A DNA stretch of 37,150 nucleotides from an uncultured Gammaproteobacteria bacterium (GTDB lineage: Bacteria; Patescibacteriota; Microgenomatia; Levybacterales; UBA12049), in the NCBI GenBank assembly GCA_964503265.1, contig CAZCYO010000005.1, positions 1-37,150 on the forward strand, in the 5' to 3' direction. Both the position numbers and the translations under genes were made by a program. A model generated the notes under the pieces. The model saw only the letters and a program-made list of their open reading frames with translations. It searched no databases and was not told the origin of the DNA. This document shows, piece by piece, positions 1 through 37,150 of the stretch. Positions within the stretch are counted from its first letter, which is position 1; every line of letters begins with the position of its first letter.

Positions 1-54
1 CTACTTACTACTTACTACTTACTACTTACTACTTACTACTTACTACTTACTACT
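1..54. repeat. Heptamer tandem repeat (CTACTTA)x7 plus a partial copy, truncated by the window edge
   Basis: Seven exact copies at 1-49, then CTACT, abutting the stop codon of the 53..721 ORF. Confidence 0.95.
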
Positions 55-721
55 ACTCAATCGTCTTCTCAGGACCTTGGTATTGATACGCGTCGATAAA
101 ACCTTTAATACGCTCCATATCAAGGGTATTCATTTTAATTTGTTTCCCCCACGCAGAGACAGCAAGTGTCATATCCATATTTGGACGTGGAACGATAATA
201 AGTCTGTCATAACTGCTCAGAAGTCCGGTTAACAATGAAACAAGTTTTTTACATGAGTCATTTGTAAATGCTAGTGGTAGATCTTCTGCTTTTTTTGGAA
301 TATTGTTTGTTGGTGTAAAAAATGACATCGTATTTTCTTTTGGCGGTTCAATTGTCGTTAATGGGGCACCTTTAGCATAACTAAACGTCGCTGATGAAGA
401 AGCTTTATCTCCACAATTATAAGAAATCTCAACATATCCATGCTCTAGTGAATGAATTAAATGTCCGTCTGAAACCACATAAGGATATGCACCACGCTTG
501 GCCCAAATGGCAAAATGCTGACCACTTGTTGGCGGATTTGAATTGTAGACAATGCCTGAAATATCAGTTATATGATCTCGACTGAGTTCCTTAAGGCTTG
601 TAACGTTGAGGTTTTTAGTCGGAGCGTTAGTCGATGACTGTTTAAGAGAATACACTAACCATCCCCCACCAACAATAAGAAGAAGCACAAGTAATGCAAT
701 GAAAATAGTAGATTTATTCAT
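53..721 (-). CDS. DUF3105-like membrane-anchored protein
   Basis: N-terminal TM helix; motifs NPPTSGQHF, HSLEHG and IIVPRP...AVSAWG, typical of DUF3105; TACAAT 7 nt upstream of the ATG. Confidence 0.7.
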   Translation of the reverse strand: MNKSTIFIALLVLLLIVGGGWLVYSLKQSSTNAPTKNLNVTSLKELSRDHITDISGIVYNSNPPTSGQHFAIWAKRGAYPYVVSDGHLIHSLEHGYVEISYNCGDKASSSATFSYAKGAPLTTIEPPKENTMSFFTPTNNIPKKAEDLPLAFTNDSCKKLVSLLTGLLSSYDRLIIVPRPNMDMTLAVSAWGKQIKMNTLDMERIKGFIDAYQYQGPEKTIE

Positions 722-746
722 GATTGGTATTGTACAGGAAGTTATG

Positions 747-849
747 TTTAATTTTCAATTCGAAATTTTTAAGTTTTAATCAAATCAAAAAGTTTTAATA
801 GGTAAATCTTAAAAATTGATTTAACATTTCAAATTAAAAATTATAAATT
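747..849. repeat. AT-rich imperfect palindromic intergenic element (same family as 30720..30813)
   Basis: Shares TTAATTTTCAAT, ATCAAATC, GTTTTAAT, TAAAAATTGATT, ATTTCAAATT and AATTAAAAATT in the same order with 30720..30813. Confidence 0.7.
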
Positions 850-854
850 AAGGT

Positions 855-2519
855 CTATCCAAGCTCTTCTCGCTTACTATGCAGAAAGTGGAACCATTGT
901 TCAAAGAAGGCAAAGATTACTTTAAATGGTGTTTCGATCACAAAATCGATGATGAGGATAATAAAATTAAATCGTCCAATTTGTTCGGTAAGCCGTCTTC
1001 CAACTCTAACTACAGGCATAAAGAGAAAATCGACAAGTGGGGTTACCAGTCCCTGGCTATCTCCGACACGGTAGCGATTAGCGATAATACTAATTCTGTA
1101 TGCAAGGAATGAAACGATGGCTGAGAAGAAAACGAAAATCGCCATACTAATAATTCTAAAATGCAGTAACTCTAGTGCGTAAATAATACCTCCAAATGAA
1201 ACCAGAAACGCACAGCTCCAGAGTAGTCCGAACACAAAATTAAGGACTGGCTGCGCCTTTTCTTCTCCCTTTCGAACTCGCATATCTTCACCAAGTTTTG
1301 CACTATCTTGATGCATGATTCGTGCTAAATAGCGATAAATTCGATCAGAATTATCAAGACCTGGTGTGCGAATAAAAAGACTCACGATAATAAGGAGAAG
1401 TGGTGGAATTGTCGTGTTAATAATAATTGAAGTCCATTGAATCTCACCATACACAATATTTTCATATGTCCCTTCGATAGCAAAAGCAAATAATACCTTG
1501 GAGAACAGAATAAATATCACACTACGAACGATAGCCCGTGTTACCTTCGAGCGAATACTTATGTATCGTTTATCACATTCAGCGTACACTGCTGTTTTTA
1601 ATTCGTCAGGATGTGTTAAGACCTGGCGCAAATTTCCTTTATAATTCGTTAACACATCCTCAAGAATAAGAAACACCGCAGTTCGTTTTTTTACATAGGC
1701 ATAGATGCGATCCTTCGCAAAATAACTTAACTGACGCTGTGCTTCCTGGTAGCAATCAAAAAAGTCTTCAGCAACACTATCAATTCTTCCTCTCGTCAGT
1801 TCTCCGAAATAAAGTCTGAACAAATGATACTCAAGAAAGGCGATGTCATCTCTCGCAAATGCACGTCTGATCGCGATATATACCTGAGCGTTTTTCGTTT
1901 CCTCTGTTTCATCAACGATATGTACCTGTTCTTTTAAAATATGGTACATAAAATTACTGACTGTTTCCTTCTCAACCTCTGGGTGAATAATATGCTCCAA
2001 GTGACTCGCCATTAAATGGTAGATCCATTCATTCACTATTCCCTCAGGAAGCTTGCGCTGCGCTAAAATTTTAAAACGAAGCTGGAGATACATATCAATT
2101 GTCTCTTCCACTTTCGTAACCATTGATTCTGGAACTGAATTATCCTCTAAATACCGTGCCCAAATAAGCTCACGCACAAGTGGTTCAGCAGCAGTCTTCG
2201 CATTTCCACCCAGAAGGAGCCGGCGGCGCAAAATACGTTCAATAGTAGAACGTAAGATAACCTCTTCTTCTCGATATTCCATCGCATTGCGCAGTTTTTC
2301 ATACCAGTGCGCCACTTTAGAGACGACAGGATTAACCGTCATTTTCCGTTCGTGATTATTATCTTTTGGTTGCTCAACTGCCTGAACGACGAGTTCTCCG
2401 AGATGTGATAGTGGTTTTACTTCACTAACAGGTGGTGGTTCAGTAGCTACTGGTTGTTGTGTAACAGCAGGTTCAACTGGAGAATGTTGGGTTGTATCAG
2501 TCATAGAGTCAGTATTCAT
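855..2519 (-). CDS. Uncharacterised membrane protein (large soluble N-terminal domain, C-terminal TM helices)
   Basis: 554-aa ORF with a P/T/Q-rich N-terminus, a helical core (EEEVILRSTIERILRRRLL) and about 4-5 hydrophobic segments at the C-terminus. Confidence 0.75.
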   Translation of the reverse strand: MNTDSMTDTTQHSPVEPAVTQQPVATEPPPVSEVKPLSHLGELVVQAVEQPKDNNHERKMTVNPVVSKVAHWYEKLRNAMEYREEEVILRSTIERILRRRLLLGGNAKTAAEPLVRELIWARYLEDNSVPESMVTKVEETIDMYLQLRFKILAQRKLPEGIVNEWIYHLMASHLEHIIHPEVEKETVSNFMYHILKEQVHIVDETEETKNAQVYIAIRRAFARDDIAFLEYHLFRLYFGELTRGRIDSVAEDFFDCYQEAQRQLSYFAKDRIYAYVKKRTAVFLILEDVLTNYKGNLRQVLTHPDELKTAVYAECDKRYISIRSKVTRAIVRSVIFILFSKVLFAFAIEGTYENIVYGEIQWTSIIINTTIPPLLLIIVSLFIRTPGLDNSDRIYRYLARIMHQDSAKLGEDMRVRKGEEKAQPVLNFVFGLLWSCAFLVSFGGIIYALELLHFRIISMAIFVFFSAIVSFLAYRISIIANRYRVGDSQGLVTPLVDFLFMPVVRVGRRLTEQIGRFNFIILIIDFVIETPFKVIFAFFEQWFHFLHSKREELG

Positions 2520-2616
2520 TATATACTATTTATCCCTTACAAAAAAAACGAACGTTGTCGTTATAGACGAATATTACGTTGACAATCCAGCCTCTTTTTA
2601 GTAGTGTTATGTGTAT

Positions 2617-3510
2617 ATGGCAGGAACTTCTCGCATGAAAAAATCCGTTTCTTCTGAAACAACACACGAATTTACGCCTCAGCCTGAAAGAAGCTATGTA
2701 AAAATTCCTGTTCCAACTATTGATCTATCAACATTCACCACACCAAAAGCACTCCTCGTACTCGTGCTTCTCTCATATCTCATATCTGGCGTTCTCTATA
2801 TGAGAATTCGTATGCTTGAAGGCTCTGGAGACGGTGGTGGTGTACCGACAGTCGTTTCAACATCAGCGAGTACTGTGACTGACGCATTTATCGACTTTGC
2901 TAAAAACGCAAAAATGGATACGAAAAAATTTACCTCTTGCCTTACAGCTCATACCTTTGCTGATAAAATCACGGCTGATATTAGTGATGGGACAACAGCT
3001 GGTATCAATGCTACTCCTGGATTTGTCGTTAACGGGAATGTCGTCATCGGCGCACAACCATTTGAGACATTTAAAACAATTATTGATCAAGAACTGGCAC
3101 GAGCAGAGAGTAATCAGTCATTCGCCTTTATTCCTAAAGCCTACGGGGAGGAAACAATTTCTAATGGTGCTCCTAAGGTATCTGTTTCAAATGGTCACTT
3201 ACCTATGTTAGGCAAACAGAATGCGAAAGTAACAATTATTGAATTTAGTGATTTCCAGTGTCCCTTCTGTGAACAATTTTTTACAAAAACATTTGCGCAA
3301 ATAAAAAAGACCTATATCGATACGGGGAAAGTAAAACTATACTTTAGACAATATCCATTAACCAGTATTCACCCAAACGCACAAATTGCCGCTGAAGCAG
3401 CTGAATGTGCGAATGCACAAGGTAAATTTTGGCAGTTTCATGATATGCTGTTTACGAACCAGGCATCATGGGTCAACTTACCGCAAGCACCAACAACCTC
3501 AGCAACATAA
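2617..3510 (+). CDS. DsbA-like (thioredoxin-fold) oxidoreductase, circularly permuted, with N-terminal TM anchor
   Basis: The segment EFSDFQCPFC...HPNAQIAAEAAECANAQGKFWQFHDMLF lies after the normally C-terminal segment GINATPGFVVNG...GAQPFETFKTIIDQEL. Confidence 0.85.
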   Translation: MAGTSRMKKSVSSETTHEFTPQPERSYVKIPVPTIDLSTFTTPKALLVLVLLSYLISGVLYMRIRMLEGSGDGGGVPTVVSTSASTVTDAFIDFAKNAKMDTKKFTSCLTAHTFADKITADISDGTTAGINATPGFVVNGNVVIGAQPFETFKTIIDQELARAESNQSFAFIPKAYGEETISNGAPKVSVSNGHLPMLGKQNAKVTIIEFSDFQCPFCEQFFTKTFAQIKKTYIDTGKVKLYFRQYPLTSIHPNAQIAAEAAECANAQGKFWQFHDMLFTNQASWVNLPQAPTTSAT

Positions 3511-3512
3511 CT

Positions 3513-4055
3513 ATGAAGCAGCACTCACTTGCCCAATCAGTTACGAAACAACTAACAGTTCCTGTAGTACTTTCAGCAATCGTTTTTGCTGTGAGTTACC
3601 TCAGTATTTTGATTTACGCGCCAAATTATCGCCTCCTTGAGACGTTAGCACAAAATAACTATCCGCTCTCAGTTAAGATGTCACTCATATGGAATTTATT
3701 TCTCGGTGGACTTATCACACAGTCATTCTTTGGAGTCACGTTACTCCTCATTATCGCCTCTTTGATTGGCATGAATCTCGCACTTTTTCTTAAGAGTTAC
3801 CAAACTGTTAAGAAAAATGGTAAAGCGCATTTTGCAGTTGGTGGAAGTATGGTGCTTGGATTTATGAGTACGAGTTGTGCTGTGATGTGTGGGTTTTCAC
3901 TCCTTCCCCTACTGGGAACAACACTTGGCGCAAGTTTTTCAGCCATTGATGGGATTGCGTTTCGGATAATTACAATCAGCCTCTTAAGTGTTTCTTTGTG
4001 GTATACACTTAACTCCTCAAGAGATAATCGAAGCTGGATTAGCACGAAGAGCTAG
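3513..4055 (+). CDS. Four-TM membrane protein with a CxxxC motif, probably co-transcribed with the DsbA-like gene
   Basis: ATG 2 nt after the DsbA stop; hydrophobic helices; STSCAVMCG. Confidence 0.7.
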   Translation: MKQHSLAQSVTKQLTVPVVLSAIVFAVSYLSILIYAPNYRLLETLAQNNYPLSVKMSLIWNLFLGGLITQSFFGVTLLLIIASLIGMNLALFLKSYQTVKKNGKAHFAVGGSMVLGFMSTSCAVMCGFSLLPLLGTTLGASFSAIDGIAFRIITISLLSVSLWYTLNSSRDNRSWISTKS

Positions 4056-4059
4056 ACAG

Positions 4060-4812
4060 TTATTGTAATGTCGTAATAAGAACTGAAACAAATACCATTC
4101 CCAAGATAAAAAAGACAATATTTTTGACTGCTTGTCCTTTTTCGCTTTGGTGGTGAATCTCTGGCAGTAGATCTGTCATCGCAAGATAAATAAAATTTCC
4201 TGTCGTAATACTTAAAAGAAGTGGAACCATACCAGAGAATGTATTTCCTAAATAATAGGCTAGCAGTGCTCCAACAATTGAGGTGAGTCCGGTAATAACG
4301 TTAAACCAGAGTACTTTGCCTCTTCCCCAGCCTTTATGCAGTAAAATACCAAAATCTCCAAGTTCATGTGGAATTTCATGCACAAAAACTGTCAAACTCG
4401 TGACAATTCCAAGAGCAGGATTAACTAAAAAGCTCGCAGCAATAGATGCACCGTCGATAAAATTATGTAGCCCATCTCCAAAGAGTAGTAATGGTGTTGG
4501 TAAGCGTAACGATCCGTTATCGACACTATCATCTTCATGATGGTGAATTGAGAGGAATAGCCGCTCAAGAATAAAAAATCCCACAATTGAAATCATCACC
4601 CAGAGAAGAATTGGTGCATCCCCTCCCATCTCTAATGCTTCTTTCAGTGTATCTAAAAAAGCTGTAGCAAGCAGTGCTCCAGCTGCAAAAGAGACTAACG
4701 AAAATGATAATTTGTGAATTAACTTTTCTTTAAGTAGTAATATACTCACTAAAAAGAGTGAAAGAATGGTCGCAATGAATGTAAATAGTAATATGTACGC
4801 TATTGTTGACAT
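4060..4812 (-). CDS. ZIP family zinc/divalent metal transporter
   Basis: His-rich loop HHHEDD; signatures GDGLHNFIDG and HEIPHELGDF; start overlaps the end of the Fur-family gene. Confidence 0.92.
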   Translation of the reverse strand: MSTIAYILLFTFIATILSLFLVSILLLKEKLIHKLSFSLVSFAAGALLATAFLDTLKEALEMGGDAPILLWVMISIVGFFILERLFLSIHHHEDDSVDNGSLRLPTPLLLFGDGLHNFIDGASIAASFLVNPALGIVTSLTVFVHEIPHELGDFGILLHKGWGRGKVLWFNVITGLTSIVGALLAYYLGNTFSGMVPLLLSITTGNFIYLAMTDLLPEIHHQSEKGQAVKNIVFFILGMVFVSVLITTLQ

Positions 4813-5213
4813 GATGAACACACTCCAAAAAATTCTAAGGCATGTTTTTTAACGAGAAAGCCTTTTTTCTCGCGAATTTCTGTTTCAAGACCTGAGAGAT
4901 TACAATCTGAAATGTCTTCGATCTTTGAACAATTCGTACAGATCAGATGATGATGTTCCTCTCGTGCTGTTAGTTCGTAACGAAATTTTCCCTCCTGAAA
5001 TTCAAAGCGAGTAATAATACCATGCTCTAAAAATGACTCAAGCATACGGTACACTGTCGCTTGATCAACTGTTACACCACGTTTCTCAAGACGTACGTGG
5101 AGCTGTGTAACATCAAGTGGACGAAGTTCTTCTGAAAAAATATGGAGTAACTCCAGCCGTGATGGTGTTTTTCGTAGGTTATGGTCGTCTAATTGTTTAA
5201 TCTGTTGTTTCAT
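4800..5213 (-). CDS. zur: Fur-family transcriptional regulator, probably Zur
   Basis: ATVYRML helix-turn-helix, HHHLICTNC and CSSC zinc motifs; coupled to a ZIP transporter; start trimmed to MKQQ. Confidence 0.8.
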   Translation of the reverse strand: MKQQIKQLDDHNLRKTPSRLELLHIFSEELRPLDVTQLHVRLEKRGVTVDQATVYRMLESFLEHGIITRFEFQEGKFRYELTAREEHHHLICTNCSKIEDISDCNLSGLETEIREKKGFLVKKHALEFFGVCSSCQQ

Positions 5214-5223
5214 AAGTGAGGGC

Positions 5224-5255
5224 GTGGCTGTATCGATAATCACCGATACAGCCAC
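5224..5255. promoter_or_regulatory. Perfect 12-bp hairpin in the 5' leader of the Fur-family gene
   Basis: GTGGCTGTATCG-N8-CGATACAGCCAC. Confidence 0.6.
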
Positions 5256-5284
5256 TGTATTGTGTCAAATCTCGTAGTTACTAT

Positions 5285-5349
5285 TGCGAGTAACTTGCAT
5301 TAGTATATGCGAATGATTCGCATTTGTCAAGTGGTGTATTTGATATAAT
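5285..5349. promoter_or_regulatory. Divergent promoters with two 7-1-7 Fur/Zur-type boxes
   Basis: TGCGAGT-A-ACTTGCA (5285-5299) and TGCGAAT-G-ATTCGCA (5308-5322); minus-strand TTGACA(5330-5325)-N17-TATACT(5307-5302); plus-strand TGnTATAAT (5341-5349). Confidence 0.75.
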
Positions 5350-5355
5350 GAGCAA

Positions 5356-6474
5356 ATGAAACGATTTTTTCTCGTAACGCTTCTCTCTTGTCTGTTTTGT
5401 CTTTCTCTTTTCCAACGATCTGCACTCGCTGCAGATACTAGAATTGAACAAAACCTAAAAGGAAAAGTCACAGCCATACTCGAAGATTCAGAAAAATCAC
5501 TATTAGGAAAGCCCTCTCCCGTTCAAAAAATAGAAATCCAATTACTTGATGCACCTGAGAAAAACAAGAAAATAACAGTTACCTATGGTGAAACAGTTCC
5601 TATCACTAAAGGCCAAAAAGTCGCAGTTGGAGAGACAGTGCTTCTCACAAAAACCTCGACTCCGAACAAGCAAATATACACGATTACAGATAAATACCGT
5701 CTAACACCGCTTATTATTATGGTCGTTTTCTTTTTCCTCTTCGTGAGTATTCTGGCTGGAAAAAAAGGGATTGGAGCAGTGATTGGCATGTTTATTAGCC
5801 TTGGTGTTATCGTATTATTTATCGTGCCTCAAATCTTACAAGGAAATGATCCCCTCTTAATCTCTATCATCGGCTGTATTGGGATTATGGTGACGACCAT
5901 CTATCTCGCACATGGTATCTCCCAACAAACAACTGTCGCCGTCGCATCAACGGCAATTAGTTTAGTGTTAACAGGTTTTTGTGGCTGGTTTTTTATCTCA
6001 GTCATTCATTTAGCTGGACTCGGGGCTGAAGATATTTTTACACTGCAGCAAAGTATCGGCAATAGTATTAATTATCAGGGCTTACTCCTCGGTGGCATCA
6101 TTATCGGTGCACTCGGAGCACTTGATGACGTCACGACGACACAATCAGCAACGATTTATACACTAGCAAAAGCAGATCCGAAAGCTTCTATGGAAACACT
6201 CATTACACACGGCTTCTCAATCGGCAAAGAACATATCGCGTCTCTGGTTAACACACTCGTTCTCGCCTATGCAGGAGCGTCGATCGGGATATTTTTCTTT
6301 CTTGTTATCAGTCAGCAAAATCAGATACAACCACTGTGGGTAATTTTAAATAGTGAAACGATCGTCGAGGAAGTGGTGCGGACGATCGCAGGAAGTATCG
6401 GACTCATACTCGCTGTGCCGTTAACGACAGTGATCGCAGCGTTTTTCGCGAAGTATGACTTGAAAATAACCTAA
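5356..6474 (+). CDS. YibE/F family membrane protein
   Basis: Multi-TM; IIIGALGALDDVTTTQ, HIASLVNTLVLAYAGAS and EEVVRTIAGSIGLILAVPLTT motifs. Confidence 0.88.
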   Translation: MKRFFLVTLLSCLFCLSLFQRSALAADTRIEQNLKGKVTAILEDSEKSLLGKPSPVQKIEIQLLDAPEKNKKITVTYGETVPITKGQKVAVGETVLLTKTSTPNKQIYTITDKYRLTPLIIMVVFFFLFVSILAGKKGIGAVIGMFISLGVIVLFIVPQILQGNDPLLISIIGCIGIMVTTIYLAHGISQQTTVAVASTAISLVLTGFCGWFFISVIHLAGLGAEDIFTLQQSIGNSINYQGLLLGGIIIGALGALDDVTTTQSATIYTLAKADPKASMETLITHGFSIGKEHIASLVNTLVLAYAGASIGIFFFLVISQQNQIQPLWVILNSETIVEEVVRTIAGSIGLILAVPLTTVIAAFFAKYDLKIT

Positions 6475-6489
6475 AGAGAATATGCTTTT

Positions 6490-6527
6490 TGTCATCCTGC
6501 CAAAGCTTTCACCTTTCTAGAATGACA
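6490..6527. repeat. Degenerate GTCAT-type palindromic element between convergent genes
   Basis: TGTCATCCTG...TAGAATGACA. Confidence 0.5.
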
Positions 6528-6541
6528 TGTATTGCAACTAT

Positions 6542-6943
6542 TTATAGCGAAAACTTTTCAACCAGCATTTGAAGGTATGTCTCAGATAACTCCATGTCTT
6601 TAAGGAGGATGGGATCCGGACGAAAACGATACTCCTCTATATCAAATGTCATGTCTTCTTTTACATCTACCCCTTCTGCACGTAACAGCTTACGCATCAA
6701 CTCCCGATCATTATACTTCGTTCCTTTAATACTAATTCTGCCTTTATTATTCACGATTCTCCACCACGGAAGATCGACGTTTCCTTCACTCGCATTTAAG
6801 ATCCACCCCACTTGCCGCGCAGCACGTGGCGCACCGACGAATAATGCAATTTGGCCGTAACTCGCGACTTTACCGTAGGGAACCATACGGATAACTTCGA
6901 GTACTCGAGTTTTGAAGAGAGAATGAGTGGATGATTGTTTCAT
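6542..6943 (-). CDS. Alkyltransferase-like (ATL, MGMT family) protein
   Basis: VPYGKVASYGQIA, RAARQVG, and PWWR in place of the catalytic PCHR. Confidence 0.88.
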   Translation of the reverse strand: MKQSSTHSLFKTRVLEVIRMVPYGKVASYGQIALFVGAPRAARQVGWILNASEGNVDLPWWRIVNNKGRISIKGTKYNDRELMRKLLRAEGVDVKEDMTFDIEEYRFRPDPILLKDMELSETYLQMLVEKFSL

Positions 6944-6957
6944 GGTTGAGGTACTGA

Positions 6958-7048
6958 ATTGTTCTATTGCTACATTGTTACATTGCTAAATTCACTATTC
7001 TTTTCTTTAACGAGACATAACAATGAAGCAATTGAACAATGTAACAAT
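6958..7048. repeat. Palindromic heptamer-repeat element (ACATTGY left arm, RCAATGT-like right arm)
   Basis: ATTGTTCTATTGCTACATTGTTACATTGCTA ... CATAACAATGAAGCAATTGAACAATGTAACAAT. Confidence 0.7.
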
Positions 7049-7059
7049 CTGTTACTCCA

Positions 7060-7362
7060 TCAAAAAAGTACCTGTTGTGCTTTTTTTGCTTTTTCTTCAT
7101 TTTCCTTCGCTTCTTTTTTATATTGCTCAAGCTTCCACATAAAAAGAGCCCCTTTATTCCGAGCGGTACTATCTATCGCAAACGTGAGCGCCTTCTCAAG
7201 CACTGATCGATGCGTCGTTTTGGCGAGTTTCATATAGAGCGATTTATGCTTCATATCATCAAGTGTTTCAGCCAAGTGAAGTGCAAATGTCTGAAATTCA
7301 CGAGAGATATATTTATCGGTCGTGGGGTTAAAGCGATCGAGAACGGATTTAATTGATTGCAT
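7060..7362 (-). CDS. Hypothetical small helical protein
   Basis: 100-aa ORF with TATACT 6 nt upstream of the ATG; lies directly downstream of pth. Confidence 0.7.
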   Translation of the reverse strand: MQSIKSVLDRFNPTTDKYISREFQTFALHLAETLDDMKHKSLYMKLAKTTHRSVLEKALTFAIDSTARNKGALFMWKLEQYKKEAKENEEKAKKAQQVLF

Positions 7363-7402
7363 AGAAGTAGTATAGCGAATAGGGACAGGAACGAAAAGAC
7401 GA

Positions 7403-8044
7403 TTATTTCGTATTAAATTGATTCTGCGCAGAGTGTAGATCTTTTTCTAGAGCACAAATGAGTGCATCGACTGTGTGTTTTACCATTTTTTTGACGTCAC
7501 TGACTTCTTTTGAGGAGAAATCCCCCACAACGTATTCTTCTACATCATGAATTTTCATACTGCCTAATGGTTGCACTTTCTCTCCATCTTCGCGTACTGG
7601 TGCGCGTGACTCCCCTATGCCCATTCTAAATCGCCAGAATTTCTCAGTGCCTAAATGATCCATAATGGAGGATACCCCTTTATGCCCAGCACTACTGCCT
7701 CCTGTTCTAATTTTAAGCGATCCGAGTGGTAAATCTAACTCGTCATGAATAACCCATATGTCTTCCGGCTCAATATGAAAGTAATCAGTGACTGCACGAA
7801 CTGCTTCACCCGATAAATTCATGAACGTCTGAGGCTTAAGAAGAAGGACTTTTTGGGAGTTACCTTGTTTTGGGTGCCAATCAAGTGTCGCGACCTGAGA
7901 TTTAAACTTTTTTTCATCATTCCATGTTATTGCTACAGGTGAAGAGAAATCTTTGAGGAAATGTTCAACCACGAGAAATCCGAGATTATGTCGAGTAGAA
8001 ACGTATTTTTCACCCGGATTACCTAAGCCTACGATTAGTTTCAT
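7403..8044 (-). CDS. pth: Peptidyl-tRNA hydrolase
   Basis: LIVGLGNPG, TRHNLGF, KPQTFMNLSG, HDELDL, GGSSAGHKG. Confidence 0.97.
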   Translation of the reverse strand: MKLIVGLGNPGEKYVSTRHNLGFLVVEHFLKDFSSPVAITWNDEKKFKSQVATLDWHPKQGNSQKVLLLKPQTFMNLSGEAVRAVTDYFHIEPEDIWVIHDELDLPLGSLKIRTGGSSAGHKGVSSIMDHLGTEKFWRFRMGIGESRAPVREDGEKVQPLGSMKIHDVEEYVVGDFSSKEVSDVKKMVKHTVDALICALEKDLHSAQNQFNTK

Positions 8045-8111
8045 AAACAGTTATACGTAACTTACACCTATTTTCACTAAATTACAAGGATTTTACGCAA
8101 TTCTTACTCAC

Positions 8112-8142
8112 AAAAAAGGCAGCTCATGACGAACTGCCTTTT
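8112..8142 (-). terminator. Intrinsic terminator of the 8161..8595 gene
   Basis: GGCAGTTCGTCATGAGCTGCC followed by T6 on the minus strand. Confidence 0.8.
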
Positions 8143-8160
8143 AGGATAAAATAAGAACTT

Positions 8161-8595
8161 TTATTTATAGTGCGATTTGATTTGGAACAAGATATAGAAT
8201 GCAATCGCAGCCCAGATAACAGTTGAAATTACATTACTAACTGAAAGTGTTAGTAACGATGAAGCGATGTTTACTACTTCTGACCAGAAGAGAAGTACCC
8301 ATCCACCCATCAGTCTTTTTTGTAGTTTTGGATATGCCATAAGCATCATCACACTAGCTACAACTGATGCAACTCCACTAACGAGTAACATGGTTGTGTT
8401 ACGAACTCCACCAAACATACCAAGTGGTGATACGCCAACTAAACTAATTCCAGCGAGCACTCCGAGTACTCCAAAAATAAGTGCGATCCATGGAGTAATA
8501 TTGACGAGTGTCTCTCGTGCATTTTCAGGAAGTTTTGGTGCGTTTTTATACACATCTTCAAGCATCGCGATTATATCAGTATTATTTTTTGCCAT
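8161..8595 (-). CDS. Hypothetical four-TM membrane protein
   Basis: 144 aa, hydrophobic; GGGGTGA SD-like motif upstream; own terminator. Confidence 0.75.
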   Translation of the reverse strand: MAKNNTDIIAMLEDVYKNAPKLPENARETLVNITPWIALIFGVLGVLAGISLVGVSPLGMFGGVRNTTMLLVSGVASVVASVMMLMAYPKLQKRLMGGWVLLFWSEVVNIASSLLTLSVSNVISTVIWAAIAFYILFQIKSHYK

Positions 8596-8598
8596 TTA

Positions 8599-8679
8599 TT
8601 ATTTCACCCCCCTTCGCCCCGCGTAACTGTAAGCGAAGTGGGGTCTCGCTCCTACAGTGATTTTTGTAAGGTTTTTCAT
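8599..8679 (-). other. 26-aa uORF (MKNLTKITVGARPHFAYSYAGRRGVK) containing a CCCCACTTCGC-family palindromic element
   Basis: Translated by hand; in frame with, and 84 nt upstream of, the 8595 start; element at about 8611-8645. Confidence 0.45.
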
Positions 8680-8752
8680 ATATAGAATCTGGCTTCGGAG
8701 GGGCAGACCCCCTCTTTGATTATATACACAGGCTCGCTTGCTTTGCTAGTAG

Positions 8753-10090
8753 TTAGATTTCCAGAGCTAATTGAGGCTTATCGTTACTCTCTTTTCCCCA
8801 AAGAGTCACTTTTCCATATTCTCCATCAAAACCTGGTTCGATAACTACTTCTCCTTTTCGTACTTTACGAACGCCATCGGCAATTCTCTCTCCTGCTACA
8901 GTTGCGATATCGGTAAGTGGAGTTCTCAGTAGAATGTCGAGTTCTGTCCCTAGTTTCTCACACAGTAACGAGAATTGTAATTGTACTTTCTTACTTCCTA
9001 CTCCCACTGCAAAACTTTCAGCAATTATCTCAAGAAGTGGGACTAATTTCACAAATGGCGGATGGGTTTTAGAACTATCTGTCAGCCAAAGAACACCGTT
9101 AAAATCAATCGTTTTATTATCAAGAAAAGTATCTTTATTTGATAATTCCTGCAAACGCAATAAGACTCCTTCTGTAAGCTTTTTAATACATATTGGACAC
9201 ATATTAGTACTTCTTCTAATCTCCTTCGGTCCAATTGAAATACCACAGTTTCGATGCCCTGAATAATGATATTTCCCCTCTTCTGGATAAAATTCGATGG
9301 TATACGCGATATGATTAGAAGCATCAGGGGCATCAAAGGTATCAAGAGCTTTCAAAGATTGTCTTTTAATCGCTGCCAGGATATTGGGATATGTTAATTC
9401 TGATAATTCAAGCACTGTCGCTTCTCGTGCAATCTTTGGTAAAGAATGTGCATCAGAAAAAGAAAGAATTGAGCGATTTTGTAACTCCTTAATGTGCCAA
9501 TTCATTTCAGGATCTGAAGAAATGCCTGTTTCAATGCCATAAATATACGGGGATAAATCTTCGAAACATTCATCAAGTGAATCAAAACCACTTGCACTTC
9601 CATACACCCCAAAATGGGGTGTCCATACATGGCATGGAATGAAAAAACAGTTCTCATCAATGGTTAGAATAAGCTCAAGAAGCGCTTTTGAAGATAGACC
9701 GATAATCGGTCGTCCATCAGCAGTGAGATTCGCACCACGAGCAAGTAACGCTTTTTGTATCGCTTCTGCTTTCTTTCTATTCGGAGCAAAAACTAAATTA
9801 TGCACACGACGCAATCTTCCTCCCTGCTTATAAATACATGCTATTTCTGTACTAAAAATAAAAGACGTTTTTTTCTCTGATACATCATCGTTGAGCGTAT
9901 AGATACCATCATTCACTTCTTTTAGATGGGACGCGATTTCTTTAAACCATGCCGGGTGTGTAAAGTCACTGACTGTGAGTAGTTCAATTCCTTTTTGCTT
10001 CGCCACTGTAGCGATTGTATGCATGTTCATGCTTGGTGAAACCGCACGAGAGAACCTCGAATGGAGATGAAAATCTGAGACATATTCCAT
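8753..10090 (-). CDS. Endonuclease Q family (PHP-domain) protein
   Basis: DFHLHSRFSRAVS, STEIACIY, ADGRPIIG, PCHVWTP, SFSDAHS, EEGKYHYSGH..C, CPIC, PGFDGEYG. Confidence 0.85.
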   Translation of the reverse strand: MEYVSDFHLHSRFSRAVSPSMNMHTIATVAKQKGIELLTVSDFTHPAWFKEIASHLKEVNDGIYTLNDDVSEKKTSFIFSTEIACIYKQGGRLRRVHNLVFAPNRKKAEAIQKALLARGANLTADGRPIIGLSSKALLELILTIDENCFFIPCHVWTPHFGVYGSASGFDSLDECFEDLSPYIYGIETGISSDPEMNWHIKELQNRSILSFSDAHSLPKIAREATVLELSELTYPNILAAIKRQSLKALDTFDAPDASNHIAYTIEFYPEEGKYHYSGHRNCGISIGPKEIRRSTNMCPICIKKLTEGVLLRLQELSNKDTFLDNKTIDFNGVLWLTDSSKTHPPFVKLVPLLEIIAESFAVGVGSKKVQLQFSLLCEKLGTELDILLRTPLTDIATVAGERIADGVRKVRKGEVVIEPGFDGEYGKVTLWGKESNDKPQLALEI

Positions 10091-10167
10091 GAGTTTGATT
10101 CTAGTTCAGAGGTAGCAAAATTGCTATAACTCTTTTAGAAAAGGATTCTGCGCGCTATACTAGTACT

Positions 10168-10668
10168 ATGCTCAGAGAACATGATAATCATGTTCCTTCT
10201 GTAGACGGTTACGACAAGACCTCTCACTCCTTGATAAGTTTTTTAGATAGAGTTGACGCACATGATCGATCTTTGTTTACTGAAGGACTAGATATTACCT
10301 TAGCCAAACATCCAATAGAAAAACCTCCTGGGATTGTCGGGCAATTGTATGATGCACGTGAAGACACCGCAGCATCACCCATAATTGATGCGCTGTGGAC
10401 ATTACAAGGCGCTGCACCACTCGTAACTGTCGCCAACCGTTCAGGGATGTTCCCAAATGAAGTACAAGAACTCGTAGGAAATAGAATGCCCGAAATCATT
10501 CAGCTTACTACAGCAGCTGACTTAGAAGGACCCCAGCCAGAAAATTCTAATATTGCAGCCATTATTCGTGGAGTACAAGAAGGCACAATTTTACCTGATC
10601 AACAAGTGGTTGTTTCTCGTCCTATCTGCCATTTTTACAGTGAACATCAGGAATTAGTAGCAGATTAG
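10168..10668 (+). CDS. Hypothetical protein
   Basis: 166-aa ORF with TATACT 6 nt upstream of the ATG; its stop abuts the ligase stop (convergent). Confidence 0.6.
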   Translation: MLREHDNHVPSVDGYDKTSHSLISFLDRVDAHDRSLFTEGLDITLAKHPIEKPPGIVGQLYDAREDTAASPIIDALWTLQGAAPLVTVANRSGMFPNEVQELVGNRMPEIIQLTTAADLEGPQPENSNIAAIIRGVQEGTILPDQQVVVSRPICHFYSEHQELVAD

Positions 10669-12450
10669 TTATTTCTTCGCTCCTTGATCGTTAAACATCG
10701 CAATTAACTCTTTCACACTCGTCGCGTCTTCTGGTTTTTTATCTCGGTCACGAAACGTAATAAGACGTGGGAACCTGAGAGCGTAGCCAGGTTGCATCAC
10801 TCCGTCTACGTCACGAGCTCCAGCTGTATGCATCGGGCTTCTGGTGATTTCGTCTGCTAACACTTCTATAACGAGCTCAGGTTTTAGCCAGACACTAGGA
10901 ATAATTTTTGAATTTACTCGTGCAGGTTTATTTTCTTGCTCTAAGCCCTTTGCTCGTTGCTTTATACTCGTCCACTCTTCATCTGTCAGTCCAGTTCCGA
11001 TTCTCGTGACACTCACAAATTCATCTGATTCTGCGTCATAGAGTCCCACCAGCAGTGCCCCCGCCCCAAATGCTGTCCGTTTGCCTTTTCCATAAATATA
11101 CCCCAGAATGACACAGTCAATCGTGTCTGAGAGCTCTCCACTTGAATGACGTTTTAGTTTTATCCAGTTAAAATTACGCCCCCCTGCTTCATAGAGTGAG
11201 TCAAGCCGTTTGACGACGACTCCTTCAAGACCTTTTGAAATACTGTCATCAAGCATGAGCTGGAGGTCTTCAGGTTTTTTCAGAATTCGAGCAGGGGCTG
11301 GAATCAGTGTTTCAGTTCCGTCAATTGCTTTTTTAATCATTTCTGTACGCTCAGAAAGAGGTGTATCCATCAGAGATTTACCGTCATAGTAGAGAATATC
11401 GAAGACGAAAGCTTTTAGCGGTAATTGTTTGGCGACTTCATCGATGTTATGTTTGCGACGCCTCTTCGTCGTTTCTTGAAACGGGAGAAACTCTTCAGAT
11501 TCTGGCTGGTACGCGATCGCTTCACTGTCTAATATCGCAGTTTTGGCTTTAATTTGTGAGAGAGTACCCTCAATAAGCTCTGGGAACATGTGCGTCATCT
11601 CCTCGAGATTTCGAGAAAACATACGAACAGTGTTACCATTCTTATGAATTTGCACTCGAAATCCGTCGTATTTAGGAGTACAGTGTAACCCAACTCCCTC
11701 CGGATCCATTTTCTCAAATACTTTCACTGGATTTGGAATTCGTTCACAAAGTTCTGACCGGATCGGCTGACCAACTTTTACACCAAGTTTTCGAACTTCT
11801 TCAAGTCCTTCACTTGCTAATGTTTTACCGATGAGTCCCAGGTCTGATGTCTCGTTATATGCTTTCTCGAGTACTTTTCTCTCTTTACGATCCCCCACAT
11901 ATGAGAGTGCAAGACCATCAAGAACAGTTGGATCTCCAATCCCAAGTCGATTGTTACCCAGAGGAATTCGAGTTAAATGCTTAATCGACACACCGTGAAA
12001 CGAAACAAGTAGATCACGCAGCATACCAATTTTTTTCTCGACCGACCCATCTCCACCCGTATTCGCAATTTCTGTCAGTGCTTCAAATACTTCTTTAACC
12101 GTCTCTTTGCTCTTTGCCCTTTGCTCTTGGCTAAGCAAACTTTCCTGAGGGTGCTTGGAAAATTCTTCAGCCACAGTTCCCATATCCCCTTTCTTCTCAT
12201 ACTCTTTAAGCACTTCCTCTTTCGTACTTCCGTATGCGAGTGCCACGGCTTGGGCTACCATCTTATCTGCCATACCGATTTCAATCGGTGCATAAAATGG
12301 TGCGACACGCCCCTGAGTCAAATAAATCACCTGCTCAATTTCATCTTTTTTCGTGTGTTTAAATAGTTCAACGAGGATATCTATTAACGCGAGGCGAGAA
12401 GAGGTTTCTTCGAGTTTTTCAAAATAACCTGTCAATTCTGTAAATTGCAT
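10669..12450 (-). CDS. lig: ATP-dependent DNA ligase (three-domain, archaeal/eukaryotic LigI-like)
   Basis: KYDG motif I, LDSEAI, FVFDIL, EGVVVK, WIKLK, ALRFPR; N-terminal DNA-binding domain. Confidence 0.95.
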   Translation of the reverse strand: MQFTELTGYFEKLEETSSRLALIDILVELFKHTKKDEIEQVIYLTQGRVAPFYAPIEIGMADKMVAQAVALAYGSTKEEVLKEYEKKGDMGTVAEEFSKHPQESLLSQEQRAKSKETVKEVFEALTEIANTGGDGSVEKKIGMLRDLLVSFHGVSIKHLTRIPLGNNRLGIGDPTVLDGLALSYVGDRKERKVLEKAYNETSDLGLIGKTLASEGLEEVRKLGVKVGQPIRSELCERIPNPVKVFEKMDPEGVGLHCTPKYDGFRVQIHKNGNTVRMFSRNLEEMTHMFPELIEGTLSQIKAKTAILDSEAIAYQPESEEFLPFQETTKRRRKHNIDEVAKQLPLKAFVFDILYYDGKSLMDTPLSERTEMIKKAIDGTETLIPAPARILKKPEDLQLMLDDSISKGLEGVVVKRLDSLYEAGGRNFNWIKLKRHSSGELSDTIDCVILGYIYGKGKRTAFGAGALLVGLYDAESDEFVSVTRIGTGLTDEEWTSIKQRAKGLEQENKPARVNSKIIPSVWLKPELVIEVLADEITRSPMHTAGARDVDGVMQPGYALRFPRLITFRDRDKKPEDATSVKELIAMFNDQGAKK

Positions 12451-12519
12451 GGGTTAATAATACCACATTTCGAAGCTATTTCTCACCAGCTATACGAACA
12501 TGCAGAGGAAATAGTACTA

Positions 12520-13575
12520 CTACGTCATTAAATACCGTGCAGCTTTTGTTTTTCCTTGTTTCTTAACAAGTCCTGCCGTGAGAAGTACTTTCAAGTCATT
12601 TAAGACTGTGTCTTCTGACACGAACGGGAACAGTTGTTTAAAGCCACTATTTTGTAGATATCCTACTTTTTGAATGTATTCGATAATTTGGAGCTGGCGA
12701 TCAGTTAACATAAGTGGTGTCCCTCCCAGTTTTTCTTTTAACTTCACATCGACTGAAATATGCTCGACTTTTTCTCGTATTTTCGTAAGTTCAATCGCCA
12801 ATCCCTGCGTATAGTATTCAAGCCACTGTGTTAGATTCCCTTCGTTTCGACTAACACTTTGCAGCGCGTCATAATACCCGACAGCATCAGAGTCGAAGTA
12901 TTCCTCAAGTGAGAAGAATTTTCTGATGTCATACCCATCTTGAAAGAGTACGAGTGTAGAAAGTGCACGACCAAGTCGTCCGTTTCCATCGATAAATGGA
13001 TGAATGCGCACGAATTCATAGTGAACAATGCCGCTTTTTAGTACAGGATGTATCATTTCACCAGTCGTCGTGTTAATAAAGTCGAGCAACTCCTGCATTT
13101 GAAATTCGATGGCTACAGCAAGCGGTGGTCTGAATGTTACTTCCCCGGTCAAACTATTTTTTACCACTACCTGGGTCTTTCGATATTCACCAGAACGTTC
13201 GGGATCAAGGATCCGGTCGACAGTTAACTTATGCATTTTTTTAATAACTTCTGCATCAATAATCCGTCGTTTCCCTTCTTCCTCTGTTACCTCCCCTATC
13301 ACATCCATAACACGGCGATAATTAATAATCTCCTGGACGTCACGTTCACGTGCGACCACTTGTTGACCAAGCATGATTCGCTCGGCTTGGTTTAAATTTA
13401 ACTCATTTCCCTCCAAGTGAGTTCCGTGATGAACTGCGCGAACAATAGCATCATTTTGGAATTTTTTCTCATAATACGGAAGCAGTGGCGCGGTATCAAT
13501 AACATGCTTACTTGCTTCAACTGCGCCGATATTTTGCAGGATTTTATTCGATATCGTAAAGACAGGAGTATACAT
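12520..13575 (-). CDS. Fic family protein with C-terminal winged-helix region
   Basis: HPFIDGNGRLGR catalytic motif; GTHLEGN at the inhibitory-helix position; start trimmed to MYTPVF. Confidence 0.9.
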   Translation of the reverse strand: MYTPVFTISNKILQNIGAVEASKHVIDTAPLLPYYEKKFQNDAIVRAVHHGTHLEGNELNLNQAERIMLGQQVVARERDVQEIINYRRVMDVIGEVTEEEGKRRIIDAEVIKKMHKLTVDRILDPERSGEYRKTQVVVKNSLTGEVTFRPPLAVAIEFQMQELLDFINTTTGEMIHPVLKSGIVHYEFVRIHPFIDGNGRLGRALSTLVLFQDGYDIRKFFSLEEYFDSDAVGYYDALQSVSRNEGNLTQWLEYYTQGLAIELTKIREKVEHISVDVKLKEKLGGTPLMLTDRQLQIIEYIQKVGYLQNSGFKQLFPFVSEDTVLNDLKVLLTAGLVKKQGKTKAARYLMT

Positions 13576-13648
13576 AGAACTTGACCAATTCTTGCATATT
13601 TCCCGAGAGAGTGCAACTTTTTTGACATAGTCTGATATAATAATTCCG

Positions 13649-13969
13649 ATGGCAAAATCGAGAAAATCCCATAAAAAAGAACTCGTCAAATCTGCACAAA
13701 AACCACTCCATGTCGAGGTGGTTCGTCAAATGCTCGCACTCGCGACAAGTGGATTTGGACTCGTTGCAGCATTGGCATGGAATAACGTCATCCAGGAGTT
13801 TGTAAATACGTATGTCAAGAAATTTTTACCTCAAGGAAGTGGCATGCTTTCTCTTCTTATCTATGCGATCATTGTGACAGTTTTTGGAGTCATCATCACC
13901 TATCAGATATCTAAAATCTTAGCCAAAGTCGATCCTGATTCATCAGATCACCCGCTTAAAATCAAGTAG
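13649..13969 (+). CDS. DUF5654 family small membrane protein
   Basis: LATSGFGLVAALAWN...LLIYAIIVT; TGnTATAAT 7 nt upstream of the ATG. Confidence 0.75.
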   Translation: MAKSRKSHKKELVKSAQKPLHVEVVRQMLALATSGFGLVAALAWNNVIQEFVNTYVKKFLPQGSGMLSLLIYAIIVTVFGVIITYQISKILAKVDPDSSDHPLKIK

Positions 13970-14657
13970 TTTGCTTCGTGTTCCTCCAGATTTTCCCCGC
14001 ATAAAAGAGAATCACCACGATACCTATGAGAAAAATATATTTTAAGAAAAACTCCACAAATAAATAGCCAAGCAGATACGCGAGTGTTCCCCAGAAAAGT
14101 GTCCACCAGATTTGAGCCAGTAAACTGAATAGGAAGAATTGTTTAAAGGGAAATTTGAGTGTGCCCGCAGCAAGTGATAAAAATGATGCAGTCGTCGGTG
14201 AAATGTAGCCTAACAGAATTGCTTTCCATCCATAAAGCGTTAGCTTATCCTCAGCTTCAAGTAATCCATGCTCAAAGCCTATTTTTTTAAGTGTTTTATT
14301 CAGACCATGCTTCCCGACCAGATAATTAATCGTATACCCAGTCATAAACGCGATTATCGCAAGGATAATGATAATTGGAAACGAGACCACACCACTGCGA
14401 GATAACGCCGCACCAAGTAAGACAACCGTCGATCCAGGAAGATAAAGCCCTACAGGAAATATCGACTCAAGGAGTGCTGCGACAAGGACGATCGGGTAAC
14501 CAACGGTTTTATAGAAGTTCTCGATCAGAACAAGCAGATCTTTCGTGTTTGGGAGATATTTTTTGACAACGATGAGGAGTACTAGATAAACAATAACCGT
14601 ACTCCCTAGTCCAATGTACTGTTTCCATCCTGTTGTTTTTGGACTGATATTATTCAT
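13962..14657 (-). CDS. DedA/VTT-domain membrane protein
   Basis: LESIFPVGLYLPGSTVVLLG and following DedA-like helices. Confidence 0.85.
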   Translation of the reverse strand: MNNISPKTTGWKQYIGLGSTVIVYLVLLIVVKKYLPNTKDLLVLIENFYKTVGYPIVLVAALLESIFPVGLYLPGSTVVLLGAALSRSGVVSFPIIIILAIIAFMTGYTINYLVGKHGLNKTLKKIGFEHGLLEAEDKLTLYGWKAILLGYISPTTASFLSLAAGTLKFPFKQFFLFSLLAQIWWTLFWGTLAYLLGYLFVEFFLKYIFLIGIVVILFYAGKIWRNTKQTT

Positions 14658-15732
14658 CTTCTTTCGTAAGCGTGATTACTTCCCCATGTTCCGTTAGTTT
14701 TGCGCCCACGAATTCAGTATGTGTGGTCGTAAGAATCGTTTGTTGGAGCTTAATGATATCTGAAACAAGCGAGATATGCGAATCATCAAGCTCAGAGAAA
14801 ATATCGTCGAGCAGAAGAAGTGGTCGCTCCTTCTTTTTATCTGCGATATATTGAAGCTGGAGTAGTTTTAGTTGTAATACCACAAGCCGCTGCTGGCCAC
14901 GAGAACCAAACGCTTTTACATTTCGAGCTTGCCCCAGATTATTCATCGTCGAAACAGAAAAATCATCTCGATGAGGACCAACAAGTGTTACCCCAGACGC
15001 TCGTTCTGCATCTTTATACTGCACTAACCGTTCCTCTGAAATGATACTGTGTTCATAGTGAATCTGGCACTGTGAGATCTCTTTATTGGCTTCATTAATA
15101 TAATCGATAAATTCTTGGCGTTTTTTCGTCATCATTTGTCCATGCGTTATTACCAGTTCGTCCCAGTATCGAAACTGTTCAGTCTTGCTCTCTCCTGTCT
15201 CACGCACGATTTCAAGCAGTGCGTTTCGCTGCCTGAGCGCTTTTTCAAATGATGTATGTGCGATGGTATAGTCATAATCTACTTGCAGTAACACATCATC
15301 AAGAAAGTTACGACGAAGACTCGGTGAGGTAATAATAATGTCGAGGTCTGAAGGCGTAAACAGAACTGCCGTGAGATGTCCTGAAAAATCTTTTCGCCGA
15401 CGAGAAATATCATTCACAAAATACTTTTTCGAGTACGAAGTATTCGGTGATGGGTTCGCACTTCCAATAGCCAGTACCACTTCAAGCGTTTTCTTTTCTT
15501 CTTTATCAACGAGTAACCCCTTAACACGCATAATCTCCTCATCAATCGATATCATCTGTAGGTCTTTTTCAGCACGATAACTTTTTCCGATTGCAAGTAC
15601 ATAAATCGCTTCTAGGAGATTTGATTTCCCAGCCGTATTTGGTCCGATTACCGTCGTGATATCAGGACTAAAAGAGAAATCAGCCGAAGCATATGAACGA
15701 AAATGGGAAAGTAAGATACGGGAAAGGATCAT
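14650..15732 (-). CDS. recF: DNA replication and repair protein RecF
   Basis: FRSY, Walker A GPNTAGKSN, RRNFLD, GPHRDD, SRGQQR, LLLLDDIFSELD. Confidence 0.96.
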   Translation of the reverse strand: MILSRILLSHFRSYASADFSFSPDITTVIGPNTAGKSNLLEAIYVLAIGKSYRAEKDLQMISIDEEIMRVKGLLVDKEEKKTLEVVLAIGSANPSPNTSYSKKYFVNDISRRRKDFSGHLTAVLFTPSDLDIIITSPSLRRNFLDDVLLQVDYDYTIAHTSFEKALRQRNALLEIVRETGESKTEQFRYWDELVITHGQMMTKKRQEFIDYINEANKEISQCQIHYEHSIISEERLVQYKDAERASGVTLVGPHRDDFSVSTMNNLGQARNVKAFGSRGQQRLVVLQLKLLQLQYIADKKKERPLLLLDDIFSELDDSHISLVSDIIKLQQTILTTTHTEFVGAKLTEHGEVITLTKEDE

Positions 15733-15757
15733 GAGATTAAGTTCGAATATCTACTAT

Positions 15758-15857
15758 CGAAATCCGAAACAATACCAAAATACAAATGATTAAAACTGTC
15801 TATATATTTTGAAAATTACTTTTTGTTTCGTATTTCGAGCTTCGTATTTCGGATTTT
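15758..15857. repeat. Palindromic heptamer-repeat element (AAATCCG / CGGATTT family)
   Basis: CGAAATCCGAAAC... left arm and ...TTTCGTATTTCGAGCTTCGTATTTCGGATTTT right arm. Confidence 0.7.
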
Positions 15858-16563
15858 ACTCAATAACAGTTCCCACAAACTCTTCATTCCTAAAAAACTT
15901 GTCTAAATTCTCAAAATCATTCCCATTGAGCACCACTACTTTGAGTCCTAATTCCTCAGCTTTTTTTGCTGCAATCGGATCAAACGGCGCATTCATTCCT
16001 GGGTTCCATTCATCTCCCACAAGCACACGGAATTCTTTCCAGCTCATATGATCAATTGGCTTTGCATCAGGAAATTCGTTTGGATCCTGATCATACACTT
16101 TCTCGATATTACTCATATTGATGATCGTCGGCACATGATAATCCTCACCAAGTAACACCGCGCAGTAATCAGTCGACCAGCCAGGCTTCCAGCCAGAGGC
16201 GATAATCACTGGTTCATTCGCTTTTCTGATTACCTCATAATGCTCGATGATATGTAAGTGTGCGATATCGCGAAAAATAGTACGAAGAAGATGCGCGTTG
16301 AGTCTCGTCGTATGGATTCCAAGCCAATCCAAATCATCGATTGAGAGCTCACTCCCGACCACTTCACGTCCTGCGTCACGGTAGTGTCTGGCCGTCGTTC
16401 CACCCCCTGTAACCAAAAAAAACTGGCGATTTGAGTTTTCAGCCAGTTTACTTCGAACAAATGTATTTAATTTCTTTAGAAATCCTGTATCAATTCCTGT
16501 CTTAGGAACGATTAACGATCCCCCGACAGACATAATAATCTTCTCTTTCTCTCCATTACTCAT
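15856..16563 (-). CDS. pyrH: UMP kinase, archaeal-type
   Basis: SVGGSLIVP, VTGGGTTARHY, DWLGI, GWKPGWSTD, VYDQDP, APFDPIAAK. Confidence 0.92.
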   Translation of the reverse strand: MSNGEKEKIIMSVGGSLIVPKTGIDTGFLKKLNTFVRSKLAENSNRQFFLVTGGGTTARHYRDAGREVVGSELSIDDLDWLGIHTTRLNAHLLRTIFRDIAHLHIIEHYEVIRKANEPVIIASGWKPGWSTDYCAVLLGEDYHVPTIINMSNIEKVYDQDPNEFPDAKPIDHMSWKEFRVLVGDEWNPGMNAPFDPIAAKKAEELGLKVVVLNGNDFENLDKFFRNEEFVGTVIE

Positions 16564-16621
16564 AAGCAAATTCTAGACGCGCTAACAAAAGATAGTAGCA
16601 CAGGAAAAAGAACAACACAAG

Positions 16622-16657
16622 TTAGGAGTTAGTAGATAGTAGGTAGTAGGTAGTAGG
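16622..16657. repeat. Heptamer tandem repeat (TAGTAGG)n
   Basis: TAGTAGA + 3x TAGTAGG at 16630-16657, with a degenerate copy upstream. Confidence 0.8.
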
Positions 16658-16667
16658 TAAAATAGTC

Positions 16668-16696
16668 TGTCATCCCAGACGAGATCTGGGATCCAG
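16668..16696. repeat. GTCAT-type REP-like palindrome
   Basis: TGTCATCCCAGACGAGATCTGGGATCCAG. Confidence 0.75.
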
Positions 16697-16726
16697 GCTT
16701 TTCAACATTTCTTTATAGTCACGATA

Positions 16727-17650
16727 TCACATATTAATTTTTTGGCACTTCTGGCAAATGAATGTCCCTCTCCCGCCTACTACGATTCGCTCGATTGGTG
16801 TTTTGCACCGAAAGCATGGCTTTCCCGTTTGTTTATACACCAGAAAGTGATTCTGATATCCCCCCTTTTCACCAAGTACATTCACATAATCTCGCTCACT
16901 CGCTCCACCGACTTTGATCCCCAGTGTTAATACTTTTTCGATAGACTCAAATAGTGCAGCAGTTTCTTTCTCTTTCAGTGAATTTGCTTTTCGAAGAGGG
17001 TGAATACGACTGTCCCACAGCGCGTCATTGGCATAGATATTCCCAATCCCCGCGATTTTCTGTTGGTCCATCAGTACTTGCTTTATCGGCGCTTTGGAGT
17101 GTGAGAGAATATCGCTAAAATCCTTCACCGCTAAATCTCGTAAAGGCTCTTTCCCTAGTTTGCTAAAAAAACTCATGTCTTGTAACTCAGCACTCTTAAC
17201 TACCTTGATCCACCCAAACTGCCGAATATCATTAAAATAAAGCACAGACTCCTGACTACTATCTCCTAACTTCTGTCTTCTAAACATAAATATGACATGA
17301 GTATATTTATTAGGCAAATCATTTGTTTTATCTTGAGAAATATGAACATTCACAGGCGGATATATGTTCTCTCCCCCTGATACTTTTGATACCCTTGATA
17401 CTCCTGATACATATCTAAAAATCAGCTGCCCCGTCATCTTCACATGAATCGTAATACTGTAGTTATTCGAAAGGTCTATCCCGAGCCCCTTTCCAAATCG
17501 TCTCACTGCAAGTACTTCACCCCCAAGGACATCTGCTATCTCACCAGAAAAGATTCTCGGAAGTACTACATGGATATTCGTAAGCGTTAACCCTACTAAA
17601 TGCTTTTCAAGTCCTCGTCTGATTGTTTCCACCTCTGGTAGCTCAGGCAT
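16727..17650 (-). CDS. mutM: Formamidopyrimidine-DNA glycosylase / AP lyase
   Basis: MPELPEVE N-terminus, RFGK, HVKMTG, AGIGNIYAND, C-terminal CFRC...CQKC zinc finger; AGGAG SD. Confidence 0.96.
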   Translation of the reverse strand: MPELPEVETIRRGLEKHLVGLTLTNIHVVLPRIFSGEIADVLGGEVLAVRRFGKGLGIDLSNNYSITIHVKMTGQLIFRYVSGVSRVSKVSGGENIYPPVNVHISQDKTNDLPNKYTHVIFMFRRQKLGDSSQESVLYFNDIRQFGWIKVVKSAELQDMSFFSKLGKEPLRDLAVKDFSDILSHSKAPIKQVLMDQQKIAGIGNIYANDALWDSRIHPLRKANSLKEKETAALFESIEKVLTLGIKVGGASERDYVNVLGEKGGYQNHFLVYKQTGKPCFRCKTPIERIVVGGRGTFICQKCQKINM

Positions 17651-17662
17651 ACTGTATCTCCT

Positions 17663-17734
17663 TTATTGTTCTTGCCCCTCGTAGCCTTGGCGGAGGCTGG
17701 GCGAAGTGGGGTCAACTTCAGGTAATTCTGGCAT
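17663..17734 (-). other. 23-aa ghost-start uORF MPELPEVDPTSPSLRQGYEGQEQ, in frame with mutM
   Basis: TGGTATACT 7 nt upstream; first 7 codons encode the same residues as mutM; contains a palindromic element at about 17672-17713. Confidence 0.7.
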
Positions 17735-17772
17735 AACACTTAGTATACCATGCCTAAGCTCAGCTTATAGTT

Positions 17773-17926
17773 TTGCATTCTTTACTCGTTTTTGCTATTA
17801 TCTACACCTCACACTTTCCTAAGCTTCCTTTTTGCTGGAATGCTTATGTCGTGAGCACTTTTACAGCGCGTTATAGTCATTGACTCCAGTAGGAAGACAG
17901 ATTTCTGTCTCTCTTCTGGAGTCAAT
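17773..17926 (+). promoter_or_regulatory. Sigma70 promoter and structured leader of the 17963 gene
   Basis: TTGCAT(17773)-N17-TATTAT(17796); hairpin ATTGACTCCAG(17879)...CTGGAGTCAAT(17926) with inner AGACAG/CTGTCT. Confidence 0.55.
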
Positions 17927-17962
17927 TGAAATGTGGTCGACTACCATTGAAAGGAGCGATCT

Positions 17963-18445
17963 ATGGACACGATCGAGACTGGTACGTATATCCCTGTTGC
18001 TGGCATTGAACGTCTGTCTGAAGAGAAACTTAACATCTTGGCGATGAATATCTGGAGGACGGGACATGCGTTCTTCGTGGGTGAACACCCAGAAGATAGG
18101 ACACCCTACAAGTTTCCAGATGGTCTCTTCCGGCTCTACATTCCCAGCTACATGGGAATCATGCATGATGACATCATCCAGCAGATTGAGGCCGTTGGTC
18201 TCACCGTTATTACCAAGGAGAGCATGCGGGTAACTCTGGCGGACCTGTTCCTCGGGGAGAAAAAACAAGCTGAAACTCTTGGTGCATCCCTCGTTAGGGA
18301 TTTGCCAGGAACAATGCTTCTCCCATGTGGAAGTGGTGTCTATCTGATCATCTACCCTAGCTACTTCACGAAACCGGTGATCGAAAGGATGCTTGGAACA
18401 GTAGCTGTTCTGGGCTTTGAAGCCCTGGATCCGATCAAGGAGTAA
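17963..18445 (+). CDS. Hypothetical protein (accessory)
   Basis: AAAGGAG SD; 160 aa; followed by an SD-led neighbour. Confidence 0.65.
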   Translation: MDTIETGTYIPVAGIERLSEEKLNILAMNIWRTGHAFFVGEHPEDRTPYKFPDGLFRLYIPSYMGIMHDDIIQQIEAVGLTVITKESMRVTLADLFLGEKKQAETLGASLVRDLPGTMLLPCGSGVYLIIYPSYFTKPVIERMLGTVAVLGFEALDPIKE

Positions 18446-18456
18446 GGAGGTAGTCT

Positions 18457-18696
18457 ATGGCTTGGTTCATGTTTGGACTCGGCCTGATTGTGTGGTTCAC
18501 TGGCCTCGGACTCATTCATTATAAACTCCTGCCTAAACTGCAGGAATTGAATGAGCGCCGGTTCAACTTGGAATACAGACCTCTTTATCTGTATCTCAAG
18601 TACTCCGCCTGGATCACCCAGGCGTACTTCATCACGAGAGTCATCTACGTGATCTCAGTCATCTTGGCAATTCTCTTCATCGCCAGAATCCAATAA
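18457..18696 (+). CDS. Small two-TM hypothetical protein
   Basis: AAGGAGG SD; two hydrophobic segments; GCGCC-N5-GGCGC hairpin after the stop. Confidence 0.65.
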   Translation: MAWFMFGLGLIVWFTGLGLIHYKLLPKLQELNERRFNLEYRPLYLYLKYSAWITQAYFITRVIYVISVILAILFIARIQ

Positions 18697-18737
18697 CGCG
18701 CCCACTAGGCGCTTCCACTCTCACTTGGCCGCAAGGC

Positions 18738-19973
18738 TTAGGAACGGGAGGAAGCGCCTACCCGTTCTACGAACGCTTTTATTTCTTTTTTAAATCTCAC
18801 TTCATTAAATTTCTCTGCTTGGGCTCGACACGCTTTTGGATCGATCGAGATTTTTTCGAACTTCGCAATTCCTTTTTTAACCCCTTCTACACTAAGTTCA
18901 TCAAATAATACTCCCGTTTTGCCGTCAACGACCGTTTCTTTAAGCCCTCCAGACTTATACGCGATAACCGGTGTCCCCTCTCCCATCACCTCCACTGGTA
19001 AAATTCCGAAATCTTCATCTTCAAATGCAAATATTGCAGCTTTAGCGTTACGAATCAATTCTTTCTTCTTTTCATCACTGATCTCCCCTAAAAATTCCAC
19101 GTTCTCCCCTGCTAAATCTTCCAGTTCTTTCCCGTACCCAGCAAATGCACGCCCGAATACCTTAAGCGGTATCCCAAGCTCACTACACGCCCGAATCACG
19201 AGTCCCGGATGCTTCGCCCGAGCGAGTCTCCCCCCAGTGACATAATAAGTATTAGGTAGTACGTATTTAGTATTATGTATATTCTGATTTTTTTGATACT
19301 TGATACTTGATACTTGATACTTACTACTAATCTCCACCGGTGGATAGATAACTTCTGCCTCTTTTCGGTAGAACTTTTTAATCCGCGAAGCTACTTCATG
19401 TGAGTTAGCGATGTAATAATCGACATGCGTACTTGTATGCTCATCAATCATTCTCAGAAAATGATTTGCGATATTCCCTAGCATATTCAACAGTGGATAC
19501 TTTTTCCATTCCCGAGCCGTTGCATACCCATACAGGTAGCGAGGTGGAGTATGACAGTAGCAAATATGGACCGGCTTAGAGCTTCGGGCATAGGGCATAG
19601 AGTTGTTATTATTTCCCTTAGCTCTTAGCTCTTTGCTCTTTGCTTCCTGCGTTTTTGTGACTATCATATTCGGAAAGTACGCCCCTGTCGCTGAGACGAT
19701 CACGACGTCATACTCTGAAAAATCAAACGATTTAAACGCAAATGGTGAGAGGAGACGGAATGGACTAATGAGTTTGGCTTTAAATGGAAAGTTCTGGAGA
19801 AACGAGGTTTTAATCTTCCAATTTTTAAATCGCGCTTTATGTGGCCCTAAAAACTCGGGTAAGTAAACTGACGTATAGACTGGAGCCTCCGGAAACATTT
19901 CATGCAATGCTTCCAAAACACGTTCTGCCCCACCATATTCTTTAATGTAATCATGTACAATTGCTATTTTCAT
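18738..19973 (-). CDS. Glycosyltransferase family 4 (GT-B) with two repeat-derived insertions
   Basis: MKIAIVHDY, GGAERVL, YCHTPPRYL, EDFGILPVEVMGEGTPVIAY..GG. Confidence 0.92.
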   Translation of the reverse strand: MKIAIVHDYIKEYGGAERVLEALHEMFPEAPVYTSVYLPEFLGPHKARFKNWKIKTSFLQNFPFKAKLISPFRLLSPFAFKSFDFSEYDVVIVSATGAYFPNMIVTKTQEAKSKELRAKGNNNNSMPYARSSKPVHICYCHTPPRYLYGYATAREWKKYPLLNMLGNIANHFLRMIDEHTSTHVDYYIANSHEVASRIKKFYRKEAEVIYPPVEISSKYQVSSIKYQKNQNIHNTKYVLPNTYYVTGGRLARAKHPGLVIRACSELGIPLKVFGRAFAGYGKELEDLAGENVEFLGEISDEKKKELIRNAKAAIFAFEDEDFGILPVEVMGEGTPVIAYKSGGLKETVVDGKTGVLFDELSVEGVKKGIAKFEKISIDPKACRAQAEKFNEVRFKKEIKAFVERVGASSRS

Positions 19974-19980
19974 ATCATTT

Positions 19981-20005
19981 GTCATTCTCGACTCGATCGA
20001 GAATC
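19981..20005. repeat. GTCAT-type REP-like palindrome
   Basis: GTCATTCTCGACTCGATCGAGAATC (one mismatch to the copy at 29378). Confidence 0.85.
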
Positions 20006-20035
20006 ATAAAACCTGCCCTCGTTTCATATCATACT

Positions 20036-20059
20036 GTCATCCTTGCGAATGCGAGGATC
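20036..20059. repeat. GTCAT-type REP-like palindrome
   Basis: GTCATCCTTGCGAATGCGAGGATC. Confidence 0.7.
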
Positions 20060-20073
20060 ATATATTATATTCG

Positions 20074-21051
20074 CTAATCGAGAAATCCTAATTGATTATT
20101 ATCAGATTTTGGCGTTTCTTTTGCTTTCATTTTCACCGCACTTGGGTATCTCTCATCTACTTTTTTAATCAGACTACTAAATCCATGTGTTTGGAATTGT
20201 TCTTTGAGGGTTATAAAATCAAGCTTCTCCATCTCACATTGTGATAAATCAAATTGAAGTGGAACATCTGTGATGATAGTCGCCAATTTTTTAGCCAGTG
20301 CCGCTTGTTCTGCATCTGTGGCGAGTTTCAGTCCTGTCTTTTCTGGTAATTCTCCAATTCGCTCAAAAAGTGCTTCAAACGTGCCGTATTCTTGGAGTAA
20401 ATTCGCAGCTGTTTTAGGGCCAATTCCAGTAACGCCAGGATACCCATCAGACTGGTCCCCAATCAGCGCTTTATAATCAATAAATTGCTTTGGTGTTACT
20501 CCATATTTTTCCTCCACTGCTTTCTCATCAAACGTCACCGTCTTTGTAATCCCAGTAATCGGCATGAGTACTCGCGTATGATCATTAACGAGCTGGAGCA
20601 AATCCCGATCCCCCGTTACAATTATCGTCTCAATCTCCCCGCTTTGCCCTTTGCCCTTTGCCCTTTGCACATCTGTAGCAATTGTCCCCACTAGATCATC
20701 TCCCTCATACCCATCAATCGCAAAGATCGGTACACGAAGTTCTTCAAGTAAATGATGAACGACCGGAACTTGGACCGCGAAATCTGTCGCCATTTGTGGT
20801 CGATGTTCATGATAGCCTGCATACATCGCTTGTCTGATCGTCGGCTTCGATTTATCAAAACAGACAGCGATATATTGAGGTTGTAAGTCATGAATCAAGT
20901 TTAAAAACATCGAGAAAAAACCATACACAGCATTGATAGGTTCACCTGAGGGACTCGTTAAATGAGGATACGCGTGATAGCCTCGATGGAGGATAGCATT
21001 ACCGTCGATGAGGACTAAACGTTTTGTGTCAGAAGACAAGACTGGTACCAT
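20074..21051 (-). CDS. Stand-alone 5'-3' exonuclease (PolA N-terminal domain-like)
   Basis: LIDGNAILHRGYHA, YEGDDLVGT, TGDRDLLQL, GDQSDGYPGVTGIGPKTA; ends without a polymerase domain. Confidence 0.9.
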   Translation of the reverse strand: MVPVLSSDTKRLVLIDGNAILHRGYHAYPHLTSPSGEPINAVYGFFSMFLNLIHDLQPQYIAVCFDKSKPTIRQAMYAGYHEHRPQMATDFAVQVPVVHHLLEELRVPIFAIDGYEGDDLVGTIATDVQRAKGKGQSGEIETIIVTGDRDLLQLVNDHTRVLMPITGITKTVTFDEKAVEEKYGVTPKQFIDYKALIGDQSDGYPGVTGIGPKTAANLLQEYGTFEALFERIGELPEKTGLKLATDAEQAALAKKLATIITDVPLQFDLSQCEMEKLDFITLKEQFQTHGFSSLIKKVDERYPSAVKMKAKETPKSDNNQLGFLD

Positions 21052-21067
21052 GAAACGTATTGTAACA

Positions 21068-22954
21068 CTATTTACTCTTTGCTTTAATGGGTGTTCTTTT
21101 TCCAGCTGGTTTTTCTTTCGGTCCAATCAGTTTCACAAACTCTTCAGCATCCATCGTTTCTTTCTGCATGAGTTCTTCTGCTAACACATCGAGTTTATCT
21201 CGCATCGACGTTAAGACTTCAAATGCTGTTTTATATCCAGCATCAATGAGACGTTTCACTTCAGTATCGATCTTTGAAGCCATTTCAGGGGATAATTCTG
21301 ATTGGTCATAGTATGACTGTCTCTCGTTTTCAAAGTTAATTGGACCTAAATCACTCATACCAAATTTCATGACCATCGCTCGAGCGACTTGGGTTGCTTT
21401 TTCGATATCACTTGATGCACCTGTGGTGATATCATCAAAGACCAATTTCTCAGCTGCTTGTCCCCCAAGCATCATGGCGATTTGTTCGATCAGGTGTGAC
21501 TTCATTTCATGCACGCGTTCAATTGGTTCTGTCATCGTATGCCCCAGACTCATGCCTCGTGAGACGATTGAGATTCGATGAACTGGATCGACATGTGGCA
21601 TCTTCCAGCCGACGAGTGCATGTCCTGCTTCGTGATACGCAGTCATACGCTTATCTTCATCTGATTGGAGGCGCTTTTTCTCAGGCCCCAGCTTCACTTT
21701 CGTTGCTGCTTCTTCTAAATCTTTCATGTCGATTTCTTTTTTACTAAGCCTTGCTGCTAAAATAGCCGCTTCATTAAGCATGTTTTCAAGATCTGCTCCA
21801 GAAAAGCCCACAGTTCTTTTCGCGACTCGATCCCAATCAACATGTTTTTCAAATGGTTTTCCTTTGGCGTGGATTGAGAGGATTGCTTTTCTGCCTTCTA
21901 CATCTGGAAGATCAAGTGATACACGGCGATCAAATCGTCCTGGACGAACGAGTGCGGGATCAAGTACATCTGGTCTATTCGTCGCAGCCATAACGATAAT
22001 ATGTTCGTTTGGCGTAAATCCGTCCATCTCTACTAAAATTTGGTTGAGTGTCTGCTCCCTTTCATCGTGCCCACCCATAAATCCAGCTCCACGTTGTCGC
22101 CCGATCGCATCAATTTCATCGATAAAGATAATTGCAGGTTGTGCTTTTTTCGCAGTATTAAATAAATCTCGTACACGTGACGCTCCAACTCCCACTAACA
22201 TTTCCATAAATTCAGATCCTGCCATTGAGAAGAATGTGACATTTGCTTCTCCTGCTGTTGCACGAGCAAGTAAGGTTTTTCCAGTTCCAGCCGGTCCGAT
22301 CATGAGCACTCCTTTAGGAGTTCGCGCACCCATGGCTTTATATTTCTGTGGATTTTTCAAAAAATCGACGATTTCTGTTAATTCTTGCTTTGCTTCATCT
22401 ACTCCGGCGACATCTGCAAAAGAGGTTTTCGGTGTATCTTTATTAAATAATTTTGCGCGTGATTGACCAAATGAGAAAATACTTTCCTGTGTGCCTCGTG
22501 CTTGACGAAACAGAAAGTAGAAAAATCCGATCATGAGAAGTACTGGCAAGATAGTGCCTAAAAATCCAAGCCAATACGCCATGCCAGATTCATCTTTGAC
22601 ATTTACTGCTGTCTTTGGTCCAATTGGAGCTCCCGCATCTTTAAACAATGTATAAACGTTACCAGGTTCTTTATATGCATACACCGTTTTATTTGCTTGT
22701 TTAACGACAAGCTTATTTTCACCACGGATAATAATCTCTTTTACTTTTCCTGTTTTGACATCATTAATGACTTGAGATAGTGGAACTTCTGTTCCCTCAT
22801 CCGTTGTTGACGTCAATGCCGTAAACATAAATAGAGAAAAAAGGAGTAAAAATCCGTAGAGGAAAATGTTTTTCCAGGATTGTTTTATCCGGTATTTACC
22901 AATTTTGCGGTAGTTTTTAGGGGTGTTTTGTGCTTTCTTTGTCGATCCTGCCAT
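21068..22954 (-). CDS. ftsH: ATP-dependent zinc metalloprotease FtsH
   Basis: Two TMs, GPAGTGKT Walker [34 protein letters not shown]. Confidence 0.98.
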
Positions 22955-23010
22955 AGAGTCCAGACAGTATACCATATTAAACTATATCTGCAACCTTCTT
23001 CATCACCCTG

Positions 23011-23883
23011 TTATATAGTTAAACAAATTTTTTTGCCAATTAGCATGATAAACCCTTCTTTCTCAAGCGTGTGAATCAGTGTGTCAAACCACTCTTTATC
23101 CTCCCCGTCAATATCTTTTTTCCATTTTACCGCAAGTTGTGCTGGACTGATAGATTGCTGTCTTGTCAGAATTTTTAATAAATCACCTCGGTACCATCTA
23201 TTAGAACCGATAAATTTCGATTGCTTTGTAACCGGGATTTTTTCCTGCTTAAGTACCGCCCCTGCATAATCCATAAGTGCCTGATTCCAATCCTTCGCTT
23301 TACCAACTGGCAAAATTTGCCAAGCGATTTCCTCTAGTTCACTCTCTGTCATTGCGAGCGAAGCGCGGCAATCTTTTTGATGAAGAGATTGCTTTGTCGT
23401 TTGCAACTCCTCGCAATGACAAGAGCAAAATTCAACAAGGATAACCTTTCTCACATTTGTATCAATAACCGGAATCTGTGCGTTAAAGGCAAAACATGCG
23501 ACAGCTGATGCAGTATACTTCCCAAGCCCTGGAAGTTTTTGGAGCTCTTCAACTGATGTCGGCCATGTTCCATTATTATCTAACACTGTTTTCGCTGTTT
23601 TCTGAAGAAACAATGCGCGCCTGTTATACCCAAGGCCAGACCAGTATGACAACACGTCAGCTACAGACGCGTTCGCAAGCGTTTTAATGTTTGGATAAGC
23701 TTCCATCCATGCGATATATTTCGGCACCACACGAGTAATCTGGGTTTGTTGGGACATGATTTCAGACACGAGGATTGCATAGGGGTTTGTCGTCTGTCGC
23801 CAGGGTAAATCTCGCTTATTTTCCTGATACCAGGAAAGAATTCTTTCTTGAAATAGTGCTATCGCTTGCGTGTCGATCTTCAT
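23011..23883 (-). CDS. mutY: MutY-like A/G-specific adenine glycosylase (HhH-GPD), lacking the Fe-S cysteine motif, with an in-frame palindromic insertion
   Basis: RDLPWR, VSEIMSQQT, WSGLGYNRRA, LPGLGKYTA, IDTNV, NQALMD. Confidence 0.85.
   Translation of the reverse strand: MKIDTQAIALFQERILSWYQENKRDLPWRQTTNPYAILVSEIMSQQTQITRVVPKYIAWMEAYPNIKTLANASVADVLSYWSGLGYNRRALFLQKTAKTVLDNNGTWPTSVEELQKLPGLGKYTASAVACFAFNAQIPVIDTNVRKVILVEFCSCHCEELQTTKQSLHQKDCRASLAMTESELEEIAWQILPVGKAKDWNQALMDYAGAVLKQEKIPVTKQSKFIGSNRWYRGDLLKILTRQQSISPAQLAVKWKKDIDGEDKEWFDTLIHTLEKEGFIMLIGKKICLTI
23347..23421. repeat. 75-bp GTCATTGCGAG palindromic element inserted in frame in mutY
   Basis: 12-bp terminal inverted repeat TGTCATTGCGAG/CTCGCAATGACA; 25 codons. 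Confidence 0.9.
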
Positions 23884-23955
23884 CGTTTCGTATTATACCT
23901 GATCTACTTTTTTCACAGTATTTCTCTGAAATAGTCTCGTGGTATGATTATCTAT

Positions 23956-24915
23956 ATGGCACGCGAATTTGGTTCACAAATGCCTGAGAAGGGGTCTGAA
24001 GATTTTCGTGCTCAAAAGCCTCTTCCTCTTTCTGAACAACCCGTATCTCGTCGAACTGCATTTCGTGTTGGTGTCGGCGGATTACTGACTGCAATTGGAC
24101 TGGGCGCAATTATCAGATCTCAGGATCACACCACTCCACCTCCAGTCGAACCTTCCCATGAAAAATCATACGATGTTATTTCAGCGAACGCTGAAAGGTT
24201 AGGGATACACGAAAGTACCCTTGAAAAAAACCGTTGGAATACGATTCGCACTGCTTTTCCAGCGGTAAATCGTGAGAAAGGAAAATCTTATCAAAAAGAA
24301 GCACAACAGAGGCTTTCCCATCTTCAGCAAGCGATGCGCGAATCAGAAAATCCCGACATGAGACAAGCTGCATTATATCTAGATAGTTTAGGAGATTCCG
24401 TACGACTTGTTTCAGTTGCTACTCCCCTCCCGACAGTAAGTAATATTGGTTCACTTATGGACACTGCCATCATTGCAGATCCAGAACGAGAAGGAACCGT
24501 AGCGCGCATTCGTGTACAGGAAGAGTATTTATTCAGTGGCTTAGCTCCTGAATACCTTGCTACAGTGCTTGCCCATGAAGCTCGTCATACAAAAGAATTT
24601 ATGACTGAATTAGCAAAACTTCCTTCATCTCTTTCCCCAATTGAACGCCAGCGTGCAATTGAAGCATATTACACTATACATACAGATGACGTTGAAGCAC
24701 GAGGATATGCTACGCAGGTAAACGCATATATTGCGGCCGTCGGATTAACGAGATTTAATGCGTCAAACATAGATCAAAAACTGGGAGATTCAGCAGCCTA
24801 TTTTATTAAAAGCTGTGAGAGTAATGAAGCAAATCCTCTCTGGGTACAGTGGGTAAAAGATGTCTCACGAAAACGAACCGTCGGCGAGATTACGCCAGTC
24901 CCATTTTCTGCTTAA
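23956..24915 (+). CDS. Hypothetical exported protein with a twin-arginine-like motif and an HExxH motif
   Basis: SRRTAF followed by a hydrophobic stretch; VLAHEARH; downstream EARGY; TGGTATGAT 7 nt upstream of the MAREF start. Confidence 0.65.
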   Translation: MAREFGSQMPEKGSEDFRAQKPLPLSEQPVSRRTAFRVGVGGLLTAIGLGAIIRSQDHTTPPPVEPSHEKSYDVISANAERLGIHESTLEKNRWNTIRTAFPAVNREKGKSYQKEAQQRLSHLQQAMRESENPDMRQAALYLDSLGDSVRLVSVATPLPTVSNIGSLMDTAIIADPEREGTVARIRVQEEYLFSGLAPEYLATVLAHEARHTKEFMTELAKLPSSLSPIERQRAIEAYYTIHTDDVEARGYATQVNAYIAAVGLTRFNASNIDQKLGDSAAYFIKSCESNEANPLWVQWVKDVSRKRTVGEITPVPFSA

Positions 24916-25873
24916 CTTCAGTGAGAGTCTCCGAAGCTCGACTCAAACATTTTTCTCTACTTTCTTTAAGTACGCGATCGACATAGTCAGGATTTGCTTC
25001 AAGTTCACGTCTTTTTTCCTGAAGTGGCGCAAGTTCTGTATAAATTGCTTCAGCTAACTCCTGCTTCATATCCCCGTATCGAATTCGTTTCTCTTCATAA
25101 GCCTGAGTATACCTCTGATACATCTCCTCTGTTCCAAACAATTTTAGCATCGTAAATAGATTCGCAACTCCTCCGCGCTGTGGGATTTGCCCTCCCTCAA
25201 CACCACTATCTGTCGGTGCACTCGCGAGTCGCTTTTTAATCGTCTCTAAATCGTCCATGAGCGTAATATAGCTTCCTTCAACAGACTTACTCATCTTTCC
25301 CTCCCCTGACAGTGACGGAACATATTCCCCTGTGGTTGCAAAACGAGTTGGCTCTGGAAATGTCTCACCAAACATACTATTAAATTTCCGTGCTATTTCT
25401 CGTGTTACTTCTAAATGTGGTTCTTGGTCAATTCCGACCGGTACAAGTTCTGCTTTATACAGCATAATATCTGCTGCCATAAGCACTGGATAATAGAGCA
25501 GTCCCATGTTTACGTATTTGGGGTGCTGCGCTTTTTTATCTTTATATGTCGGCAGATCCTCAAGTCGAGATACTGGATAAATTGTACCCAAATAGTACGC
25601 AAGTTCCATATGCTGTGGCACATGCGACTGCACTTCAAGTAAACATTTTTCTGGATCAAGCCCTGCCGCTAAATAATCAATCACAATATTTCGAATATTT
25701 GCCTGGAGAGCACTTGGTTCATACGGCGTTGTAATCGCATGCAGATCCACGACAGAGAAAATACAATCATACTCATCCTGAACAGCCAGCATCCCCTTCA
25801 CCGCCCCAAGGTAATTTCCCAGATGCAACCGATTCGTTGCTCTAATACCAGAATAAACCTTCTTTTTTATCAT
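24890..25873 (-). CDS. trpS: Tryptophan--tRNA ligase
   Basis: HLGN (HIGH), YPVLMAADI, VPVGIDQEPH, KMSKS. Confidence 0.97.
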   Translation of the reverse strand: MIKKKVYSGIRATNRLHLGNYLGAVKGMLAVQDEYDCIFSVVDLHAITTPYEPSALQANIRNIVIDYLAAGLDPEKCLLEVQSHVPQHMELAYYLGTIYPVSRLEDLPTYKDKKAQHPKYVNMGLLYYPVLMAADIMLYKAELVPVGIDQEPHLEVTREIARKFNSMFGETFPEPTRFATTGEYVPSLSGEGKMSKSVEGSYITLMDDLETIKKRLASAPTDSGVEGGQIPQRGGVANLFTMLKLFGTEEMYQRYTQAYEEKRIRYGDMKQELAEAIYTELAPLQEKRRELEANPDYVDRVLKESREKCLSRASETLTEVKQKMGLA

Positions 25874-25944
25874 ACTTTTTCCTTTCTTTCCTGCTTGCCC
25901 TTCCGTAGCTTTATGCGAAGGAGGGAATATACTTTCTTTTTCAT
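25870..25944 (-). other. 24-aa ghost-start uORF MKKKVYSLLRIKLRKGKQERKEKV; its stop overlaps the trpS ATG (ATGA)
   Basis: KKKVYS matches the trpS N-terminus MIKKKVYSG; contains a palindromic element at about 25894-25925; TTGCGG-N17-TACAAT at 25982-25954 upstream. Confidence 0.7.
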
Positions 25945-25949
25945 ATCGC

Positions 25950-26651
25950 TCATATTGTAGTATTTTTATAATATCTCCGCAATAAAGACTGGGCCAATAT
26001 TTCAAGAGAATTGTATACAGGCACTTTATATTTAGTAGGAAAAATTAATGGAAGCTCAGTACAGCCAAGAATTATTCCCTGTGCACCTTTTTCAACAAGT
26101 ATATCTGCTAGTCTAACAAGTAACTTTTTTTGAGAAGGAGATGTTTTTCCAGCGATAACACTTCTTATCACTGATTCAATTGTTGAGAATTCTTCATCTC
26201 CTACTGAGATAACTTCAATACCTTTATTAATAAGCTCAGTGTGGTAAATCTTTGATCGAAGTGTAGATGGAGTTCCTAAAATTCCTACTTTTTTAATTGA
26301 GTCATTTGTAACTATTTTAACAACTTCGGTAATCATCGAGACAAAAGATACCACTGAGCATCTTTGTAATTCAGGTAATAGAATATGCGCAGTATTACAA
26401 GCAATTGATAAACAATCTAACTCAAGATGCTGTAACTGTTTAACTCGCGTAATGAGCATTGTTAGTGCTTTTTCTTTAGCATCTTCACTCGATATGAAAT
26501 CCGGCACCGGAATAGACTGAAGTATAATTTCAGGAAAGTCATCATTATGCTTTGCTCCAAAATCTCGAATTGCTAACTCAATAAGAAGTTTATATAAATA
26601 TCCTGATGCTTCAGGTCCCATTCCTCCTAGTATTCCAATTGCTTTTTTCAT
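25950..26651 (-). CDS. Aspartate/glutamate racemase family protein (PLP-independent)
   Basis: IGILGGMGP, IACNTAH and ILGCTELP catalytic cysteine motifs. Confidence 0.92.
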   Translation of the reverse strand: MKKAIGILGGMGPEASGYLYKLLIELAIRDFGAKHNDDFPEIILQSIPVPDFISSEDAKEKALTMLITRVKQLQHLELDCLSIACNTAHILLPELQRCSVVSFVSMITEVVKIVTNDSIKKVGILGTPSTLRSKIYHTELINKGIEVISVGDEEFSTIESVIRSVIAGKTSPSQKKLLVRLADILVEKGAQGIILGCTELPLIFPTKYKVPVYNSLEILAQSLLRRYYKNTTI

Positions 26652-26653
26652 AT

Positions 26654-27838
26654 TTATTTCTGTTGTATTCCTCGTATAAAACTGTCTGTATCTCCTCTTT
26701 TATCACTCACGGCGTAGAAATATGCAATATCTAACTGTGCATGCTTATCGATTGAAGCTACTCCACGTGGATTTATATGTCCAGAAACAACATCACGCAG
26801 AGAGATATCCCCTTCTCGTGCTGGATAATATGGTGCTGAACCATGCTTCGTTAAAAATTGTACAGTTGGTAGCTGGTAAGCGTCGCCTGCATATTGACGA
26901 AGATGAAATCGAGTTAAGTTAAAGTCCGCCTCTTGTCTCCCACCTGTACTAATAATTGCACGTGGAATATATGCATCAACTGGATTACCATTTATCGGAA
27001 CAAGTAAATCACTCATATTCGTATCGTGCATTAATAAATGTGCCGCAGCATATCGCATACTTGCCCCATCTCTTGTTCCTTTTGCTTTACTTGTAATTTT
27101 TTCTTTAAGAAGCTCGGGAAGATGTGTACCTGCAAGTGTCGCCAATCTATCCAGTTCAGTCGCAATTGGTGCGCCTGGCTTTACTGGTGCGTCTTCAAGA
27201 AAAACCACCCTATTCGCAATTTTTGGGAAGAATTCTTCAACATATGCTCTCGTAACATCAACAAATCCACGAGTTTCACGAGCTAATGCCTGGTAATCAG
27301 CATTATTTATATGCGCAGCTACATGATTTGCAAAGATTATTTGTAGTTGTGGAGAGGTTGGTGATTTGACAGTTGTATGCTTTTGTTCTGAAATATTCTC
27401 CATTTGTAGTAATGAAGGCAAAACCATGCTTACTCCTCGAAACTGCATCTCTGGAGTTCCGCCAAATACGACTCTCATGACAGCTCGTTCGGAAGACGTG
27501 TCCTGTCTTGCAATCATATCTGCTACAGGAGGGACATTATGATAATCAAATGCGCCAAGCCCATACAGATATTTACTCTCTTTATCCGTAGGACCAACAA
27601 GTAAGCCTTCCACAACCTGCGGAAAACGAATATGATATGCGGCACCTTCAGGAGTTGCAGGAGATTCAGTGTTGGGTTTTAGAAAATTCCCGAAATCAGT
27701 TTCACGTGGAACATAGCCATCATGTATACCCCCAACTAGTTGAAGTTGTGCCTTATTAAATGACTGCCGCAAACTACCCCGTGCAGCACGTGGATATGTT
27801 TCTAGCGGTGATACTGATAGTTGTTCTTCTTTATTCAT
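26654..27838 (-). CDS. Hypothetical protein, possibly a class Ic aaRS-like Rossmann fold
   Basis: 394-aa ORF starting right after the T-box terminator; 2 nt from the racemase start; fold guess from motif order only. Confidence 0.7.
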   Translation of the reverse strand: MNKEEQLSVSPLETYPRAARGSLRQSFNKAQLQLVGGIHDGYVPRETDFGNFLKPNTESPATPEGAAYHIRFPQVVEGLLVGPTDKESKYLYGLGAFDYHNVPPVADMIARQDTSSERAVMRVVFGGTPEMQFRGVSMVLPSLLQMENISEQKHTTVKSPTSPQLQIIFANHVAAHINNADYQALARETRGFVDVTRAYVEEFFPKIANRVVFLEDAPVKPGAPIATELDRLATLAGTHLPELLKEKITSKAKGTRDGASMRYAAAHLLMHDTNMSDLLVPINGNPVDAYIPRAIISTGGRQEADFNLTRFHLRQYAGDAYQLPTVQFLTKHGSAPYYPAREGDISLRDVVSGHINPRGVASIDKHAQLDIAYFYAVSDKRGDTDSFIRGIQQK

Positions 27839-28118
27839 AAAAAAAGCCCTTGCAAAACCACAAAGAAAATTGTGATCTTACAAGGGCTTATTACAAGCGG
27901 TGCCACCTTGCGAGTGTCTCTATAAAAAAATGCTCCCATTACGGAAGCAAAATCATGAAAGAAACCTTATTCATGACGTGCTTAATCTTCTTTGACTCAA
28001 CTTGTGCTGAGCTTGCCGAAGCAATTCACGTTACTGACTGTTACCCACGTTCGTCTGTGGCGCATTATGTATTTTGCGAAAGCTCCCTAGGGTCCAAAAT
28101 TCCCAGATCAACGCTTAT
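27839..28118 (-). ncRNA. T-box riboswitch leader, ultra-short Stem I, Trp specifier, transcription-termination type
   Basis: K-turn Stem I at 28114-28082 with UGG at 28096-28094; antiterminator CAAGG-UGGCACC-GCUU/AAGC-CCUUG at 27910-27881; competing terminator 27889-27844 followed by a U tract. Confidence 0.85.
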
Positions 28119-28124
28119 AGATGT

Positions 28125-28152
28125 ATTTTAGCGTAAAAATAGTTTTTGTCAA
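28125..28152 (-). promoter_or_regulatory. Sigma70 promoter for the T-box leader
   Basis: TTGACA(28152-28147)-N16-TAAAAT(28130-28125). Confidence 0.7.
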
Positions 28153-28157
28153 ATTGT

Positions 28158-28190
28158 GTGAAGAGGAGGATGCGTCGTCCTTCTCTTCAC
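28158..28190. terminator. Hairpin, probable terminator of the small-ORF cluster
   Basis: GTGAAGAGGAGGA...TCCTTCTCTTCAC, immediately after the 28198 stop. Confidence 0.6.
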
Positions 28191-28197
28191 AGTGGGT

Positions 28198-28431
28198 TTA
28201 CCACGTGATAGTGAAGTCCGGCGGACAGTTAGGAGCGCAAGGCGATGGTGGCAGTGTGAGAACAACCATCAGAATTCCGCACGCGATAAAGATCAAGGCG
28301 ACAAGTATAATGACTGCCTGCACGTTATCCTCATGTGTCATCTGTTCAGACGCATGGCTCGTGTTTCCCACCAGCCCAAAGAACAGACATACGATACCAA
28401 TCACCATGAACCCACACCCGATCCAGCTCAT
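28198..28431 (-). CDS. Small two-TM hypothetical protein
   Basis: GGAG SD; ATGA overlap with the upstream ORF stop. Confidence 0.6.
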   Translation of the reverse strand: MSWIGCGFMVIGIVCLFFGLVGNTSHASEQMTHEDNVQAVIILVALIFIACGILMVVLTLPPSPCAPNCPPDFTITW

Positions 28432-28646
28432 TTCTTCTCTCCTTCTTTCTTCTCATCAGTTGGAACTGTGAGAAGAAGAATAGCGATAAAGGCTAGTACC
28501 GCTGCATCAAAGCGCTCCTCTAGAAGCGCCAAGATGAACAGATACGTAGCCACTTTCACCACAACGACGTCGTAGATAACACCAAGTTTCTCTTGCACCT
28601 GACACCTCTCTTCTTTGATACCGATTTCAATCCATGACGACTTCAT
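28428..28646 (-). CDS. Small two-TM hypothetical protein
   Basis: GGAG SD; hydrophobic core; charged termini. Confidence 0.55.
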   Translation of the reverse strand: MKSSWIEIGIKEERCQVQEKLGVIYDVVVVKVATYLFILALLEERFDAAVLAFIAILLLTVPTDEKKEGEKK

Positions 28647-28722
28647 GACTCTTCTCCATCGTATGGGTGTGATGTGTAGGTGGAGGGGTAAACAGTCGTG
28701 TAATCGTTACCTCACAGTGAGG

Positions 28723-29037
28723 TCACGAAGGCGTGTTTTCAACCTGCACGTCGGCAATCTTCCGCTCCTGCACACGAGCGTTCATATACTCGATGTGCGC
28801 GAACAGTGAGAGAACTCCCAGAAGCAGCAGACATGCCAGCGTGAAGAACAGTGCTTCTTCCCTGATTCGGCTCACACCGAGAGAAATCACTGCCCCTATA
28901 TACACTCCAACCGCCGTGATCGCAAACATATTCCCCACCTCCCGGTAGTAAACCGCAAGTTCACTGGGGGTCAACAGCTCCTGCCTTTCAGCAAGGCTGA
29001 GCATCGGGTGCCGAGAGTTGAATCCTGGGTCCCACAT
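28723..29037 (-). CDS. Small two-TM hypothetical protein
   Basis: AAAGGAAG upstream; two hydrophobic segments. Confidence 0.6.
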   Translation of the reverse strand: MWDPGFNSRHPMLSLAERQELLTPSELAVYYREVGNMFAITAVGVYIGAVISLGVSRIREEALFFTLACLLLLGVLSLFAHIEYMNARVQERKIADVQVENTPS

Positions 29038-29201
29038 GGTAATCTCTTCCTTTCTTTGTTTACCCCTCCCTCAAGCCGCAGAGGCCTCCCGCGGCTTAAT
29101 AGAAGAGTAAACAAAACATCCTCCTCAATTATTAATGTACTGTTTTTCCTACTTAGCTTCATAACGCAATTGTTATGGCTTAGGAAAAACAAAAAACGCA
29201 C

Positions 29202-29327
29202 AAAAAAACCTCCTAGTAGGAGGTACTCTGTGCGTAAATAATAAAACCTATTTCATTCTTTCCACCAGCTTACCTCCGTTTAGGAACGGTAAATAAGCCA
29301 AGTAATAGAAATTGAAACGGTTTTCAT
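29202..29327 (-). promoter_or_regulatory. Candidate ribosome-mediated attenuator (leader peptide MKTVSISITWLIYRS at 29327-29280, antiterminator, terminator)
   Basis: GGAGGUA (29277-29271) is complementary to UACCUCC (29225-29219); terminator ACCUCCU-ACU-AGGAGGU plus U tract. Confidence 0.6.
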
Positions 29328-29338
29328 AGATTCAAATT

Positions 29339-29367
29339 AGTATACAAAAGATATATATATCTGTCAA
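29339..29367 (-). promoter_or_regulatory. Consensus sigma70 promoter
   Basis: TTGACA(29367-29362)-N17-TATACT(29344-29339). Confidence 0.85.
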
Positions 29368-29377
29368 ACCATACGCT

Positions 29378-29402
29378 GTCATTCTCGACTGGATCGAGAA
29401 TC
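29378..29402. repeat. GTCAT-type REP-like palindrome
   Basis: GTCATTCTCGACTGGATCGAGAATC. Confidence 0.85.
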
Positions 29403-29474
29403 ATTTTGATAGATCCGAATAAGAATAATCATAATTTTCTATGGCATGTGAGGTGGTTCAGATAAAGTATCCAC

Positions 29475-30719
<1,245 letters not shown>

Positions 30720-30813
30720 CTAATTTGAAATTTAAAATTTTAATTTTCAATCAAATCTCAATGTTTTAATGTTTAAAAATTGATTAAAAATTTCAAATTG
30801 TAAATTAAAAATT
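30720..30813. repeat. AT-rich imperfect palindromic element (same family as 747..849)
   Basis: Same ordered blocks as 747..849; overlaps the murD stop. Confidence 0.7.
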
Positions 30814-32182
30814 ACATTAACCCCCTCACTGCTTCTTTAAACAAATTCCCTCTCTCTTTATAATTTTTAAACATCCCGAAGCTGGCACAAGCTGGTGAGA
30901 GAAGTACGACATTCCCCTCGGTTGCGATTTTTGCAGCTGCGAGCACCACCTGCTCCATATTTGTAGCACCTTCAATAAATAAAATTTCGGATTTCGGATT
31001 TCGGATTTCGGATTTAATCTTCTCCCATTCCTCCCCAATCCCAATAATTGCCTTTATATTCTTAGCAGTACTAATAACTTTTCCAAGCTCGGTAAAATCA
31101 GATCCTTTGCTGTGTCCACCTAAAATAAGTATCTCTGGAACTGAAAATGCCTCGATCGCCGCTATAGCTGTCTCAGGCGTGGTTGAGAACGAATCATCGT
31201 AGTACCCTACTCCTCCTACTGTTTTAACCAGTTCTAGACGGTGTTCAAGCCCTGAAAACGATGTTAAGACAGCCACAATGCTCTCTTTTGAGACTCCTGA
31301 CAATGTCGCAGCCATAACAGCCGCACAGACATTCTCTAGATTATGTTTTCCAGGAAGCAACACATCTTTACTATCAATCACTTTTTCTTCTTTTCCATGT
31401 TGTCTCAGATACACTATGCCTTTTTCAACATAACAGCCTTGATCAGTCGTTCGTTCACGACTTACCTGGTAAATCTGTCCTTCAGTATAAATATCTGATT
31501 CATGCGTAGCTATGTAATCACGATTTAAAATCGCGATATCGTTTCGTTCCTGGAAGCGAAGGATATTTCGTTTTGCATCAACATACTCGTAGGTGTCTTT
31601 ATGATAATCCAAATGATCACTGGTAATCATAAGCATAACTGCGATATGAGGACTACTATGCAGGTCATGGAGTTGAAAACTCGAGAGTTCTAAGACCACG
31701 ATAGATTGAGGCGTTAATTTACTCAAAAACGTTAATGGAGGAAGCCCAATATTTCCGCCTAGATATGCATCTTTTCCTTCTTTTTTTAACATTTCAGTTA
31801 TTAGTGTCGAAGTGGTACCTTTTCCTTTCGTCCCAGTCACACCAATGATTGGACATGGAGATGCATCGAAAAATAGCTGCGTATGAGAAGTGATGACTAC
31901 CCCTTTTTCTTTTGCTTGTTGAACTTCAGGAAGAAGAGACGAAATTCCCGGACTTCGAACGATAATATCAAACTCTTGTAGATGTGTGAGGTAGTCTTCG
32001 CCAAGAATAAACTCAGTAATACCCATCTGTTTAAGACCTGCGACGAGTGTTCGGTCGAGATCTGCTTCTTTTTTATGATCAAGCATCGTGATCTGTGCCT
32101 GTTTCGTTGAGAGGAAATGTGCGGTTGCAACACCTTCCAGGCCAATTCCTAAAATACCAATTTTTTTATTCGTAAAATCCAT
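30812..32182 (-). CDS. murD: UDP-N-acetylmuramoyl-L-alanine--D-glutamate ligase
   Basis: GVTGTKGKGTT, GGNIG, LELSSFQL, DHLDYH, GLEHRLE, LLSPACASFGMF. Confidence 0.96.
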   Translation of the reverse strand: MDFTNKKIGILGIGLEGVATAHFLSTKQAQITMLDHKKEADLDRTLVAGLKQMGITEFILGEDYLTHLQEFDIIVRSPGISSLLPEVQQAKEKGVVITSHTQLFFDASPCPIIGVTGTKGKGTTSTLITEMLKKEGKDAYLGGNIGLPPLTFLSKLTPQSIVVLELSSFQLHDLHSSPHIAVMLMITSDHLDYHKDTYEYVDAKRNILRFQERNDIAILNRDYIATHESDIYTEGQIYQVSRERTTDQGCYVEKGIVYLRQHGKEEKVIDSKDVLLPGKHNLENVCAAVMAATLSGVSKESIVAVLTSFSGLEHRLELVKTVGGVGYYDDSFSTTPETAIAAIEAFSVPEILILGGHSKGSDFTELGKVISTAKNIKAIIGIGEEWEKIKSEIRNPKSEILFIEGATNMEQVVLAAAKIATEGNVVLLSPACASFGMFKNYKERGNLFKEAVRGLM

Positions 32183-32195
32183 AATTATATGTATT

Positions 32196-32220
32196 GTCAT
32201 TCCCGACCTGATCGGGAATC
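32196..32220. repeat. GTCAT-type REP-like palindrome
   Basis: GTCATTCCCGACCTGATCGGGAATC between murI and murD. Confidence 0.85.
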
Positions 32221-32227
32221 ATGTGTA

Positions 32228-33028
32228 TTATACAATAACTTTCTCTATATACATTTCATTCGATATTTTTCCGCCGAGTAAAATTCCGATAACTTCGCTA
32301 AATAATCGTTCATCCCCTGTCGTAGACATGATATCTTCCTGTATGTGAGATGGGTTACTTGTTTGCTTTTCGAGTACTCTCTCAAGCTGCCGAGCGATTG
32401 CTTCTCCTGAATCAAAAACCTGCATGTGTTCCCCTAGAATTCGCTGTATCACGGGTTTTAAAAATGGGAAATGAGTGCATCCAAGAACGAGCGTGTCGCA
32501 ATGGTTGATACTAAATGGTTCCAGAATTCGCTCTAATACATGTTCAACTACTTCGCCATCAATCTCTCCACTTTCAATAAGCGGAACTAATTCATCTGTC
32601 CCGATCGAGGTAACGATACAGTCATTAGCAAACTGCGCTATGAGATCATCCAGATACTGACTTTGTGTGGTTCTCGTGGTTGAAAGTACTCCAATTTGCT
32701 TATTCTCGGAACGTTCAACCGCTAGTTTAATGACTGGAACCGTGCCGATAAAGGTAGTGTCTGGGAATGTGTCTCGTAACGTATCTAAACACGTGACAGT
32801 GATCGTATTACACGCGATAACAATTGTTTCTATTTCTTTTTGCGTAAGATATCGTACAAGATCTATAGACCGTTTTGTAATAAAATCAGACGATTTCGCT
32901 CCATATGGAATGTTCAGAGAATCAGCAAGGTAGATAACAGGAAGCGATAGATTTTTAGCGTTAATTTCACGATATACGCTCAGCCCTCCCACTCCAGAAT
33001 CAATAATCCCAATACGTTTTTCCTGCAT
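32228..33028 (-). CDS. murI: Glutamate racemase
   Basis: DSGVGGLSV, PYGAKS, IACNT, VLGCTHFP. Confidence 0.96.
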   Translation of the reverse strand: MQEKRIGIIDSGVGGLSVYREINAKNLSLPVIYLADSLNIPYGAKSSDFITKRSIDLVRYLTQKEIETIVIACNTITVTCLDTLRDTFPDTTFIGTVPVIKLAVERSENKQIGVLSTTRTTQSQYLDDLIAQFANDCIVTSIGTDELVPLIESGEIDGEVVEHVLERILEPFSINHCDTLVLGCTHFPFLKPVIQRILGEHMQVFDSGEAIARQLERVLEKQTSNPSHIQEDIMSTTGDERLFSEVIGILLGGKISNEMYIEKVIV

Positions 33029-33032
33029 AAAC

Positions 33033-33902
33033 TTAAAAACACGTTACCTGGAGGGCATTTTTATCTGAGTTCCATGATTTAATCGCACCCCGTGGGCACT
33101 CAGACGTACCGGCGCGTTGCCTGACATACAGATTGGCAGATATGCCATTTGACTCATAACAAAATCCTTGCTGCTGGACGGTCCCACAATTTGCTGCTGG
33201 TGCATTCGTTCGCGTAAATACATCATAATAAAACTGACTCATTTCTCCACGTGCGATAAGATCACTAAACCAGGATGTGTGTTCTGGAACCGTCTGCCGC
33301 GGATAGGTATCATTTGCAAGAACAGTTTGTTGGAGTAACGCAACGAATTTATAGAATACAATATCTTGCAGTTTATCGAGAATTGACAGTGGGATATCGA
33401 CAACTTCTTGAATAAACGTAATATTTGTCACTTGTGTTTCATTCCTAATAATTGTCACATTCGTTTGAGAATTCGTACAGACTGGTTGATTCGCATTTCC
33501 ACACGAAGAGACTCCAGGAATAATAGCAGTCACAAGTGTGATCGGCAATCCAATTGATTGACGGAAGAACGCCCATGCTTTATCAACACTGGTCGTTGTC
33601 GTCGTTGATGGAGGGATTTGGAGCGGTACGTCAGAAGAAGTGGATTCAGAAGATGAGCTACTGCCTGTGCGATCAGCAAGTGGAGTCCCACTTTGTGTAC
33701 TAGTAATCGGCGGCAAAAAGGCTCGAATGTCAGTAACAGGCTGTGCAGCAGGAGTTGGCTGCGTCTGCAAATACTCAGTTCTGGTCATAACGGTTTGTTT
33801 CGGTTGTTTACGAAACAGCAGCAGAACCGCAACTACCCCAAAAAGCACAATTATCCCAGCACACACTGCATACAGTATTTTTTTACGTAACCCATCATCC
33901 AT
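33033..33902 (-). CDS. Hypothetical single-TM surface protein, Ser/Thr-rich linker, Cys-containing C-terminus
   Basis: N-terminal TM, SSSSSESTSS and STTTTTS tracts, five extracytoplasmic Cys; 4 nt upstream of murI. Confidence 0.7.
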   Translation of the reverse strand: MDDGLRKKILYAVCAGIIVLFGVVAVLLLFRKQPKQTVMTRTEYLQTQPTPAAQPVTDIRAFLPPITSTQSGTPLADRTGSSSSSESTSSDVPLQIPPSTTTTTSVDKAWAFFRQSIGLPITLVTAIIPGVSSCGNANQPVCTNSQTNVTIIRNETQVTNITFIQEVVDIPLSILDKLQDIVFYKFVALLQQTVLANDTYPRQTVPEHTSWFSDLIARGEMSQFYYDVFTRTNAPAANCGTVQQQGFCYESNGISANLYVRQRAGTSECPRGAIKSWNSDKNALQVTCF

Positions 33903-33960
33903 AGATTCATTGTCGCAAGTGAGGCAAGCAGAGTCAAGAAAGGTGAGATGATATGTTATG

Positions 33961-34034
33961 TAGCAGGAGTGGGGATCGAACCCACGACCTCAGCGTTATG
34001 AATGCTGTGCTCTAACCGACTGAGCTACCCTGCC
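33961..34034 (-). tRNA. tRNA-Met(CAU), probably elongator
   Basis: GGCAGGG...TAGCTCAGTCGGTTAGAGC...TTCATAA...GGTTCGATCC...TCCTGCT A; CCA not encoded; TTGTAT-N17-TAAAAT upstream. Confidence 0.92.
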
Positions 34035-34097
34035 AAGAAATCGAAGCTGAGTGCAATTTTATCATGTTCAAAAAAGAAATACAAAACGAAGCTAAGG

Positions 34098-34126
34098 TTG
34101 ACCCCCTCACCCGTGCCTGTTATAAT
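34098..34126 (+). promoter_or_regulatory. Sigma70 promoter for the plus-strand tRNA
   Basis: TTGACC-N17-TATAAT. Confidence 0.85.
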
Positions 34127-34135
34127 GATTTTACG

Positions 34136-34204
34136 CGCGGGTTAGTGTACAGTGCACGCGAGGCTCATAATCTTGCAGGCTAGGCGCAACTCCTAGACCC
34201 GCAA
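34136..34204 (+). tRNA. Non-canonical initiator-like tRNA-Met(CAU)
   Basis: Cloverleaf with C1xA72 mismatch, CTCATAA anticodon loop, 5-nt D loop, T loop CGCAACT; own promoter and terminator. Confidence 0.75.
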
Positions 34205-34211
34205 CACTACG

Positions 34212-34239
34212 AAAAAAAGACCAGAAATGGTCTTTTTTT
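34212..34239. terminator. Bidirectional intrinsic terminator
   Basis: A7-GACC-AGAAAT-GGTC-T7. Confidence 0.8.
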
Positions 34240-34394
34240 GTATCATTTTTCCACGAAAAAGGCGCTGCCCCAGGAATTACCCTAGAACAGCGCCTTGTGT
34301 GTACCGTGTGACGAACTATCGATATCCGAGTATCGATGCGTATGTATACACTGAAAAAAAGAGAGGCAGTTCTCTATCTCAGCATCGACAGACG

Positions 34395-35156
34395 CTACCG
34401 ATCTCGCATAGCACGAAGAAGACCAATCATGTCAAAACCATCATCGTCGCGGAGATACTCGCCGAGTGACGAGATATCCGCAATTCCGACGGCATTGAGA
34501 AGGGTTTCCAAAATACCCAACCCGGTGCTGCGAGGTGCCGAAGCCAACCTCTCCTGCAAGAAGCGGTTTGCCACCTGCAAATGTTGTGTCGCTGTGGCAG
34601 TAACGATATGGCGCACAGCAGGCATGCGACGTTCCACAACTTGCCAGAAGCGACGACGGAACGCCTCTTCCTGGAGGAGGCTCACGTAGCGAGGCGGCAC
34701 ACAGATGGCATCAAGTGGGATGCGCATCAGGTTACCCCCGAATTCAGCAGCAGACTGTGCGAAGAGAGCAATCAACTCAGAAGGCATAGTTTCGACGATC
34801 TTGCCGAGTTCAAGAATAGCTGGATAATCCAGCAGATCAGCGAGAAGCTCGGTATTGTCCTCATAGACCACAAGGTCATAGAGGACACGTGTAGATGATG
34901 GCCGACCATATCCGCGAGGCAGATAAAGCGCCGCGAACGGGATCTGACCACTGAGAAGATTCAGAGACAGAGCTTCAGTTTCGAAAGGAAGATACGCCCG
35001 TGCATGGACGAGAACATGCTCAGCTTCGTTCACCTCATGATCCGGAACCCAAGACGAGAAACACGTACTGCACAAGCAGTGCATACTGAGAACATTCTGG
35101 TCGATCTCGAGATGATCAGCCTCTGTGAATCCATACGCCTGTAGAGTTGTAGCCAT
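34395..35156 (-). CDS. Hypothetical protein (accessory)
   Basis: AGGAG SD; 253 aa; HCLCSTC near the N-terminus. Confidence 0.7.
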   Translation of the reverse strand: MATTLQAYGFTEADHLEIDQNVLSMHCLCSTCFSSWVPDHEVNEAEHVLVHARAYLPFETEALSLNLLSGQIPFAALYLPRGYGRPSSTRVLYDLVVYEDNTELLADLLDYPAILELGKIVETMPSELIALFAQSAAEFGGNLMRIPLDAICVPPRYVSLLQEEAFRRRFWQVVERRMPAVRHIVTATATQHLQVANRFLQERLASAPRSTGLGILETLLNAVGIADISSLGEYLRDDDGFDMIGLLRAMRDR

Positions 35157-35246
35157 ATAATAGACTCCTCTCCTTAGACTGTTTGTCTCTCACTTCTGCC
35201 TCATTAGAGTATTGCTACTCCAACAGCTACTAATATCCGATCAGTA

Positions 35247-35369
35247 GCAAGCGAAGACGAAAGAAAAAGGAACAGATTATTGTTATACAGAATTGTCATT
35301 CTGGAAGACAACGATCTTCCCAGAATCCAACATAACACCACATTTCCCTTCCCTATCACCTTCGCTTGC
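35247..35369 (-). other. Rod-like hairpin of about 120 nt in the leader of the 35156 gene
   Basis: GCAAGCGAAG/CTTCGCTTGC outer stem, purine/pyrimidine tracts pairing inward, capped by a GTCATTCTGG-type palindrome at about 35295-35328; promoter TTGACA-N17-TATACT at 35492-35464. Confidence 0.55.
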
Positions 35370-35527
35370 ATGAAAAATTAGAATAAGTCACACGATGTTA
35401 AAGAACGATTTGTTATCTACTCAGTCTCGCAAATGAGACGAGATAATAAAAAATGTACCAGGAAGTATATAAAAAAACAGATGGGGTGTCAAAGGCTATG
35501 GGGTATGAATTGGTGGATTTTTTGCAC

Positions 35528-35743
35528 AAAAAAAGCAGGATGCTGTCTGTAGGGAATATTACTCCTGCCCTGAGCTACATTCTTACTACAGACAACATTC
35601 TGCTTTCTTAGAAAAAAACATCGACAAAACTATGAAAGGTGCTATCGCCGCGGTAATTTCTTGGGCAGATAAAAGAAACACCCTTCATACTCTTGTCGAT
35701 AAAAGTATGTCCATATCTTATCATACTATAAGCCTTTTGTCAA
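35528..35743 (-). ncRNA. Candidate small RNA of about 180 nt with two long hairpins (promoter included in span)
   Basis: TTGACA(35743)-N17-TAAGAT(35715); stems 35700-35678/35642-35620 and 35606-35586/35552-35532, each followed by a U tract. Confidence 0.5.
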
Positions 35744-35806
35744 GTTTTTTGTGCGGTTTGTGATTTCTTGGAGCGGCATACGCCGCTCCAAGAAAGATGA
35801 GAGAGG

Positions 35807-36175
35807 TTAAGCCTCGATCTCGCGAACGCGAGCCATGAGGGCCTCGTTCTCCGGATAATCGGAGAATTTAGTTCGGACGACCTCGTGGATGAGAAGCTTC
35901 ATTACGGCTTCAATGTCTGACACATCGAGATCTGCCAAAAAAGCGAAGAAACCCATGGAGACCTCGTCTTCGTAGAAGTCAAACGAGGTATCGGCGTCCC
36001 CCAAGATAGAAGCAAGCTTATTAGCTATACTCTTCACTTGGGAAACTATGTCATCAGGGTGCCGAGCTTCAATTCCTTGGTGGAGGACATAAATAAGATA
36101 CCCCGTGACTTCATCACGAAGCTCTTGTTCTTGTCCATACTGCCAGAATTGTGGAACCTCATGTGGCAGTGGCAT
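35807..36175 (-). CDS. Hypothetical acidic helical protein (accessory)
   Basis: GGGAGG SD before MPLPHE; 122 aa. Confidence 0.65.
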   Translation of the reverse strand: MPLPHEVPQFWQYGQEQELRDEVTGYLIYVLHQGIEARHPDDIVSQVKSIANKLASILGDADTSFDFYEDEVSMGFFAFLADLDVSDIEAVMKLLIHEVVRTKFSDYPENEALMARVREIEA

Positions 36176-36397
36176 AGCCACCTCCCTATATAGAGCACCC
36201 CTCCTTATGAGACACACTGTCTCTGGAGAGAATCTCTTAAAAAAAGACTATACATAGTCTCCTTATAAGAAATTCTCCTTGGGGCGGAGCGTGCTTGCGC
36301 ACACCCCGCCACCATATGAAGCAAGATAGATTCGTGTCACATTCCCGTTCTTTCGAACGAGCAAGCCCCGAGTGACTCGGTTGTGTAAGAAGAAGTG

Positions 36398-36850
36398 TCA
36401 GCTGGTGACGAACCACTCCATCTGGAGCTTATCGACACCGGCGATAGTGTTGAACTCGCGCCTGCGAACGATGACCCCCATTGGGGTCGGCCGGAGGATC
36501 GGAAGGCTATCAGGCAGCGATGACATCGCTTTCGCCCGAGCCCGGGTGATCAACATGTCGGCGGATTCCTCCCCCTCCCGGGTGAAGTCGTCCATGACGT
36601 GAAGCTGTGCCACGGGAAACCCGTGACGCGCTTCATTGCCAACGACCAATTCCGCTCCAGCCAGCCGGAGGGCTGGCAGAAGCAGCAGGTGCTTCGGGTT
36701 GTCCGTGGGGTAAGCCACGAGCCAGAGTTCCATGGAACGAGTCGTCCGCACATTATGTGCGGGCTGCACCCGAAATCCATCGAGTTGCTGGTCAGCGACC
36801 TCCTCGACTTCACACGAGCTGATAACACGGCTCGAATGATGGCCAAGCAT
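36398..36850 (-). CDS. Hypothetical protein (accessory)
   Basis: AAGGAGG 7 nt before the ATG selects this frame over the overlapping ORFs. Confidence 0.65.
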   Translation of the reverse strand: MLGHHSSRVISSCEVEEVADQQLDGFRVQPAHNVRTTRSMELWLVAYPTDNPKHLLLLPALRLAGAELVVGNEARHGFPVAQLHVMDDFTREGEESADMLITRARAKAMSSLPDSLPILRPTPMGVIVRRREFNTIAGVDKLQMEWFVTS

Positions 36851-37150
36851 GGTCCTACCTCCTTTTCCTGCTCGACTGCTGTCGGTATCCTCGGCACAAT
36901 CGCCTTTGGAATCGCAGCTTCTATCGACAGGAACATGAAAAGTAGAAATTTTCTACACTTCATGCTCCTGCCGAATATAATCGATCAGGAGTTGAATCTA
37001 GTCTTGCCCTCTATCAAGTAGTACATTATCTCGTCGAACTCGAAAGTCCGGTAGAGTCAGTAGTCCTTTTCTAGAGTAGATTATTATTCGATCGATACAG
37101 CGCAAACGCTCTATTTCTCTACTAAATAATCAATCGTTAATTACTTGCGT

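What the first reader, a model, noticed from the sequence alone, without database searches (positions are those of the whole stretch)
2617..3510. Naturally circularly permuted DsbA-like oxidoreductase
Established knowledge: in DsbA/Thioredoxin_4 proteins the order is CxxC, HP...A..AA.CA..QGKFW..HD.LF, helical insert, then G..TP.F.VNG...GAQP. Seen in sequence: the order is reversed. The cis-Pro segment (ATP at 3010-3018) comes first and CPFC (3259-3270) later. The ORF ends right after MLFTNQASW, exactly where the N-terminal piece (DAFIDFAKNAKMDTKKFTSCL) would normally begin, so each half is present once. The junctions echo each other (TSAST near the start of the permuted part, TSAT at the C-terminus), and the linker contains a signal-peptide-like FAFIPKAYGEE. 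Inference: permutation through tandem duplication and trimming.
Basis: partly seen in the sequence, partly recalled or inferred. Interest (0 to 1): 0.7.

Follow-up and report, generated by a model that had tools for sequence, protein, structure and literature searches.

The report
Naturally circularly permuted membrane-anchored DsbA
This intact gene from a tiny uncultured (CPR/Patescibacteria-type) bacterium encodes a membrane-tethered disulfide-bond enzyme of the DsbA type whose two sequence halves are in swapped order yet are predicted to form the normal fold; it is a conserved natural counterpart of a permuted DsbA that protein engineers made in 1999.

Summary
ORF 2617..3510 (+, 297 aa) encodes a cytoplasmic tail, one TM helix, the C-terminal half of a DsbA/Thioredoxin_4 domain (with the Thr-Pro loop), a 27-aa linker, then the N-terminal half with CPFC. 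Pfam and PDB alignments need two stretches in swapped order; a canonical relative aligns in one.

It is not a misassembly. At least 40 collinear homologs (42-70% identity) come from independent assemblies, and a contig from another study spans the junctions without gaps.

AlphaFold gives a confident model (domain pLDDT >95). Foldseek aligns canonical DsbAs over only about 98 columns, but the engineered permutant cpDsbA_Q100T99 (1UN2) over 209 columns (TM 0.61). Profile alignment places the new N-terminus at E. coli DsbA residues ~100-102, the engineered cut site.

A second permuted family has a different anchor, linker and tail, which suggests at least two origins. The tree test does not prove this.

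Tandem DsbA arrays and adjacent gene pairs are plausible raw material. The long linkers of relatives retain the ancestral spacer. The "TSAST/TSAT echo" is compositional.

I found no published description, but earlier agents of this scan reported the same fold swap in other genomes. The redox partner is unknown.

The parts
2617..3510 (+). Gene for the permuted DsbA-like protein (297 aa plus stop). ATG 2617 is the preferred start; the database call starts at ATG 2635 and the longest ORF at GTG 2611.
   Evidence: the homologs start MAG...
2617..2745 (+). Cytoplasmic N-terminal tail (residues 1-43). It carries the conserved motif Y-x-[KE]-[IL]-[PR]-[VI]-P (YVKIPVP, 2695-2715), which canonical relatives L016 and L012 also have.
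2746..2808 (+). The single transmembrane anchor (residues 44-64).
   Evidence: Kyte-Doolittle maximum of 2.16; long helix at the matching position in the AF2 model (residues 37-62 of the 291-aa numbering, +6 for this numbering)
2809..2877 (+). Gly/Ser/Thr-rich tether between the anchor and the domain (residues 65-87).
   Evidence: low pLDDT over roughly this stretch (block of 10 residues with mean 50; <50 at 65-69 of the 291-aa numbering); variable in the alignment
2878..3108 (+). The C-terminal half of the DsbA domain, placed first (residues 88-164). It comprises helices a4-a6, the Thr-Pro (cis-Pro) loop ATP at 3010-3018, two strands and the last helix. It contains the invariant Cys108 (2938-2940).
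3109..3189 (+). Linker joining the ancestral C- and N-termini (residues 165-191). It includes FAFIPKAYGEE (3121-3153), a degenerate copy of the subfamily motif [hydrophobic]-P-[KQ]-A-x-A-Q.
   Evidence: pLDDT about 70; mean hydropathy -0.5, so not a TM segment; 21 of the 34 strain differences fall between 3096 and 3191; family comparison
3190..3468 (+). The N-terminal half of the DsbA domain, placed last (residues 192-284). It comprises b1, the active site CPFC (3259-3270), helix a1, b3 and helices a2-a3. It contains the invariant Cys264 (3406-3408).
3469..3507 (+). C-terminal tail W-x-N-L-P followed by S/T-rich residues (residues 285-297). The W..LP motif is specific to type-1 permuted proteins.
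3513..4055 (+). Downstream gene starting 2 nt after the stop: a 180-aa polytopic membrane protein with a conserved Cys pair in a predicted helix (SCAVMC here; CASC in distant homologs). It has no family match and is present in only some of the related loci.
855..2519 (-). Divergently transcribed 554-aa membrane protein of unknown family. It is a conserved neighbour in all five type-1 loci whose gene tables were fetched (L001-L006).

Best explanation
The gene encodes a functional, membrane-anchored, extracytoplasmic thiol-disulfide oxidoreductase of the DsbA / BdbD / MdbA type (Pfam Thioredoxin_4), and its single domain is a natural circular permutant.

The chain runs in this order:
- a cytoplasmic tail;
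- one TM helix (N-in);
- a short tether;
- helices a4-a6, the Thr-cisPro loop, b4-b5 and a7;
- a flexible linker that closes the ancestral termini;
- b1, CPFC-a1, b3 and a2-a3.

The chain is opened in the a3/a4 loop of the helical insert. This is the same loop as in the laboratory permutant cpDsbA_Q100T99.

The two halves fold onto each other into one DsbA fold. A Cys pair that is also found in canonical relatives (Cys108 and Cys264, one in each half) probably forms a helical-domain disulfide that now ties the regions next to the new termini.

The CPFC pair would exchange disulfides with exported proteins. The partner that recycles it is unknown.

Shown here: the order of segments, conservation, synteny, the predicted fold and independent assembly. 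Inferred: topology, the staple disulfide, and catalysis as an oxidase.
For: Order of segments:
- The halves are swapped against Pfam and PDB, while a canonical relative is collinear.

Conservation:
- 34 collinear homologs have invariant CPFC, T-P, Cys108 and Cys264.
- The census of fetched proteins gives 40 C-then-N proteins, plus 18 of a second type.

Fold:
- AF2 gives mean pLDDT 87 and pTM 0.73, with both halves at 93-98.
- Foldseek aligns canonical DsbAs over only about 98 columns (TM 0.33-0.42), but 1UN2 cpDsbA_Q100T99 over 209 columns (TM 0.61).
- hhalign places family residues 75-138 on E. coli DsbA 102-161.

Reality of the gene:
- Gene order is conserved in independent metagenomes.
- A contig from a different study covers 2741-3430 with 34 substitutions and no gap or joint, and the substitutions cluster in the linker.
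- A metatranscriptome contig lies on 3014-3172.
- There is one TM segment only, and only four Cys, all invariant.
Against: - There is no biochemical or structural experiment.
- The AF2 model was not checked with a permutation-aware superposition, and I could not read its coordinates, so the Cys108-Cys264 distance and the packing of the halves rest on pTM and the 1UN2 match (rmsd 6.8 A, 13% identity).
- No DsbB, VKOR or CcdA gene is in the window. The genome could not be searched.
- The direction of electron flow (oxidase, reductase or isomerase) is therefore open. The neighbourhood of trxA/trxB seen in relatives would also fit a reducing pathway.
Confidence: 0.87

Rival explanations
1. Assembly artefact: a collapsed or mis-joined tandem duplication of an ordinary dsbA gene produced an apparent C-half/N-half ORF.
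For: Tandem DsbA arrays and adjacent dsbA gene pairs exist. Such repeats can confuse assemblers.
Against: - The same order occurs in at least 40 diverged homologs from many samples and assemblers.
- The flanking genes are the same in those loci.
- An independent contig from another study spans anchor, C-half, linker and N-half with 5% divergence and no joint or loose end.
- No internal repeat is needed, because each half occurs once.
Confidence: 0.01
2. Decaying remnant: a truncated piece of a former two-domain (N-C-N-C) DsbA whose halves no longer form a working domain.
For: The arrangement is exactly what trimming of a tandem protein gives. The closest high-scoring database hits are tandem proteins.
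Against: - The catalytic and structural residues are invariant across 34 sequences at 42-70% identity.
- The family has its own conserved tail motif W..LP and its own anchor.
- The ORF is intact, with conserved synteny.
- Strain differences concentrate in the linker rather than in the halves.
- The single-domain model is confident.
Confidence: 0.03
3. Obligate domain-swapped oligomer: the C-half of one chain pairs with the N-half of another, instead of the two halves closing within one chain.
For: Permuted and half-domain proteins can swap. Only a monomer was modelled. Some family members have very short linkers, such as P0007 with about 9 residues.
Against: The engineered cpDsbA joins the old termini with only a few residues (my recollection of Hennecke et al. 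1999) and is deposited as preserving the global fold (PDB 1UN2 title). Linkers of 9-70 residues are therefore long enough for closure within one chain. pTM is 0.73 for the monomer even with about 80 non-domain residues.
Confidence: 0.07

Closest known systems
Engineered circular permutant cpDsbA_Q100T99 of E. coli DsbA (PDB 1UN2; from the random circular permutation study of Hennecke, Sebbel and Glockshuber, J Mol Biol 1999, cited in PMC13552848 and PMC3281007)
   Same: The connectivity is the same. The chain starts in the a3/a4 loop of the helical insert and the old termini are joined by a linker. It is the only PDB entry that aligns over both halves of the model (209 columns, TM 0.61). The new N-terminus maps to DsbA residues about 100-102.
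   Different: - This protein is natural, conserved and membrane-anchored.
- It shares only 13% identity with 1UN2.
- It belongs to the BdbD/MdbA-like Thioredoxin_4 branch: CPFC and Thr-cisPro instead of CPHC and Val-cisPro.
- Its linker is long (27 aa here, 9-70 in relatives).
- It has an extra conserved Cys pair.
Canonical membrane-anchored or secreted DsbA-like proteins of Gram-positive type: C. diphtheriae DsbA/TsdA (4PWP, 7UNN), B. subtilis BdbD (3EU3), Wolbachia alpha-DsbA1 (3F4R)
   Same: These are the best sequence relatives with solved structures (E 1e-18 to 1e-20). They share the CPxC site, the Thr-Pro loop and the helical insert. From memory, alpha-DsbA1 has a second disulfide (C97-C146) whose 49-residue spacing matches the 50-residue ECA...CL spacing of canonical relatives here.
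   Different: They are collinear (N-half then C-half), whereas the window protein needs two alignment stretches in reversed order. Foldseek aligns them over one half only.
Canonical TM-anchored DsbAs of Microgenomates-type CPR bacteria (L012 and L056 Levyibacteriota; L016)
   Same: They are the nearest un-permuted relatives in the tree (the 95-supported clade with the permuted family). They share the cytoplasmic Y-x-E-x-K-x-P anchor motif and the NGHLP-x-LG segment before the CxxC strand. Identity is 54% over the N-half and 41% over the C-half.
   Different: Their order is anchor-N-C. They lack the W..LP tail and the A-x-A-Q linker motif.
Tandem multi-DsbA proteins (N-C repeated 2-6 times or more, up to 1196 aa; Myxococcota, Acidobacteriota, archaea, CPR)
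   Same: Any window running from mid-domain to mid-domain of these proteins has the C-linker-N order. They therefore give the top scores in profile searches and are the obvious raw material for the permutation.
   Different: They contain complete domains at both ends. The window protein has exactly one of each half.

Membership tests
DsbA-like thioredoxin-fold oxidoreductases (Pfam Thioredoxin_4 PF13462 / DSBA PF01323) | Score above the curated Pfam threshold | tested here: met
   Thioredoxin_4 scores 122.4 bits against a cut-off of 23.2. DSBA scores 43.4 against 25.6.
DsbA-like thioredoxin-fold oxidoreductases (Pfam Thioredoxin_4 PF13462 / DSBA PF01323) | CxxC active site at the start of helix a1 | tested here: met
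   CPFC lies at residues 215-218 (3259-3270) and is invariant in 34/34 sequences. A helix starts right at or after the CPFC in the model.
DsbA-like thioredoxin-fold oxidoreductases (Pfam Thioredoxin_4 PF13462 / DSBA PF01323) | Conserved cis-proline loop facing the active site | tested here: inconclusive
   Thr133-Pro134 is invariant and aligns with the TP/VP loop of solved DsbAs. The cis conformation and proximity to CPFC could not be read from the model.
DsbA-like thioredoxin-fold oxidoreductases (Pfam Thioredoxin_4 PF13462 / DSBA PF01323) | Helical insert domain within the thioredoxin fold | tested here: met
   The model has helices at 81-91, 96-104, 109-121, 249-261 and 265-274. It matches DsbA structures, including 1UN2.
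DsbA-like thioredoxin-fold oxidoreductases (Pfam Thioredoxin_4 PF13462 / DSBA PF01323) | Canonical linear order: CxxC half, helical insert, then cis-Pro half | tested here: not met
   The order is reversed. This is the finding itself. It changes the connectivity, not the fold.
DsbA-like thioredoxin-fold oxidoreductases (Pfam Thioredoxin_4 PF13462 / DSBA PF01323) | Thiol-disulfide exchange activity and an oxidising redox potential | not testable with these tools
   This needs purified protein.
Circular permutant of DsbA opened in the a3/a4 loop (as in cpDsbA_Q100T99) | New termini in the a3/a4 loop, old termini joined, global fold kept | tested here: met
   hhalign places the domain start at DsbA residues about 100-102. 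Foldseek aligns 209 columns to 1UN2 with TM 0.61. A 27-aa linker joins the old termini.
NCBIfam NF041057 Rcas_1661 family thioredoxin-like (seleno)lipoprotein | Score above the curated cut-off of 190 bits | tested here: not met
   The score is 137.3 bits in 2 stretches.
DsbB / VKOR / CcdA (as the identity of the co-transcribed 180-aa membrane protein) | Match to the family profile | tested here: not met
   There is no Pfam or NCBIfam hit at E <= 0.01. The AF2 model was too poor (pLDDT 63.9) for a fold search.

The most novel reading that the evidence does not exclude
The permuted DsbA and the 180-aa membrane protein that starts 2 nt after its stop (conserved Cys pair inside a predicted helix, no known family) form a new kind of disulfide relay in CPR bacteria, which largely lack quinone-based respiration. 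In this reading, moving the membrane tether from the thioredoxin sheet to the helical domain re-orients the active site toward this partner. Selection for that geometry would explain why the same a3/a4-loop permutation was fixed more than once, in type 1 and type 2 families with different anchors, linkers and tails.
Probability: 0.1. Interest if true: 0.8.

Novelty: new variant of a known kind. Interest (0 to 1): 0.58.

Why it matters
DsbA is a textbook model for oxidative protein folding and for circular-permutation engineering. A conserved natural permutant, cut in the same loop that random permutation in the laboratory found permissive, shows that evolution has used that route. It also gives a natural series for studying how permutations arise: canonical proteins, tandem arrays, adjacent gene pairs, and two permuted families.

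There is a practical point as well. Linear domain models annotate these proteins only as generic 'thioredoxin domain-containing' proteins, and sequential structure searches see half of the fold. Permutation-aware tools are needed to classify them.

It also bears on how ultra-small CPR bacteria make extracytoplasmic disulfides, since no DsbB or VKOR is visible nearby.

Tried and rejected
- **Whole-genome search.** I could not look for DsbB/VKOR/CcdA or for canonical DsbA paralogs in the window's own genome, nor name its taxon.
- **Representative-library profile search.** The top 150 hits were swamped by multi-repeat tandem DsbA proteins. Only 4 permuted cluster representatives were visible, so this gave no family-size estimate.
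- **GTDB scan.** Only 6 of the 80 loci kept are permuted, so the taxonomic spread is a lower bound.
- **Tree tests of independent origin.** Holding all 40 permuted proteins in one clade gave p-AU 0.048, which is borderline. Holding core type 1 plus type 2 together gave p-AU 0.265, which is not rejected. The domain core (170 columns) cannot decide the number of origins. That argument rests on anchor, linker and tail signatures.
- **Structure of the 180-aa downstream protein.** The AF2 model was poor (pLDDT 63.9, and below 50 around the Cys pair), so I ran no fold search on it.
- **Head/tail 'echo'.** As a duplication scar it is not above composition.
- **Linker versus canonical pre-domain spacer.** The match is significant only for the long linkers of relatives (z about 5, driven largely by a PTPTP run). 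It is not significant for the window's own short linker (z 0.0).
- **Promoter and terminator scan.** Nothing was found upstream of the gene at the tool's threshold. A TTGACA at 2579-2584, with a weak TAGTGT 17 nt later, is seen by eye only.
- **Literature.** Four full-text searches found only the engineered DsbA permutants and no natural one.

Full report
**What is there**

The ORF 2611..3510 (+) is open for 299 codons.

Residue numbers in this report count from ATG 2617 unless stated otherwise. Searches count from the GTG at 2611 (2 higher). Searches count from ATG 2635 (6 lower).

In Pfam, residues 198-290 match positions 6-96 of Thioredoxin_4 and residues 91-158 match positions 123-190 of DSBA. 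Against solved structures, query 200-283 aligns with residues 72-153 of C. diphtheriae DsbA (4PWP) and query 91-165 with residues 166-241. The half that carries the cis-Pro loop therefore comes first and the CxxC half second, and each occurs once. As a control, a canonical relative (L032) aligns with the same structures in one collinear stretch.

The protein has one hydrophobic segment (residues 44-64). Its linker is polar, with mean hydropathy about -0.5. It has only four cysteines: 108, 215, 218 and 264.

**It is real and conserved**

A search of 5.8 billion proteins returned many proteins of 240-320 aa that align over 89-99% of the query. Their sequences have the same order. In an alignment of 34 of them (41-70% identity), several features are invariant:
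- CPFC;
- the Thr-Pro of the cis-Pro loop;
- one extra Cys in each half (SCL and ECA).

I built half-domain HMMs and classified the proteins and locus ORFs fetched up to that point:

| Architecture | Count |
|---|---|
| C-then-N (permuted) | 40 |
| N-C (canonical) | 40 |
| N-C-N-C | 90 |
| Three units | 122 |
| Four units | 30 |
| Five and six units | a few |

The gene neighbourhood is conserved in independent metagenomes and in the window. The order is: trxB, trxA, DUF3105 and a ~530-560-aa unknown membrane protein on one strand; divergently, the permuted dsbA, often followed by a ~180-aa membrane protein; then a ZIP or ZnuABC transporter, Fur and YibE/F.

The best DNA holder is probably the source sample. 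A 2024 groundwater metagenome from another study holds a 690-nt contig covering 2741-3430 with 34 substitutions and no gap, joint or loose end. Of those substitutions, 21 lie between 3096 and 3191, which is essentially the linker. A wastewater metatranscriptome contig lies on 3014-3172. Misassembly is therefore excluded for practical purposes, and the substitution pattern fits selection on both halves.

**Fold**

AlphaFold2 with the 34-sequence alignment gave mean pLDDT 87 and pTM 0.73. Blocks of 10 residues score 93-98 through both halves and about 70 in the linker.

Foldseek against the PDB aligned canonical DsbAs (BdbD 3EU3, alpha-DsbA1 3F4R, 4PWO) over only 89-103 columns, with target-normalised TM 0.33-0.42. 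That is what a sequential aligner does with a permuted query. The engineered 'circularly permuted CPDSBA_Q100T99' (1UN2) aligned over 209 columns with TM 0.61.

A profile comparison with E. coli DsbA aligned family residues 75-138 (numbering from ATG 2635), the start of the domain right after the tether, with DsbA residues 102-161. The natural chain break thus falls in the a3/a4 loop of the helical insert, at the position of the engineered Q100/T99 termini.

I could not read model coordinates. The packing of the two halves rests on pTM and the 1UN2 match, and the proposed Cys108-Cys264 disulfide rests on invariance. The same pair is conserved in canonical and tandem relatives. Its 50-residue spacing there resembles the C97-C146 disulfide of Wolbachia alpha-DsbA1, which I recall from memory and did not test.

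**Origin**

The un-permuted N+C units of the main family fall in a supported clade (SH-aLRT 95) with three canonical TM-anchored DsbAs: L012 and L056 (Levyibacteriota) and L016. These canonical proteins share two features with the permuted family:
- the cytoplasmic Y-x-E-x-K-x-P anchor motif;
- the NGHLP-x-LG segment before the CxxC strand.

The change was therefore anchor-N-C to anchor-C-N within this lineage.

Raw material is plentiful. Tandem DsbA proteins of 2-6 or more units dominate profile searches, and a Patescibacteria contig (L081) carries two adjacent anchored dsbA genes.

In relatives with long linkers (P0069, P0077, P0049, P0063), the 3' part of the linker is significantly similar to the anchor-to-domain spacer of canonical L016 (G..L.GA..G..PTPTP; z about 5, 0 of 300 shuffles). 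The hydrophobic, A-x-A-Q-terminated stretch lies where a second anchor would be. This fits a duplication that included the anchor, followed by fusion and loss of the first N-half and the last C-half. It is suggestive only, because the score leans on a PTPTP run, and the window's own 27-aa linker shows no such similarity.

**More than one origin?**

A second family (type 2: L008 and 17 further proteins) has these distinguishing features:
- a different anchor (KLFLPGAILLAG);
- a linker ending VSVDDDPVLG;
- a chain end directly after HDKIF-x-EQ;
- no W..LP tail.

L008 is closer to the canonical Parcubacteria-type L032 in three separate segments than to the window protein: anchor 75% over 24 aa, N-half 57% and C-half 51%, against 42% overall. 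I read this as an independent permutation at the same loop, with a probability of about 0.7.

The domain-core tree cannot prove it. Forcing all permuted proteins into one clade gives p-AU 0.048. Forcing core type 1 plus type 2 together gives 0.265.

**Function and mechanism**

By family membership the protein should catalyse thiol-disulfide exchange on exported proteins outside the membrane. The Thr-cisPro and CPxC features place it with the Gram-positive BdbD/MdbA/SaDsbA type.

Which way electrons flow is open. No DsbB, VKOR or CcdA is encoded in the 37-kb window, and the genome search tool was shut.

The gene that starts 2 nt after the stop encodes a 180-aa polytopic membrane protein with a conserved Cys pair in a predicted helix (SCAVMC here; CASC in 25-28%-identical homologs). 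It has no Pfam or NCBIfam match. It is absent from some loci (L005, L007-L011), and its model was too poor to search. It is a candidate partner, not an established one.

**Comparison with what is known, and novelty**

The closest known object is the engineered cpDsbA_Q100T99. The closest natural relatives are canonical CPR, actinobacterial and Bacillus DsbA-like proteins.

The window protein passes every membership feature of the DsbA-like family that I could test except the linear order, which is the point of interest.

NCBI annotates a family member only as 'thioredoxin domain-containing protein'. NCBIfam gives a below-threshold match to an unrelated lipoprotein family.

Four full-text searches found only the engineered permutants. 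The 2026 CIRPIN survey of natural permutations mentions DsbA only as a citation of the 1999 engineering paper.

Earlier agents of this scan, working on other genomes, reached the same reading, including the 1UN2 match and multiple origins. I reached mine before reading theirs, but they are not independent evidence.

My verdict is a new variant of a known kind: a neat and apparently unpublished natural circular permutation, not a new kind of system.

Noticed in passing
window 3513-4055 (+): A 180-aa polytopic membrane protein starts 2 nt after the dsbA stop. It has a conserved Cys pair inside a predicted helix (GF..TSCAVMCG here; T.GCASC in distant homologs) and no Pfam or NCBIfam family. It is present downstream of the permuted dsbA in some lineages only. 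It could be a redox or metal-handling partner.
   Followed up: partly
window 855-2519 (-): A 554-aa protein with a soluble N-terminal part and several C-terminal membrane segments has no family match. It is the divergent neighbour of the permuted dsbA in every type-1 locus whose gene table was fetched (526-558 aa in L001-L006), and it ends in the conserved ...FFEQWFHFLHSKREEL. An earlier scan note describes an 'unknown 555-aa membrane protein' in a CPR thiol-disulfide island of another genome.
   Followed up: partly
window 53-6474 and loci L001-L006: A gene block is conserved across diverged CPR genomes: (trxB, trxA,) DUF3105, the unknown ~550-aa membrane protein, then divergently the permuted dsbA (+/- the 180-aa protein), a ZIP or ZnuABC zinc transporter, a Fur-family regulator and YibE/F. 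Thiol-redox and zinc-homeostasis genes travel together.
   Followed up: partly
window 2695-2715; also L012, L016: A conserved cytoplasmic motif, Y-x-[EK]-[IL]-[PRK]-[IVL]-P, lies about 10-15 residues before the TM anchor. Permuted and canonical Microgenomates-type DsbAs share it, and its function is unknown (perhaps a targeting or insertion signal).
   Followed up: no
proteins P0121-P0261: Very long proteins are made of up to six or more tandem DsbA/Thioredoxin_4 domains (for example P0121 at 1163 aa and P0124 at 1196 aa). They are common in public metagenomes and outscore single-domain proteins in profile searches.
   Followed up: no
loci L011 and L016 (GTDB records): Two records titled 'uncultured Gammaproteobacteria bacterium' carry CPR-type anchored DsbA genes, one permuted and one canonical with the Microgenomates anchor motif. 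The bin labels look doubtful.
   Followed up: no
window 3096-3191: In a related strain from a groundwater metagenome, 21 of 34 substitutions over 690 nt fall in this ~95-nt linker region. The linker evolves much faster than the two half-domains.
   Followed up: partly
window 10669-13689 (-): An ATP-dependent DNA ligase (593 aa, three Pfam ligase domains) lies next to a 389-aa Fic/DOC-domain protein.
   Followed up: no

What the first reader, a model, noticed from the sequence alone, without database searches (positions are those of the whole stretch)
17650..17750. Ghost start of mutM: a leaderless uORF repeats MPELPEV with every codon recoded
Seen in sequence: behind an extended -10 (TGGTATACT) a uORF reads ATG CCA GAA TTA CCT GAA GTT, whereas mutM 84 nt downstream reads ATG CCT GAG CTA CCA GAG GTG. 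The peptide is identical and all six codons after ATG differ synonymously. The uORF then runs through a palindromic element (GACCCCACTTCGC...GGCTACGAGGGGCAAG) and stops in frame 12 nt before the real ATG, which has its own AGGAG. Established knowledge: Fpg needs a free N-terminal Pro as nucleophile, so a read-through fusion would be inactive. Inference: an element inserted at codon 8 and brought a replacement 5' end, like integrases that restore their target, or the uORF was kept for translational coupling.
Basis: partly seen in the sequence, partly recalled or inferred. Interest (0 to 1): 0.85.

Follow-up and report, generated by a model that had tools for sequence, protein, structure and literature searches.

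The report
Stranded old start of mutM
The DNA-repair gene mutM of an uncultured, tiny-genome (CPR) bacterium keeps its original start codon as a dead stub, because an 84-base block (a mobile hairpin, a ribosome-binding site and a differently spelled copy of the first codons) was inserted just behind it; tryptophanyl-tRNA synthetase in the same window shows the same layout.

Summary
On the minus strand, TGGTATACT-N7-ATG (17734) opens MPELPEV...; mutM starts 84 nt downstream (17650) with the same peptide and all six codons respelled.

The ghost is the ancestral start. Six relatives (61-73% identical) have TGnTATACT-N7-10-ATG with no Shine-Dalgarno. Contigs from three metagenome runs (two studies) carry the empty site: the same upstream DNA joined directly to the gene, using the ghost's codons.

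The 84-nt block has three parts:
- a 41-nt copy of a dispersed hairpin repeat ("E"), with stem covariation, copies with unrelated flanks in four runs, and copies in 11 viral contigs, usually just 5' of start codons;
- a 20-nt tail with AGGAG;
- a second copy of the first 23 nt.

trpS in this window has the same layout: 2 of 37 genes, against 0 of 1332 controls.

The ghost peptide has decayed in the nearest relative (MPELSDV), so it is not selected. The respelling equals ordinary between-lineage synonymous divergence.

Best reading: a hairpin-associated replacement of the gene's 5' end with foreign or allelic DNA, spread by recombination, leaving a leaderless uORF. How the duplication first arose is unresolved.

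The parts
17742..17750 (-). Extended -10 promoter element TGGTATACT, ending 7 nt before the ghost ATG. This geometry predicts a leaderless transcript.
   Evidence: Sequence read. The same TGnTATACT lies 7-10 nt before the real mutM ATG in L082, L083, L166, L167, L168 and L169, and before the ghost in L081. The simple -35/-10 scan does not call it.
17712..17734 (-). Ghost start: the first 23 nt of the ancestral leaderless mutM (ATGCCAGAATTACCTGAAGTTGA).
   Evidence: Identical to the start of the uninterrupted allele in contigs of runs X5, X8 and X13. Its position matches the real start of six relatives.
17663..17734 (-). Ghost uORF: 23 codons (MPELPEVDPTSPSLRQGYEGQEQ) plus TAA, in frame with mutM.
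   Evidence: In L081 the frame is shifted, the peptide has changed and the TAA is lost.
17671..17711 (-). E: a 41-nt copy of a dispersed hairpin repeat (CCCCACTTCGCC CAGCCTCCGCC AAGGCTACGAGGGGCAAG).
   Evidence: Related copies occur at trpS in this window, in L081 (twice), in L088, in contigs with unrelated flanks in runs X4, X6 and X7, and in 11 viral contigs. The stem shows covariation. It folds at -14.8 kcal/mol, z = -1.7.
17651..17670 (-). 20-nt tail AACAATAAAGGAGATACAGT. It holds the uORF stop TAA (17665-17663) and AGGAG (17662-17658, 7 nt before the ATG).
   Evidence: AACAAT equals codons 8-10 of the empty allele. The stretch through AACAATAAAG also aligned behind an E copy at another locus in run X6 (37 nt aligned with 5 mismatches). 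The Shine-Dalgarno site is unpaired in the centroid fold.
17628..17650 (-). Respelled second copy of the first 23 nt (ATGCCTGAGCTACCAGAGGTGGA). This is the working start of mutM.
   Evidence: It differs from the ghost at 6 of 21 nt, all synonymous. That distance equals the most common distance between unrelated mutM genes.
16727..17650 (-). mutM/fpg gene, 307 aa.
   Evidence: Pfam and NCBIfam equivalog. Synteny with relatives is conserved.
17375..17410 (-). Hypervariable loop of the Fpg N-domain, here (GTATCANNG)x4 encoding VSGVSRVSKVSG. In relatives the same site holds an in-frame E copy.
   Evidence: Alignments. E lies in frame (PLRQGFEGQA) in P0002/L081 and P0012. One search shows E in frame at the same loop in L088.
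25870..25959 (-). Second case, at trpS. TACAAT (25959-25954), then N9, then the ghost ATGAAAAAGAAAGTATATT (25944-25926). E follows at 25925-25894, then a 20-nt purine-rich tail at 25893-25874, then the real ATG at 25873. The uORF's TGA overlaps that ATG.
   Evidence: The relative L174 has a leaderless start with the ghost's spelling. A contig of run X13 has a leaderless start with the real copy's spelling. This E copy recurs in 10 other contigs with unrelated flanks.

Best explanation
What it is. The upstream MPELPEV is the original, leaderless start of mutM, still attached to its extended -10 promoter. In this strain an 84-bp block follows base 23 of the old gene. The block holds three things: a 41-nt copy of a widely dispersed, structured hairpin repeat (E); a 20-nt purine-rich tail with AGGAG; and a second copy of the first 23 nt of mutM with a different synonymous spelling.

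Origin (inferred). The block is an insertion polymorphism. It most likely entered this genome by recombination with DNA of a diverged relative in which an 'E - Shine-Dalgarno - ATG' leader preceded the gene. That arrangement is the usual context of E elsewhere. On this reading the respelling is ordinary between-lineage synonymous divergence carried in with the block. The ghost is perfect because it is the recipient's own, recently functional start, not because its peptide is selected.

Expression (inferred).
1. Transcription still starts at the old promoter.
2. Ribosomes load on the 5'-terminal AUG and read the 23-codon ghost ORF through the hairpin.
3. They stop at the UAA that abuts AGGAG.
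4. MutM, with its free N-terminal proline, is made by re-initiation and/or Shine-Dalgarno-led initiation 12 nt downstream.

What remains open. The hairpin's own machinery may have caused the 5'-end duplication (about 40% by my estimate). Alternatively the hairpin may only have travelled in the donor's leader or landed later in the ghost.
For: The ghost is ancestral.
- Six relatives (61-73% identical) have TGnTATACT, then 7-10 nt, then ATG, with no Shine-Dalgarno. The upstream DNA of L167 and L168 is homologous to the ghost's upstream DNA.
- In 30 of 37 genes of the window no Shine-Dalgarno-like motif lies within 20 nt of the start; many of them have a -10 box 6-10 nt before the ATG.

The empty site exists.
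- Contigs in X5, X8 and X13 (two studies) match 17712-17915 with 1-2 mismatches.
- In X5 and X8 the contig then reads on as ATGCCAGAATTACCTGAAGTTGA|AACAATTAGACGCGG... In X13 the contig has 223 nt in place of the window's 349.

The block lies in a diverged haplotype.
- The X13 contig has 223 nt where the window has 349, and these did not align at 80% or more.
- The flanks match at 95-99%.
- The window and L081 align as a mosaic of roughly 100% and roughly 65-70% blocks.

The respelling is ordinary divergence.
- The ghost and the real start differ at 6 nt, the most common distance among 67 unrelated mutM starts.
- The next 30 nt differ from the empty allele at only 3 positions.

The ghost is not selected.
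- L081 (83% identical protein) reads MPELSDV, has 19 extra nt that shift the frame, and has lost the TAA.

E is a mobile, structured repeat.
- Copies with sharp ends and unrelated flanks occur in X1, X4, X6, X7 and X8.
- Eleven viral contigs carry it. In six of ten distinct copies an ATG-started ORF of at least 88 codons begins 0-41 nt downstream.
- The stem shows C-G to G-C covariation, 5 sequences against 5.

The layout recurs.
- trpS has the same layout with the same repeat family.

There is a published precedent for the logic: mitochondrial mORF 'gene hybrids', in which the native gene end matches a close relative and the inserted end is diverged yet synonymous (PMC3630166).
Against: - No donor allele of the form 'E - tail - ATG CCT GAG...' without a ghost was found.
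- At both genes the junction falls exactly at the 5' end of E. An accidental illegitimate join does not predict that.
- The 6 nt after E (AACAAT at mutM, CAGGAA at trpS) equal the native continuation of the ghost. This suggests E sits inside a longer ghost and that two events occurred. However, similar bases also follow E copies at other loci, so the evidence is ambiguous.
- Transcription start, uORF translation and coupling are untested. The RNA-run contigs could be DNA carry-over and do not mark a 5' end.
- The divergence of the X13 allele is inferred from a failure to align, not from reading its sequence.
Confidence: 0.6

Rival explanations
1. Element-coupled, 'self-healing' insertion. The hairpin, or a nuclease or recombinase that acts on it, targets the first 20-25 nt of leaderless genes. 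The same event installs a replacement Shine-Dalgarno site and start, copied from an element-bearing donor. This would be a homing-like process, the 5' mirror image of mitochondrial mORF hybrid genes, with the nuclease gene now lost or encoded elsewhere.
For: - Two of 37 genes carry the same repeat family in the same layout: the ghost ends at base 19 or 23, and E lies 20 nt before the real ATG in both.
- The 5' end of E lies exactly at the junction in both genes.
- E copies sit directly 5' of start codons elsewhere.
- Earlier unverified notes of this scan describe hairpin-interrupted displaced gene pieces at other CPR genes and tRNAs, some beside GIY-YIG genes.
- A hairpin-specific single-strand nuclease family tied to natural transformation is published (PMC11893778).
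Against: - None of the ten small ORFs of the window that were scanned (100-166 aa), including the 160-aa neighbour of mutM, matches a nuclease or recombinase family. None lies between ghost and start in about 170 loci.
- The replacement start is gene-specific and cannot be part of a generic element.
- trpS is essential, so insertion and rescue would have to be simultaneous.
- The mechanism is undefined.
Confidence: 0.25
2. Old local tandem duplication of the promoter-proximal 40-45 nt. The downstream copy then diverged under protein constraint and its promoter copy became a Shine-Dalgarno site. The ghost is kept fresh by gene conversion from empty alleles, and E landed later.
For: - The linker AGGAGATAC weakly resembles the promoter ATGGTATAC (6 of 9 positions; seen in the sequence).
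- Bases matching the native continuation follow E.
- The locus is visibly mosaic.
Against: - All six synonymous sites differ, which is saturation, while the flanks are 99% identical to the empty allele.
- The diverged stretch runs about 290 nt into the gene, not only across the repeat.
- This reading does not explain why E sits in both ghosts.
Confidence: 0.08
3. The ghost ORF is a selected regulatory device. It might be a leader peptide or attenuator, a peptide with its own function, or the take-off site of a ribosomal bypass that lands on the second copy.
For: - In all three variants the uORF ends close to the real start: 12 nt before it in the window's mutM, 8 nt past the A of the ATG in L081, and overlapping the ATG at trpS.
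- The last ghost codon and the matching real codon are synonymous (GTT/GTG, TCC/TCT).
Against: - The peptide and frame are not conserved in L081.
- Neither leader has a terminator-like hairpin with a U tract.
- The trpS uORF has no Trp codon.
- No stop codon follows the would-be take-off codon.
- An independent Shine-Dalgarno site and ATG make a bypass unnecessary.
- RNA-run contigs keep the block, so nothing shows its removal at the RNA level.
Confidence: 0.05
4. The upstream copy is the stump of a second Fpg/Nei paralog, or a chance match.
For: MPELPEV is conserved across the whole family, so any fragment of an fpg or nei gene would encode it.
Against: - The ghost is identical over 23 of 23 nt to the start of the empty allele, and it sits behind the orthologous promoter.
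- No match of this quality occurs in 1332 control pairs.
Confidence: 0.01

Closest known systems
Mitochondrial mobile-ORF 'gene hybrids' (Allomyces macrogynus atp6; Glomus atp6/atp9/cox2/nad3; PMC3630166)
   Same: - A gene end is present twice.
- The displaced native piece is nearly identical to the close relative.
- The working piece is strongly diverged in DNA but synonymous in protein, and is read as horizontally acquired together with the inserted element.
   Different: - There the 3' end is duplicated and an endonuclease ORF (LAGLIDADG or GIY-YIG) lies between the copies.
- Here it is the 5' end, in a bacterium. Only a 41-nt hairpin and a Shine-Dalgarno site lie between the copies, and the event turns a leaderless gene into a gene with a uORF and a Shine-Dalgarno site.
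Integrative elements that carry a replacement for the gene end they interrupt (for example lambdoid prophages in icd, and tRNA/tmRNA-integrating islands; from my own knowledge)
   Same: The target gene stays intact because the insert supplies a diverged duplicate of the interrupted end.
   Different: - Those need an integrase and att sites, span kilobases and restore 3' ends.
- None of these features is present here.
Short dispersed hairpin repeats: REP/RAYT, IS200/IS605-derived PATEs, Rickettsia palindromic elements, Neisseria NTS/Ssn-related motifs (PMC11893778)
   Same: - E is a hairpin repeat of about 30-41 nt with a conserved loop and sharp ends, no visible target duplication, and many copies with unrelated flanks.
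- It is tolerated in frame inside a protein loop, as Rickettsia palindromic elements are.
   Different: - The sequence is unrelated to those families.
- No partner enzyme has been identified.
- It shows a striking preference for sitting just 5' of start codons.
- It is found across genomes and viral contigs of 43-67% GC.
Leaderless uORFs and 5'-terminal uAUGs ahead of Shine-Dalgarno-led genes (E. coli 5'-uAUG, PMC4965119; mycobacterial leaderless small ORFs, PMC4633059)
   Same: An AUG at the predicted 5' end of the mRNA lies upstream of a gene with its own Shine-Dalgarno site. It can load ribosomes and may modulate the downstream gene.
   Different: Here the uAUG is a fossil of the gene's own start, and its function is untested.
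Homology-facilitated illegitimate recombination in naturally transformable bacteria (PMC3240628)
   Same: A one-sided homologous anchor with an illegitimate join at the other end would add foreign DNA next to the resident copy.
   Different: It does not predict the same hairpin at the junction in two genes.

Membership tests
Fpg/MutM DNA glycosylase (the downstream gene) | N-terminal Met-Pro-Glu (catalytic Pro after Met removal), followed by the Fapy_DNA_glyco N-domain, H2TH and a zinc finger | tested here: met
   All three Pfam domains are present. The NCBIfam equivalog NF002211 scores 250.7 bits against a cut-off of 212. The protein starts MPELPEVE.
Leaderless uORF / 5'-terminal uAUG | The AUG lies at or within a few nt of the mapped transcription start | not testable with these tools
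   This rests only on geometry: -10, then 7 nt, then ATG, conserved in eight sequences. The RNA-run contigs do not define a 5' end.
Dispersed hairpin repeat (REP/MITE-like) | Several copies with sharp ends and unrelated flanks | tested here: met
   There are two copies in the window, several more in runs X1, X4, X6, X7 and X8, and copies in 11 viral contigs.
Dispersed hairpin repeat (REP/MITE-like) | Conserved secondary structure | tested here: met
   A 6-bp stem is paired in 89.7% of cells. One pair is C-G in 5 sequences and G-C in 5. None of 500 shuffles reached the covariation score. This rests on only 13 sequences.
Dispersed hairpin repeat (REP/MITE-like) | Target-site duplication and a partner transposase (RAYT, TnpA or a nuclease) | tested here: not met
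   No short duplication flanks E. No such gene was found among the window's ten small ORFs that were scanned. The rest of the genome could not be searched.
Rickettsia-palindromic-element-like in-frame insertion | The repeat is translated inside an otherwise conserved protein | tested here: met
   E encodes PLRQGFEGQA inside the Fpg N-domain loop of P0002/L081 and P0012. An E copy lies in frame at the same loop in L088.
mORF-type hybrid gene | The displaced native end matches the close relative, and the working end is diverged but synonymous | tested here: met
   The ghost matches the empty allele at 23 of 23 nt. The real copy differs at 6 of 21 nt, all synonymous.
mORF-type hybrid gene | A homing-endonuclease ORF lies between the two copies | tested here: not met
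   Only 61 nt lie between the copies. No larger version was found in about 170 loci.
Integrase-borne target restoration | Integrase gene, att repeats and an element body between the duplicates | tested here: not met
Target-site duplication by a transposon | Identical direct repeats at birth, with neutral decay in both copies | tested here: not met
   All six differences are synonymous and at saturation level, while the flanks are about 99% identical to the empty allele.
Leader-peptide attenuator | Regulatory codons in the uORF and alternative terminator/antiterminator hairpins | tested here: not met
   No terminator-like site was found. The trpS uORF has no Trp codon. The peptide is not conserved.
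Programmed translational bypass (T4 gene 60; mitochondrial 'byp' elements) | Matching take-off and landing codons, a stop codon right after take-off, and no independent start for the downstream part | tested here: not met
   GTT/GTG and TCC/TCT are synonymous pairs. However, no stop follows the would-be take-off codon, and the downstream part has its own Shine-Dalgarno site and ATG.
Rfam RNA families | A match to a curated covariance model | tested here: not met
   Nothing at the element at E <= 10. The only hit in the whole window is a tRNA.

The most novel reading that the evidence does not exclude
CPR and related genomes, and their viruses, may carry an undescribed class of tiny hairpin DNA elements that live at translation starts. 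When such an element enters the first 20-25 nt of a leaderless gene, the gene is not lost, because the event is mechanistically coupled to installing a Shine-Dalgarno site and a copy of the first codons taken from an element-bearing donor. That would be nuclease-driven or hairpin-driven 'homing' without a resident nuclease gene. It would steadily convert leaderless genes into uORF-coupled, Shine-Dalgarno-led genes and move short stretches of foreign coding sequence between lineages.
Probability: 0.3. Interest if true: 0.85.

Novelty: new variant of a known kind. Interest (0 to 1): 0.66.

Why it matters
If the reading holds, it has several consequences.
- It gives a concrete route by which a genome that translates almost everything from leaderless mRNAs acquires leaders, Shine-Dalgarno sites and upstream ORFs. 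Mobile hairpins and recombination between diverged strains would supply them.
- It shows that a 'conserved peptide with respelled codons' can arise without any selection on that peptide. This is a caution for uORF and small-protein discovery.
- It adds a bacterial, 5'-end counterpart to the hybrid genes made by mobile endonucleases in mitochondria.
- It points to a hairpin family, shared by CPR bacteria and viral contigs, that sits just before start codons and has no described function or enzyme.
- It has a practical side for annotation. Gene callers annotate the relative's gene as a 335-aa, N-terminally extended Fpg (P0002), which would lack the free catalytic proline.

Tried and rejected
No genome-wide census of E copies or ghost starts was possible.

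Searches that gave nothing useful:
- Rfam had no family at the element.
- Whole-leader folds are not better than shuffles.
- The sigma-70 scan with a -35 requirement does not call the promoter. The case for the promoter rests on conservation.
None has a second start except L132.
- No full-size element (a nuclease or integrase gene between ghost and start) was found anywhere.
- A search for runs holding the exact filled allele returned only the source sample.
- No allele with ghost, linker and start but without E was found, and none with the linker and start but without the ghost.

Ideas rejected:
- Paralog remnant. The ghost is identical to the empty allele.
- Simple tandem duplication of the first 84 or 43 nt. 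There is no similarity beyond codons 7-10 (sequence).
- Target-site duplication. The differences are synonymous only and at saturation level.
- Diversity-generating-retroelement mutagenesis. The changes affect A and T alike.
- Assembly chimera. The junction occurs in three runs, and the ghost and real copies share no 31-mer.
- Trp attenuator for trpS. The uORF has no Trp codon and there is no terminator.

Left unresolved: whether the 6 nt after E belong to the ghost or to the element. The evidence points both ways.
Full report
**1. The observation**

On the minus strand the window reads tggtatact-aagtgtt-ATG CCA GAA TTA CCT GAA GTT GAC CCC ACT TCG CCC AGC CTC CGC CAA GGC TAC GAG GGG CAA GAA CAA TAA-AGGAGATACAGT-ATG CCT GAG CTA CCA GAG GTG GAA ACA....

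- The ghost ATG is at 17734 and the real ATG at 17650. They are 84 nt apart and in frame.
- The ghost ORF (23 codons) stops at TAA, 12 nt before the real start.
- AGGAG lies 7 nt before the real ATG.
- The downstream gene is a complete Fpg/MutM.
- The two copies differ at 6 of 21 nt, once per codon, and every change is synonymous.

The match is not chance. Among 37 genes of the window, only mutM and trpS have their N-terminal hexapeptide encoded again within the 200 nt upstream. None of 1332 non-self gene/upstream pairs does.

**2. The ghost is the ancestral start**

The organism is a low-GC CPR bacterium. Its best-named relatives are Levybacteria and Microgenomates.

- In 30 of the 37 genes of the window no Shine-Dalgarno-like motif lies within 20 nt of the start; many of them have a -10 box 6-10 nt before the ATG. 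The genome therefore looks largely leaderless.
- Six relatives with 61-73% identical MutM and conserved gene order all have TGnTATACT, then 7-10 nt, then ATG CCN GAR..., with no Shine-Dalgarno and no second start.
- The upstream DNA of L167 and L168 is recognisably homologous to the DNA upstream of the ghost.

**3. The 84 nt are an insertion polymorphism**

- Contigs from runs X5 and X8 (different studies) match 17712-17915 with 1-2 mismatches. They then continue ATGCCAGAATTACCTGAAGTTGA|AACAATTAGACGCGGACTTGAAAAGCAC. This is an uninterrupted gene that uses the ghost's codons.
- A 404-nt contig of X13 joins 17712-17760 to 17257-17362 through 223 nt instead of 349. It therefore lacks the 84 nt and a 42-nt loop insertion. 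Its N-terminal coding part did not align at 80% or more, although both flanks are 95-99% identical.
- The nearest protein relative (P0002/L081, 83% identical) shares the insertion. There the ghost reads MPELSDV, 19 extra nt shift its frame, and TAA has become GTA. The same allele occurs in runs X4 and X7 and in contigs of RNA runs X10 and X12.
- The ghost peptide is therefore not under selection.
- The RNA-run contigs still contain the block, so nothing suggests it is removed at the RNA level.
- The window and L081 align as a mosaic of roughly 100% and roughly 65-70% blocks. This is the pattern expected from frequent recombination between diverged strains.

**4. Anatomy of the block**

(a) Positions 17711-17671 hold a hairpin repeat that I call E.
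- Related copies lie at trpS in this window.
- Copies lie in frame in the hypervariable loop of MutM in L081, P0012 and L088.
- Copies occur in contigs with unrelated flanks in runs X1, X4, X6, X7 and X8.
- Copies occur in 11 IMG/VR viral contigs of 43-67% GC.
- Thirteen aligned copies share an invariant loop (CTTCGC..A.GCT.CG), a 3' CAAG and a 6-bp stem. One stem pair is C-G in five copies and G-C in five.
- In viral contigs, six of ten distinct copies are followed within 0-41 nt by an ATG-started ORF of at least 88 codons, often with a Shine-Dalgarno site between.
- 'Hairpin - Shine-Dalgarno - ATG' is thus E's usual context.

(b) Positions 17670-17651 hold a 20-nt tail with the uORF stop and AGGAG.

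(c) Positions 17650-17628 hold the respelled first 23 nt.

**5. A second case in the window**

An earlier first-reader note (e1-5218272) pointed to trpS, and I verified it.

- The layout is TACAAT-N9-ATG AAA AAG AAA GTA TAT T, then E (32 nt), then a 20-nt purine-rich tail, then ATG ATA AAA AAG AAG GTT TAT TCT. The uORF's TGA overlaps the real ATG.
- Relative L174 has a leaderless trpS with the ghost's spelling.
- A contig of X13 has a leaderless trpS with the real copy's spelling.
- Each copy therefore looks like a natural allele from a different lineage.

A distant relative (L132) has an independent ghost of 16 mutM codons, a different hairpin and then the real start.

**6. Why the codons are respelled**

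- The ghost-to-real distance (6 nt) is the most common distance between unrelated mutM starts. The synonymous sites are saturated.
- The ghost is identical to the empty allele, and the flanks are about 99% identical to it.
- A fresh local duplication or a target-site duplication cannot give that combination. A copy that evolved under protein constraint in another lineage and was brought in can.
- The same argument was made for mitochondrial hybrid genes created by mobile endonuclease ORFs. There the native end matches the close relative, and the inserted end is diverged but synonymous (PMC3630166).
- That the block continues into a diverged stretch of about 290 nt of coding sequence fits import by recombination.

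**7. What is not settled**

- The 5' end of E coincides with the junction in both genes, and E lies 20 nt from both real starts. This argues that the hairpin is mechanistically involved.
- The six bases after E (AACAAT at mutM, CAGGAA at trpS) equal the native continuation of the ghost. That would place E inside a longer ghost and imply two events.
- Against that, similar bases follow E copies at other loci, so they may belong to the element.
- I found no donor form, no form lacking E, and no nuclease gene.
- Earlier notes of this scan describe comparable hairpin-split displaced gene pieces in other CPR genomes. They are leads that I did not test.

**8. How it probably works now (inferred)**

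1. The old promoter still drives the gene.
2. The transcript starts at or near the ghost AUG.
3. Ribosomes read the 23-codon ORF through the hairpin and terminate on the UAA that abuts AGGAG.
4. MutM starts 12 nt further on, by re-initiation or by direct Shine-Dalgarno binding. The Shine-Dalgarno site is unpaired in the centroid fold.

The in-frame stop matters because a fusion protein would lack the free N-terminal proline that Fpg needs. That requirement is established knowledge of the Fpg family.

**9. Literature**

Full-text searches found no description of such elements or ghost starts in CPR bacteria.

The closest published concepts are:
- mORF hybrid genes (PMC3630166);
- Ssn/NTS hairpin repeats (PMC11893778);
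- homology-facilitated illegitimate recombination (PMC3240628);
- 5'-terminal uAUGs (PMC4965119).

**Verdict**

Noticed in passing
window 25870-25959 (minus strand): trpS has its own ghost start. TACAAT-N9-ATG AAA AAG AAA GTA TAT T is followed by a 32-nt E copy, a 20-nt purine-rich tail and the real ATG at 25873. The real start carries an extra Ile codon (MIKKKVYS against MKKKVYS in relatives).
   Followed up: yes
L132 1413-1503 (Ga0210006_1005893): An independent ghost of mutM in a relative only about 35% identical. Sixteen diverged codons (MPELPEAETTVRDLKK) start 2 nt after the stop of a response-regulator gene. A different hairpin follows (AACCGAGCACATAAAATTTATGTGCTTGGTT), and the real start lies 88 nt downstream, out of frame.
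   Followed up: partly
window 8605-8646 (minus strand): A hairpin shares the 13-nt GACCCCACTTCGC with E but has a fully complementary 3' arm (GCGAAGGGGGG). It lies 9 nt before the ATG of a 144-aa membrane-protein gene with no Pfam match (8161-8595). A weak MKNLTKI / MAKNNTDI resemblance lies upstream.
   Followed up: partly
window 17879-17926: A 23-nt-arm inverted repeat (87% complementary) lies between mutM and the divergent 160-aa gene (17963-18445; Shine-Dalgarno-led; no family match). Homology between the window and L081 ends at this repeat. Beyond it the two strains carry different Shine-Dalgarno-led genes. It looks like the border of a variable cassette.
   Followed up: partly
window 17375-17410; L081 600-630; L088 1732-1762: The loop between beta strands of the Fpg N-domain is an insertion hot spot. 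Here it holds four 9-nt tandem repeats (VSGVSRVSKVSG). In P0002, P0012 and L088 it holds an in-frame E copy (PLRQGFEGQA in the first two). In P0004, P0005 and P0007 it holds nothing.
   Followed up: partly
whole window: In 30 of 37 genes no Shine-Dalgarno-like motif lies within 20 nt of the start; many of them have a TATAAT-like box 6-10 nt before the start codon. The few Shine-Dalgarno-led genes include mutM's new start and its variable neighbour.
   Followed up: partly
window 16700-17930 against L081: The identity pattern is mosaic: stretches of 100% alternate with stretches of about 65-70% inside one gene. This suggests frequent short-patch recombination between diverged strains.
   Followed up: partly
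L175-L185 (IMG/VR contigs): The E hairpin (consensus CCCTGCTTCGCTAAAGCTWCGCAGGGCAAG) occurs in viral contigs of very different GC content. It often lies right after a TGA or TAA and 0-14 nt before an ATG. L181 and L185 carry two copies about 495 nt apart.
   Followed up: partly
L081 270-1277 (protein P0002): The relative's gene is annotated as a 335-aa Fpg with a 28-residue N-terminal extension. A GAA-to-GAT change in the ghost created an in-frame ATG, and the TAA was lost. This is very likely a gene-calling artefact.
   Followed up: yes
runs X6 and X7, contigs laid on window 17661-17712: Another locus in other organisms carries a mutM-type E copy. In the X6 contig the aligned stretch runs through AACAATAAAG (37 nt aligned with 5 mismatches) and is followed by AGA ATG AAA AAG AAA TTA CCA CAG. 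So about 10 nt of the tail may travel with the hairpin.
   Followed up: no

What the first reader, a model, noticed from the sequence alone, without database searches (positions are those of the whole stretch)
25861..25982. Second ghost start, at trpS, with the same element family
Seen in sequence: the uORF ATG AAA AAG AAA GTA TAT TCC (MKKKVYS) precedes trpS ATG ATA AAA AAG AAG GTT TAT TCT (MIKKKVYS), again with synonymous differences. It continues through CCCTCCTTCGCATAAAGCTACGGAAGGGCAAG, which shares the pattern CCC..CTTCGC...GCTACG..GGGCAAG with the mutM element. Its TGA overlaps the trpS ATG. A TTGCGG-N17-TACAAT promoter inside the racemase 3' end sits 9 nt upstream of the uORF. Two unrelated genes with the same layout (copied N-terminus, element, stop, intact gene) suggest a recurring mechanism that duplicates gene starts; I know of no name for it.
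Basis: partly seen in the sequence, partly recalled or inferred. Interest (0 to 1): 0.8.

Follow-up and report, generated by a model that had tools for sequence, protein, structure and literature searches.

The report
Hairpin insert that displaces gene starts
A 32-base hairpin repeat found in uncultivated bacteria of many phyla sits 19 bases inside the original start of the tryptophanyl-tRNA synthetase gene; the old start survives as a short upstream reading frame and a second, differently spelled start follows the hairpin, a layout that recurs at other essential genes and that I could not find described.

Summary
On the minus strand, a 24-codon uORF (ATG 25944) begins MKKKVYS, reads through the hairpin CCCTCCTTCGCATAAAGCTACGGAAGGGCAAG (25925-25894) and stops on the TGA that overlaps the trpS ATG (25873).

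- **Not chance:** 0 of 20000 shuffles give the match.
- **Not an assembly artefact:** an independent assembly of the run agrees base for base.
- **Empty sites exist:** relatives have the same promoter-like sequence, ATG and MKKKVYSG with no hairpin, so the "ghost" is the ancestral start.
- **It recurs:** seven Levybacteria lineages carry it at trpS, at two different junctions, one with an NYN-domain gene as cargo. It also occurs at mutM and probably a 144-aa ORF in this window, and at clpP and adk in other CPR genomes.
- **The hairpin is a large family:** at least 120 genomes of many phyla and 23 viral contigs, with a covarying stem and no Rfam match.
- **Not a target-site duplication:** internal in-frame copies have no flank duplication, and the ghost and real copies differ about 24:2 (synonymous:non-synonymous).

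Most likely this is an insertion allele with a replacement start. It is expressed through uORF-to-gene translational coupling and gained or lost by recombination. How the second start first arises is unresolved.

The parts
25954..25982 (-). TTGCGG-N17-TACAAT promoter-like sequence inside the racemase 3' end
   Evidence: Read directly. Conserved as TTGCNN-N17-TACAAT in relatives with and without the insert (L130, L131, L146, L170). Not called by the consensus scan because the -35 matches 3 of 6. Function is inferred.
25924..25944 (-). Ghost start: the ancestral trpS ATG plus six codons (MKKKVYS), now the head of the uORF
   Evidence: Same position and sequence as the real trpS start in empty-site relatives L130, L146, L170 and L004. 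20 of 20 nt are identical to the L004 start. 0 of 20000 shuffles reach the match.
25870..25953 (-). uORF (27 codons from ATG 25953, which overlaps the racemase TGA; 24 codons from ATG 25944). It reads through the hairpin and ends on the TGA overlapping the trpS ATG.
   Evidence: The frame and the ATGA overlap are kept in 4 of 5 lineages sharing this junction, although the lengths are 71, 71, 62 and 68 nt.
25894..25925 (-). Hairpin element E: CCCTCCTTCGCATAAAGCTACGGAAGGGCAAG
   Evidence: Covariance model R1 scores 43.5 bits, E 4e-10. The family is in at least 120 genomes. The two free stem positions covary.
25874..25893 (-). 20-nt purine-rich spacer with a Shine-Dalgarno-like AAAGGA before the new start
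   Evidence: An equivalent (C/T)(A/T)GGA spacer is present in L131, L133, L134 and L150. CAGG is also the family's commonest 3' flank.
24890..25873 (-). trpS (327 aa) with the replacement start MIKKKVYSG
   Evidence: From about codon 9 (the RATN signature) the body is native to the clade of L001, L004 and L005.
17663..17734 (-). Sister case: mutM ghost uORF MPELPEVDPTSPSLRQGYEGQEQ*, containing hairpin E at 17669-17713
   Evidence: Also present in relative L127, where it has two non-synonymous changes. Absent in L128.
16727..17650 (-). mutM with the replacement start MPELPEVE; all six codons after the ATG are spelled differently from the ghost
8599..8679 (-). Third case, degenerate: uORF MKNLTKITVGARPHFAYSYAGRRGVK**, containing a weak E copy (8610-8645), ending 3 nt before the ATG of a 144-aa membrane ORF (8161-8595, MAKNNTDII)
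   Evidence: The 4 of 6 N-terminal match is reached by 25 of 20000 shuffles.

Best explanation
This is an insertion allele at the 5' end of trpS, not a regulatory leader.

**The element.** A member of a very widespread family of about 31-nt hairpin repeats lies 19 nt inside the ancestral trpS reading frame. I call the family E. Its consensus is CCC-NN-CTTCGC-(loop or inner stem)-GCTACG-NN-GGGCAAG-C.

**The layout.** The ancestral translation start stays in place upstream: the promoter-like sequence in the racemase 3' end, the ATG and six codons. It now heads a 24-codon uORF. Downstream of the hairpin come a purine-rich Shine-Dalgarno-like spacer, a new ATG and a second, synonymously different copy of the first codons. 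A complete TrpRS is therefore still made.

**Expression (inferred).** Ribosomes that start at the old ATG, or that arrive from the racemase stop at the ATGA of 25953-25950, translate through the hairpin. They terminate on the UGA that overlaps the new AUG and reinitiate there. The gene thus keeps its old expression signals.

**Evolution (partly shown).** The block is present or absent among close relatives. It sits behind at least three different upstream contexts. It is most simply gained or lost by homologous recombination, with the ghost codons and the gene body acting as the two homology arms. In that case the ghost is the recipient's own start and the new start comes from the donor allele, which explains the synonymous differences.

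**Origin (not shown).** How such a block first arises at a given gene is unknown. My preferred route is recombination at the hairpin between two diverged alleles, or a template switch at the hairpin followed by allele shuffling. It is not a target-site duplication.
For: - **Empty sites.** L130, L146 and L170 have racemase, TTGCNN-N17-TACAAT and ATG MKKKVYSGIR with no hairpin. L001, L004 and L005 also have a plain MKKKVYSG start.
- **Recurrence at trpS.** The layout is in window, L131, L133, L134/135 and L150 (junction after VYS) and in L155 and L161 (junction after IRAT). In L161, 729 nt including an NYN-domain gene lie between the hairpin and the new start.
- **Other genes.** mutM in the window and in L127, with L128 empty. 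clpP in a Berkelbacteria MAG and adk in a Patescibacteria MAG. The 144-aa ORF in the window.
- **uORF stops near the real start.** The stop lies within -15 to +10 of the real ATG in 10 of 12 cases. Distances at the shared trpS junction differ by multiples of 3.
- **Synonymous bias.** Ghost and real differ about 24 synonymous to 2 non-synonymous in six independent pairs, counted by hand on the sequences.
- **The ghost decays.** The mutM ghost in L127 has two changes and both are non-synonymous.
- **No duplication at internal copies.** In-frame E copies in the L108 GTPase, the L013 synthetase and L127 mutM have no flank duplication.
- **Scattered distribution.** Ghost-bearing lineages are scattered in the TrpRS tree (6 changes). 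The window sits inside an empty clade and its gene body is native from about codon 9.
- **Different upstream contexts.** Contigs from other studies hold the same ghost, hairpin and start, then diverge exactly at the ghost ATG.
- **Mosaic identity.** Window and L127 alternate between 100% and 70% identity, which shows frequent recombination.
Against: - **No expression data.** No RNA run holds the locus, so transcription start, uORF translation and coupling are all inferred.
- **uORF stop may be a by-product.** The hairpin is open in all three sense frames and the spacer is AT-rich, so a uORF stop near the real start could arise partly by default.
- **Very short conversion tract.** Import into the window lineage would need a tract of only about 75-95 nt, with arms of about 20 nt (ghost) and 30 nt or less. 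Three independent precise losses in L001, L004 and L005 explain the tree equally well.
- **The ghost is conserved.** Among the five lineages sharing the junction, the ghost codons are more conserved than the real copies (76-86% against 60-70% nt identity). They change mostly synonymously or between K and R. This could mean direct selection on the ghost as a translation start rather than resetting by recombination.
- **No intermediates.** I saw no allele with the hairpin in frame and no second start. I saw none with the hairpin in a 5' UTR and no ghost: 0 of about 48 hairpin-free trpS loci have E nearby.
Confidence: 0.6

Rival explanations
1. Long target-site duplication. The hairpin element transposes and its insertion mechanism duplicates 20-45 nt of target (Shine-Dalgarno sequence, ATG and first codons). 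The two copies were identical at birth and have since diverged.
For: - In several pairs the repeat extends upstream of the ATG into the Shine-Dalgarno region: clpP, adk, L134 and L161.
- Ghost and hairpin are strictly linked. All 7 trpS loci with E have a ghost, and no ghost occurs without E.
- Short partial duplications next to E are common: a 19-nt one in L127, and others in L008, L021, L026, L037 and L047.
Against: - Internal in-frame copies of the same family show no flank duplication (L108, L013, L127 mutM).
- No pair has identical copies.
- Differences are about 24 synonymous to 2 non-synonymous, although the mutM ghost is seen to decay non-synonymously.
- L161 has 729 nt of cargo between the hairpin and the second copy.
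Confidence: 0.15
2. Selected regulatory leader. The uORF and hairpin form a leader-peptide or attenuator-type switch for trpS, and the peptide MKKKVYS is itself under selection, for example as an efficient leaderless start or a nascent-peptide signal.
For: - Ghost codons are conserved across five lineages with mostly synonymous or K/R changes. The frame and the ATGA overlap are kept.
- Other leaders in this genome were read as leader-peptide attenuators by earlier notes (e1-1084199).
- All three E copies in the window lie in gene leaders in the sense orientation.
Against: - The uORF has no Trp codon.
- The hairpin has no U tract, and no terminator-like site is found in 25700-26100.
- The same hairpin sits inside coding regions and between genes in many phyla, in both orientations.
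- Close relatives do without it.
- The mutM ghost in L127 has lost two of six residues.
- The element reads in different frames in the trpS and mutM uORFs.
Confidence: 0.1
3. Site-specific integrative cassette. E is the attachment or recombination site of small cassettes that integrate into gene 5' ends and carry their own replacement of the displaced end, as e14 and phage 21 do at the 3' end of icd (named from my own knowledge). The short versions are cargo-less remnants.
For: - L161 has a cargo gene (NYN domain) between the hairpin and the replacement start.
- The left junction is always the CCC foot of the hairpin, across six junction types.
- E occurs in 23 IMG/VR viral contigs.
Against: - No integrase or any other recurrent gene lies within 700 nt of 120 copies.
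- Five different genes are affected, and each has its own gene-specific replacement end. A single site-specific element cannot carry all of these.
- No conserved identical core is shared by ghost and real copies.
Confidence: 0.12
4. Chance resemblance of A-rich codons, or an assembly chimera of two strains.
For: The KKK run is low-complexity, and the genome comes from a metagenome.
Against: - 0 of 20000 shuffles reach the match.
- The orthologous empty site shows that the ghost is the ancestral start.
- An independent assembly is identical over 401 nt, and two other studies hold the structure.
- The same layout is in seven lineages.
Confidence: 0.01

Closest known systems
Rickettsia palindromic elements (RPE), selfish repeats inserted in frame in protein-coding genes (recalled: Ogata et al. 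2000; the topic appears in PMC1779305, found)
   Same: Both are short palindromic repeats that are open in the reading frames. They insert into ORFs as well as between genes, and proteins tolerate them as extra peptide segments. Here the examples are the L108 GTPase, the L013 synthetase and L127 MutM.
   Different: RPEs are about 100-150 bp and confined to one genus. E is about 31 nt and found in many phyla. No replacement of gene starts is described for RPEs.
REP/BIME elements and their RAYT (IS200/IS605-like Y1) transposases (from my own knowledge)
   Same: Both are imperfect hairpins of about 35 nt with a conserved flanking tetranucleotide (here CAAG after the 3' foot). Both are often found in arrays and are non-autonomous.
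   Different: REPs carry GTAG at the 5' side, are extragenic and are species-specific. No RAYT-like gene was seen near 120 E copies.
Integration of e14 / phage 21 into the 3' end of icd in E. coli, and integrases that target tRNA gene ends (from my own knowledge; also named in earlier scan notes e1-1128420 and e1-4457423)
   Same: The inserted DNA carries a replacement copy of the displaced gene end that differs mostly synonymously. The displaced end remains as a stub.
   Different: Those cases involve 3' ends, large elements, an integrase and an identical att core. Here the 5' end is affected, the insert is as small as 72 nt, there is no recombinase, no identical core, and the stub is kept as a translated uORF.
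Overlapping stop-start (ATGA) translational coupling by termination-reinitiation
   Same: The uORF UGA overlaps the trpS AUG, and the racemase UGA overlaps an in-frame uORF AUG. The frame is conserved in 4 of 5 lineages.
   Different: Here the upstream frame is a displaced gene start interrupted by a mobile hairpin, not a neighbouring gene. Coupling has not been shown experimentally.
Small dispersed repeats (SDR) of Nostocaceae and other very small insertion elements (named in earlier scan note e1-1107316)
   Same: Both are tiny hairpin repeats that can sit in frame inside genes.
   Different: SDRs leave short target duplications and are lineage-restricted. E shows no short TSD in the flank profile and crosses phyla.

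Membership tests
Hairpin repeat family E (defined here from 63 copies) | Match to the covariance model: CCC-NN-CTTCGC ... GCTACG-NN-GGGCAAG with a paired outer stem | tested here: met
   trpS copy 43.5 bits, E 4e-10. mutM copy 38.5 bits, E 1e-8. Copy at 8610-8645 19.1 bits, E 0.002.
Hairpin repeat family E (defined here from 63 copies) | The stem is a real structure: the two positions left free by the search pattern covary | tested here: met
   21 and 12 of 63 sequences change on both sides. The covariation score is 0.138 against 0.035 in shuffles (0 of 500 reach it), and slid controls are far lower. The other pairs were fixed by the search pattern and say nothing.
Leader-peptide attenuator (trpL type) | Regulatory codons (Trp) in the leader peptide | tested here: not met
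   The uORF MKKKVYSLLRIKLRKGKQERKEKV has no Trp.
Leader-peptide attenuator (trpL type) | Intrinsic terminator (hairpin plus U run) with an alternative antiterminator | tested here: not met
   No terminator-like site in 25700-26100. The hairpin is followed by CAGGAAAG. The leader folds no better than shuffles (z +1.65).
T-box or other Rfam family | Match to a curated covariance model | tested here: not met
   No match at the element at the gathering score or at E up to 1.
MITE | Terminal inverted repeats plus a short target-site duplication | tested here: inconclusive
   The element is one hairpin, so the inverted arms are present. The flank profile of 132 copies shows no conserved or duplicated short flank apart from C after CAAG.
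REP / RAYT system | GTAG tetranucleotide 5' of the palindrome; a RAYT gene in the genome | tested here: not met
   The conserved outside motif is CAAG(C) at the 3' side. No recurrent neighbour gene was found.
Integrative element with a replacement gene end (icd/e14 type) | Displaced gene end plus a replacement copy that differs synonymously | tested here: met
Integrative element with a replacement gene end (icd/e14 type) | Integrase gene and an identical att core at both junctions | tested here: not met
   The insert is 72 nt with no gene. No recurrent gene lies near 120 copies. No identical core is shared by the copies.
Programmed translational bypass (T4 gene 60 type) | Matched take-off and landing codons flanking the gap | tested here: not met
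   TCC/TCT in the window, but TCC/TCA in L133 and L134 and TCC/AGC in L131. A full second start with an ATG makes bypass unnecessary.
Stop-start translational coupling | The upstream stop overlaps or lies next to the downstream start | tested here: met
   ATGA at 25873-25870 and at 25953-25950. In 10 of 12 cases the stop is within -15 to +10 of the start. Actual reinitiation cannot be tested with these tools.

The most novel reading that the evidence does not exclude
E blocks are nuclease-free 'homing' cassettes of CPR bacteria. A hairpin shared across phyla travels between lineages together with a recoded copy of the first codons of a conserved essential gene. It enters by natural transformation and uses the recipient's own start codons as the left homology arm and the gene body as the right arm. 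The displaced start is then kept because it drives translation of the new start by coupling. On this reading the insert cannot be lost without a precise recombination event, and essential gene starts become safe landing sites that can also take up cargo genes, as the NYN-domain gene in L161 shows.
Probability: 0.3. Interest if true: 0.85.

Novelty: new variant of a known kind. Interest (0 to 1): 0.72.

Why it matters
- **A new way for mobile DNA to sit in essential genes.** A 31-nt repeat can occupy the first codons of trpS, mutM, clpP and adk without killing them, because a replacement start accompanies it. I have not seen this arrangement described for selfish DNA in reduced genomes.
- **Annotation.** The ghost uORFs look like conserved leader peptides, and gene callers sometimes fuse them to the gene. 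P0122 is a MutM called with a 28-residue false extension. Without this explanation they will be misread as regulators or as N-terminal extensions.
- **A large undescribed repeat family.** The hairpin family spans Patescibacteria, Planctomycetota, Acidobacteriota, Verrucomicrobiota, Bacteroidota, Proteobacteria and viral contigs. It is absent from Rfam and from isolate phage and plasmid collections. This points to a widespread, unstudied repeat, perhaps with a conserved host or phage factor that recognises it.
- **Markers of recombination.** The presence/absence pattern and the mosaic identity make these blocks handy markers of recombination among uncultivated CPR lineages.

Tried and rejected
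1. **Chance or low complexity.** Rejected by shuffles and by the orthologous empty site.
2. **Assembly chimera.** Rejected by independent contigs.
3. **Trp attenuator or T-box remnant.** No Trp codons, no terminator, no Rfam match.
4. **Gene-60-like bypass.** The take-off and landing codons do not match across lineages.
5. **Long target-site duplication.** Unlikely, because internal copies have none.
6. **A cognate mobiliser next to the copies.** All-against-all comparison of 354 small ORFs within 700 nt of 120 copies found no recurrent family. In particular there was no 23S-IVS-type four-helix-bundle gene and no transposase.
A flank-peptide scan of about 150 copies, in both orientations, gave nothing above the control beyond the known 5' cases.
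8. **Long-range ghosts among the 120 cross-phylum loci.** None beyond L009 and L028.
9. **Searches for a name.** Sequence and peptide strings in the paper library gave nothing. A keyword search gave only RPE and MITE papers. Isolate plasmids and phages gave no match.
11. **RNA evidence.** No RNA run holds the locus.
Full report
**What is there.** All relevant genes lie on the minus strand. The Asp/Glu-racemase-family ORF (25950-26651) ends in ...ACA ATA TGA. The sequence then runs GCGAT ATG AAA AAG AAA GTA TAT TCC CTC CTT CGC ATA AAG CTA CGG AAG GGC AAG CAG GAA AGA AAG GAA AAA GTA TGA. The trpS ATG (25873) overlaps that TGA, and trpS continues ATG ATA AAA AAG AAG GTT TAT TCT GGT.... The uORF is therefore MKKKVYS + LLRIKLRKGKQERKEKV, and TrpRS begins MIKKKVYSG. 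A further in-frame ATG at 25953 overlaps the racemase TGA. TTGCGG-N17-TACAAT lies at 25982-25954.

**More than chance, and not an artefact.** Among all ORFs of 90 aa or more in the window, only trpS and mutM have an upstream start whose first residues repeat their own. In 20000 shuffles of the 120 nt upstream, none reaches 6/6 for trpS or mutM. A Logan contig assembled independently from run X1 covers 25700-26100 with no difference. Contigs from two other studies (X3, X4) hold ghost, hairpin and new start at 99% and 90% identity.

**The hairpin is a member of a very large family.**
- The pattern CCCNNCTTCGC-N(1-25)-GCTACG-N(2-3)-GGGCAAG was expected about three times by chance, by my own estimate.
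- All listed records are MAGs. They include Patescibacteria (Berkel-, Roizman-, Shapiro-, Nomura-, Magasanik-, Peri-, Saccharibacteria), Planctomycetota, Acidobacteriota, Verrucomicrobiota, Bacteroidota, Proteobacteria, Dependentiae, Elusimicrobia and others.
- The commonest form is 30 nt: CCCGCCTTCGCCAAGGCTACGGCGGGCAAG, usually followed by C.
- The two positions that the pattern left free covary as a stem: 0 of 500 shuffles reach the score, and slid controls are much lower.
- Longer copies carry an extra inner stem between CTTCGC and GCTACG.
- Copies often lie inside arrays of 7-nt tandem repeats, and short partial duplications of the element are common beside it.
- The family is also in 23 IMG/VR viral contigs. 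It is not in isolate plasmid or phage collections, not in Rfam and not in the paper library by sequence or peptide string.
- No gene family recurs within 700 nt of the copies.
- A covariance model built from 63 copies finds three copies in the window: trpS (43.5 bits), mutM (38.5 bits) and 8610-8645 (19.1 bits). All three are sense-oriented inside a uORF that ends at the next gene's start.

**The ghost is the ancestral start.**
- TrpRS homologues of Levybacteria mostly begin MKK[KR]VYSGIRATG.
- Racemase-trpS adjacency is native in this group.
- L130 reads ...TTGCAC-N17-TACAAT AGGAGCGTT ATG AAG AAA AAA GVA... (that is, GTA TAT TCT GGT ATT). This is the same 3' end of the racemase gene and the same start, with no hairpin. 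L146 and L170 are alike.
- The window has the same upstream sequence and the same first 19-20 nt. The hairpin, a 20-nt spacer and a second start follow, and then comes GGT ATT AGA.
- The window's ghost is identical over 20 nt to the real start of L004.
- For mutM the same holds. L128 has TGCTATACT-9 nt-ATG CCT GAA CTA CCA GAA GTC GAG (empty). The window has TGGTATACT-7 nt-ATG CCA GAA TTA CCT GAA GTT GA, then the hairpin, AAGGAG and ATG CCT GAG CTA CCA GAG GTG GAA.

**Recurrence.**
- Of about 55 Levybacteria-like trpS loci fetched, seven lineages carry the layout.
- Five share the junction after TAT TC (window, L131, L133, L134/135, L150). Two have a different junction after GCA AC, twelve codons in (L155, L161).
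- In L161 the hairpin is followed by a 201-aa NYN-domain gene (Pfam E 2e-23). Only 729 nt later comes the new start MIKKRVYSGIRATG. The space between hairpin and new start can therefore hold cargo.
- Every trpS locus with the hairpin has a ghost, and no ghost occurs without a hairpin.
- Outside trpS, among 130 cross-phylum copies, a Berkelbacteria clpP (MTYLIPT / MSYLIPTVIE) and a Patescibacteria adk (VDLVFFGI / MDLVFFGIQGSGKG) show the same layout. The shuffled-pair control expects 0.05 such cases at 6 or more matches.
- The third window copy gives a 4 of 6 match, reached by 25 of 20000 shuffles.
- All affected proteins use their first residues: the MutM Pro2 nucleophile, the Adk P-loop, the ClpP N-terminal loop, and the strand before the TrpRS HIGH motif. 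This point comes from established knowledge of these families.

**Why not a target-site duplication.**
- Copies of the same family inside genes are simple in-frame insertions without any long flank repeat. L108 is a GTPase with 33 extra nt between ERGITI and INIVDTPGH. L013 is a class I synthetase. In L127 the element lies inside mutM, at a site where the window has four 9-nt repeats and other relatives have other short inserts.
- The two copies of a start are never identical.
- In six independent pairs (window trpS, L155, L161, window mutM, clpP, adk) I count about 24 synonymous codon differences and 2 non-synonymous ones. These include multi-step synonymous changes: AGA/CGT and TCC/AGC in the site-1 relatives L134 and L131, and AGG/CGA in L161 (sequences).
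- Where the fate of a ghost can be followed, it decays. Between the window and L127 the mutM ghost changed twice, both changes non-synonymous (MPELPEV to MPELSDV), while the nine first codons of the real start are identical.
- A neutral ghost that started identical to the real copy would not give 24:2. Either the copies came from two already diverged functional alleles, or the ghost is held or reset by something else.

**Evidence for recombination.**
- The window and L127 alternate between blocks of 100% and about 70% identity.
- In the TrpRS tree the ghost-bearing rows need six changes. The window is nested, with 100/100 support, in a clade whose other members (L001, L004, L005) are empty.
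- Its gene body carries that clade's RATN signature from about codon 9 and is closest to that clade in every 60-nt window.
- Contigs of runs X3 and X4 carry ghost, hairpin and start but diverge from the window exactly at the ghost ATG, into two other promoter contexts. One resembles the L004 upstream region.
- These facts fit a block gained or lost by homologous recombination, with the ghost codons as the left arm and the gene as the right arm. The ghost would then be the recipient's own start and the new start the donor's.
- They also fit repeated precise loss by recombination between the two copies. I cannot separate the two.

**How it probably works.**
- The uORF stop lies within -15 to +10 of the real start in 10 of 12 cases.
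- In the five lineages that share the trpS junction, the distance from ghost ATG to real ATG is 71, 71, 62, 68 and 68 nt, always 2 mod 3. Four of them keep the ATGA overlap. L150 has a premature TAG.
- In L161 the uORF ends 22 nt into the cargo gene.
- A Shine-Dalgarno-like (C/T)(A/T)GGA follows the hairpin in all trpS cases, and CAGG is also the family's commonest 3' flank.
- I therefore infer that ribosomes starting at the old ATG melt the hairpin, terminate at the new start and reinitiate. In the window they may also arrive from the racemase stop through the ATGA at 25953-25950.
- Nothing here is measured. No RNA run holds the locus, no terminator-like site is present, and the leader does not fold better than shuffles.

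**What remains open.**
- The first origin of a block at a given gene is unknown.
- I saw no intermediate allele.
- Among the five lineages the ghost codons are more conserved than the real copies. This could mean selection on the ghost as an efficient start for the uORF, or resetting at each transfer.
- The enzyme, if any, that moves the hairpin is unknown.

**Relation to earlier notes of this scan.** Earlier notes of this scan are AI notes, not independent evidence. They describe the same layout at gatB, pth, uvrA and other genes in other CPR genomes, and compare it with e14/icd. My results agree with them. They add the cross-phylum extent of the hairpin family, the two junctions and the cargo case at trpS, the tree and context data, and the argument against a target-site duplication. 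I could not reproduce their report of ghost 3' ends in my sample.

**Verdict.** This is a real, recurrent and, as far as I could search, unnamed arrangement. A small hairpin repeat shared across phyla lies inside the start of an essential gene, the original start is displaced into a coupled uORF, and a recoded replacement start follows. I file it as a new variant of known kinds: hairpin repeats that enter genes, and insertions that bring a replacement gene end.

Noticed in passing
window 19972-20007, 29369-29404, 32187-32222 (minus strand): A second hairpin family (ATGATTCTCGATCGAGTCGAGAATGACAAATGATAT and variants) sits on three gene starts. At 19985 the gene's ATG lies in the 3' arm (GAGAATGAC), and a 10-codon upstream frame starts at the 5' arm. 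The design looks similar (hairpin plus start codon), but the family is different.
   Followed up: no
window 17372-17408 (inside mutM) and L127 599-632: This is a hypervariable in-frame site in MutM, after HVKMTGQLIF. The window has four 9-nt repeats (VSG VSR VSK VSG). L127 has a full E hairpin at the same place. Other relatives have other 10-15-residue inserts or none.
   Followed up: partly
L141, L142, L177 (trpS relatives): A related hairpin ending in GGGCAAG (CCCTTGGACAAAGCTCAGGGCAAG, peptide ...AQGK) is inserted in frame after codon 3 of trpS, with no ghost and no second start (MKR[PLDKAQGK]RVYSG). This shows that some insertions into this N-terminus are tolerated.
   Followed up: partly
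window 27839-28152: A sibling note proposes a Trp T-box here. It gives no Rfam match at the gathering score or at E up to 1. The relative L004 does have a GGTGGTACCGC T-box-like motif and a terminator upstream of its trpS.
   Followed up: partly
window 1-58, 16616-16659, 30971-31015; many loci: Arrays of 7-nt tandem repeats are present: (TACTTAC)n, (TAGTAGG)n and (TTTCGGA)n. In many phyla the E hairpin is embedded in such arrays, each genome with its own heptamer.
   Followed up: no
window 25950-25960 compared with L130 1255-1275: The window's racemase gene ends three codons earlier than in L130 (GGA became TGA). The new TGA overlaps an in-frame ATG of the uORF. Racemase, uORF and trpS therefore form a chain of two ATGA overlaps.
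   Followed up: partly
L213-L235 (IMG/VR contigs): The E hairpin occurs in 23 viral contigs, two of them with two copies 495 nt apart. This is a possible route for its spread across phyla. The contexts were not examined.
   Followed up: no
L127 270-360; protein P0122: The public gene call for this MutM relative fuses part of the hairpin leader to the gene (MLTPLRPASATATSGKQGYEGQEQVRRYS-MPELPEV). This false 28-residue N-terminal extension is caused by the insert.
   Followed up: yes
L039 (Flammeovirgaceae MAG): The E hairpin is part of a 174-nt unit repeated in tandem at least three times, so the hairpin also occurs as a component of longer repeats.
   Followed up: no

What the first reader, a model, noticed from the sequence alone, without database searches (positions are those of the whole stretch)
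27839..28152. Trp-specific T-box riboswitch with an ultra-short Stem I acting by termination, in a probable CPR genome
Seen in sequence (minus strand): promoter TTGACA-N16-TAAAAT; 5'-GC GUU GA UCUGGG [AAUUUUGGAC] CCUAGG GA GC-3', which forms a kink-turn and a 6-bp stem with a terminal loop holding UGG-A; the antiterminator CAAGG-UGGCACC-GCUU-GUAAU-AAGC-CCUUG; and a mutually exclusive terminator (AAGCCCUUG...CAAGGGCUU plus U tract) ending directly at the AUG of the 394-aa ORF. Established knowledge: the UGGN bulge pairs the tRNA NCCA end, so C implies G73, the bacterial tRNA-Trp discriminator, and UGG is the Trp codon. Ultra-short Stem I T-boxes are known from actinobacterial ileS leaders, which act on translation. 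trpS is the third gene downstream, so three independent features point to Trp. Inference: a hybrid T-box type (ultra-short Stem I, transcriptional, Trp) in a lineage where I do not recall T-boxes being described.
Basis: partly seen in the sequence, partly recalled or inferred. Interest (0 to 1): 0.9.

Follow-up and report, generated by a model that had tools for sequence, protein, structure and literature searches.

The report
Minimal tryptophan T-box riboswitch, Levybacteria
The leader before this operon is most likely a real tRNA-sensing RNA switch (T-box) for tryptophan in an uncultured ultra-small (CPR) bacterium; it ends in a transcription terminator yet lacks the long tRNA-elbow-binding arm that such terminator-type switches are thought to need, and standard annotation misses it.

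Summary

Rfam's T-box model does not detect it, even at E<=10. Comparative evidence nevertheless supports a T-box:
- Homologous leaders sit at the syntenic site (TGT ... trpS, HhH-GPD) in at least 10 related CPR contigs.
- UGG plus a purine is invariant, while the stems change in a compensatory way.
- In relatives the UGGN base covaries with the discriminator of an adjacent tRNA-Trp gene (G73 with C, A73 with U).
- Sister leaders of the same build carry UAC, CCU/CCG or CGC before Tyr, Pro or Arg genes.
- One Trp leader heads trpB-trpA-trpS.

The 170 nt between Stem I and the antiterminator hold Stem II, Stem IIA with an F-box-like CGUCA, and a long Stem III. The "second terminator" hairpin with its U-run is the tip of that Stem III.

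Termination is inferred from sequence and from relatives that precede tRNA genes; no experiment exists. I found no published description. Earlier reports of this scan describe the same CPR class for other amino acids. Verdict: a new variant of a known kind.

The parts
28125..28152 (-). Sigma-70-type promoter: TTGACA (28152-28147), 16-nt spacer, TAAAAT (28130-28125). The predicted start is near 28118.
   Evidence: 11 of 12 consensus matches, the only such site in 27700-28300. TTGACA/TATAAT-like hexamers sit at the equivalent place in L010, L012, L020, L024 and L029. The start site itself is inferred.
28080..28116 (-). Ultrashort Stem I: C-stem AAGC/GCUU, 3-nt bulge GUU, tandem G-A/A-G (K-turn consensus), 6-bp stem UCUGGG/CCUAGG, and a terminal 10-nt specifier loop AAUUUUGGAC.
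   Evidence: the MFE fold gives exactly this structure. Covariation: C-stem AAGC/GCUU versus UAGC/GCUA; stem CG to UA or GC (helices 1-2, 79). There is no distal AG bulge or distal loop platform.
28094..28096 (-). Specifier UGG (Trp codon), followed by the purine A at 28093.
   Evidence: UUGG plus a purine is invariant in 12 Trp-type leaders. Sister leaders carry UAC, CCU/CCG or CGC at the same loop end, in front of Tyr, Pro or Arg genes.
28032..28064 (-). Stem II candidate: outer pairs UGC 28064-28062 with GUA 28034-28032; inner helix CCAC 28060-28057 with GUGG 28048-28045; loop AGACGAAC; a purine-rich 3' strand.
   Evidence: The inner helix covaries: CGG/CCG, CUG/CAG, CCAC/GUGG (helix 4, 97% paired). 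An S-turn or 5-purine string was not tested.
27974..28031 (-). Stem IIA candidate: ACGUG 28031-28027 with CACGU 27980-27976, enclosing a variable insert. It ends in the F-box-like CGUCA at 27978-27974.
   Evidence: Covaries as ACAUG/CAUGU in L029 and ACGUG/CGCGU in L018 (helix 5, 95.7% paired). The F-box of the M. tuberculosis ileS T-box is CGUCA (PMC11297988) and that of N. farcinica is CCGUCA (PMC7583486). The IIB pseudoknot was not identified.
27916..27971 (-). Discriminator part 1. Purine string AAUAAG 27971-27966, then a long Stem III: base helix GUUUCU 27965-27960 with AGAGAC 27921-27916, an internal loop, and the tip hairpin UGCUUCC-GUAAU-GGGAGCA 27949-27931. The U7 run at 27930-27924 lies on the 3' strand.
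   Evidence: The base helix covaries strongly: UUUUCUUAU/AUAGGAAAA, GUUAACUUA/UAAGUUAAC, AAUUAUCUCA/UGAGAUAAUU, AUUUUCUACA/UGUAGGGGAU (helices 6-8, 91-97% paired). The flanks AAURAG ... [quoted passage not shown] The scan also flags the tip plus U7 as terminator-like.
27881..27910 (-). Antiterminator: A1 CAAGG/CCUUG, 7-nt T-box bulge UGGCACC (27905-27899), A2 GCUU/AAGC, loop GUAAU.
   Evidence: A1 is 97.8% and A2 94.1% paired across the family, and the A2 sequence varies freely (helices 9-10). In relatives, N covaries with the tRNA-Trp discriminator.
27839..27889 (-). Intrinsic terminator: 20-bp hairpin at 27889-27844. Seven consecutive U (27845-27839) follow C27846; two close the stem and five are unpaired. 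The 5' arm reuses the 3' halves of A2 and A1. The 3' arm contains AAGGG (27851-27847), 8 nt before the ATG.
   Evidence: -30.4 kcal/mol, z = -9.75. The distal terminator stems differ in sequence but stay complementary in every relative.
24890..27838 (-). Controlled genes: a 394-aa protein with a TrpRS/TyrRS-like fold and no family assignment (26654-27838), an Asp/Glu-type racemase (25950-26651), and trpS (within 24890-26005).
   Evidence: Relatives have racemase plus trpS, tRNA-Trp plus racemase plus trpS, or trpB-trpA-trpS behind the same type of leader.

Best explanation
This is a tryptophan-specific T-box riboswitch of a stripped-down build that most likely acts by transcription attenuation.

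Proposed sequence of events:
1. Transcription starts at the promoter at 28152-28125.
2. The nascent leader folds a K-turn and a 6-bp hairpin. The terminal loop of that hairpin displays UGG-A (28096-28093) to the CCA anticodon of tRNA-Trp.
3. There is no distal Stem I platform for the tRNA elbow. As in actinobacterial ileS T-boxes, a Stem II/Stem IIA module with an F-box-like CGUCA follows and probably clamps the codon-anticodon helix.
4. A long Stem III, flanked by purines, and the antiterminator (bulge UGGCACC) then form the aminoacylation sensor.
5. If the bound tRNA-Trp is uncharged, its 3'-GCCA pairs with UGGC (27905-27902). This stabilises the weak antiterminator (-5.5 kcal/mol), and RNA polymerase reads into the aaRS-like gene, the racemase and trpS.
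6. If the tRNA is charged or absent, the 20-bp terminator (-30.4 kcal/mol) with its U-tract forms and transcription stops just before the ATG.

Shown here, in silico: the motifs; their conservation and covariation; codon/gene and N/discriminator correspondence in relatives; mutual exclusivity of the two folds.

Inferred: tRNA binding, sensing of charging, actual termination, the role of Stem II, and G73 in this genome's tRNA-Trp.
For: - Motifs and geometry are as described.
- Homologous leaders occupy the syntenic TGT ... trpS-HhH-GPD locus of Levybacteria-like contigs L010, L012, L018, L020, L024 and L029. Further Trp leaders are L034, L035, L037, L106, L108 and L126.
- UGG plus a purine is invariant over changing stems. 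An unbiased MAFFT/RNAalifold run recovers the stem, with 3 of 4 pairs compensated.
- Whole-structure covariation: 92.2% of cells paired versus 66.5% shuffled and 45-48% slid; 244 cells with double changes.
- UGGC occurs with tRNA-Trp G73 (L126, L034), and UGGU with tRNA-Trp A73 (L108).
- The codon switches with the regulated gene: UAC with TyrRS or tRNA-Tyr; CCU/CCG with ProRS, OCD and an amino-acid kinase-family gene (probably proB); CGC with OTCase.
- The Trp leader of L029 heads an operon containing Trp_syntA and a TrpB-like PALP enzyme before trpS.
- Leaders of this build directly precede tRNA genes (L108, L126, L037, L120, L175). This only makes sense for control of transcription.
- F-box-like CGUCA and purine flanks of Stem III match published T-box features.
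- The leader of a near-identical relative is present in four wastewater metatranscriptome assemblies.
Against: - Rfam RF00230 gives no hit at E<=10 for the window. It gives none at gathering threshold for 18 related leaders, although it finds the Planococcus control at 128 bits.
- The elbow-binding platform, said to be generally required by transcriptional T-boxes, is absent (PMC7583486).
- The A2 pair next to the bulge is G-C (23 of 25) rather than the G-U wobble described as the steric sensor.
- GGA (Gly) is as conserved as UGG in most loops and is excluded only by context.
- Many Levybacteria-like trpS loci with 6 kb of upstream sequence have no such leader, so the element is patchy.
- The covariation alignment was fitted to my own structure.
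- There is no experimental evidence. The RNA contigs cannot show termination.
Confidence: 0.85

Rival explanations
1. It is a T-box that acts mainly on translation, as the actinobacterial ultrashort ileS T-boxes do. In this reading the 'terminator' is a sequestrator that hides the ribosome-binding site AAGGG (27851-27847), 8 nt before the ATG.
For: No separate Shine-Dalgarno sequence lies between the hairpin and the ATG. AAGGG sits in the 3' arm at a workable distance. L018 has the same arrangement. All ultrashort Stem I T-boxes characterised so far are translational.
Against: The hairpin is followed by seven consecutive U and scores as a canonical intrinsic terminator. Relatives of the same build have a separate SD downstream (L119, L153) or precede tRNA genes, which are not translated. 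Sequestration could still operate in addition to termination; I give that about 0.3.
Confidence: 0.08
2. It is a two-stage attenuator. The hairpin at 27949-27931 plus U7 (27930-27924) would be a first, separately controlled terminator or a programmed pause site ahead of the T-box decision.
For: The scan calls it terminator-like: 8 bp, 4 G-C pairs, U7 (-9.8 kcal/mol, z = -3.9). The U-run is conserved in nearly all long-type leaders. In some relatives overlapping alternative pairings exist: GCACGUC pairs either upstream or with GACGUGC. A pause would give time for tRNA capture without the elbow platform; this last point is inference.
Against: The hairpin is the tip of a long, strongly covarying helix whose 3' strand follows the U-run. 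The purine flanks match those of Stem III in known discriminators. The alternative pairings are not conserved; they are absent in the window and in L018. Mini leaders (L034, L106) have a plain Stem III with no U-run.
Confidence: 0.15
3. The specifier is GGA (Gly), read one base further 3'. In sister leaders the codon lies directly before a single purine and then the stem.
For: In Tyr, Pro and Arg leaders the codon is followed by one purine and then the stem. Applying that register to AAUUUUGGAA-CCGG gives GGA-A.
Against: Every downstream context is tryptophan: trpS, trpBA, tRNA-Trp(CCA). N matches the discriminator of the adjacent tRNA-Trp in three loci. From my own knowledge, bacterial tRNA-Gly has U73, which would call for UGGA. 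In the window, if G28102 pairs with C28092, and in L108, the register codon-purine-stem gives UGG. The U before GG is invariant.
Confidence: 0.02
4. It is a relic or a protein-dependent attenuator that merely keeps T-box-like sequence, with regulation by a TrpR-family or other protein.
For: A Trp_repressor-family gene lies directly upstream of the leader in L018, and upstream of the 394-aa gene's homologue in L001, which has no leader. L037 keeps the 5' module but has no UGGN-ACC bulge.
Against: Purifying selection with compensatory changes acts on every helix. N covaries with the discriminator and the codon covaries with the gene; neither is expected without tRNA pairing.
Confidence: 0.03

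Closest known systems
Class I (transcriptional) T-box leaders, Rfam RF00230, for example Bacillus subtilis tyrS or the Planococcus trpS leader found here as a control (L064)
   Same: K-turn at the base of Stem I. Codon plus purine as specifier. Stem II, Stem IIA and an F-box. Stem III with purine flanks. Antiterminator A1, UGGNACC bulge and A2. A competing intrinsic terminator. Amino-acid-related genes downstream.
   Different: Stem I stops at the specifier, which lies in the terminal loop rather than an internal one. There is no S-turn side of a specifier loop, no AG bulge and no distal-loop (IDTM) elbow platform. The A2 closing pair is G-C, not G-U. Stem III is a long interrupted helix with a U-run. 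RF00230 does not score it. The lineage is CPR.
Ultrashort Stem I ileS T-boxes of Actinobacteria (Mycobacterium tuberculosis, M. smegmatis, Nocardia farcinica; Sherwood, Grundy and Henkin 2015, as summarised in PMC7583486 and PMC11297988)
   Same: Stem I is reduced to a K-turn plus a short helix with the codon in the terminal loop. It is followed by a Stem II/IIA module with a CGUCA-type F-box. No elbow contact is possible.
   Different: Those leaders sequester a Shine-Dalgarno sequence and control translation, are specific for Ile and occur in Actinobacteria. This one ends in a canonical terminator with a U-tract, is specific for Trp, and belongs to a multi-specificity family in CPR. Homology of its Stem II to theirs (S-turn, pseudoknot) is not shown.
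glyQS-type T-boxes (no Stem II or IIA/B)
   Same: The mini relatives L034, L035 and L106 go from Stem I through a short linker (with Stem III in L034 and L106) straight to the antiterminator, as glyQS leaders do.
   Different: glyQS leaders compensate with a full-length Stem I and elbow platform. The mini CPR leaders have neither. The window's leader does have the Stem II region.

Membership tests
T-box riboswitch (in general) | T-box sequence: a 7-nt bulge UGGNACC between helices A1 and A2 | tested here: met
   CAAGG-UGGCACC-GCUU..AAGC-CCUUG at 27910-27881. It is conserved in 26 of 27 family members.
T-box riboswitch (in general) | A specifier codon in Stem I, followed by a purine, that matches the amino acid of the regulated genes | tested here: met
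   UGG-A sits before an operon ending in trpS. UGG is invariant in 12 Trp leaders. UAC, CCU/CCG and CGC occur in sister leaders before Tyr, Pro and Arg genes.
T-box riboswitch (in general) | N of UGGN is complementary to the discriminator base (73) of the cognate tRNA | tested here: inconclusive
   Met in relatives: L126 and L034 have G73 with C, L108 has A73 with U, and the L120 Tyr leader has A73 with U.
T-box riboswitch (in general) | K-turn (GA motif) at the base of Stem I | tested here: met
   C-stem, 3-nt bulge, G-A/A-G, then U-G and the stem. The sequence fits the K-turn consensus, and UGA...GAG is conserved. The kinked fold itself is not testable here.
T-box riboswitch (in general) | Stem III with flanking purines (5'-RRRxG-Stem III-AA-3') forming the discriminator together with the antiterminator | tested here: inconclusive
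   AAUAAG - long Stem III - (A)CUCG in the window; AAURAG ... UAAAG in relatives. This is similar to the published motif but not identical.
T-box riboswitch (in general) | G-U wobble closing helix A2 next to the bulge (the steric sensor of the aminoacyl group) | tested here: not met
   G27898-C27886 in the window. Across the family the pair is G-C in 23 members and A-U in 2 (pair 448-497). The Planococcus control has G-U.
T-box riboswitch (in general) | Binding of uncharged cognate tRNA switches the fold | not testable with these tools
   This needs biochemistry.
Class I transcriptional T-box (Rfam RF00230) | Long Stem I with an internal specifier loop and S-turn, an AG bulge and a distal loop (tRNA-elbow platform) | tested here: not met
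   Stem I ends at a 10-nt terminal loop, and no distal elements exist.
Class I transcriptional T-box (Rfam RF00230) | Scores at or above the family's gathering threshold (93 bits) | tested here: not met
   No hit even at E<=10. 0 of 18 relatives score, while the control L064 reaches 128.1 bits.
Class I transcriptional T-box (Rfam RF00230) | An intrinsic terminator that excludes the antiterminator | tested here: met
   20-bp hairpin followed by a run of seven U. It shares 27889-27881 with A2 and A1. Termination itself is not shown.
Actinobacterial ultrashort Stem I (translational) T-box | Stem I reduced to a K-turn plus a short helix with the specifier in the terminal loop | tested here: met
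Actinobacterial ultrashort Stem I (translational) T-box | Stem II with an S-turn, plus a Stem IIA/B pseudoknot carrying the F-box | tested here: inconclusive
   Two covarying helices and CGUCA are present at the expected place. The S-turn and the pseudoknot pairing were not identified.
Actinobacterial ultrashort Stem I (translational) T-box | The expression platform is an SD sequestrator or anti-sequestrator with no terminator | tested here: not met
   A canonical terminator with a U-tract is present. Relatives precede tRNA genes. AAGGG in the 3' arm leaves room for an additional effect on translation.

The most novel reading that the evidence does not exclude
The window's leader may belong to a distinct, CPR-wide structural class of T-box.
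- The class would make a co-transcriptional, terminator-based decision with only a hairpin-loop codon and no tRNA-elbow platform. The mini members also lack Stem II.
- It uses a Watson-Crick pair instead of the G-U wobble at the sensing position.
- It has a long Stem III whose conserved hairpin plus U-run could act as a built-in pause that buys time for tRNA capture.
- In several members it drives the cognate tRNA gene itself, so that uncharged tRNA would induce its own synthesis together with its synthetase.
- Here it also places an uncharacterised protein with a TrpRS/TyrRS-like fold and a racemase in the tryptophan regulon.
Probability: 0.55. Interest if true: 0.85.

Novelty: new variant of a known kind. 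Interest (0 to 1): 0.7.

Why it matters
Current structural and kinetic models hold that T-boxes controlling a terminator must catch their tRNA quickly through the Stem I elbow platform. They hold that the ultrashort Stem I is tolerated only where slow, reversible control of translation applies (PMC7583486). A conserved family with several specificities that combines the ultrashort Stem I with a terminator would put that rule to a direct test. It would also define a smaller natural tRNA-decoding module.

T-boxes would extend to the Candidate Phyla Radiation, where regulatory RNAs are almost unexplored and where RF00230-based annotation misses these leaders (0 of 18 tested here).

The specifier also works as an annotation tool. 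Here it ties three things to tryptophan: a protein family with no Pfam, NCBIfam or PDB sequence match and an aaRS-like fold, an Asp/Glu-type racemase, and in relatives a TrpRS fused to an editing domain.

Tried and rejected
- Rfam at gathering threshold and at E<=10 gave no T-box hit. The weak matches (PyrR, bglG, miRNAs) only reflect the terminator hairpin.
I therefore could not read this genome's tRNA-Trp or list its other T-boxes.
- ARAGORN on 44 further relatives' loci found no tRNA-Trp.
- I first read the AAUAAG/CUUAU local hairpin and the chain of overlapping pairings (GCACGUC with ACGUG or with GACGUGC) as a leader-style attenuator. I rejected this as the main fold, for three reasons: the pairings are absent in the window and in L018; CUUAU instead belongs to a long-range helix that covaries far better; and AAUAAG matches the purine string 5' of Stem III.
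- A pseudoknot between GAAACC (Stem II) and GGUUUC was rejected, because L024 and L029 change one side without compensation.
- The RNAalifold pairing GCGUU/AAUGC was rejected because the middle position varies without compensation.
- No leader peptide with Trp codons is present.
- The first structure prediction of the 394-aa protein, from 2 sequences, was unusable at pLDDT 40. BLASTP against TrpRS was not significant.
- hhalign of the L018 353-aa ORF against the 394-aa family was negative.
- Three papers I wanted (PMC4313828, PMC6953718) were not held.
- The metatranscriptome data are contigs only, so no 3'-end profile could be obtained.
Full report
**Observation.**
- A TTGACA-N16-TAAAAT promoter lies at 28152-28125. 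It matches 11 of 12 consensus positions and is the only promoter-like site in 27700-28300.
- Next comes AAGC-GUU-GA-UCUGGG-[AAUUUUGGAC]-CCUAGG-GA-GCUU at 28116-28080. On its own this folds into the proposed C-stem, internal loop and 6-bp hairpin.
- About 170 nt further lies CAAGG-UGGCACC-GCUU-GUAAU-AAGC-CCUUG at 27910-27881.
- A 20-bp hairpin at 27889-27844 reuses AAGCCCUUG. A run of seven U (27845-27839) follows C27846, and then the ATG at 27838.
- The terminator folds at -30.4 kcal/mol (z = -9.75). The antiterminator alone folds at -5.5 kcal/mol.
- GGTGGNACCGC occurs once in 37 kb, against 0.01 expected by chance.
- The genes behind it are a 394-aa ORF with no Pfam, NCBIfam or PDB sequence match, an Asp/Glu-type racemase, and trpS.

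**Standard annotation misses it.**
Rfam 15 gives no T-box hit for the window at gathering threshold. It gives none at E<=10 when only 501 nt are searched. In a control run, RF00230 found the canonical trpS leader of Planococcus (L064, 128 bits) but none of 18 leaders related to the window's.

**Relatives.**
- A scan with TrpRS in one-genome-per-species contigs returned Candidatus Levybacteria and other Patescibacteria MAGs as closest relatives, at 62-88% identity. Several TPA records are labelled 'Gammaproteobacteria', but their TrpRS identity (61-88%) and, in the loci whose gene order I read, their synteny place them with these MAGs.
- A loose regular expression for the T-box core, and then a covariance model, found homologous leaders in L010, L012, L018, L020, L024, L029, L034, L035 and L037.
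- The Levybacteria-like loci whose gene order I read (L010, L012, L018, L020) share the window's synteny: tRNA-guanine transglycosylase, leader, variable genes, trpS, HhH-GPD glycosylase.
- A metagenome pattern scan (CAAGGTGGNACC...CCCTTG) added L106, L108 and L126 (Trp) and about a dozen leaders of the same build with other codons.

**Stem I and the specifier.**
- In all 12 Trp-type leaders the loop ends in UUGG plus a purine.
- The helix below it varies in a compensatory way: UCCGG/CCGGG in most, UCUGGG/CCUAGG in the window, UGGGA/UCCCG in L034, GGGAAU/AUUCCC in L108.
- A plain MAFFT/RNAalifold run, not fitted to any structure, recovers the stem with 3 of 4 pairs compensated.
- The base has the K-turn consensus: a Watson-Crick C-stem (AAGC/GCUU, covarying to UAGC/GCUA), a 3-nt bulge, tandem G-A/A-G, and then U-G or U-U.
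- Nothing lies beyond the loop. The AG bulge and distal loop that form the tRNA-elbow platform of ordinary T-boxes are absent.

**Specificity.**
Three independent lines point to tryptophan.
1. Context. The leaders precede trpS directly (L010, L012, L020, L035, L106), racemase plus trpS (L034), tRNA-Trp plus racemase plus trpS (L126), tRNA-Trp plus trpS (L037), or an operon with a TrpB-like PALP enzyme, Trp_syntA and trpS (L029).
2. Discriminator. Where a tRNA-Trp gene lies next to the leader, the N of UGGN is complementary to its base 73: G73 with UGGC in L126 and L034, A73 with UGGU in L108.
3. Sister leaders. Leaders with the same architecture show other codons at the same loop end, followed by a purine:
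   - UAC before TyrRS and tRNA-Tyr(GUA) genes (L089, L120, L156, L172, L175);
   - CCU or CCG before ProRS, ornithine cyclodeaminase and an amino-acid kinase-family gene, probably proB (L113, L141, L161);
   - CGC before ornithine carbamoyltransferase (L119, L140).

GGA, read one base further 3', is as conserved as UGG in most loops. It is excluded only by this context. It is also excluded by the register in the window (if G28102 pairs with C28092) and in L108, where codon-purine-stem reads UGG.

**The middle of the leader.**
Alignment shows the following.
- A Stem II candidate. Its inner helix covaries: CGG/CCG, CUG/CAG, and CCAC/GUGG in the window.
- A Stem IIA candidate, ACGUG/CACGU (ACAUG/CAUGU in L029), with a variable insert. 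It ends in CGUCA. The F-box of the M. tuberculosis ileS T-box is CGUCA and that of N. farcinica is CCGUCA (PMC11297988; PMC7583486).
- A conserved purine string, AAUAAG or AAUGAG.
- A long helix whose 5' strand (GUUUCU in the window, UUUUCUUAU in most) pairs with the segment just before the antiterminator (AGAGAC; AUAGGAAAA). It covaries strongly: GUUAACUUA/UAAGUUAAC in L029, AAUUAUCUCA/UGAGAUAAUU in L153, AUUUUCUACA/UGUAGGGGAU in L119.
- The G+C-rich hairpin at 27949-27931 with its U7 run, which looks like a second terminator, is the tip of this helix.

Taken together, purine string, long Stem III and A-rich linker resemble the published 5'-RRRxG-Stem III-AA-3' discriminator motif.

**Covariation count.**
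I built a covariance model from three relatives with this structure (R1).
- It scores the window at 117.6 bits.
- On the 27-member alignment it produced, 92.2% of cells pair. This compares with 66.5% after shuffling (0 of 500 shuffles reach the observed value) and 45-48% when partners are slid by one column.
- 43 of 45 pairs show changes on both sides.
- The alignment is fitted to the model, so these numbers lean towards the structure. The slid control and the unfitted checks argue that the signal is real.

**Mechanism.**
The most likely mechanism is the classical T-box one.
- The anticodon of tRNA-Trp pairs with UGG.
- The free 3'-GCCA pairs with UGGC and stabilises a weak antiterminator against a much stronger terminator.
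- Readthrough then expresses the operon.

Control at the level of transcription is supported by the canonical hairpin plus U-tract. It is also supported by relatives in which the leader directly precedes a tRNA gene (L108, L126, L037, L120, L175), where control of translation is impossible.

In the window and in L018 there is no separate Shine-Dalgarno sequence. AAGGG in the 3' arm of the terminator lies 8 nt before the ATG, so an added effect on translation is possible but unproven. Whether the Stem III tip plus U-run pauses or partly terminates the polymerase is open. A pause would be a plausible way to gain time for tRNA capture without the elbow contact, but that is inference.

**Departures from known T-boxes.**
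1. There is no elbow platform, although the expression platform is a terminator. A 2020 review states that transcriptional T-boxes generally require the long Stem I. It also states that ultrashort forms occur in translational, mostly actinobacterial leaders (PMC7583486).
2. The A2 pair next to the bulge is G-C (23 of 25) or A-U, not the G-U wobble described as the primary steric sensor.
3. Stem III is a long interrupted helix.
4. Mini relatives (L034, L035, L106) lack the Stem II region altogether.
5. The distribution is patchy. Many Levybacteria-like trpS loci with 6 kb of upstream sequence have no leader.

**Expression.**
Four wastewater metatranscriptome runs of one study hold contigs that are 98-100% identical to the leader. 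They come from a close relative.
- Two contigs continue past the ATG into a different ORF.
- One carries a 29-nt hairpin inserted between 28086 and 28087.
- That same contig ends in an Illumina adapter 11 nt beyond 28121, just 5' of the predicted -10 hexamer. I cannot explain this. It could be upstream readthrough, DNA carry-over or a different start site.
- Contigs cannot show termination.

**Novelty.**
- Full-text searches for T-box together with Patescibacteria, candidate phyla radiation, Microgenomates, Parcubacteria or Saccharibacteria found nothing.
- TBDB applied its short-Stem-I model only to Actinobacteria and to sequences already found by RF00230 (PMC7778990).
- Earlier agents of this scan reported the same stripped-down class in other CPR genomes for Pro, Thr, Asp, Tyr, Cys and Trp, and a His leader in this very genome. 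Those are unchecked AI notes, not independent evidence. My own Tyr, Pro and Arg leaders agree with them.
- I therefore rate this as a new variant of a known kind. It is well supported in silico and of real interest to T-box specialists, but it is no longer a first sighting within this scan.

**The regulated genes.**
- Exhaustive HMMER found 218 relatives of the 394-aa protein. None of 60 has a Pfam match.
- With that alignment AlphaFold gives pLDDT 94.7.
- All of the 50 best PDB matches listed are tryptophanyl- or tyrosyl-tRNA synthetases (E from 1.5e-4, TM 0.33-0.43 on the query). It is thus a very divergent protein with a class Ic synthetase-like fold.
- Where a HIGH motif would be expected by eye, the sequence reads FGGTPEMQFRG.
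- Its one homologue found by the word-indexed search (34% identity; P0002 on contig L001) sits behind a Trp_repressor-family gene and before a racemase.

Noticed in passing
window 26654-27838 (-): The first gene of the operon (394 aa) has no Pfam, NCBIfam or PDB sequence match. It folds with high confidence (pLDDT 94.7) into a structure whose 50 best listed PDB matches are all TrpRS or TyrRS (E from 1.5e-4, TM about 0.4). It has 218 relatives in the 50%-identity library. No HIGH motif is visible (FGGTPEMQFRG) and AAAHLLMHD is conserved. It may be an aaRS-like enzyme acting on Trp or on Trp-tRNA.
   Followed up: partly
window 25950-26651 (-); L034 297-1016; L126 2459-3169; L001 1693-2424: An Asp/Glu-type racemase travels with Trp-specific leaders in three lineages, and with a Trp_repressor-family gene in L001. 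This suggests a racemase linked to tryptophan.
   Followed up: partly
L108 6312-6385; L126 2380-2452; L037 400-471; L120 2477-2565; L130 2889-2972; L175 4476-4548: T-box leaders are followed directly by the gene for the cognate tRNA (Trp or Tyr), usually with the synthetase after it. Uncharged tRNA would then induce its own gene. My one full-text search for T-box riboswitches upstream of tRNA genes did not turn up this arrangement.
   Followed up: partly
L126 3163-4571: The TrpRS behind a Trp leader is fused to an N-terminal aminoacyl-tRNA editing (YbaK-like, PF04073) domain and sits next to the racemase.
   Followed up: no
L037 207-399: This leader has a complete Trp decoding half (Stem I with UGG, Stem II, Stem IIA, Stem III plus U-run) but no UGGN-ACC bulge. 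It ends in the hairpin UCCCGCC-ACG-GCGGGA plus U6, just before tRNA-Trp. The leader segment UGUCCC repeats the 3' acceptor strand of that tRNA.
   Followed up: no
window, between 28086 and 28087 (RNA contig of run X8); L029 about 497-520; L119 about 1150-1180: An optional hairpin with similar sequence (CCUCCUUCACURAAGUU.CGG...GG) is inserted in the non-bulged strand of the Stem I K-turn in a near-identical relative and in an Arg leader; L029 carries a hairpin of different sequence at the same place. This turns the K-turn into a three-way junction.
   Followed up: no
L034 182-300; L035 5551-5700; L106 5869-5970 (-): Mini Trp leaders consist of an ultrashort Stem I, a linker of about 15-25 nt (with a plain Stem III in L034 and L106), the antiterminator and the terminator. 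They have no Stem II region at all.
   Followed up: partly
L018 3748-4041; L001 127-378: A Trp_repressor-family (PF01371) gene lies immediately upstream of the T-box promoter in L018. Another lies upstream of the 394-aa protein's homologue in L001, which has no leader. Protein and RNA regulators seem to be alternatives or partners at this locus.
   Followed up: no
window about 28121-28132 (RNA contig of run X8): One metatranscriptome contig ends in an Illumina adapter 11 nt beyond 28121, just 5' of the predicted -10 hexamer. This does not fit a start about 7 nt downstream of the -10. It is unexplained and may reflect readthrough, DNA carry-over or another start site.
   Followed up: no
window 33960-34034 (-) and 34136-34205 (+): There is a divergent pair of tRNA(CAU) genes, one of them only 70 nt long. 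The same pair recurs near the TGT-trpS region in L015, L018, L023, L042 and L108.
   Followed up: no
L024 2268-3368: A DAO-family FAD oxidoreductase (the family that includes D-amino-acid oxidases) lies in the operon behind the Trp leader of L024. Like the racemase, this hints at D-amino-acid chemistry.
   Followed up: no

Follow-up and report, generated by a model that had tools for sequence, protein, structure and literature searches.

A probable leader-peptide transcription attenuator upstream of small membrane protein genes in an uncultured CPR bacterium

CPR/Patescibacteria are usually described as poor in regulators. The locus studied here lies on the minus strand of a 37,150-nt stretch of DNA from an uncultured member of this group (contig CAZCYO010000005.1, positions 1 to 37,150; the whole of this stretch is referred to below as the window). 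It consists of a promoter, a very short open reading frame and a terminator, followed by three small membrane-type ORFs, and it raises the question of whether these parts form a switch that reads the progress of a ribosome, as an earlier sequence-only reading had proposed, or serve some other purpose. The analysis led to the conclusion, to which a probability of about 0.8 was assigned, that the element is a ribosome-mediated (leader-peptide) transcription attenuator, and that it very probably serves as a ribosome-sensing on/off switch in an ultra-small uncultured CPR bacterium. The mechanism itself is a textbook one; what is new is the CPR lineage, the almost leaderless start and the membrane genes of unknown function that are under its control. 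No paper tying CPR bacteria to leader-peptide attenuation was found in the searched literature.

Computation located the promoter, start codon, leader ORF and terminator on the minus strand where the sequence-only reading had placed them (Table 1); the promoter matched at 11 of 12 positions, and the U tract comprised seven residues instead of six. Within the surrounding 9 kb only one other promoter site scored equally, and it was the promoter of the leader that was read as a Trp T-box. Genome-wide, the starts of long ORFs peaked 6 to 10 nt after strong promoter-like -10 sites, and leaderless initiation is common in the host genome. The leader start, with a spacing of 11 nt, was at the edge of this main leaderless peak and outside it, and no Shine-Dalgarno (SD) sequence was present for the ATG at 29327. 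Because the AUG lies beyond the peak and is without an SD sequence, the leader ORF is only presumed to be translated. Its UAA was located 3 to 5 nt ahead of GGAGG(UA), a distance that ranged from -7 to +22 in the family relatives described below. The leader contained no run of a single codon; Trp, Leu and Tyr each occurred once in the putative sensing window, and one of the three Ile (AUU) codons of the ORF was inside it. Between the tgt stop codon and the -35 sequence a perfect inverted repeat that lacks a U tract was also observed, which could be an operator or the 3' hairpin of the tgt mRNA.

Table 1. Features of the element and of the region downstream of it. Positions are those of the window; pairing states and the transcription start are predictions.
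Feature	Position	Strand	Remarks
Whole element	29202-29367	-	Promoter, leader ORF, competing helices and terminator
Perfect 8-bp inverted repeat ATTCTCGA-N5-TCGAGAAT	29381..29401	-	Its end is 14 nt short of the -35; retained on strain contig X2
Sigma-70-type promoter TTGACA-N17-TATACT	29339..29367	-	Family members are headed by the same promoter type
-35 TTGACA	29367-29362	-	17-nt spacer to the -10
-10 TATACT	29344-29339	-	
Predicted transcription start	29333-29331	-	6-8 nt after the -10; 5' UTR of 4-6 nt
Near-leaderless leader ORF MKTVSISITWLIYRS	29280..29327	-	15 codons plus stop; ATG at 29327, 11 nt after the -10
Putative sensing-window codons Trp10 UGG (29300-29298), Leu11, Ile12, Tyr13	29289..29300	-	From constraint folds and the position rule of trpS- and alaS-linked relatives
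Stop codon TAA of the leader ORF	29282-29280	-	In the apical loop of the 1:2 hairpin
Segment 1	29285..29324	-	5' arm of the long 1:2 hairpin, wholly within the leader ORF
Segment 2	29243..29280	-	3' arm of 1:2; contains GGAGGUA (29277-29271); alternative partner is segment 3
Middle hairpin	29237..29260	-	Only in the antiterminated (2:3) state; equivalent hairpin in family members
Segment 3	29219..29234	-	Terminator 5' arm UACCUCC (29225-29219) and ACGCAC, the partner of GCUGGU in segment 2
Segment 4	29202..29214	-	AGGAGGU (SD-like word) plus U7 tract; GUG next, at 29201
Terminator ACCTCCT-ACT-AGGAGGT plus T7	29224-29202	-	Stem lengthened by GCACAGAG/UUUUUUGUGC
First hairpin past the terminator	29141..29191	-	Inner stem CATAAC/GTTATG, loop AAUUGC; three compensatory pair changes in L180, loop unchanged
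Second 5'-UTR hairpin	29055..29115	-	25-nt arms; overlaps mini-ORF MFCLLFY*; about 98% identical in L180
ORF104, two-TM orphan, first regulated gene	28723..29037	-	Strain substitutions mostly at third codon positions
ORF72, small membrane-like orphan	28428..28646	-	
ORF77, small two-TM orphan	28198..28431	-	Start overlaps the ORF72 stop (ATGA)
14-bp hairpin just past ORF77	28157..28193	-	No good U tract; abuts the -35 of the T-box promoter

Folding was carried out on the transcript 29332-29202, with nucleotides numbered from its 5' end. The unconstrained fold consisted of the 1:2 hairpin and the terminator (-40.1 kcal/mol); with the flanks included the fold had an energy of -53 kcal/mol (z -6.6), and none of 200 shuffled sequences was equally stable. 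For the 1:2 pairing, the sequence-only reading had cited CCGUU (29289-29285) with AACGG (29280-29276). This pairing exists, not as an isolated 5 bp but within a helix of about 38 bp, the 5' arm of which (29324-29285) is the ORF itself and the 3' arm of which is 29280-29243; the hairpin alone gave a z of -5.0 against dinucleotide shuffles. The proposed complementarity between GGAGGUA and the terminator 5' arm UACCUCC was borne out, in a 2:3 hairpin larger than the 7 bp cited, and this alternative fold had a z of -3.8 against dinucleotide shuffles.

The ribosome was then mimicked by blocking the 5' part of the transcript during folding. When nucleotides 1-35 up to 1-52 were blocked, the 2:3 antiterminator was the best structure (-30.5 to -23.3 kcal/mol) and the terminator was gone. 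In this structure GGAGGUA (29277-29271) was paired with UACCUCC (29225-29219) and GCUGGU with ACGCAC, the middle hairpin (29260-29237) was formed, and UUCCU from the last leader codons was paired with AGGAG of the terminator 3' arm. Blocking of nucleotides 1-60 or more, the footprint of a ribosome at the UAA, brought the terminator back, and stalls at about codons 7 to 13 permitted antitermination in these folds. The trp-like 1:2 / 2:3 / 3:4 logic that had been suggested was in this way reproduced in all three ribosome states. A short ORF stands at the start of a transcript with mutually exclusive 1:2, 2:3 and 3:4 helices, of which 3:4 is an intrinsic terminator, and the UAA is so placed that, in the constraint folds, segment 2 is covered by a terminating ribosome and segment 1 alone by one that stalls earlier. 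Since both hairpins far exceeded their shuffled controls and the constraint folds behaved as described, the proposed geometry is real and more extensive than had been claimed.

A stable RNA behind its own promoter might equally be a stand-alone small RNA gene, in which a long-hairpin RNA of about 130 nt acts in trans or as an antisense RNA and the ORF is incidental. This was the first reading, dropped after the constraint folds. The promoter-to-terminator unit is indeed about 130 nt long, its fold is very stable and its 5' UTR is too short for an SD sequence. Moreover, terminated attenuator RNAs elsewhere act in trans, as rnTrpL is able to do in other bacteria (PMC6614838), and such action could be an extra role here. 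However, a second, exclusive fold that removes the terminator would have no purpose in a plain small RNA, the placement of the stop codon in the hairpin loop recurs in family members whose peptides are cognate to the following genes, and the stretch from the terminator to the ATG of ORF104 showed no further promoter. A stand-alone small RNA is accordingly judged highly unlikely, and attenuation is retained as the preferred reading. The RNA runs that were searched contained none of the element's sequence.

The sequence-only reading had suggested a search for homologous leaders; this recovered a family of leaders with cognate codons, but not a direct homologue of the element. Reading of the weak covariance matches revealed a shared design in Levybacteria-type CPR genomes: a sigma-70 promoter with a start codon 6 to 7 nt after the -10, an ORF of 13 to 27 codons, a hairpin with GGAGG in its 3' arm, a small middle hairpin, and a terminator of the form (A/G)CCUCC(C)-loop-(G)GGAGGU-U7 with AUG or GUG directly behind it. 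The strict pattern GGAGG-N20-50-CCTCC-N3-7-GGAGGTTTTT (in RNA, GGAGG-N20-50-CCUCC-N3-7-GGAGG-U5+) was present in 121 of the 194 genomes of the CPR (Levybacteria-type) family, at 1 to 6 copies each; the reversed pattern, used as a control, gave zero matches in every one of the 194. The element matched the strict pattern (G000:C5:29204-29277), as one of four matches in its own genome, and it has the promoter with a start codon 6 to 13 nt past the -10 and the stop codon at or next to the 1:2 loop that mark the family. Members with start spacings of 11 to 13 nt that also have codon runs exist (L123, L144 and L152), and the 11-nt spacing of the element is therefore within the family range. Across the family, the complementarity of the nucleotides next to the invariant GGAGG and CCUCC words was 4.09 pairs of 7 compared to 3.42 ± 0.14, a value above all 2000 permutations, which supports the 2:3 helix across the family.

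The genes that follow these leaders, identified by their Pfam names, correspond to the codons that the leaders carry. The leader MKNNLIVFTYFYFTP was upstream of DAHP synthase and pheS, and FTYFYF, SWFYFYF and FAYFWFYF leaders were located ahead of DAHP synthase, DHQ synthase or pheS; of these, ..FAYFWFYF.. preceded a PfkB kinase and DAHP synthase, and ..SWFYFYF.. preceded DAHP synthase and dehydroquinate synthase. A leader with an FFF run (..YFFFT..) was upstream of pheS, ..SIICIIIATKTS was upstream of threonine synthase, ..IVITITPC was upstream of aspartate kinase, and both ..MMAMMMTS and ..MSMSMMPS were upstream of SAM hydroxide adenosyltransferase. Some family members precede orphan genes. 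The family seems to be a general tRNA-charging sensor of Levybacteria-type genomes, and its scaffold is a reusable set of SD/anti-SD words on almost leaderless mRNAs. The searched literature contained no match to a GGAGG/CCUCC leaderless attenuator family of Levybacteria-type CPR genomes.

Several related arrangements were observed in the course of this survey. Tandem duplicated attenuators, with the paralogous leader peptides MIRLFAANCPSTKTTS and MIRNFNSNCPGTETSTS one straight after the other, were found at L112:1440-1720 and in L153; the 395-aa gene behind L112 had no detectable relatedness to the 394-aa gene of the window. At G000 C2:75900-83300, four further ACCUCCC-loop-GGGAGGU-U7-AUG terminator/RBS hairpins occur within 7.5 kb, amid small genes of unknown function. 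A promoter and a leaderless short ORF lie ahead of two of them, and four consecutive AUU codons occur in one of these ORFs. The promoter/short-ORF/terminator units at C2:75907 and C2:76877 shared the words of the family and showed no switch on blocked folding.

The identity of the downstream genes also bears on a different type of leader-peptide switch, one that responds to general translation stress or to a ribosome-targeting compound, as in the erm, cat and bmrB systems. Such a switch would account for a leader without a codon run, for regulated genes that encode small membrane proteins and include no amino-acid genes, and for a terminator 3' arm that is an SD-like word, as in ermC-type attenuation; orphan genes are found behind other family members as well. 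On the other hand, known downstream genes in the family always have cognate leader codons, and to our knowledge the leader peptide contains no recognised arrest motif. A stress or drug response is consequently regarded as unlikely, and sensing of charged tRNA is preferred.

Which amino acid would be sensed was approached through codon position. trpS was located in 171 family genomes and the upstream regions were read; in 14 of these genomes a family-type attenuator was present 0.3 to 2.8 kb upstream of trpS, often just behind a TrpR/YerC-like gene. In all 14 trpS-linked leaders a UGG preceded the first GGAGG by 16 to 21 nt, with a pair of UGG codons at 21 and 24 nt in one of them, and the distance from UGG to the 3' end of the segment-1 word was always 11 to 13 nt (for example ..NWQDL*, ..KWQPSF* and ..DWYGL*). 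In an unbiased sample of 31 elements, a Trp codon in the leader was associated with trpS downstream (4/4 compared to 5/27, p = 0.004). In one leader that precedes alaS, the canonical position is taken by a single Ala codon and Trp is encoded farther upstream, which argues that the position of a codon, and not its mere presence, sets the amino acid that is sensed. With regard to the regulation of trpS itself, four arrangements were noted across the family: a T-box; a TrpR/YerC-like gene with a single-Trp attenuator; a WW attenuator with a racemase; and nothing detectable.

In the element, the UGG of Trp10 lies 23 nt upstream of GGAGG; its distance to the helix end is 16 nt, and to the final base paired with GGAGG 13 nt. 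Which codon satisfies the position rule of the family, with its 11 to 13 nt to the end of segment 1, depends on how that segment is delimited: Trp10 does so when the partner of GGAGG counts as segment 1, and Leu11 or Ile12 when the helix end or the ACCGUUCC word is used. The closest nucleotide match of the leader in the family was an Ile-type leader, with a weak score. Trp10 or the nearby Ile codons had been named as the stall site in the sequence-only reading; these do lie inside the sensing window, but the placement of Leu11, Ile12 and Tyr13 is no worse than that of Trp10. Since the regulated genes are orphans, the cognate pathway gives no confirmation of the signal. Trp is therefore put forward as a tentative assignment, Ile or Leu as a comparably tentative one, and the remaining chance falls to a mixed signal or general translation stress.

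Searches for the element itself gave little beyond close strains. Rfam, at gathering scores and at E values up to 10, returned no leader family, and Trp_leader (RF00513) was not matched. In blastn searches of its own genome and 60 relatives the leader was single copy and only terminator-like words were matched, and a single-sequence covariance model run on 245 genomes of the order gave only weak matches that were not homologues. A diverged leader was also sought via the conserved 5' UTR; viral contigs, the GTDB species genomes and the 194 genomes of the family yielded none. In other metagenomes two individual reads extend as far as the terminator and no farther, and the homologous contig L180 (935 nt) starts inside the 3' arm of the terminator. 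No diverged orthologue that would allow a covariation test of the element's own peptide or helices was recovered.

Near-identical copies were present on short contigs from ten other metagenomes. Between these strains the leader differed at 7 of 1057 aligned bases compared to 51 of 1347 in the flanking coding DNA (Fisher p = 1.6e-7), so that the leader was conserved about six times better than its flanks, a comparison to be read with the caveat that the runs were retrieved through shared 31-mers. One leader SNP converted a U.G pair of the 1:2 helix to C-G and was synonymous (ATT to ATC); a second affected a bulge base that is unpaired in both folds. On the contig from run X2 (depth 3), a 2-bp deletion near 29351 would shorten the (AT)n promoter spacer from 17 to 15 nt; this may be an error or may mark a strain whose promoter is weakened.

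These data bear directly on whether the locus is a decayed relic, that is, a former attenuator or an inserted palindromic element that now has no regulatory role. It is single copy and has no orthologue in the 194 family genomes, it lies in the tgt-trpS gap, a region that varies between relatives, and the cassette behind it is GC-rich. A relic would not, however, be expected to be kept about six times better among strains than the neighbouring coding DNA, nor to retain an intact promoter, frame, stop position and both alternative helices; nor does the element resemble the hairpin repeats found elsewhere in the window. Decay is hence considered barely credible, and a functional attenuator remains the preferred reading. 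A mobile hairpin or MITE was rejected, as the hairpin repeats at trpS and mutM have different sequences. A Phd/YefM antitoxin remnant was also rejected; a relative has MKTVSVRDARK... downstream of tgt, only five residues match with no likeness beyond them, and the match was put down to chance.

The region behind the terminator was examined next to its closest homologue. ORF104, ORF72 and ORF77 had no Pfam or NCBIfam family above cut-off, and for ORF72 and ORF77 the orphan label refers to these two databases. Among 1.8 billion representative proteins ORF104 had one real relative, a 126-aa protein encoded on L180 that is 41% identical. The GC content of the three-ORF stretch was 47-55% compared to 39% genome-wide. 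When L180 (1-170) was aligned to window positions 29205-29045, the terminator arm, U tract and 160-nt 5' UTR were nearly identical and the coding sequence had diverged: nucleotide identity in the 5' UTR was about 98% over 95 nt, versus the 41% protein identity of ORF104. Together with this conservation, the compensatory changes in the UTR hairpin CATAAC-AAUUGC-GUUAUG at 29177-29160 suggest a further RNA element of a kind not yet known. In a read from a different metagenome, the 160-nt UTR is joined to a family-type terminator whose loop differs. As the UTR is joined to a family-type terminator both in L180 and in this read, the attenuator belongs to the cassette.

Other features of this region were noted. 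A perfect 13-nt inverted repeat, GGAGGGGUAAACA / UGUUUACCCCUCC, at 29069-29057 and 28694-28682, brackets ORF104 and is retained in L180 apart from a single G.U change; it might form a long-range RNA stem that closes off ORF104, or mark a cassette boundary. The mini-ORF MFCLLFY* (29119-29096, minus strand), whose AUG directly adjoins GAGGAGG, spans the 5' arm of the second UTR hairpin; its L180 counterpart reads MFCLLFS*, and the mini-ORF could act as a second translational switch. In a read from run X9, the loop of the GC-rich UTR hairpin (29090-29080) is inverted, with GGGAGGCCTCT in place of AGAGGCCTCCC; either a template-switch artefact or a true inversion within the hairpin could explain this. 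ORF104 and its sole homologue both start Met-Trp, and in ORF72 and ORF77 a Trp occurs among the first five codons.

Relatives share the murI-murD-tgt...trpS gene order, with a tgt-trpS gap that varies. In the window, the element and the three ORFs lie between tgt and the T-box/trpS operon, and only the 14-bp hairpin separates ORF77 from the T-box promoter, so that read-through from the cassette into the trpS operon is possible. In three relatives (L171, L172 and L174; genomes G204, G208 and G231) a close homologue of the T-box core directly follows tgt, with no attenuator. Given this arrangement in the relatives, the attenuator and three ORFs look like an inserted cassette and not like the ancestral head of the T-box operon. 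The T-box core homologues in L171, L172 and L174 (..GCAAGGUGGCACCGC..CAAGGGCUUUUUU) are located about 1.2 kb before trpS.

Taken as an attenuator, the element would be expected to work as follows. RNA polymerase would begin 4 to 6 nt ahead of the AUG of the 15-codon ORF, and a 70S ribosome would load on this short 5' end. If no ribosome were loaded, segment 1, the ORF, would pair with segment 2, segments 3 and 4 would form the terminator, and transcription would stop at U7. Smooth translation to the UAA in the hairpin loop would place the ribosome footprint over GGAGGUA of segment 2 and would again lead to the terminator. If charged tRNA were scarce at codons 10 to 13 (Trp-Leu-Ile-Tyr), the stalled ribosome would hold segment 1, segments 2 and 3 would pair and the terminator would be removed. 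The polymerase would then enter the structured 5' UTR and the three small membrane-protein genes, leading to their expression, and read-through might extend into the T-box/trpS operon. A consequence of the long 1:2 helix is that transcripts coming from tgt, on which the ORF is not leaderless, should terminate, so that the cassette would be insulated from upstream read-through.

A broader reading was also considered, in which a portable starvation cassette, made up of the attenuator, its conserved structured 5' UTR and the three tiny membrane proteins, became inserted directly upstream of the Trp T-box/trpS operon, with the leader and the T-box acting in series on one read-through transcript and the membrane proteins serving as a starvation effector. 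We regard this as rather doubtful. If it were true, the leader would respond to how much charged tRNA is available and the T-box to uncharged tRNA-Trp, the effector might act by, for example, membrane depolarisation, dormancy or help with uptake, and the result would be a two-gate amino-acid circuit that has not been described in any organism. What sets the element apart is its orphan membrane-protein cargo, its single codons in place of runs and the T-box in series. The locus would be a compact system in which to study the sensitivity of a one-codon attenuator and the possible combination of two different tRNA-charging sensors on one operon.

Among known systems, the E. coli trpL attenuator (RF00513) resembles the element in its leader of 14-15 codons, with Trp at codon 10 and a stop codon a few codons on, and in its 1:2 / 2:3 / 3:4 logic, intrinsic terminator and masking of segment 2 by a ribosome at the stop. 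In contrast to trpL, the element has no SD sequence, a 5' UTR of 4-6 nt, one Trp codon instead of two, a 1:2 helix of about 38 bp, segments built from SD/anti-SD words, orphan membrane genes downstream and no Rfam match. Attenuators also control synthetase genes, as in pheST/pheM of gamma-proteobacteria, and precede trpS and leuS in Streptomyces (PMC1262725). Relatives of the element likewise precede trpS, pheS and alaS with cognate codons, whereas the element itself belongs to a CPR lineage and is parted from trpS by three ORFs, the T-box and two more genes.

Leaderless leader-peptide attenuation is represented by Corynebacterium ilvBNC (PMC11857589), and leaderless poly-Cys uORFs have been described in mycobacteria (bioRxiv 10.1101/834739). 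As in these actinobacterial attenuators, the leader ORF of the element is at or beside the 5' end of the transcript and stalling would control the operon; theirs have codon runs, while the element has a short 5' extension, single codons and GGAGG/CCUCC stems. With ermC-type translational attenuation the element shares a last stem that hides an SD-like word right before a start codon, a word that a stalled ribosome would free, but its stem precedes U7 and should terminate transcription, and no antibiotic link is known for it. The closest likeness is to the GGAGG/CCUCC family of CPR genomes, to which the element adds a well-built member: it has the promoter, the near-leaderless ORF, the stop at the 1:2 loop, GGAGG, the middle hairpin, CCUCC and GGAGG-U7 followed by a start codon. 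It differs from the family in a 1:2 helix far longer than the usual 5-9 bp, in a distance of 11 nt from the -10 to the start codon compared to 6-9 nt, and in having no codon run and being placed in series with a T-box.

Follow-up and report, generated by a model that had tools for sequence, protein, structure and literature searches.

A probable initiator tRNA with a remodelled core and a re-paired elbow in a bacterium of the class Microgenomatia

The window, a DNA stretch of 37,150 nt, encodes a tRNA with the anticodon CAU whose body departs from the canonical form at many conserved positions. Comparison with its homologues argues that this gene is the functional initiator tRNA (tRNA-fMet) of the organism and of most of the class Microgenomatia (CPR/Patescibacteria), a reading to which we assign a probability of roughly 0.85. 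The gene is conserved, apparently works and breaks several supposedly universal rules of tRNA architecture. This class-wide natural form has dropped A11-U24, two of the three G-C pairs of the initiator anticodon stem, G18, U54 and U55, yet it displays strict secondary and tertiary covariation. It represents a natural experiment on which features of the initiator and of the tRNA elbow are really needed when the tRNA is formylated, selected at the P site, processed by RNase P and given its CCA. There is also a consequence for annotation, as pipelines relying on the Rfam tRNA model could report such genomes as being without an initiator tRNA, and a group I intron may additionally hide the gene in around one quarter of related genomes.

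The gene comprises 69 nt up to the discriminator A73, with CCA not encoded, and is identified by ARAGORN as tRNA-Met(CAU) (Table 1). Its cloverleaf has a 7-bp acceptor stem in which C1 stands opposite A72, a 4-bp D stem (GUGU/GCAC) that makes pair 11-24 a U-A, and an anticodon stem (CGAGG/UCUUG) in which 29-41 is A-U, 30-40 is G-C and 31-39 is G.U (au/GC/gu). The anticodon stem extends to 6 bp when the Watson-Crick 26-44 pair is counted, the variable region has 4 nt and the T stem 5 bp. The canonical elbow set G18 G19 / U54 U55 C56 is absent and reads A18 G19 / C54 G55 C56. The gene falls below the 29-bit gathering threshold of the Rfam tRNA model (RF00005), which also gave no match at E<=10 in a 400-nt search. 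No other Rfam family was assigned to the tRNA at gathering or at E<=10 either; weak small RNA matches reflect the terminator only. The z-score of the single-sequence fold is only -1.36, and the structural support for this tRNA comes from comparison and not from energy. An alternative D arm with a 5-bp stem and a 3-nt loop, as drawn in the single-sequence minimum-energy fold, was rejected as it is not conserved among relatives.

Table 1. Features of the initiator tRNA locus, in window coordinates.
Feature	Position	Strand	Evidence
Sigma-70-type promoter TTGACC-N17-TATAAT, extended -10 TG-n-TATAAT (putative)	34098-34126	+	11/12 consensus matches
Initiator tRNA(CAU) (probable)	34136-34204	+	ARAGORN call; 91 bits with covariance model R1; comparative support for the cloverleaf
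D loop ACAGU = A14, C15, A18, G19, U(20/21)	34149-34153	+	No nucleotides between 15 and 18; third base covaries with 55; G19 invariant
Anticodon CAU in loop CUCAUAA	34166-34168	+	Loop invariant across 81 homologues
T loop CGCAACU = C54, G55, C56, A57, A58, C59, U60 (7 nt)	34185-34191	+	G55 always with A18 or C18; C56 and A58 invariant
Intrinsic-terminator-like 12-bp hairpin and T run	34212-34239	+	Similar hairpin and T run 3' of the gene in several relatives
Canonical elongator tRNA-Met(CAU), divergent neighbour	33960-34034	-	Rfam tRNA, 64.1 bits

In the window copy 9 nt (34127-34135) separate the -10 hexamer from position 1 of the tRNA. Most relatives have a -10-like hexamer with its end 9-10 nt 5' of the gene, and the three bases directly before the gene are usually ACG. 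This fixed spacing implies a 5' leader of only about 3 nt, provided that the predicted promoter functions as such. After A73 nearly all homologues read CA (34205-34206 in the window), and CCA is encoded at only about 5 of 81 loci. High CCA-templating is reported for initiator genes (PMC5143459), unlike the homologues here. The initial annotation, made from the sequence alone, had described a 69-nt cloverleaf with C1xA72, the D loop ACAGT, the T loop CGCAACT, a CGAGG/TCTTG anticodon stem and U-A at 11-24, together with a promoter, a terminator and a back-to-back canonical tRNA-Met, and every one of these elements is present, the last in divergent orientation.

The genome assembly totals 1.38 Mb in 5 contigs, with a marker-based completeness of 100%. 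ARAGORN recovers 42 tRNA genes and Rfam 41 of them, all but the one described here. A CAU anticodon occurs in only two of the 42, the other being of the elongator type (C30-G40, C11-G24). The remodelled tRNA is the only initiator candidate in the genome, with the proviso that in a five-contig assembly a second CAU tRNA could sit in a gap. No tilS homologue was found in the genome and a tRNA-Ile(UAU) is present (C3:61641-61714), so no third CAU tRNA is needed; AUA is probably read without lysidine. A covariance model (R1), built from a MAFFT alignment of 28 copies of the gene, gives a single match in the organism's own genome, though it also detects ordinary CPR initiators at 52-72 bits. Second R1 matches at 50-60 bits in some other genomes, considered as extra initiators, were identified as tRNA-Gln.

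The acceptor end is that of an initiator. Across 54 distinct homologues A72 never varies, and facing it at position 1 is C (38), U (13) or A (3). G2-C71, C3-G70, G4-C69 and A73 are invariant as well. A survey of 234 genomes found C1, G2, C3, G70, C71 and A72 in nearly all fMet genes, with U1-A72 and A1-U72 as rare alternatives, and derived from 457 such genes the degenerate stem consensus R29 G30 G31..Y39 C40 Y41 (PMC1635315). The remodelled tRNA follows this degenerate rule (A G G..U C U), invariantly across 81 homologues save for one G31-C39, while the strict set of three G-C pairs at 29-41, 30-40 and 31-39 is reduced to its middle member. Of the elements of the anticodon stem, G30 alone is essential to an initiator in E. 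coli, where a first G-C pair changed to au is less efficient, and au/GC/gu is a known natural variant of some mycoplasmas and alpha-proteobacteria (PMC5389676). A11-U24 is present in 100% of the 457 fMet genes of the 234-genome survey (PMC1635315). All 81 homologues carry U11-A24 instead. In E. coli, pair 11-24 (A11-U24) contributes to formylation.

The partners of an initiator tRNA are encoded in the genome, namely infC and a def-fmt operon whose fmt scores 241 bits, exceeding the curated cut-off. The G1338/A1339 region of 16S rRNA was not found in the organism's own five-contig assembly; it is kept (GGAA) in four of five relatives searched, and those four carry the remodelled tRNA. From these features we infer charging with methionine, formylation by Fmt and use at the P site. 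MetRS would recognise the tRNA through CAU and A73, and Fmt would formylate it through the unpaired 1-72 end together with G2-C71, C3-G70 and G4-C69. At the 30S P site, G30-C40 amid three purine:pyrimidine pairs (au/GC/gu) would satisfy the check exerted by G1338/A1339 and IF3, with IF2.

The assembly state leaves room for a different reading, in which the gene is a specialised non-initiator tRNA or tRNA-like RNA, such as a decoy, a regulator or a non-ribosomal donor, and the true initiator lies in unassembled DNA. Five contigs without the 16S part searched for, and the rejection of the sequence by the Rfam tRNA model, speak in its favour, as does the precedent of the non-ribosomal tRNA-Gly species of staphylococci, whose T loop likewise reads UGC in place of UUC. 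We nonetheless consider it improbable. Of 151 genomes of the order, several of them single-contig, just one has a canonical initiator anticodon arm (three G-C pairs). The sole exception (G114; C12:8747-8759, L061) has 9% contamination and also has the remodelled tRNA, and its canonical arm is a probable contaminant. R1, sensitive enough for ordinary CPR initiators, finds one match in the organism's own genome, and fmt, def and infC require a formylatable tRNA, for which this tRNA alone has the determinants. Moreover, A18:G55 recurs in the only tRNA-Tyr found in the genome, so such an elbow works in translation. The initial annotation had offered a repurposed tRNA-like RNA as its second option; this finds no support.

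An exchange of roles, with the neighbouring tRNA-Met as the initiator and the remodelled tRNA as an elongator tRNA-Met, is very unlikely. The neighbour does combine a weak G1.U72 end with a textbook elbow (a normal D loop with GG and a UUCGAUC T loop). However, it has C30-G40 and thereby no G30, the element essential in E. coli (PMC5389676), its pair 11-24 is C-G, and its acceptor stem is variable and without G2-C71. The remodelled tRNA in turn carries an acceptor stem of the fMet type and clusters with initiators from other CPR classes. At most family-level loci ARAGORN places this elongator tRNA-Met beside the remodelled gene, on the opposite strand. In most relatives (L002-L030) that elongator tRNA-Met has an A31/C39 mismatch closing the anticodon stem and a U32 loop, UUCAUAA.

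Conservation of the remodelled initiator tRNA extends well beyond the window. A BLAST search recovered the gene from 35 of 41 relatives. With R1, 94 of the 151 genomes sampled from the order have an intact copy of at least 73 bits; the 5' half of the gene is found in 127, and the union with intact matches amounts to 132 of the 151. Across the class, 77 of the 151 genomes sampled, spread over many families, have intact copies of at least 80 bits, a tally that takes in one unpublished genome (G222); the order and class counts alike draw on genomes of related species and are non-independent samples. In the alignment of 28 copies, 100% of 420 stem cells are paired, double-sided changes occur in 7 of 20 stem pairs, and none of 500 shuffles reached the covariation score. 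As a control, sliding the structure by 1-3 columns left only 29-57% paired. RNAalifold independently returned the same cloverleaf from 81 copies with nine compensatory pairs, 26-44 (GC 52, AU 28) among them, and the window copy itself carries a compensatory U7-A66. Being conserved with fully paired stems and compensatory changes, the gene is, by this comparative measure, maintained and not decaying. A decaying pseudogene copy of a tRNA-Met gene, which the departures from many conserved positions and the failed Rfam model might suggest, is refuted on comparative grounds by class-wide conservation, 100% paired stems, 7-9 compensatory pairs, strict tertiary covariation and a conserved promoter and terminator. 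The view of the initial annotation that this is a reduced but maintained initiator tRNA is borne out by that conservation, by the compensatory changes, by the lack of a canonical tRNA-fMet among the 42 tRNAs of the five-contig assembly, by the formylation determinants and by the retained degenerate stem rule. One member of the family (G115; C21:17174-17245, L140, on a 17.8-kb contig) has a CPR-typical initiator with A11-U24 and a 7-nt D loop in place of the reduced form, through either misbinning or real replacement.

The comparison also revises the picture of the elbow. It had been described as lost, with both partners of the D-T contact gone together as in mitochondrial tRNAs. That description is half right: positions 18 and 55 have changed, here to A18 and G55, but they have been replaced as a covarying pair and not simply lost, while G19:C56 is present and invariant (54 of 54 distinct sequences). 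Among the same 54 sequences 18:55 is A:G in 27, G:U in 25, G:C in 1 and C:G in 1, and never A:U or G:G. At 1.0 bit, the mutual information of this pair ranks third among all column pairs, and 0 of 10000 permutations reached that value. C54 is found only together with G55. Family f1, family f2 and even a single genus each contain both states of 18:55, so the switch has happened repeatedly. On this evidence the elbow is re-paired rather than lost, a covarying alternative pair standing at 18:55 and G19:C56 being retained.

The rest of the core is similarly constrained. U8, A14, A58 and A45-G46 are invariant in the alignments, and 26:44 is G-C in 33 of the 54 distinct sequences and A-U in 20, with one A-C. 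The Levitt pair 15:48 displays no clean covariation. The D loop is 5 nt long in the family of the window and 6 nt in most others, with zero nucleotides between 15 and 18, compared with 7-11 nt in the other 41 tRNAs of the genome. In the three-dimensional fold that these patterns suggest, the L-shape would rest on G19:C56, on A18:G55 replacing G18-pseudouridine-55, and on a stiffer stack via 26-44.

Elbow variants of this kind are found in other tRNAs as well. The tRNA-Tyr(GUA) of the organism (C4:30639-30724; L142/L143) has A18 G19 with the T loop UGCAAAU, and 11 of 11 tRNA-Tyr genes from the class, including those from L144-L153, combine AG with UGC and GG with UUC. The A18:G55-type swap is also seen in one tRNA-Thr (L145) and in three CPR initiators of other classes (L091, L094, L101). 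In the organism's own genome nine elongator tRNAs (Thr-CGU, Thr-GGU, Gly-GCC, Ser-ACU, Ser-GCU, Ile-GAU, Ile-UAU, Arg-GCG and Pro-GGG) have a UCC T loop, and with it C55, alongside G18; examples lie at C1:247020-247092, C2:70171-70243 and C3:61641-61714. Pseudouridine-55 is thus impossible in about one quarter of the tRNAs of the genome. The genome does have a TruB, though a divergent one (88.8 bits, cut-off 151); TrmFO was not found in it, nor any clear TrmA. For the RNase P RNA the score is no more than 43.6 bits, where gathering requires 100, and ARAGORN detected no tmRNA in the genome. Both tRNA-Ala(UGC) and the 3' domain of 16S rRNA are missing from the assembly, so the rRNA operon is probably unassembled.

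Set against bacterial tRNA-fMet as represented by E. coli metZ/metY, the remodelled tRNA shares CAU in CUCAUAA, the unpaired C1/A72, G2-C71, C3-G70, G4-C69, A73 and a G30-C40 within three purine:pyrimidine pairs, and the genome likewise holds fmt, def and infC. It differs in A-U at 29-41, G.U at 31-39, U-A at 11-24, a D loop of 5 nt against about 9, a Watson-Crick 26-44, A:G at 18:55, C54 and the absence of an encoded CCA. With the au/GC/gu and au/GC/GC initiators of mycoplasmas and alpha-proteobacteria it has in common a weakened anticodon stem that keeps the middle G-C; as described, those variants keep A11-U24, which the remodelled tRNA does not (PMC5389676, PMC1635315). Metazoan mitochondrial tRNAs also have a short D loop, have lost the G18 and U55 identities and belong to the translation system of a small genome. 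Here, in a bacterium and not an organelle, none of the four arms has been lost, G19:C56, U8-A14, A58 and a T loop of 7 nt remain, and the replacement covaries.

A further comparison is with the initiators of other Patescibacteria classes, whose best R1 matches score 52-72 bits at 71-74 nt and which share the acceptor stem, the anticodon loop, A29-U41 and the short length. Unlike the remodelled tRNA, they have A11-U24 in a D stem of GAGC/GCUC, a D loop of 7 nt and, for the most part, G31-C39 (au/GC/GC). Their variable region has 4-5 nt, G26 faces A44 in most rows, and the T loop is mostly UUCGAAU; some of them already share A18:G55. Within the class, some families keep the body of the other classes but with G31.U39, and others combine the GUGU/GCAC stem with a 7-nt loop. 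In this comparison ordinary CPR initiators grade into progressively reduced forms, with the window form as the extreme. Mycoplasmas are already known to have this anticodon-stem variant. New are the absence of A11-U24, a minimal D loop, a Watson-Crick pair at 26-44, C54, G:C and C:G as rare forms of 18:55, the distribution across the class and the frequent intron. A literature search found no mention of A18 with G55 in a tRNA T loop, nor of CPR initiator tRNA structure.

Only residues 2-238 of the Fmt of this organism (285 aa; C4:24947-25801, L118:1501-2355) can be aligned with solved Fmt structures, and Pfam covers only the first 40 of the 100 positions of its C-terminal domain. This tRNA-binding domain may therefore be shortened or divergent. 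In the E. coli complex the C-terminal domain of Fmt contacts the D stem. We take the divergent domain as a lead for co-evolution with the remodelled tRNA and as nothing more. It is conceivable, though we think it rather doubtful, that the shrunken core is an adaptive initiator-specific shape signal that has co-evolved with the divergent Fmt C-terminal domain, IF2/IF3 and a protein-poor ribosome. Were this the case, Microgenomatia would tell initiator from elongator partly by body shape, which would make up for the weakness of the G-C stem. Taken with the C55 and G55 of elongator tRNAs, it would also make the 'universal' pseudouridine-55 elbow something that an entire bacterial lineage can do without.

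In 38 genomes of the order the 5' half of the initiator gene was found without an intact match. All 13 of these that were examined (L019, L020, L154-L164) have the gene split after U33, between U33 and C34, by an insert of about 190-210 nt ending in G, and 12 of the 13 inserts score 53-90 bits as group I introns. The intron of L019 was missed at Rfam gathering and scored 78.9 bits with a laxer filter. The insert of L020, also missed at gathering and without an intron match at E<=1e-5, has an identical architecture. By extension, around one quarter of the order genomes (up to 38 of 151) may have the gene split by a group I intron. The situation resembles that of the cyanobacterial tRNA-fMet group I intron in that the gene of relatives is split in the anticodon loop by an intron of about 190-210 nt, and differs in that the host gene here is the remodelled initiator. 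The intron is confined to relatives, the window copy itself being unsplit, and the exons of the split genes obey the 18:55 rule just as the intact genes do.
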